A program made the translations under genes and the position numbers. Shown here piece after piece: positions 1-64,000 of a DNA stretch of 64,000 bases (positions are counted from its first letter, which is position 1; every line of letters starts with the position of its first letter). A model generated the notes under the pieces. That model searched no databases, had not been told where the DNA came from, and saw only the letters and a program-made list of their open reading frames with translations. Origin of the DNA: Macrostomum lignano (taxonomy: Eukaryota); contig NIVC01001832.1 of the NCBI GenBank assembly GCA_002269645.1, positions 1 to 64,000 on the forward strand, written 5' to 3'.

Positions 1-2
1 AA

Positions 3-456
3 CTGCCGAAGTTCGTTATGCTGGTCTTCGTGAACCACCGAGCCTTCAATGGCCATCACCATTCCAGCCCCTTCGAGTTCCAGAGCTTCAACCTCAGCCA
101 GCTAGCACTAAAGAAAGGTGGTGAAGCCATGTGCCACGCTGCATTTGCACCTTGAGAATAATTCATTCGTGAGAGAGTACTTGCACTACCTGAAAAGCTG
201 TCAGTCAGCCAGCCCTACCAACTCGGTTCCGTGGGTCCCCTACCAGTTGTTCTCCAACGGCAACACAGCTTTCGCATTCGATCTCACGCCTGAGGGAGCG
301 GCCCTGTGGTACGGACAGAAGGAGGGCAATTTGCGGCTGGAGATTCGCTTCCGACAGGCCCTGGAGGAGCCTGTATCTCTGATTGTTATGTGCCTGTATG
401 ACTCACTGATTGAGGTCACGAAGCACAGGGAGATTCTGCTAGATTTTCCATCCTAG
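3..456 (+). CDS. Polinton major capsid protein (hexon-like), C-terminal part, frameshift at ~152
   Basis: Frame 3 reads LPKFVMLVFVNHRAFNG..SPFEFQSFNLSQLAL and stops at TGA 153. Frame 1 continues ENNSFVREY..FAFDLTP..GNLRLEIRFRQAL..YDSLIEV..REILLDF. Both match the conserved C-terminal motifs of Polinton MCPs. Confidence 0.85.
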
Positions 457-479
457 GAGTACGCTGGCGCAACGCTAAT

Positions 480-940
480 ATGGATGCTTTTCAACTGCTT
501 AAACTGCTAAAAGCTTTTTGCCACAAAATAACTGTTTAATTATTGTCTTGAATTCAATAAATAAAACATCTTATGCTTTGAACTTTATTCAGCGAGCAAC
601 TCTCAAAAGAAATTTATCTCGATGTAAGTTTATTTTCTTTCTGCTTCAGTACAGCTCATCCTTCGGTCACTGGGTGGTTTGTTATACTGATAAGGAGAAT
701 TCCATAGAACTCTTTAACTCTCTGGGCTGGGACTCCAGCACTTTAGAGATCATTCACAGAGCACTGAAATCCTTTTGGTATTCTCCATTCTACTTACGTA
801 GCAATGTGAATCGAATTCAGAGCTGCAACTCTGCTAAATGCGGTTTGTTCTGTCTCTTGTTTGCCTATCAAAAGTTTCGTTTCAAGCGCTCGTTTGAGTG
901 GGTTCTGCGGCACCTCCATGCAAATCAGCAGAGCACTTGA
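480..940 (+). CDS. Adenain-like capsid maturation cysteine protease, frameshift at ~517
   Basis: Motifs GHWVV, LFNSLG and IQS..S..CGLFC. ATG at 480 (MDAFQLLKLLKAF) joins the 518 ORF if one T is added to the T5 run. Confidence 0.85.
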
Positions 941-1028
941 ATGAAAGAATTCTGCAAAGGTTTGAGAGTTGCTTAAGAAAAAGAAATTTAATTAGATTTT
1001 AAAAATCAAGAATTTAGCTCAACAGGCA

Positions 1029-1681
1029 ATGGAAACACGTGAGCGGATAAACTGTTATGATGTGCGCCTGCGACAGGGAAGCTGCATGATTGTCAGCGGG
1101 CCTACAAATGCAGGAAAGACAACCTTCGTGAAACATCTGATACAATACAAGGATGTCATGTTTGATGTGAAGCCTGGGAGAGTTCTGTGGTACTACGGGA
1201 TTTCACAAGCAGCACACTCTGAGCTCAGCAGTCTCGGCGTGCACCTGCAGCAGGGATTTCCCAGCAGTATCGAGACCGCACTGAGACCCAATGACCTGGT
1301 TGTATTTGATGACCTGATTGAAGAAACTTCCAATTCTGCTGCAATGCGAAATGTTTTCACTGGAATTGCCCATCATTTGCCCTGCTTTCTGGTTATGCTC
1401 ACCCAAAATGTATTTTTTAAAGGGAAGGAGTTGCGAACAATGAGTCTGAATGCGATGTACTTTGTGATCATGAAGAACCCCAGAGACCAGCTGCAGATTG
1501 CAGCGCTGGGCAGGCAGTGCTTTGCTGAGAAGCCCGGCTTTCTGCTGTCAGTGTTCAAGCACGTGACATCGCACGCAGGGGAGCCTACCTGCTCCTGGAT
1601 TTTCACCCTTCCACCCCTGATGAGCTGCGCGTCCGGGCTCGAATCCTGCCCAATCAGCGACCCCACCTTGTTTACACTTAA
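1029..1681 (+). CDS. A32/FtsK-family genome packaging ATPase, frameshift at ~1580
   Basis: Walker A GPTNAGKT, Walker B LVVFDDL, then HH..LVMLTQN and RTMSLNAMYF..KNPRD. The conserved C-terminus GAYLLLDFHPSTPDELRVRARILP is in frame 2 after the G4 run at 1578-1581, with stop at 1679-1681. Confidence 0.9.
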
Positions 1682-1733
1682 GAATAACAGCCGAGATTTC
1701 GCCATTTGTTCTATATTCTGCAACACAATGATA

Positions 1734-2043
1734 ATGGAAACCTTTGACTCACATGAAAGTTTGTTTATGTTCTCGCGTCACCGAAATATTCCATCAGCTT
1801 TAAACGTCTGTTGATCAGAGCGGGTCCAAAAGCCGTACGTGAATTTCTCATTGAGGCCTGCTACAACCTATTGCAAAACACTCTGTCGTTCTCACTCACT
1901 CAAAAGGCAGCGCTGGTGAAGCAAAAGCAAATAATCCGCAAAATTTCTACACATAGAAGAACTGCGATCTGCTAAATACGGGTTTTATCAAAATTCTCTA
2001 CATTCTAATAAAGCTAGTGAAGAAAAAGAAGCAAAATGAATAA
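1734..2043 (+). CDS. Small basic Polinton-type ORF of unknown function (two apparent frameshifts); missed by the ORF track
   Basis: METFDSHE / KFVYVLASPKYSISFKRLLIRAGPKAVREFLIEACYNLLQNTLSFSLTQKAALVKQKQIIRKIS / LLNTGFIKILYILIKL. Resembles the small basic ORF commonly found after the Polinton ATPase. Its stop overlaps the next ATG. Confidence 0.6.
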
Positions 2044-2725
2044 GTTCTCAGAAATGGTTCTGATCCCCAAGTCAGAGTACGACATGCTCACACAGAATTT
2101 GAAGCCAGTCGAGTCTGAACTCGACACTGCTGTGAGATATGCGCAGAGGAAATGCAATGATATTTTGCTTGCCGAGGATTGCCCAGACGATGTGAAAGCT
2201 GCCATGTACCATGATGCGATGAAGAGTTTGCTGGCCAAGCGCAAGCGGACTGGAAAGGATGGTGCGGTACCTGCGAGTGATGCAAAGATGCTGAAAACAG
2301 ATATTGCACCAGCAGCTGGGGGAAAAGATCACCCAATCCGTGCCGCAGAAGTTTAAAGCGAGAGCCCGCAGTCTATGGGCCATCCTATCTGGCAATCCTC
2401 TCTGATTCAGGTGTCCGAAAATGGCGAGGCGCAAATTTCTGGGAAGACAATACCCTCCTCAAACATCCTGGATTTGTTTCACAGTGCGGTGAGGGATTCG
2501 AAATGTGCCAACGAGCCGGTAGGCTGGAGTGAGTTTGTCTCATTGCTTCAAGACAAAAAGCTTAACATCCCAGCTTCGGCTATAGGAAAGTCAGTAAGGC
2601 AGCTAATTTCTAAACCGGCTGTTTCTCCAGAGGCCACCCCTGCACATCATACAGTTAAGGGATTCGGGAGTGGAGAGCCTGGCTACACTGAGCAGGAAAA
2701 AAAACTATTTAAGAAGGGGAACTGA
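2036..2725 (+). CDS. Conserved Polinton-type ORF of unknown function (two compensating frameshifts, ~2295 and ~2400)
   Basis: MVLIPKSEY..DDVKAAMY / SVPQKFKARARSLW / GKTIPSSNILDL..PVGWSEF..L..IPASAIG. The ORF-track pieces 2036-2356 and 2375-2725 are bridged by a frame-3 segment. Confidence 0.65.
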
Positions 2726-2765
2726 GTCGGCTTCCCGACATCTTGCGTCTTGAAACCATCCGATC

Positions 2766-3278
2766 ATGAACTATATTGACTTCCAAGGCTTCCCACGCGA
2801 GAGATCGAGCAGAGATTTCGTTGTGAAGGAGCTGGCCATTGCCCAAGTCCGGGCTGGCAGTTACCATATCACTCATCACGTGTACGCCTCTCCGTTCTCA
2901 TGGAGAGAATCTCACCTGAGATGCAAGTGCATTACAGAAAGCTCTCAAAGAATTTGCATCATTTCAAGTGGACAGATGGATCTCGACCGTACATGCATTT
3001 GGCAAATGACATTCTAAACATTGCTTACGGTCCCACCTGGACAAGCGGGGTGAAGAAGTCCATCTTTCTGACTGAGCTGCTTGGCAGACAGGTGTACAAC
3101 CTAGAGGATCTGGGATCACCTTTGATTCAAGCATCTGATACTGGTTGCGCAGTGAAAAATGTATTACTGTACTACAACTGGCTGAAACCGAAGTTCTGTA
3201 TCAACTTAAGAAGCGAGGTGTGCCCGCACCACTCAAAAGCTCGCAAAGACAGTACCACAGGCAGAAAGGACTCTCTAA
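2766..3278 (+). CDS. Putative DEDD-exonuclease-fold (RNase H-like) protein, frameshift at ~2902; 3' end uncertain
   Basis: YIDFQGF..FVVKELAIA..H..SPFSW / HHFKWTDG..SGVKKSIFL..VYNLEDLG..GCAVKNV. The DxQG..E..G..CAxxN pattern resembles DEDDh-type folds. Fold assignment is an inference. Confidence 0.5.
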
Positions 3279-3842
3279 ATGAGTACACCTGCGACAGCCC
3301 TGCGAGTGACCAATCTGGTCGGCGGCGTGGATCTGAGACTTGCTGGAGGCAGGGGTGCCCAATTGCCTCTGCGGGAACTGGCTCTCAGCATGGCTCATGT
3401 CATCTATCGTCCCGTCTGGCCCCGAGTGCTTATCAAGAGGATGCGGAATCCCAGAGTGACTCTATTGCTCTATCCGACTGGACAACTGAGTATCTGTGGC
3501 GCCCGGAGCTACTCGGCCTCAGTCAGGGCCGCTCGTCGCTTCGTGGCTATGCTGCATCGCAGAGTGCCTGCTCAACTGCTGCCTCATCAAGCTGTGCATG
3601 TGCGGATTAAAACTATTACTGCTCATGGGAAGATTGACTTGTGCAGAGCACTTCCCCTCGCTAATCTTGTAAACACTTTACCAAGTGCTCAATATGAGCC
3701 AGAATCATTTTCTGCTTTGATCTGCAAACTAAGCTTCTGCAAATGCCTGCTTTTTCACAATGGCTCATTTGTTCTCAGTGGTGCAAAAACAATGAGCATG
3801 CTAATTTCCGACTTTTCCTTGCTTGTCCGTTTTCTGTGCTAA
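3279..3842 (+). CDS. Divergent TATA-box-binding protein (TBP)-like factor encoded by the Polinton
   Basis: Intact 187-aa ORF with both TBP repeats: VTNLV..L.LRELAL...Y.P...V.IKRMRNPRVTLLLYPTGQLSICGARS..S..AARRF, and YEPESFSALI.K...LLFHNGSFVLSGAK. Followed by AATAAA at ~3868. Confidence 0.85.
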   Translation: MSTPATALRVTNLVGGVDLRLAGGRGAQLPLRELALSMAHVIYRPVWPRVLIKRMRNPRVTLLLYPTGQLSICGARSYSASVRAARRFVAMLHRRVPAQLLPHQAVHVRIKTITAHGKIDLCRALPLANLVNTLPSAQYEPESFSALICKLSFCKCLLFHNGSFVLSGAKTMSMLISDFSLLVRFLC

Positions 3843-4563
3843 TAATAACCATATGTTTCAACAATTAAATAAAAAGACGACAGCTGAACAAAAATATAAT
3901 AATTTGCATGCATATACCACGTATTAAGATGCGTGCATTTTAATCAATATACCTGAAAATCAGACTTCGATCGACTTTTTCTTTATTTTCAAAACTGAAA
4001 TCGCAATATTAGTTTGAGTATAGAAAATTTAATCAGACCACCACCAACTCAAGAAAAAAAAGCACACCCATCACTCAGATTATGCACTGCTAAGACAAAA
4101 ACGAACAAGAACTAGCAGAAATGAAAAAGGAAGCAAATATTTTTCAGATAATCATTGGATAATGGTTACAAAAAAATATGAGTAGCAAAGCTAGCAAAGA
4201 TAAAAAAGGACAGTAACTCAGTTCATTCAATTGTGCAAAAATTCAAGGATAATAAAAAAGGGGAAAGCCAGACCAATATGACGCAAATTATTCCAACATG
4301 GCTTTCACAAGTTCGTATTGAAATAAATCTGGAACAACTCAACTCGAAAATGTTACGCTCAGTTAGTTGCTTAGAGACTACAAATATGTAACTAACTGAA
4401 TTGGCTCTATTCGTTCCAGCATTGTCATTATCATCATCATCCATCATTATCATCATCATCCATCATCATCATTCAGATTAATTAAACCACAGAAACAATT
4501 CATGGAGTACATAAGTAAAAGTCAATAAATTTCAACGCCAAGGTTACACAGATGTGCAAAGCA

Positions 4564-7500
4564 TCACTCTAAGCAGTCCGCTGTCCTTTTCGGACTACCC
4601 CTGATTAACAGCTGAAAGTGGCCGAACGGAAGACTTGAGTTCGAGCCAGTCCACGCTCGCTTGTCCTCCCAGATACTGAGAGCGAGCTTACGTTGCTCAA
4701 TGGTGAAAACGCGATGTTTCTCACTTCCAATTCGACGAACAGTGAGCCACAGCTTTGAAGCCCCCTTGAAAATCTTGACATAGTCGTCGTGGGAGACTTC
4801 ATTCTTCAGCACGCTTCGCTGGATGCCTTTTGCTTTTGCTTTGCATGCCGCCGAGCTTTCAGCGAGGAAAGAATAGAGCTTGGGCCTTAGCAGCACCCAC
4901 TCAATCTGTTGCAGTCCACCAGCTTCATCTTTAATGCAGCCTAGCTTGGCCTTTAGCCGATTCGAGAAGAGAGGATGATTAGTGAAAAAATTGGAGGTGT
5001 CCAAGAGGCCTTCGGCATGCAGGATTGGCAGCACTTCTCTCTGCAAACTAAGGTTCTCTAAGCTCAAAAACAACGAGTCTGTATCGCCACCGCAAACTCG
5101 AACTCTTGCTCCATCACGGAATTCTAGCATGGGTTTTATTTTGTCATAGTAAAGTCGATACATGATGATCTTGGAGCGATCTAGAACACACTGCCCCATG
5201 AAGATTGGGCGATCAAGAGTTACTTCGTGCTTTTGAAGCTCAAAGATGCTGAGTGACGGTGTAATGATTGTGAATGATGCGACATTTGGTTGAGGAGAAA
5301 CAGTCTTGGCTTTTTTCTTGTCAGTACACACTCTGATGTCCCGCCGCTTGCGCACGTTCTCCATTGTTTTGCCAAACAGAAGAGTTATTTTTCAGTTTAT
5401 AGAAATCCTTCTCGAAATCATTTTTCGCCATAGAGCGCTTCTCGCTATTCATCTTAATGTAGTCCGCGAAGACAGGTTCTTGCCTGAATTCGATCATCCT
5501 GTGGAGCCCATGCAACTTCATTCCGTGCGATAGATAGAATCGGAGAGCAGACGAGTGCAGTACATAGGAAAACTTGTTGTGGCATGTGAGCATTAATTTT
5601 TGTACTCCACGGTAGCGCGCAACGGTAGGATTCTCAGTCGTGTTCGCGTCGGGCTGCTGCTGCTGATGATGATGAGAATGATCATTGTCATGTTGAAGCA
5701 GTACCCATAATTCTCGCATGTACTGCGGAAATTCTTCGAAATTCGGACACCTTTTCTCTGGGGCGAATGGAAGATCCTCCGTTGCCGTGTGGATTTCGGC
5801 TGGGTAGAGCAAATCCGCTTCGACAAGGTAGCCGATTGGAGCGTCATCATCCAGGGAAAGAAAGCGGCACTCGGACCAGGAGCACAGCTCCTCTTGACTG
5901 AGCCAGCGAAAGCCGCCAACAGGTAGGGGCATTGTGAGCGCATGACCATAAAGGTTATTAGCATCAACAGCCAGTAAACTCCTACCTGCTGGTTCATTAT
6001 CATCATCACTACTTTCGCTCTGGACATGATGTACATTGACAAAAGACATTCCACCCCGAATTCCTTTCTCAAACATTTTATACATCTCGAGGTCAGTTAG
6101 CAGTTCGATCTTGACTTGAGAAGACTTTAGTGCAGAAGCGAATGATAAGCCTGGAGTTGACACAAAATGCACCGGATCTAGCTTGTCTTCCTGCAAACTC
6201 AGCCTTCGAAACCCTTCAAAGATATCTGCTAGTTGCCTGATGTCCAGCTCCAAGTAGCAGAGAATGTAATCGCGCAATGTTGTAGATTCGAATTCAGTCC
6301 AGGCCTTCTGCGCATGCCGATACTCCGCCTCGGTACAGTGGCTGTTGGTGAGTCGGTTAAAAAAGCTTTCTACTTTTGGTAGTTGGCGATCATCAAGCAC
6401 ATTTAAATTCGAGAGATAATCATACGGGAAAACTCCCTTACTAAACAGTACATCGCTTGAGAGATTTGGATACTTTGATCGCATCGCATTAGTGATGGGA
6501 CAGTTGTCCTCCGGCAAGTTCTTAATAAGTTGAGAGAGACTGCTGTGTAGGAATTGCAGTGAGTCGATGAATTGTAGCGTGAAAAACAGGGGCTTTTTTA
6601 CGCCATCTTTCTCATACTCATCAATCTGGAACTCGACCCTCATGGAGAGGTACGACTCAGCAGTTTGGGGGATGACGCTCACCCTCCAACCAGTCATGTC
6701 ACCCAGCGCAGTTGAGAAAATCAAATGCAGGTCATATCCGCGAAGATTGTGGAAAACTATTGGCAAAAATCGCCGTTTCAGCCGAGCAAGCTTGTTACAC
6801 GAAGCGCAGGCAGCACCCTTGTATTCACCGCTGAGGTGGTCGTGATCCCAGTGCTTGTCAGAAGATGAAATGAACACTGCATTGCATAAATAGCACTGTG
6901 TGGCATCTTGAAAGCTGCGCCTGTTGTCATCACTGTTTCTGTCAGCAATCTGATGACTAAACTCGGTATTCCAACCATAAACTTCACGAGCAAGACGTTC
7001 GAGTGAGGCCAAAAACTGTTTCACGACAGAATTCGGATTGGGTCCGCTGCAGAGGAAAACATCCTCACTCGGCCTCAGAATTTTGCTGCTCATACCCTCT
7101 CTTGGAATAACAATGTAGCCAGCAGCTACAGGTACATGCTCAGTTAACTTGGTGACAGTAACTTCTCTTTCAGGCTTCACTGGTTCACGTGGGGTGTTCA
7201 GAGCTTCAAAATCTGCGTAGACAACAAATGGGGGACTGATTGTCTTTTCCCAAGCCATGAACTGCATTGTGTTGCTACTTGCATCAGGCATGCGCTCCAT
7301 GATGGCTGGTTTCAGTTGAGGATTGCAGCTGTCTCGATGCTGCTCCAACTCTTCCTGGAATCGAAACGGAGAAATGCACTTCTCACACCATTTGCGATTC
7401 CTCAGACCTTTTTTGCTGTTCAGGAGCCGGTCCAGGTTCGAAACTGCACACCAGTGTCCAGTCCCACAATTCTCATCACCACCATCATCATCATCAGCAT

Positions 7501-8323
7501 CATCGGAGCTGGAGTTGCGAAGCAAGAGTAGAGGAATAACCTTGCGAGAGGCACAAATCCCAGGAAGAGGCTGGCGAATGACATAGGCCTCATCATCTTC
7601 CCAGCTAAAAACTGTGAAACAGATTTCGGAATTCTTTTCCTCTATAACGTCTAAATCGGAAATTGCGACTGGTAGTGCGATGCCGCTCAGATCGATTTCA
7701 TCCAACCATCTGCTGTAAGTTGTTAGTCGATGGCAGGACTTCATCACACCTGGATCTCTGATGTGCAGGTAAGCGAGACAGGCAAACAGAAAGCAATTGT
7801 TTCCATCGCTCGGTGGGTTGATTATGGCCTTCTTAACGGCCAGCTGATTGGGCAAAGAAAAATTCGCGCATCGTCCACGATAGTAGCGAATGCGATCAGT
7901 GAGGGCAGAGCACAGATCAAAATAGTTGATTTGCTCAACTATCCAACCGCTCCCATTTGAATTGTAGGCATCAATCTTGCGTTCCAGCTCAGAAAACTGC
8001 TGCAACCACCACAATTCAAAATCTCTTAGATCAGAGAGAAGCTCAAGACCGCATGCGATCCACTTATCTTCTGCATTGATTACCGCAGCTTCCTTGATTC
8101 TCACCATTCTGATGTTGAACTTGAGCTGCGCTCGAATAGAATTATTCTCGGATGAATCGAATCTCATCTCAACAGCCTGTAGCACTGCAAACTTCGTTGA
8201 TGATAAAAAATGAAATGGCTCGAGATCTCTTGATGCTGGAGTGAAGCGTCTGACCTGCAGCGTGTCATCATGCGCACTAGCGTGAATAGCCGAGCTGAAT
8301 TGAATGCCTGCATGAATTAGCAT
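4564..8323 (-). CDS. Protein-primed family B DNA polymerase (pPolB), frameshift at ~5378
   Basis: Exo I YADFEA, Exo II HNLRGYD, KGVFPYDY, RGGMS, motif A DANNLYG, motif B KLKNNS/LFGKTMEN split across the two ORFs, motif C DTDSLF, then RPKLYS and KAKGI. Also an EndoVII-like insert DHDHLSGEYKGAACASCN and an N-terminal C2H2-like CEKC..H. Confidence 0.93.
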
Positions 8324-8391
8324 GTTGTTGGGTGTACGCGTTTCACTCGGCAGTTAAAATTTATAAATCATAATCCTAATTCCACCTCATT

Positions 8392-9370
8392 ATGGTGCGG
8401 GAATCGGTTAATCAGGAATCAGTGAATCAGGAATCAGTGAATCGGGAATCGGCGAATCAGGAATCGGTGAATCAGGAATCGGCGAATCGGGAATCGGTGA
8501 ATCGGGAATCGGCGAATCGGGAATCGGTGAATCGGGAATCGGCGAATCGGGAATCGGTGAATCGGGAATCGGCGAATCGGGAATCGGTGAATCGGGAATC
8601 GGCGAATCGGGAATCGGTGAATCGGGAATCGGCGAATCGGGAATCGGTGAATCGGGAATCGGCGAATCAGGAATCGGTGAATCGGTAATCAGTGAATCAG
8701 GAATCGGGAATCAGTGAATCGGGAATCGGTGAATCGGGAATCGGTGAATCGGGAATCGGTGAATCGGGAATCGGTGAATCGGGAATCGGCGAATCAGGAA
8801 TCGGTGAATCGGTAATCAGTGAATCAGGAATCGGGAATCGGTGAATCAGGAATCGGTGAATCAGGAATCGGCGAATCGGGAATCGGTGAATCGGGAATCG
8901 GCGAATCGGGAATCGGTGAATCGGGAATCGGCGAATCGGGAATCGGTGAATCGGGAATCGGCGAATCGGGAATCAGTGAATCGGGAATCGGCGAATCGGG
9001 AATCGGTGAATCGGGAATCGGCGAATCGGGAATCGGTGAATCGGGAATCGGCGAATCGGGAATCGGTGAATCGGGAATCGGCGAATCAGGAATCGGTGAA
9101 TCGGTAATCAGTGAATCAGGAATCGGGAATCAGTGAATCGGGAATCGGGAATCGGGAATCGGTGAATCGGCGAATCGGGAATCGGTGAATCGGGAATCGG
9201 TGAATCGGTGAATCGAGAATCAGTGAATCGGTGAATCGAGAATCAGTGAATCGGTGAATCGGCGAATCGGGAATCGGTGAATCGGCGATTCGGGAATCGG
9301 TGAATCGGGAATCAGTGAATCGGTGAATCGGTGAATCGGGAATCGGTGAATCGGCGAATCGGGAATCGGG
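8392..9370. repeat. 15-bp tandem array (GGAATCGGTGAATCG / GGAATCGGCGAATCG) inside the Polinton
   Basis: Directly visible. The two variants alternate, giving a 30-bp higher-order unit. Confidence 0.95.
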
Positions 9371-9391
9371 TTTCGTGACTACTTTTGCTTG

Positions 9392-9399
9392 TATTTATA
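9392..9399 (-). promoter_or_regulatory. Candidate TATA box (TATAAATA) facing the array and pPolB
   Basis: Plus-strand TATTTATA immediately upstream (on the - strand) of the 15-bp array. A second TATAAAT lies about 40 bp before the pPolB ATG. Confidence 0.3.
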
Positions 9400-10076
9400 G
9401 AGGGAAGAGTCTACTTTACTGGCTTTACTAATCACATTGGATTGACTCACTGGTTGGTTCGATTTCGATAGCAAAATTGGTAGACTCAAGCGGCCGATCA
9501 CTTGCTGATGATGATGATGAAGTGTCTCTCGAAGAAGCCATCTCGGTTCGGTTGATGACACGGCTTAGAGCATTTTCGATGAGAATTAGAGGAGGAAATT
9601 TGCTGAAATACATATTTGTGAAATTATTTTTTCTTGCAAAAGTAAATTCAAATCCCTAATTTGTGGATATACGCTCGTATTAAGTGTACATATTTTCGAA
9701 AGTTGTACTTCGGGTCTTGTCGTTACGTGCCAAATTTCGGGGTCTCATAAAGGGTTTAATAAAAGGGTCTTATGAAACGAATTCTAAAAATTCAAAATAA
9801 CTCAAAGCTGAAAACTTTTCCAAAATTCTGCGCTTCATTGCGCTTTAAAACTTATATTTTAAAAATGCAATGATACGCTACATTATTAGAAGCACAAGTT
9901 AAAGAAGGAGATTACAAACCCAACCAGAATCAAACCCAATCTGCATTCACACCCAAGCACAGCTTGCAATTGATCAACGCGCACTGCCTGACGGATAATC
10001 ATGCATCTCGCAATTTAATTCAACACAAAATGTTGCTAAATTAATATTTAACGACTGGTACATTAGAATTATTAGT

Positions 10077-10988
10077 TTAGAATTGAGAATTGCTCAGGCG
10101 AATACGGAAAGCCCCTCCCAAGTCAATCCAATATTCACCCGTAACACTGTTGGGCAGAACCAGCTGGATGCAGAGAGGTGCTGGCTGCTGCACTTCATTA
10201 GCGGCCGCAGGCTGAACCTCAGTCGGTGGCGGCGGTGGTGGAGGCGCAGGGCCTGAGTCCATATCGCGAATCAGGTCGGACAGGCTGACTTCGACCGCAG
10301 GCTGAACCTCAGTCGGTGGCGGCGGTGGTGGAGGCGCAGGGCCTGAGTCCATATCGCGAATCACGTCGGACAGGCTGACTTCTGCCACCATCCTGGCACG
10401 CTCCATATTTTTTCCGGGAACAGGGATTGCACGCCGCTGCTGCTGCTGTTGCATTTCTTGCTGCTCCTGTGCTTCAGGCTCACCATCGAGGTTCTCGAAG
10501 AAAGCGGTGTCCAGCTCATTCAGCTCGAAGTCAGGGGTGCCACCTCCATCAGCAGCATCAAGCAGGGGAGCTCCCACATCACCGTCGAGTAGAGCAGCAG
10601 AAGCAGCAGCAGGCTGGGCGTTGGGCTGGTCACCAGTGTTCGTTGATCGGCCGCATAAGCTCGTGATAACTTGACTCAAAGTGCTCACCGGCTCTCGAAT
10701 GCGTTCTGCCGCCCTGTTGCGTTCCTCTTGACGTGCAACTTCCAGAGCAGTAATGCGTGCCTGCTCGCGGTCCTCAGCAGAGCTCCAGTTAACAGTCGAA
10801 TGATTTTTATGCCTTTTGATTTGGCCTCTAACGGTGAAGAGCTCAACGGACTGGCATTCATGGCATAGTAGCCATCGGGTGACACTGCAGCCTTCATTCG
10901 CTACATGGTGCTTTAGTCCACCGAGCATACTAATATTGCAGGTGACACACACCTCATGAACGTAGGATGGGCACCGAGAATGGCTCAT
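10077..10988 (-). CDS. Polinton terminal ORF: Cys/His-rich N-terminus with LxCxE, coiled coil, acidic/Gln/Pro-rich region; possible early regulator
   Basis: 303-aa intact ORF with CxxC..HH and LLCHECQ..H..H, the acidic segment FELNELDTAFFENLD, and two 30-aa repeats (90-bp duplication, 10205-10292 and 10295-10382). Confidence 0.65.
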   Translation of the reverse strand: MSHSRCPSYVHEVCVTCNISMLGGLKHHVANEGCSVTRWLLCHECQSVELFTVRGQIKRHKNHSTVNWSSAEDREQARITALEVARQEERNRAAERIREPVSTLSQVITSLCGRSTNTGDQPNAQPAAASAALLDGDVGAPLLDAADGGGTPDFELNELDTAFFENLDGEPEAQEQQEMQQQQQRRAIPVPGKNMERARMVAEVSLSDVIRDMDSGPAPPPPPPPTEVQPAVEVSLSDLIRDMDSGPAPPPPPPPTEVQPAAANEVQQPAPLCIQLVLPNSVTGEYWIDLGGAFRIRLSNSQF

Positions 10989-11570
10989 GGTTTAAAATTT
11001 AATCAAGGGTTTTTTGTGAAAATTTGAAATTTCGAAGTCCGTTTAAATATCAACAAAATCTATTTTTAATGGCTCAGTAGAAGTTTTCAGTCCTTATATT
11101 CAAATCACCAGGCAATATCGCCTATATACACACACAGATATGTTTACACGTTACATATGTGTATGCACTAATTATTTTCTTACCGTTATTGAACGATAAT
11201 AATAATAAAACTGATAACATTCCCCCCGTCGCGTGCATCAGATAGTTCTAAAGACCTCCACCCCAGACCTGCACCCCACTTCCCCGCGGCCAAATCAGCA
11301 GTATCAAGAAAAACAATAACAAGGCAATAAACGGCTCTTTGCAAGCTCACTTTCACAACAAATTCAGTCCAATTTGCGAGACTCGTACAAAAGTGCGGAG
11401 GAACTCATGAACATAGGCCTATGTATTCCCACTGCCAACAAAGTTTAAATATTGTGGAGATCGGAAGCCAGGTTCACCCAATTCTCAATTAATTATGGCT
11501 AATGTACACTAGAGAAGTTTTTTACTATTTTTAGAGAATCAGTTTTGGGCTTCCCAGGAACTTATGCTGC

Positions 11571-12085
11571 TTTCCCCGCGGCAGAGTCCACCAATCCATT
11601 TACATAGAGCTCTATTCGGCTTTTCATTGAAGATCGAGTAGGAAAATGAAAAGCGTCGAATTTTTCTATTCTATTTTTGTCTACTTCTTAAAGGATAAAA
11701 ACATGTCTATCTAAAATCTAGAAACTAGTATTCTTTTTGAAATGTTTGAAATGTTATTTCAAATTCGTCCTTTCGTTTCTATAGAAATACGACAAAGAAT
11801 CGAGAAAATTTCTCGAACCGAATTCCAGAATCGGATCACGGTTCTGGAACCGAATATGAAGACGGAACAGACAATATGAAAAGCTTCGAACCGATTCTGG
11901 TTCTGGAATCGGTAATATGAAAAGCCCGTATATTTCGCTCTCCGACCCCCCCCCATGGAAATTCCGTGGCTTTCCCTGCGGCAGAGTCCACCAATGCATT
12001 TACATAGGCGCTATGTTTACACACTACAGGCCCGTGGTTTTCCCACGGAAATTCCTGCGGCAGAGTCCACATTTCCCCTACTACT
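11571..12085. repeat. Putative Polinton terminal inverted repeat region with subterminal direct repeats
   Basis: GCGGCAGAGTCCAC occurs at ~11578, ~11978 and ~12057; the first two extend as TTTCCCYGCGGCAGAGTCCACCAATSCATTTACATAG. Ends in CTACTACT. The partner TIR is not in the window. Confidence 0.6.
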
Positions 12086-12650
12086 TCTCTCCTCTCTCTC
12101 CTCTCCTCTCCTCTCTCCTCTCCTCTCCTCTCTCCTCTCCTCTCCTCTCCTCTCCTCTCCTCTCTCCTCTCTCCTCTCATCTCTGGCTTTCTCTCTCATC
12201 TCTCATCTCTCATTCCGCCTCTCTCATATCTCCTATCTCCCCCTCACCTCTCTGTCCTCCTCTCTCCTGTCCTCTCTCCTCTCCTCTCCTCTCCTCTCTT
12301 CTCTCCTCTCCTCTCTTCTCTCTCTCCTCTCCTGTCCTCTCTCCTCTCCTCTCCTCTCCTCTCTTCTCTTCTCTCCTCTCCTCTCTCCTCTCCTCTCCTC
12401 TCCTCTCTCCTCTCTCCTCTCATCTCTGGCTTTCTCTCTCATCTCTCATCTCTCATTCCGCCTCTCTCCTATCTCCTCTCTCCCCCTCACCTCTCTGCCC
12501 TCCTCTCTCCTCTCTCCCCTCTCCTCTCCCTCTACTCTCCTCTCTCCCCTTCTCTCCCCTCTCTCCCCTCTCCTCTCTGCCCTCCTCTCTCCTCTCTCCC
12601 CTTCTCTCCCCTCTCTCCCCTCTCCTCTCTCCCCTCCACTCTCCTCTCTC
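12086..12650. repeat. CT-rich low-complexity tract with an internal ~240-bp duplication
   Basis: (CTCTC)n-like sequence; the segment CATCTCTGGCTTTCTCTCTCATC..CATTCCGCC recurs at ~12178 and ~12421. Confidence 0.9.
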
Positions 12651-12715
12651 TGGCCCGCAGTATTGCGTCAGATTATCTATCTGGCCCTTTAGTTAAAATA
12701 GTTTGCCAACCTCTG
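12651..12715 (+). mobile_element. 3' end of a hAT-like non-autonomous DNA transposon (MITE)
   Basis: TGGCCCGCAG..CTGGCCC..AGTTTGCCAACCTCTG resembles the GGCCCGC subterminal motifs and GTTTGCCGACCCCTG TIR of hAT/Charlie-like elements. The other TIR is not seen. Confidence 0.45.
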
Positions 12716-13496
12716 CTCCAGAGAATGCATAGCGCTGAATCGGATTTTGCTAAAAAATTCGATATCTCGAGAAGGGTTTACAGCAGCCCATACTTTCGCA
12801 TCTACATTCTGTGCCATTGGGGTTGGCGTCATGGGTGTGAATCATTCTACGAATTTTTGTTACACAGACATGAAGCAAAGGATAATAAAATAGATTAATT
12901 AACCAGTGAGTCGAGTTTTGCCATTTTATGATTTTTAGGCAAATAGGACGTGCGTATAATATAAAATTAACATACGAGCTACTTGTAGAATCCTTATTTT
13001 CTAAACGAAAAAACTTTATGAATATCAATAGAGCTATAAGAAAGGCAAAAAATATCAAAAGATGAAGATTGGGCCTGCCTCCTATCAAAAGCGACACCAA
13101 TTCTAAAGAAACGTGCTAAAGAAATGAAAGTCACCTATCTTAGAAATAATCGGCAAAACCGATTATTCTCATCTCTCGATTATTCTCTACAAGATCTCTA
13201 GATCTCAGATCTCATCTCATCTCATCTCATCTCATCTCTAGATCTCAAGATCTCATCTCTAGATGATTCGACTCTATAGAATCATAGAGATGAGACCGAT
13301 TATTATCGGTAAGGCCTCCTAAAATGTTTCAAGAAACGCAATTTCCCCATCCTTTTTGAGTAGTCCTTGCTCAAATTCCAAACGAACAATTTTCCCAAGT
13401 TCCAAGTATTTTTGCTGGATTTTCTAGACCGGCCCTCCAACTCGGAATTTGGGACTACAGCCCATTTTTTCTTAGAAAGAGTTTGCACCTCCTCAC

Positions 13497-43651
<30,155 letters not shown>

Positions 43652-44099
43652 TGCTTACACTTCTCAAATTGACGGGTCCTGTTTCTATGAATTTCCCAGT
43701 CAGATTCTAGAAATGAACGAAATTCGAGTTACTCGTAGAAGCGTTTGCAACAGAAGTTAAATGCGCGATAATTGCAATATTGCAATAACCAATGAGCGAT
43801 GGGGCAGGTGAGTCTTCGGGGCTTTAGAGATAAAAGCCTGTTGTCTTCCACTGCCAATCGATAACTAAAACGGATGCCTCAAAAGCGCTTAGCTCAGCCC
43901 AGCTCACTATTGCTGCAAAAGTGACTATAAGATACGCGTTAAATTTCTCGCTTCCATCACTTCTTCTTCCGTTGCTTGCAGAACAGCGAAAGCAAGAAAA
44001 GCAAGATAAATGCGTGTCGCTTCCGGTGGCGGGAGCCCGGGAGGGGGCGCTGATGTGAAGCGGCGATAGCGCTGCCACTCACGGATAAACAAATACTGC

Positions 44100-44113
44100 G
44101 TTGCCATGGAGAC
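44100..44113 (-). promoter_or_regulatory. RFX X-box (GTCTCCATGGCAAC) about 450 bp upstream of the PKD1-like ATG
   Basis: Near-perfect match to the X-box consensus of ciliary genes; an ETS-like CTTCCGG lies at ~44020. Confidence 0.6.
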
Positions 44114-44299
44114 AATAGGCTGAATGTGTCTCTGCTAGCTGCGGAGGAGCTGGGAGAGAGTTTGGAATATTAGAAGAAGAAGGTGTTTAGATTGAGCAAA
44201 TAAAAGAGGGCTGGTTGCTGGGCTCTTGACTCAAGATCATGTCTTGACGGGCCGAGCAGTTTTTTTTCAAATTGGCGATTATTGACGTTCTTTGTGGCA

Positions 44300-45770
44300 T
44301 TTCTCACTGGATTCTCATTGGATTTCTCATGGGATTTCTCATGGGATTTCTCACTGGATTCTCATTGGATTTCTCATGGGATTTCACATGGGATTTCTCA
44401 CTGGATTCTCATTGGATGTCTCACTGGATTCTCATTGGATTTCTCATGGGATTTCACATGGGATTTCACATGGGATTTCTCATGGGATTTCTCATGGGAT
44501 TTCTCATGGGATTTCTCATTGGATTCTCATTGGATTTCTCATTGGATTCTCATTGGATTTCTCATGGGATTTCACATGGGATTTCTCATGGGATTTCTCA
44601 TTGGATTCTCATTGGATTTCTCACTGGATTCTCATTGGATGTCTCACTGGATTCTCATTGGATTTCTCATGGGATTTCACATGGGATTTCTCATGGGATT
44701 TCTCATTGGATTCTCATTGGATTTCTCATGGGATTTTTCATTGGATTTCTCATGGGATTTCTCATGGGATTTCTCATTGGATTTCTCATGGGATTTCTCA
44801 TTGGATTTCTCATGGGATTTTTCATTGGATTTCTCATAGGATTTCTTATGGGATTTCTTATGGGAGTTTTCATTTTTCATGAGCCCTGTGACGCTAACTG
44901 CGTATTTTCATTTTTTAAATCGGAAGTGTGCAACAAAATTCTCATTGGATTTCTCATTGGATTTCTCATTGGATTTCTCATTGGAATTCTAATTGGATTT
45001 CTTATTGGATTTCTCATTGGATTTCTCATTGGATTTCTCATGGGATCTCTTATGAGATTTTTCAGGGGATCTCTTATGAGATTTCTCAGGGATTTCTTAT
45101 TGGATTTCTCATTGGATTTCTCATTGGATTTCTCATTGGATTTCTAATTGGATTTCTAATTGGATTTCTCATTGGATTTCTGATTGGATTTCTCATGGGA
45201 TCTCTTATGAGATTTTTCAGGGGATCTCTTATGAGATTTCTCAGGGATTTCTCATTGGATTTCTCATGATATTTCTCTTTGGATTTCTCATTGGATTTCT
45301 CATTGGATTTCTCATTGGATTTCTCATTGGATTTCTCATTGGATTTCTCATTGGATTTCTCATGGGATCCCTTATGAGATTTTTCAGGGATTTCTTATTG
45401 GATTTCTCATGATATTTCTCATTGGATTTCTGATTGGATTTCTGATAGGATTCTCATAGGATTTCTGATTGGATTTCTCATGATATTTCTCATGGGATTT
45501 CTCATTGGATTTCTCATGGGATTTCTCATTGGATTTCTCATTGGATTTCTAATGGGATTTCTCATTGGATTCTCGTTGGATTCTCATTGGATTTCTCATT
45601 GGATTTCTAATTGGATTTCTCATGGGATCTCTTATGAGATTTTTCAGGGGATCTCTTATGAGATTTCCCAGGGATTTTTCATTGGATATCTCATAGGATT
45701 TCTCATTGGATTTCTCATTGGATTTCTAATTAGATTTCTCATGGGATTTCTTATGAGAGTTTTCATTTTT
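44300..45770. repeat. 12-bp satellite (GGATTTCTCATT/GGATTTCTCATG) with a duplicated unique spacer
   Basis: Directly visible; the unique ~75-bp segment recurs at ~44869-44940 and ~45762-45835. Confidence 0.93.
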
Positions 45771-46080
45771 CATGAGCCCTGTGACGCTAACCGCGTATTT
45801 TCATTTTTTAAATCAGAAATGTGCAACAAAATTTTAATTTCTCCAGATATGGAAGTTTTTGAAATAGGAATTCTAGAGAATTAGCAAAATGCAAGAGCTT
45901 CTACTCGTAGTGGGGGTGTTTTCCAACAGGTCAGGCAATTATTTATTAAGCTATACTTTATATACTTAAATAACGTCATAAATGCGTATTATACTACTGC
46001 AAAGGCTCAACGATAGTAGCTCACATGTACATGTAGTTGCATTCTTAATTTCTTTTAAATACTGGAAAAAAACTACTAGA

Positions 46081-47085
<1,005 letters not shown>

Positions 47086-48119
47086 CACAAGCTCATTAGT
47101 CACAGCCCGTGGCTCAGCCAATCAGAGCCGAGTTCGGCAGCCATTCAGTTCACCCAATCTGTAGCCAATCAGCAGCAAGCCAGCAAGAATCAAACCAAAG
47201 TCCATAGGCCAGAGCCCCCCGTCTGAGTCTGGAATTCGCTGTCCACCAGTTAAGCCCTAAGCGCCACTTTCTGCAATCACAGACAGATCGATAATTCCCT
47301 TTTTCCGTTGCTACCTGCTGAAATTCTGAAACCCGCAATACAAGGTATCAAAAGTTAGTGTCAATAAATTCTGTTTCCATAGAGATAATTACAATTAAGA
47401 TACAGAGAAGCGACTGCAGATCGAAACAGGCAATAAAAGGTAGGATGTTTACTAAGTTCGAATGTAATTAGCCCATCTGAAATGACTTATTGGTGATATA
47501 CTTGTGGCTTAGGAGATCGCAGTGCTTTGATTTGAACTCGTACTTTTCTTTGTACGTCGAGCACAGCCTGATGCTGATAATTAAGGCCCAGATTCCATTT
47601 CTATTCCTTCAGCCTTGAGCAGCGCCCACTGTTGAGGCTGAAGGCTCCCCTGAGGACAGTGATGGAGCGATGCGATGAGTCTGAGGGAGCCTTCCTGGAC
47701 AGGAACAGGATGGGAAGTGGGATAATGCTGCCTCCAGATAGATTGGTTTCGGTAACTGCTGGAACCAACTAAGACTAAGTCACTGCAGCCTGTAGCAACA
47801 GGGGTTGAGTGACAGGTCGCACGCTATCCCGCTGGGATGCCGCTGTCAGATTTTCTGCAACAGTATTTTAGACAGTTGGAAGGGATGAAGTATTGTGAGA
47901 CACAACTGCTACCAGGACATCTGCAAAAACATGGGAAGCGGAGACTGGGTGAGTGTGAATGACAGTGTGAGAGAGAGAGACATTCTGGCACATTCGATCG
48001 CTGTTCAGTTGTCACTCGCAAGTTTCAAGTATGCCCGGAATTTCTAAGAACTCCAGCGTCAATTGTTCAAACCTCAAAAACTGCACTTTTCAAGAAACAC
48101 GACATGCGGACATGCGGAG

Positions 48120-51100
48120 TCTGAAGATCTGGGAGTCTGAGGATCTGGGAGTGTGGCTACTCAGTCTGAGGATCTGGGAGTGCTTACTCTGAGGACCTAG
48201 GAGTGTAGCTACTCAGTCTGAGGACCTAGGAGTGTAGCTACTCAGTCTGAGGACCTAGGAGTGTAGCTACTCAGTCTGAGGACCTAGGAGTGTAGCTACT
48301 CAGTCTGAGGACCTAGGAGTGTAGCTACTCAGTCTGAGGACCTAGGAGTGTAGCTACTCAGTCTGAGGATCTGGGAGTGTGGCTGCTCAGTCTTGGGATC
48401 TGGGAGTGTGGCTGCTCAGTCTTGGGATCTGGGAGTGTGGCTGCTCAGTCTGAGGATCTGGGAGTGTGGCTACTCAGTCTGAGGATCTGGGAGTGTGGCT
48501 GCTCAGTCTGAGGATCTGGGAGTGTGGCTGCTCAGTCTTGGGATCTGGGAGTGTTGCTGCTCAGTCTGAGGATCTGGGAGTGTGGCTGCTCAGTCTGAGG
48601 ATCTGGGAGTGTGGCTACTCAGTCTGAGGATCTGGGAGTGTGGCTGCTCAGTCTGAGGATCTGGGAGTGTGGCTGCTCAGTCTGAGGATCTGGGAGTGTG
48701 GCTGCTCAGTCTGAGGATCTGGGAGTGTGGCTGCTCAGTCTGAGGGTCTGGGAGTGTGGCTGCTCAATCTGAGGATCTAGGAGTGTAGCTACTCAGTCTG
48801 AGGATCTGGGAGTGTGGCTACTCAGTCTGAGGATCTGGGAGTGTGGCTGCTCAGTCTGAGGATCTGGGAGTGTGGCTGCTCAGTCTGAGGATCTGGGAGT
48901 GTGGCTGCTCAGTCTGAGGATCTGGGAGTGTGGCTGCTCAGTCTGAGGATCTGGGAGTGTGGCTGCTCAGTCTGAGGATCTGGGAGTGTGGCTGCTCAAT
49001 CTGAGGATCTAGGAGTGTAGCTACTCAGTCTGAGGATCTGGGAGTCTGAGGATATGGGAGTCTGAAAATCTGGGAGTCTGAGGATATGGGAGTCTGAGGA
49101 TCTGGGAATCTGAGGATCTGGGAGGACCCGGACTGCAAGAGTTCTACAAGTACAGCTTCTGCCCTCATGAGAATCTGGGACAAAGCACACACATAGCTAA
49201 TGAGCTAGCAGGGGAAAAGTTTAAATAATAAAAAACTGGGAGTTTTCTGTTCCAACCGAATGTCACGCCCGCCTGTCCCTCCAGCTGTCACGTTTTTTTC
49301 AACTTTGCAGTTGTTAGCAAAAAAAGTTAAAAGTAGGAAAAGGAGTCGCGCACCAGCTAGCAAACCATTTGTACAACAGCTCGCAGACAGGGGCTCCCAC
49401 CTCAAAGCGGAAAGATGAGCAGTGGCGTCACGGGCATCTCACCATTCTCTCTGTAAAATATCCCACTCTCTTATTAAGCTTCTCAACTTGAATCCCAGCG
49501 GTTGCTCAGCAAATGAACTTTCCAAACTGCCACAGCTAGAAAGCATAGCTAAACGTGTATTATAGCTGGTTGTCATGGTGATTTCAATCGATTGCGCCGT
49601 TCTATTCTCGTCGCAAGGAAATTTCCTCGCTTGACCCCCCCCCCGCCCCCGGTCCTGTAGCAGAAGCTGAGAGAAAATTGCATTACAGTGGCGAACGATT
49701 CGGCAACAAATGGCTCTCATTATTCAGTTGCTATTGCTTGAAAACTGTTCGCACTCCAGCAACTCTGTCACTGAGGCTCTCTGCCGTCCGTCTTGCCCCA
49801 GTCCTCGGCCTCCCTAATCCGCTTCTGGTGTCCTGCAGTTGCCACTAATGGGGCTGCGTCCTTCAAGCATCTTTGATGCATAGCCAGTCGCAGTGTCTGA
49901 TCCCACTCCCACCTGCCTTGTTCTCAGTGTAAAAACCTGGACTTTTTCTTGTAGCAAGTTTCGTTATCTATATCTGGCAGCAGCCTGTCAGAGTGCGGGC
50001 CGCTTGTCCATCATTGATCTGCTAAGCCAAGCTTTAATAAGGCAGCTTCGGCGCGCACCTGTAGGCCCAAAATCAGGCGTGGAACCTGCACAAGGTGCGA
50101 ATCTAGGTCAAGGTCAGCTTCTGCTCCGAGATTGGATTTTCTCAACCCTCGGTGATTTATTTACCCCTCAGCAGCTGAGCGTAGTATTTGTGAACTGCTT
50201 ATTCACAACATTCACACTTATAATTTGCCATTGTTTCACTCTGCGCTTATTAAATTCAGGGTGCTTTAAGCACTGCAGGAGGATCTGGGAGTGTGGCTAC
50301 TCAGTCTGAGGATCTGGGAGTGTGGCTGCTCAGTCTGAGGGTCTGGGAGTGTGGCTGCTCAGTCTGAGGGTCTGGGAGTGTGGCTGCTCAGACCGAGGGT
50401 CTGGGAGTGTGGCTGCTCAGTCTGAGGATCTGGGAGTGTGGCTGCTCAGTCTGAGGGTCTGGGAGTGTGGCTACTCAGTCTGAGGATCTGGGAGTGTGGC
50501 TGCTCAGTCTGAGGGTCTGGGAGTGTGGCTACTCAGTCTGAGGGTCTGGGAGTGTGGCTGCTCAGTCTGAGGATCTGGGAGTGTGGCTACTCAGTCTGAG
50601 GGTCTGCGAGTGTGGCTGCTCAGTCTGAGGATCTGGGAGTGTGGCTACTCAGTCTGAGTATCTGCGAGTGTGGCTACTCAGTCTGAGAGTCTGGGAGTGT
50701 GGCTACTCAGTCTGAGGGTCTGGGAGTGTGGCTGCTCAGTCTGAGTATCTGAGAGTGTGGCTGCTCAGTCTGAGGGTCTGGGAGTGTGGCTACTCAGTCT
50801 GAGTATCTGGGAGTGTGGCTGCTCAGTCTGAGGGTCTGGGAGTGTGGCTGCTCAGTCTGAGGATCTGGGAGTGTGGCTACTCAGTCTGAGGGTCTGGGAG
50901 TGTGGCTGCTCAGTCTGAGTATCTGGGAGAGTGGCTACTCAGTCTGAGTATCTGGGAGTGTGGCTACTCAGTCTGAGGATCTGGGAGTGTGGCTGCTCAG
51001 TCTGAGGATCTGGGAGTGTGGCTACTCAGTCTGAGGATCTGGGAGTGTAGCTACTCAGTCTGAGTATCTGGGAGTGTGGCTACTCAGTCTGAGGGTCTGG

Positions 51101-51570
51101 GAGTGTGGCTGCTCAGACCGAGGGTCTGGGAGTGTGGCTGCTCAGTCTGAGGATCTGGGAGTGTGGCTGCTCAGTCTGAGGGTCTGGGAGTGTGGCTACT
51201 CAGTCTGAGGATCTGGGAGTGTGGCTGCTCAGTCTGAGGATCTGGGAGTGTGGCTGCTCAGTCTGAGTATCTGGGAGTGTGGCTACTCAGTCTGAGTATC
51301 TGGGAGTGTGGCTACTCAGTCTGAGGATCTGGGAGTGTGGTGATTTAGTCTGAGTATCTGGGAGTGTGGCTACTCAGTCTGAGTATCTGGGAGTGTGGCT
51401 ACTCAGTCTGAGGATCTCGGAGTGTGGTGATTTAGTCTGAGTATCTGGGAGTGTGGCTACTCAGTCTGAGGATCTCGGAGTGTGGTGATTTAGTCTGAGG
51501 ATCTGGGATCTTGGATCTGGGATCTGGGATCTTGGATCTGGGATCTGGGATCTGGGATCTGGGATCTGGG
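48120..51570. repeat. 29-bp satellite (GTCTGAGGATCTGGGAGTGTGGCTGCTCA) in two blocks, 48120-49110 and 50280-51570
   Basis: The same unit lies on both sides of a ~1.2-kb unique segment. Confidence 0.93.
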
Positions 51571-52467
51571 CTTTGTTGCGCATAGCGCAGGTTGCATTGA
51601 TGCAGTCACGAATCACAGTGGGCCGCTATTAGATATGAGATGCGCCATCTTGTTTTCCCTAATATTTTCGGACCCGAATCATATTCCCTTGAGCCTGGGG
51701 TTCAAGATTTGAGCAGGCGAGGAGGGTCACGTGAGGACAAGCTGCATAGAAATCAGCGGCCCTTTCAGCTTCTAAAAAGATATCCCAGTACGAAGAAGAG
51801 AGTCCGGGTGCTCAAAGCCGCTTTATTACGTATAATCTCAGTTTCTCCCGGGTTGCCCCTTCTCTATTCTGAGCATAATTAATGGCTCTCCTGGTTCAAT
51901 ACTTGGTCTCCAGCCGGTATTAGCGGCGGGTTCAGCAGCAGGTCTGGATAGAGAATGACAAAAGTGATTGATATTTTTGGGCTGTGGGGAAACCCTCACT
52001 TTGGTCTGTTCCTGACTCTCTCTCCCTTCTTTTCTTGCTCAAGCTGTCAAAGTGTTCCCCCAATCCCAGTATAATATTAGCAGTGCAGCTCACCTGAGCG
52101 GCGCATGCCTTTGCATAGCAACACATGGGGGGGGGACAGTTCCCAATGCCCAACCCCACTAGAATCTTCCCACTTCATTGAAGAATGAGAATTTCAAGTA
52201 TAGAGCAGGAAGAATATCCCACAGTATTCTGCACAGGTGATTAGTGACTTCAACTAAGGGAGGTTCCAGTTTCACGCATCGATTCACTGGAGCGAAACCC
52301 AAGCTCTGCTTCTAATTCAGTGATCAATCCTCTGTCTGAGCCAGGTCAGAAATCGATTTTCAAACCGGTTTTTTGTCATCTAGCATGCGCCTCAATAAAT
52401 CAATTGAAAGCAGGAATTTTACCGCATACCTTATGTAGTTTCTTGATAAAGATAAAACTGTCCGTTA

Positions 52468-53630
52468 GACAGGGGCATCACCTGTTAGACTGGGACATCA
52501 CCTGTTAGACTGGGGCATCACCTGTTAGACTGGGGCATCACCTGTTAGACTGGGGCATTACCTGTTAGATTAGTGCATCACCTGTTAGACTGGGACATCA
52601 CCTGTTAGACTGGGGCATCACCTGTTAGACTGGGGCATTACCTGTTAGACTGGGGCATCACCTGTTAGATTGGTGCATCACCTGTTAGACTGGGACATCA
52701 CCTGTTAGACTGGGGCATCACCTGTTAGATTAGTGCATCACCTGTTAGACTGGGACATCACCTGTTAGACTGGGGCATCACCTGTTAGACTGGGGCATTA
52801 CCTGTTAGATTAGTGCATCACCTGTTAGACTGGGACATCACCTGTTAGACTGGGGCATCACCTGTTAGACTGGGGCATTACCTCTTAGACTGGGGCATCA
52901 CCTGTTAGATTGGTGCATCACCTGTTAGACTGGGACATCACCTGTTAGACTGGGGCATCACCTGTTAGATTAGTGCATCACCTGTTAGACTGGGACATCA
53001 CCTGTTAGACTGGGGCATCACCTGTTAGACTGGGGCATTACCTGTTAGATTAGTGCATCACCTGTTAGACTGGGACATCACCTGTTAGACTGGGGCATCA
53101 CCTGTTAGACTGGGGCATTACCTGTTAGACTGGGGCATTACCTGTTAGACTGGGGCATCACCTGTTAGATTGGTGCATCACCTGTTAGATTGGTGCATCA
53201 CCTGTTAGACTGGGGCATTACCTGTTAGACTGGGGCATCACCTGTTAGATTGGTGCATCACCTGTTAGACTGGGACATCACCTGTTAGACTGGGGCATCA
53301 CCTGTTAGACTGGGGCATTACCTGTTAGACTGGGGCATTACCTGTTAGACTGGGGCATCACCTGTTAGACTGGGGCATCACCTGTTAGACTGGGGCATTA
53401 CCTGTTAGACTGGGACATCACCTGTTAGACTGGGACATCACCTGTTAGACTGGGGCATCACCTGTTAGACTGGGGCATCACCTGTTAGACTGGGACATCA
53501 CCTGTTAGACTGGGGCATCACCTGTTAGACTGGGGCATCACCTGTTAGACTGGGGCATCACCTGTTAGACTGGGGCATCACCTGTTAGACTGGGACATCA
53601 CCTGTTAGACTGGGGCATCACCTGTTAGGC
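52468..53630. repeat. 20-bp minisatellite (CACCTGTTAGACTGGGGCAT)
   Basis: Directly visible. Confidence 0.96.
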
Positions 53631-53821
53631 AAAAGTTCCCTGTTAAAAACTATTACTACCTGTTATTATACAGCACCATTGCCTGTTGGTTTACCAGGTA
53701 ACCATCAGGTAATTTACAGATTTTATGATCACTCTTCTCTTCCGCAGAAGAAACCTCAAAGTGTAGAAGAGCCGGAAAAAAGGCTGCGGACACAAGAAGA
53801 AGAAGCAGAAGAAGCAGAAGT

Positions 53822-54158
53822 ATGACCCACTGCCATCCAGTCTGCGCGTGCCTGGACTCTCTAGGAGACGAGGAGCTGCCCGAGTATCGAGTGTGGACTC
53901 TGGGCTCTGAGCAGGTTGTGAACATTTCCGCCGTGGACTTTTGCACTCTTGAGCACGAGCTGCCGCGCGGTTCGGCCTGGCAGAATCGAACCAATCGAGA
54001 CGTGCTCAGAGTGCTGCTAACCCGCTATCTGGCCCCGCCAGTGATTGTGCTTACTGTGCTCACCAATATTACTATCTGTGTAGTGCTCACAAGGAAGCAC
54101 ATGGTGTCGCCGACAAATATTATCCTGCTGGCGATGGCGCTGATGGATATGCTTACTG
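53822..54158 (+). CDS. Class A (rhodopsin-like) peptide GPCR, first coding exon (N-terminus, TM1, part of TM2); FMRFamide/sex-peptide-receptor-like
   Basis: N-glycosylation sites NIS and NRT, TM1 YLAPPVIVLTVLTNITICVVL, then TRKHMVSPTNIILLAMALMDMLT. Acceptor ttccgcag| at 53747 and donor g|gtgagg at 54158. Confidence 0.85.
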
Positions 54159-54169
54159 GTGAGGCTGGG

Positions 54170-54520
54170 GTGGTTTACAGTCATAGACAGATGGTTTACA
54201 GCCATAGACTAATGGTTTACAGCCATAGACTAATAGTTTACAGCCATAGACTAATGGTTTACAGCCATAGACAAATGGTTTACAGCCATAGACTAATGGT
54301 TTACAGCCATAGACAAATGGTTTACAGCCATAGACTAATGGTTTACAGCCATAGACAAATGGTTTACAGCCATAGACAAATGGTTTACAGCCATAGACTA
54401 ATGGTTTACAGCCATAGACAAATGGTTTACAGCCATAGACTAATGGTTTACAGCCATAGACTAATGGTTTACAGCCATGGACAAACAGAGCGGTTTTCAG
54501 CCATGGACAAACAGAGCGGT
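54170..54520. repeat. 21-bp minisatellite (ATGGTTTACAGCCATAGACTA)
   Basis: Directly visible; begins about 12 bp after the GPCR donor. Confidence 0.95.
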
Positions 54521-55119
54521 TTTCAGCCATAGATAAAAGTAGATTGGTCTGCAACCTATGTATTCGCCCCATAATCCAGAGTCACGAAAAAACTTAAGAC
54601 TGAGTGGAATCAGAGCTAGCTCCCTCTAGCGGATTCAGGTTAAAGTAGCTGACCTATTTGACAAGAAAAATAGACAACCTCTGCGCTTTCCTCAGTTTTT
54701 CTTTCTGTTCCCTTCTTTTTTCATTCCTTGAACCAACACTGTCAGCTGCACTTCACCCCGTGCCACGGAAAATTTGAAGTTTTCTTTGAATTCCAGTCAA
54801 GAACTGTATCGTTCGGTAGTTCCGTCTTTCGCTCACTCTTCACCAATGAGAGTTGACAGCGCGTGCAACTGAATGTCAGAATTCACTCAAATTCCAGGAG
54901 CATTTCGAATCCAAATGGGCCAGTGAAAGAGGATACTATTTTGCTGAAAAGAAAAAATCTACTAGCAAGTGAATTGAAGCAGAGATTTAGAAATTCGTAT
55001 GCCGTCACGAATGAATAGGAAAAGTACTTCCTTTTTTGCAGTGCCAATTTGATATAGTAGGAATATACTATACTAGGGATTCCTGCCTGCATGACCCACA
55101 GAATTTCTCAGTTTTGAAT

Positions 55120-55915
55120 ATGCTCCTAATCTCTCTATTCTCCAGAATGTACACTCGCTTGACAAGCCACTCCCTACCCCAGAATGTACACTCGTTCGAC
55201 AAGCTACTCCCTACCCCAGAATGTACACTCGCCCGGCAAGCCACTCTCTACCCCAGAATGTACACTTGTTCGACAAGCCACTCGTCCATACCCAGAACGT
55301 ACACTCGCTCGACAAGCCACTCCCTACCCCAGAATGTACACTCGTTCGACAAGCCACTCCTCCCTATCCCAGAATGTACACTCACTCGACAAGCCGCTCC
55401 TCCATACCCCAGAATGTACACTCGCCCGACAAGCCACTCTCTACCGGTACCCCAGAGTGCACACTCACTCGACAAGCCACTCCCTATCCTAGAATGTACA
55501 CTCGCTCGACAAGCCACTCTCTACCCCAGAATGTACACTCGTTCGACAAGCCACTCCTCCCTACCCCAGAATGTACACTCGCTCAACAAGCCACTCCTCC
55601 ATACCCCAGAATGTACACTCGCCCGACAAGCCACTCTCTACCGGTACCCCAGAGTGCACACTCACTCGACAAGCCACTCCCTATCCTAGAATGTACACTC
55701 GCTCGACAAGCCACTCTCTACCCCAGAATGTACACTCGTTCGACAAGCCACTCCTCCCTACCCCAGAATGTACACTCGCTCAACAAGCCACTCTCTACCC
55801 CAGAATGTACACTTGTTCGACAAGCCACTCGTCCATACCCCAGAACGTACACTCGCTCGACAAGCCACTCCTCCATACCCCAGAATGTACACTCGCTCAA
55901 CAAGCCACTCTCTAC
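55120..55915. repeat. ~38-43-bp minisatellite (CCCCAGAATGTACACTCGCTCGACAAGCCACTC..)
   Basis: Directly visible. Confidence 0.93.
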
Positions 55916-58900
55916 TATAGAATACGCACCTGGGCCAATCTAAAAGCCTGTAAGTAAATTCATTCGACAGAAGCTCTACAATTGACAATATTGTTGTGTC
56001 GGGCCGTCTGATTGAATTAAGAGAACTCCTGCAGCGGGCGAGCTCGAGTTCGCTTCAGTCCGCTGGCCGGACTGAGCTTCGGTTCTGAGCGGAGGTCGCG
56101 TCAAGAAGCGTCGACAGTCCGTCCCTAAACTTCCCAAACACTGTTCCCAAGTTCAGTGCAATTCTGAAAGTAGTAACTCAAACACGCGAACTTACTGGCG
56201 ATGATCAACTCAGTGTAGCTCGTATGAACGACTCAGCGGAGAGCAGGTGGCGTGATTATGATGTAACCGCCCTTGTCGCCTGTCCGCTCCGTAGAGAGAC
56301 GAACGCATGACCAGAGGGGGGCAATGACCGTAGGCTGCCTATGACCGGGCAATGACCTGACGGACCTCCAACACCAGACTGTCCCGCCCACATGATTGAT
56401 AGCTTTGGTAGCGCTTCGTGACCAGAGGGCCAAGGACCACCATGGACCCCACCTGTAGCCAAGGTGCAATAGTTGGTCACTCGGTCATAGTATGACCAAG
56501 TGGCTGCCACCACTCTTTGTGACCTGGCGCACCTAGATCTTACTACCAGACCTCTCGAGGCTAGAGCCCCGCCTGGATTGGTTACCAGGGGATTTAGGCT
56601 AACAGGGGAGACACATGCAGCCGAGTACAGGGACTCTGCTTGGGGCATGATCGGGAACTCTGGGCTCAATCCGGAGGATTTCTCAGCAGGGGATCCTTTG
56701 TGGCTGTGAGCGAGGCTGACTTGCGACTTTAATTACTAAGAGTAGTATGAGGCGAATATGAACTGTCTATAGTTTAGATTGCTCAGGGCGAAGGGACGCG
56801 TCAGCATGGGGTTGCAACCTTCCTACTGCCATTCTGTGCCAAGACTCGCTAATCCCCTCTACTGCACGCACACACGGCCCCGCCGCACGCACTCACAGGT
56901 GAGCTTTGCACGGGGAGAGGCCATTAGCTTACCAAAACTTCCTTATGATTTGCCACCCAGGGAGAAAGGCTTAGCAAGCCATGAGTGAAATGATGGTGAA
57001 AGAGTGAATGATGAGGAGTTTATTTAGTATTGGTTAATAATTAGGCCCTTACGCAAAATAATCAGGCAATTAGGCGGCTTCACTATTGAATAGATACAGC
57101 AAAAGTTACGGTATCACGATTGGCTCAGCTCTCAAATTAAGCAATGGAAAATAGGCGAACCCCGGATAAGCAAAGGCAATCAGAGCACAAATTAGTAATA
57201 GGAACTTACCGGCAGCTGCACAGAGAGAGAGAGAGAGAGAGATGGAGTGACCGTGGGCGGCTGTTGGCTGCAGTCGGGCAGGAAGTGAAGCGGCGATGCG
57301 CTGAAGCGACGAGGCGCTGATGTAGTTCAGGCGATGTTGAAGATGATTGGCGGTGACAGACCGCGGACCGGCAGAGGTTCGTCCTATAGACGAATGGGTC
57401 AGATCGAGATCTGACAGCAAGTCCACAATAGGGACAAGACAATAGCCTTTTGAGGATTCTCATGCCGAAAACCGCTTCCTTATTTAGCCTTCCCAGCCGC
57501 CGCTCCAAGGTCGTTTCCATGACTCCCTCTCTCTGATTGGCTGCCGGCAGAATGACGTCATAATGATTAGGCCCTATTCATTATGGGGAGTCACGATGAG
57601 AAGCATGAGAACGGCCTAGCAACATGAGAAATGGGAAAATTGCGCAATCCGGAGGTGGGGTGGTGGATAATTGGCGCAGCGGGAGGTCGAGAAAGTGTTG
57701 CGCAAGCAAACACTGAGAACAATGGGGCTGGGGTCGAGGACAAAGGAAATGGAAAACGGGGATAATTGGGGAGAATCGAGAACAATAGAAAAGCAAACAT
57801 TGGGGAAAAGGTGATAATTAGGTGCGAAAAGAGAACAATAGAAAGAGAAAATTGGAGAAAATGTGATAATTGGTGGGGGTAAAGAGAACAAAAGAATCAA
57901 AAACGAGAACAATAGAAGCGGAAGTGGGGCGGGTGTCGCATGAGAAATTTGGGGAGGAGAACAATGGCATGAGAAAAGGTTGCGCAAGAGAGGGTGATGA
58001 GTCATCGATGAGTCATCGAAGGGAAAGAGGGGTCACAAGACTTGCGTCACCGTTTGGGAGTTTAATAAGGGATGGGGTGACGGTGAGCGCACAAAGTACT
58101 GTAAGTAGACACTGAGAAAGGAGGAACAGCGCAGGAAAATAGTGCAAAAAGAGACAAAAAGATGGGGGACCGGAGAAGTACATAACGAATAGGGTAGAGC
58201 GCATAGGAGATAGGGTAGAGGGGGAGGTCCAGAGAGGGACAGGGAGCTCCAGAAAGGCATGTGTGGCGGCCCGGGAGACGGAACCGAGGCAGCAGGAGGT
58301 GCAGCAGAGCGGGAGTCAGCAGGCCTGGTCAAAGACCTGGCGCAGTCTCGACGGCTCTGCTCAGGAGGGTGCACGGTGATTGGAGGTACTGTCGAAAAAT
58401 TTCCCTTGCCATATCCCGCGACCAGAGCGTGATTACATCAATTAGCTAAGTTCTCGTAGATAGTTTTCGGTAGTCAGTATTCTGTTTAAAGGTCTAGTTT
58501 AAGTTGCAAGACCGCGCGCCCCCTGCTCACCGCCAGCGATTCTCATTATATTTAGACTGCCTGGCGTAAGCCCTAGGGTCCCACGCCAGACAGCATTAGC
58601 ACAAACAATCCACCCCAAACCAATCGCGACACGCCAGAGGGGTCCAAAATGCAATATGTAACAAAATCAGCCAATCAAAAGAATGGGGGGTTGGCGCAGA
58701 TAACGCGGGGCAGGGGGGGATGTACACACCCTGGAACGGGGGCGAAAACAACTGCACGGGGGGTTTGGCATAGGCAGAAAAAGGGCACAAACACTTTAGG
58801 GGGGGGTAAAAGTGCAGCACCGGGCCCACCTGCCTGAGAGTCCAAGATCGCTCACCAGTGCAAGTGCACCCCGGCACAACAATATCTATTCTCGTGAATC

Positions 58901-59074
58901 AGTTTCATCACGTGTTTTCAACATTTTAATTAAAATAAAAGGCTGCAACAGCTAAAGCAACAGAAATGTTAAGCCGACAGTATCAAAACAGCAAAAAACA
59001 TCCTGACTGTTGTTGCACAGGTTGCTAGACTTTTTCTTATATCCTGTTGACTCGTAAACACAGTTTGTGGCTAA

Positions 59075-59330
59075 ATGAAGTCTAGGGGACAGGCGACCCC
59101 TAGAAAGAAGATACTGAGAGCCACGGTGAAGAGAAATGAAACAAAATCGGGCTTAATGATGCAAAATAAGGAGGGTCAAGTCATCCATGAAAACGAGAAG
59201 GTTCACAGAGACAGTGACAGACAATGGGCCACGCAAATGCTTGAAGAGCGTCTGCCAATCGATCCGAGAATCTGCACAGCCCGCACAGAAAAAGAAGTAA
59301 TTCCTCAAACTGAGAGAGTCAGACTCTTCC
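59075..59330 (+). pseudogene. Possible degraded non-LTR retrotransposon fragment (endonuclease-RT linker)
   Basis: NKEGQVIHENEK..W resembles the D.dG.vi....i..rW linker of LINE ORF2; weak similarity. Confidence 0.25.
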
Positions 59331-59789
59331 GCATCAGGAAATCCTATAGTAGTTTTCCCAAAGCTGCTCAAACTAGTCTCCATGTTAGCTCATACACCCC
59401 AGGATCGAGAAGTGTCATGCTCACGTCAAGGCCTATATATTCGAATACAATAGTTTAAAGGCTTCAAAGAGACACAGGAGTTGTAAGGAAAACAAGTCGA
59501 GTTAACGATATGCGAAAATTTAATTTAGCAATGACTCCAGTCTCTCTAGGATCAACCTGCTTTCAAGCTGGACCCACAGAGAGGCTGAATTGCTGAGTGG
59601 CTTTTAGTTTCCGTAGTTCCGATTAGCTTCCATTGAGTTTCCACGATGCGATTAGCTTCCATAAATTTTGCACCGTTTTGATAAGCTTTCTTATGCTTTT
59701 AATACCACACTAAACGAAGTGTTTTCCTGTACATGCAGCTCATTTCTAGCAGCCTTTTTGCAATTTCTAGTCTTATTTATCATATTCTC

Positions 59790-61760
59790 CTCTCTCTCCC
59801 TTCCTCGCTCTCGCCTCTCTCACTCTCTCTCCCTTCCTCGCTCTCGCCTCTCTCACTCTCTCTCCCCTCCCTCACTCTCTCCCTCTCTCACTCTCTCTCC
59901 CCTCCCTCACTCTCTCTCCCCTCCCTCACTCTCTCTCCCCTCCCTCACTCTCTCTCCCCTCCTTCACTCTCTCTCCCCTCTCTCACTCTCTCTCCTCTCT
60001 CTCACTCTCTCTCCTCTCTCTCACTCTCTCCCTCTCTCACTCTCTCTCCTCTCTCTCACTCTCTCCCTCTCTCCCTCTCTCCCTCTCTCACTCTCTCACT
60101 CTCTCTCCTCTCTCTCACTCTCTCCATCTCTCACTCTCTCTCCTCTCTCTCACTCTCTCCATCTCTCACTCTCTCTCCTCTCTCTCACTCTCTCTCCCCT
60201 CCCTCACTCTCTCTCCCCTCCCTCACTCTCTCTCCCCTCCCTCACTCTCTCTCCCCTCCCTCACTCTCTCTCCCCTCCCTCACTCTCTCTCCCCTCCCTC
60301 ACTCTCTCTCCCCTCCCTCACTCTCTCTTCTCTCTCTCACTCTCTCCCTCCCTCACTCTCTCCCTCTCTCACTCTCTCTCTCCTCTCTCTCACTCTCTCC
60401 CTCCCTCACTCTCTCCCTCTCTCTCACTCTCTCCCTCTTTCACTCTCTCTCCCCTCCCTCACTCTCTCCCTCACTCTCTCTCCCCTCTCTTACTCTCTCT
60501 CCCCTCTTTCACTCTCTTCCCTCTTTCACTCTCTCCCTCTCTCACTCTCTCTCCCCTCTCTCACTCTCTCTCCCCTCTCTCCCCTCTCTCACTCTCTTCC
60601 CTCTTTCACTCTCTCTCCCCTCCTTCACTCTCTCTCCCCTCTTTCACTCTCTTCCCTCTTTCACTCTCTCCCCTCTCTCACTCTCTCTCCCCTCTCTCAC
60701 TCTCTCTCCCCTCTCTCACTCTCTCTCCCCTCTCTCACTCTCTTCCCTCTTTCACTCTGTCTCCCCTCTCTCACTCTCTCTCCCCTCTCTCACTCTCTTC
60801 CCTCTTTCACTCTCTCTCCCCTCTCTTACTCTCTCTCCCCTCTCTCACTCTGTCTCCCCTCCCTCACTCTCTCTCCCCTCTCTCACTCTCTTCCCTCTTT
60901 CACTCTCTCTCCCCTCTCTCACTCTCTCTCCCCTCTCTCACTCTCTCCCTCTCTCACTCTCTCTCCTCTCTCACTCTCTCCCTCTCTCACTCTCTCTCCT
61001 CTCTCTCACTCTCTCCCTCTCTCCCTCTCTCCCTCTCTCCCTCTCTCCCTCTATCCCTCTCTCATTCTCTCTCCCTCTTTCACTCTCTCTCCCCTCCTTC
61101 ACTCTCTCTCCCCTCTCTCACTCTCTTCCCTCTTTCACTCTCTCTTCCCTCCTTCACTCTCTCTTCCCTCTTTCACTCTCTTCCCTCTTTCACTCTCTCC
61201 CCTCTTTCACTCTGTCTCCCCTCTCTCACTCTCTCTCCCCTCTCTCACTCTCTCTCCCCTCTCTCACTCTGTCTCCCCTCTCTCACTCTCTCTCCCCTCT
61301 CTCACTCTCTTCCCTCTTTCACTCTCTCTCCCCTCTCTTACTCTCTCTCCCCTCTCTCACTCTGTCTCCCCTCCCTCACTCTCTCCCCTCTCTCACTCTC
61401 TCCCTCTCTCACTCTCTCTCCTCTCTCACTCTCTCCCTCTCTCACTCTCTCTCCTCTCTCTCACTCTCTCCCTCTCTCCCTCTCTCCCTCTCTCCCTCTC
61501 TCCCTCTATCCCTCTCTCATTCTCTCTCCCTCTTTCACTCTCTCTCCCCTCTCTCACTCTCTCTCCCTTCTCTCACTCTCTTCCCTCCTTCACTCTCTCT
61601 CCCCTCTTTCACTCTCTTCCCTCTTTCACTCTCTCCCCTCTCTCACTCTCTCTCCCCTCTCTCACTCTCTCTCCCCTCTCTCACTCTCTTCCCTCTTTCA
61701 CTCTCTCCCCTCTCTCACTCTCTCTCCCCTCTCTCACTCTCTCTTCCCTCTCTCACTCTC
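59790..61760. repeat. CT-rich low-complexity satellite (CTCACTCTCTCTCCC..)
   Basis: Directly visible. Confidence 0.95.
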
Positions 61761-62344
61761 TCCTGTATTTTTCCTTGAGAATAATTTTTCAAATTCCAAA
61801 GTCTCGGTAAAAATACCTTACATCATCTCTTTACCGTGTCAGTTTTTGGGAGCGGAGGTTCTCTTACCCTTCTCTTACCCTTCTCTTACCCTCTCTAGCT
61901 ACCATCGAATAGCGTGAAACCCCCTCAGCCCTGAGCAGTTCTAAGGGATTTGACTTGGAAGCATCGGTCAAAGCCACTTAATCCTTTTTTGCAAGAAAGT
62001 CATTTACGCGGGACTACGAATGAAGGCAATTAAATTCCAGGTTATACAGCCTTGTATTTTTAAACGCCCGCCTTCTTCATTGACTGTTGGAGCTTTGCTG
62101 GCACTGCAGGCTTCTGGCTTGGCGTTCCTTTGGGCCAGCTGTCTATTTGATGAGGCCCCGTGTTCAATGCCAGCGCAGCTGCAGCTTGCTGAATTATTGA
62201 CTAGGGTCTCACTCAGTGTGTGCCTGAACTGCTCCTGTGAGCCTGTTTTGGCTTAACGGTTAAATTCTTTTTAGTCGGCTTTAATGAGCATGTCTTTGTA
62301 GAGCCACTGGTTGTACTTTGCAGCAAAGATTTTCCGAGTTTTTT

Positions 62345-64000
<1,656 letters not shown>

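Follow-up and report, generated by a model that had tools for sequence, protein, structure and literature searches.

A Polinton in the genome of Macrostomum lignano carries a TATA-binding protein (TBP) gene of its own. The encoded protein has the TBP fold and is under selection; such genes recur across Polinton families, and a conserved box precedes most genes of the virion cluster. We consider it probable (about 0.6) that the protein is a virus-type late transcription factor acting with host TFIIB and RNA polymerase II (Pol II), like the TBP mimics of herpesviruses.

The element and its genes

The analysed stretch of 64,000 nucleotides (the window) is the start of contig C1832. The + strand gene order is the partial major capsid protein (MCP) gene, protease, ATPase, a 230-aa ORF, a MAEL/DEDD-like ORF and TBP. 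The following features were assigned:

1..456, + strand: 3' part of the major capsid protein gene, frameshifted; the contig begins inside the gene (tblastn with the ORF of another copy)
480..990, + strand: C5 (adenain-type) maturation protease with a frameshift close to its end (PF00770 in another copy, E 4e-5)
1029..1678, + strand: A32/FtsK-type packaging ATPase, frameshifted (tblastn; relatives match PF04665)
2036..2725, + strand: conserved ORF of about 230 aa, split here, with no family match (ORF conservation among copies)
2766..3244, + strand: MAEL/DEDD-like ORF, frameshifted here (constant upstream neighbour of TBP in families A and B)
3279..3842, + strand: element-encoded TBP, 187 aa, intact (ORF, Pfam, PDB, AlphaFold2, Foldseek)
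4564..8323, - strand: protein-primed DNA polymerase B (pPolB), in two frames here (PF03175, E 1.5e-15)
10077..10988, - strand: conserved Cys/His-rich ORF of 300-380 aa (canonical TATA upstream in the copy examined)
11951..12085, - strand: right terminal inverted repeat of about 135 bp with the terminus AGTAGT, followed by a CT-rich repeat (repeat alignment)

The capsid label in the window follows from position and similarity among Polinton copies, with no Pfam match, and so does the penton label. Maelstrom as the identity of the MAEL/DEDD-like ORF is an Atlas lead only (0.88). The left part of the element is seen in other copies, where it contains a PC4-like gene, an rve-chromo integrase and a penton-like gene; the window contig starts downstream of the integrase. 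Polintons (Mavericks) end in inverted repeats with terminal AGT repeats and generate a 6-bp target duplication. The duplication is exact in the copy on C2389 and matches at five of six positions in that on C1545. With pPolB, the integrase (in other copies), ATPase, C5 protease, capsid genes, terminal repeats with AGTAGT and a target duplication, the element is a Polinton. The window also contains a short tandem repeat inside the element (8392-8688), a CT-rich repeat at the insertion site (12086-12700), a short ORF resembling, by eye, an exon of a polycystin/REJ-type host gene (14371-14616) and long purine-skewed repeats (15000-18000).

Most neighbours of TBP are frameshifted in the window copy, and TBP itself is an uninterrupted ORF. 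As an earlier note on this DNA had described, it ends the + strand virion-gene cluster, being the last gene after MCP, protease and ATPase and facing pPolB. The two TBP repeats recognised in that note are both matched by PF00352 (E 1.6e-21, 76.3 bits against a cut-off of 22.9), and all 35 distinct PDB sequence matches are TBP chains or TBP fusions (best E 1.7e-16). The AlphaFold2 model built from a 13-row alignment has the saddle of TBP formed by the two repeats (pLDDT 91.8, pTM 0.82), and its top Foldseek match is human TBP (1cdw, E 1.5e-13, TM 0.80); the profile and structure searches proposed in the note thus recover the TBP fold. Structural matches were also found in BFVD, the best named one being from Heterosigma akashiwo virus (E 6e-11).

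In family A, the family of the window copy, 25 distinct intact alleles give a median TBP dN/dS of 0.205 (range 0.095-0.469) over the 246 of 300 pairs with dS of 0.15-1.5, these pairs being non-independent. Comparable values for its neighbours are 0.078 for the ATPase, 0.065 for the capsid gene and 0.174 for the MAEL-like ORF. The family A gene is under purifying selection, so the dN/dS comparison suggested earlier gives a non-neutral result. A chance ORF is rejected. In family B the copies are too close, only one of 78 pairs reaching a dS of at least 0.15, with a ratio of 0.74. The dS of the two halves of the gene is unequal in some family A copies, e.g. L021 (0.05 versus 1.02) and L052, which suggests recombination between subfamilies within the gene.

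Distribution among copies and Polinton families

A search of the 764-Mb genome with the window protein, in which 150 of 234 candidates were scored, yielded at least 152 matches. Of the 150 listed, about 90 by eye count are near full length without stops, and the subfamilies are 72-100% identical. The host TBP occurs at three places (C70, C713 and C1301), as does a TRF2-like gene (C350, C3090 and C3513); with host genes each present three times, the assembly may overstate copy numbers about threefold.

The MAEL-like ORF lies directly upstream of TBP at 27 of the 29 family A places fetched, the other two being deleted copies. TBP is therefore a gene of the element, as had been proposed. The gene order is different in family B. 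This second family (about 40 matches) has a TBP about 35% and a capsid protein 38-40% identical to those of family A; it preserves the order of MAEL-like ORF and TBP at all eight places.

More divergent TBP-like ORFs of about 160-185 aa were found in three of five elements fetched from families D and E, whose capsids are at about 30% identity or less. Pfam supports two of them as TBP (L228, E 2e-7; L232, E 6e-5), and the third (L230) has no match. In these three elements we also observed a dUTPase gene in family D and a Fic-domain gene in family E. A Polinton lacking TBP, as a control, was not found in the genome among the five D and E elements, as the two stretches other than the three with a TBP-like ORF end inside pPolB.

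With an alignment of short TBPs, 61 loci were recovered from metagenomes. Polinton genes lie beside TBP in 18 of them, 17 recognised by tblastn (one weakly) and the 18th by ORF inspection; one contig (L117) has pPolB, ATPase, integrase, TBP and capsid genes together. The remaining 43 are mostly archaeal in appearance. The gene is not a one-off capture, since it recurs in four Polinton families of this genome and among the metagenome Polintons. Scans of IMG/VR with three Polinton-type TBP alignments gave no match, and a scan with a host-like TBP alignment gave 24 large-virus contigs. Database proteins from other data sets match family A at 49-70% and family B at 57% (P0010, P0020, P0003-P0005). 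Five loci (L125, L132, L134, L135 and L143) have a distinct TBP clade beside protease-like and primase-like ORFs; they are mirusvirus-like by eye, without a family match. Two Polinton-like contigs (L168 and L169) carry a further divergent TBP that retains N159, and show no TAAGAA enrichment.

Origin of the element TBP

In a 47-row tree, obtained from a 104-row set by removing 57 rows, the TBPs of families A and B group together (90/57), weakly joined by L168 and L169 (81/71), and the marine Polinton TBPs form a separate group (98/95). The Polinton proteins, on long branches, are outside the clade of cellular eukaryotic TBPs that includes the host TBP and TRF2 (91/86). Families D and E are in neither tree, and the 104-row tree was built in quick mode. 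Ten giant-virus-like contigs group with cellular TBP, apart from the Polinton proteins. The phylogeny proposed in the earlier note thus places the element TBPs outside the host clade, but an AU test leaves a single clade of element TBPs and host TBP unrejected (p 0.279).

A host paralogue would be a low-copy chromosomal gene grouping with animal TBP; the window TBP is multicopy and element-bound, and its placement is the one just given. The absence of introns and of an N-terminal extension, which had been held to argue against a host TRF gene, fails as an argument and was dropped, because the host TBP core and the TRF2-like gene are each one open frame and the N-terminus of the host TBP is short.

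The AU result and the lack of a usable selection signal in family B would fit a captured host gene without function, kept as a neutral passenger or retrocopy. We regard this as very improbable: with family A dN/dS of about 0.2 at dS of about 0.7, identity of only about 27% to the host TBP, and retention in four families and in metagenome Polintons, the median of 0.205 contradicts neutrality for family A.

DNA-binding face

Residues were compared in yeast numbering, and those of the host TBP match the ones listed in Table 1 of PMC12529657. The window TBP has retained N69, V71, T112, L114, F190, L205, F207, V213, E186 and E188, and differs by T73G, F116Y, K120Q, V122S, T124C, Q158K, N159T, V161T, P191S, V203K and T215S; an altered DNA face, as read earlier, is thus borne out against the host TBP. 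The alignment also confirms that the first Asn is kept (N12 in the element protein), that the second is Thr (T112) and that the YEPE stirrup is present. The stirrup, the acidic C-terminal surface for TFIIB, is predicted from the alignment to comprise E140 and E142 of the element TBP, and it is acidic in nearly all rows.

The earlier statement that all four intercalating Phe positions remain aromatic stands for three of them: F190 and F207 are kept and F116 is Tyr. In the alignment to host TBP, however, Pro48 stands in the F99 column and Trp47 just before it, so that the reading W, Y, F, F needs a one-residue shift. The first intercalating Phe has probably been lost in the window TBP, and in families B, D and E this column lacks an aromatic residue; DNA bending may accordingly be weaker. 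The family E protein lacks F207 as well. Marine relatives mostly retain the four Phe. Replacement of N159 by Thr or Ser and of V161 by Ser or Thr is common to families A, B, D and E and the marine group.

A poor DNA binder that keeps its TFIIB surface could be a decoy, titrating host TFIIB or TBP regulators and so dampening host transcription or defence. The unconserved F99 in families A, B, D and E, the changes at T73, V122, T124, N159, V161 and P191, and the kept stirrup are all compatible with this. Yet the changed DNA-face residues K111, T112, K155, Y65 and C73 are invariant between families A and B, the Phe set is mostly intact in marine relatives, the basic second helix is gone in family B, and the upstream boxes would be left unexplained; we therefore consider a decoy quite unlikely.

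A putative promoter box upstream of virion-cluster genes

An eight-nucleotide box, Y-W-TAAGAA, was first spotted by eye in upstream regions and counted afterwards. Ranked by lowest z across A1, A2 and B, TAAGAA comes first among the 6-mers, with 9, 11 and 6 occurrences against 2.3, 2.3 and 1.7 expected; the full box is not among the top ten 7-mers. Y-W-TAAGA occurs 5-9 times in sense and 0-2 times in antisense orientation in five stretches (P 0-0.014) and 0-1 times on pPolB, counts to be read in view of the relatedness of these stretches to each other and of Lys/Arg-rich gene ends, which favour AAGAA.

In families A and B the box lies 33-147 nt before seven or eight virion-cluster genes. In family A it is found at -37 to -40 from the integrase (-226 in one copy), -33 to -44 from the penton gene, -147 from a 170-aa ORF, -40 to -56 from the ATPase and -72 to -81 from TBP. 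Where both families can be compared, the places match: -102 to -108 for the capsid gene in family A versus -105 in family B, -41 to -50 versus -33 for the small ORF, and -44 to -56 versus -51 for the MAEL-like ORF. This box at matching places before virion-cluster genes of two families is new here. No box was found upstream of the family B TBP, or within about 200 nt upstream of the protease and the 230-aa ORF. There are also a few intragenic sites, and a few that are closer to the start (-10, -17), these accompanied by a second box or a later start. The 3.9 kb of the window that were counted contain four boxes against 2.1 expected, which is non-significant alone (P 0.17):

972..979, + strand: CTTAAGAA, within the protease gene and 57 nt upstream of the ATPase start (word count, position, codon conservation)
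1677..1684, + strand: CTTAAGAA, about 50 nt before the small ORF after the ATPase (word count and position)
2708..2715, + strand: TTTAAGAA, 58 nt before the MAEL/DEDD-like gene (word count and position)
3205..3212, + strand: CTTAAGAA, within the MAEL/DEDD-like gene and 74 nt upstream of the TBP start (kept in three of three divergent representatives)

Where the box overlaps coding DNA, its codons TTA-AGA are kept in three of four integrase, two of two protease and three of three MAEL-like representatives; in other invariant columns with 4-6-fold codons the codon is kept in only 5%, 37% and 36%, respectively. The PC4-like gene (in families A and B) and the Cys/His gene have a canonical TATA upstream instead in the copies examined.

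The 18 metagenome Polinton contigs contain 92 sense and 7 antisense TAAGAR words against 50 expected; four contigs are significant alone, and several are near-duplicates. In the other 43 TBP loci, taken as a control, there is no excess (143 sense, 158 antisense, 185 expected). In L110 the motif CATAAGAG precedes the integrase, penton, MCP, zinc-finger ORF and ATPase, and is absent before TBP and PC4; the box of L117 and L122 is CGTAAGAA, again absent before TBP. Within the host genome, families D and E have boxes of their own along with TBPs of their own. The box is TATAAGCA in family D and TATAAATA in family E, distances in families C, D and E having been read off printed upstream stretches. 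The four families thus use three different boxes, and that of family E lacks TAAG.

If the boxes are read as TATA variants, residue 122 of TBP, which we take to lie under base pair 6 of the TATA box, may pair with box position 6: it is polar in families A, B and D and in the marine group, where this position is G, and Ile in family E, where it is A. The comparison is suggestive only, and an archaeal TBP (L152) is likewise polar (Asn) at 122. In passages of PMC12529657, P191 is described as favouring T at the first box position.

The boxes could be real late or element promoters read by the host TBP or TRF2, by another host factor, or by the polymerase of a helper DNA virus, with the element TBP being accessory elsewhere. 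The TAAG core is that of the baculovirus late motif. According to parts of 10.1101/2022.07.28.501842, helper-virus promoter motifs are used by a Polinton-like virus and by virophages. Families D and E have nearly canonical TATA boxes that host TBP could read, and PDB titles list wild-type TBP crystallised on the G(-26), T(-30) and C(-25) TATA variants. A single host or helper factor, however, predicts something other than three boxes over four families, one of them without TAAG, and is disfavoured on this ground; most boxes in families A and B are, moreover, at least 33 nt before the start codon, a TATA-like spacing. We rate another reader as unlikely, though it is the strongest competitor of the late-factor reading.

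Still less probable, in our estimate, is a role in bending or organising element DNA for replication, integration or packaging, or in serving Pol III, instead of Pol II starts. TBP adjoins pPolB in family A and the integrase and PC4-like gene in marine Polintons, and in passages of PMC7221094 the stirrup serves BRF too. But the boxes are strand-specific, with one per gene before coding starts, and none was seen in the aligned terminal repeats.

Relation to known systems

The closest known parallel is KSHV ORF24, one of the TBP mimics of beta- and gammaherpesviruses. In the passages of PMC12529657 that describe it, this viral protein has a TBP fold with a polar DNA face (V122, T124 and V161 replaced) and directs host Pol II to TATTWAA before late virion genes. 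ORF24 is also described there as large and multidomain, binding Pol II directly, lacking the acidic TFIIB stirrup and needing five other viral factors. The Polinton protein is alike in fold, polar DNA face and a TATA variant before virion genes; in contrast to ORF24/UL87-type proteins it is a bare 187-aa core with the stirrup, without the N-terminal Pol II-binding and C-terminal domains, and is not a member of that group.

Nucleocytoviruses and mirusviruses likewise encode two-lobed TBPs, e.g. B263R of African swine fever virus (passages of PMC5825884 and PMC7221094). Most carriers encode their own TFIIB, and the stirrup is only about 40% conserved, according to parts of PMC7221094. Unlike such a TBP-TFIIB pair, the Polinton TBP keeps the stirrup, and no element TFIIB was found. 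With cellular TBP, TRF2 and insect TRF1 the element protein shares the fold, N69, V71, L114, F190, L205, F207, V213 and the E186/E188 stirrup; it differs in the low identity to host TBP, the residue changes on the DNA face and its multicopy location inside an element.

The gene set shared with Polintons, Mavericks and adintoviruses as given in passages of PMC8502044 consists of pPolB, rve-chromo integrase, C5 protease, A32-type ATPase and capsid-type genes, along with AGTAGT repeats and the 6-bp duplication. Adintoviruses are divided into alpha and beta classes by PolB class and an OTU domain on PolB. The earlier note did not count TBP among the standard Polinton genes and named an existing description of TBP-bearing Polintons as grounds for refutation. 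Such a description exists in part, as Starrett et al. 2021 (PMC8502044 and its preprint) label a TBP-like gene in the Fig. 5 legend of a virus map; in the passages of that text, the figure itself being outside it, TBP is neither reported as a recurrent gene nor paired with a promoter box. In the full-text literature searched, subscription papers and Repbase being beyond its scope, TBP was found with Polintons only in Starrett et al., and a term search gave no TBP or promoter passage in PMC10748475, PMC12220804 and PMC5803895.

Proposed mechanism

To our knowledge, how Polintons time their virion genes is an open question, as they encode capsids and no RNA polymerase. We found no paper on this timing in the full-text literature. 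A selected TBP together with a box before virion genes provides a concrete mechanism for it and speaks for a viral life cycle under regulation.

In the late-factor reading, genes with a canonical TATA (PC4-like and the Cys/His ORF) would be read first by host TFIID. The element TBP would then bind the variant box via its polar DNA face, and its acidic stirrup would recruit host TFIIB and through it host Pol II, which would thereby reach the genes for integrase, penton, capsid and ATPase as well as the accessory genes. A box also precedes the family A TBP gene itself, so a positive feedback may be expected. The 16-17 kb elements showed neither a TFIIB nor an RNA polymerase gene, and no scanned element ORF matched TFIIB. 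A genome search with PF00382 gave 15 matches on seven contigs; none was traced to an element, and the two loci inspected (L235 and L237) resemble exons of host TFIIB and BRF. The host TFIIB core is split over exons. Four runs presumed to be RNA gave contigs over most of 1-8400, including intergenic parts; these may derive from DNA or from other copies and count neither for nor against expression.

Should the mechanism hold, no smaller case of the herpesvirus-type strategy would be known. The four natural TBP/box pairs in one laboratory animal provide a test set for changing TBP specificity, and the box would be a marker of late genes in unannotated elements. A wider and more tentative proposal, which we judge somewhat less probable than even, is that TBP and a family-specific TATA variant form an overlooked core module of many animal Polintons, each family having its own late-promoter code, read by a minimal TBP of its own with host TFIIB and Pol II, so that several families could coexist in one nucleus free of cross-talk, with, in family A, a positive-feedback switch between a silent integrated state and the expression of virion genes.

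Families A and B and marine Polintons also contain a second gene of basal-transcription type, PC4 (Sub1)-like by Pfam (E 8e-5 to 1.5e-17), which in many cases adjoins TBP (L051:2635-3360, L102:1297-1731, L110:1321-1803 and L109:1034-1582).
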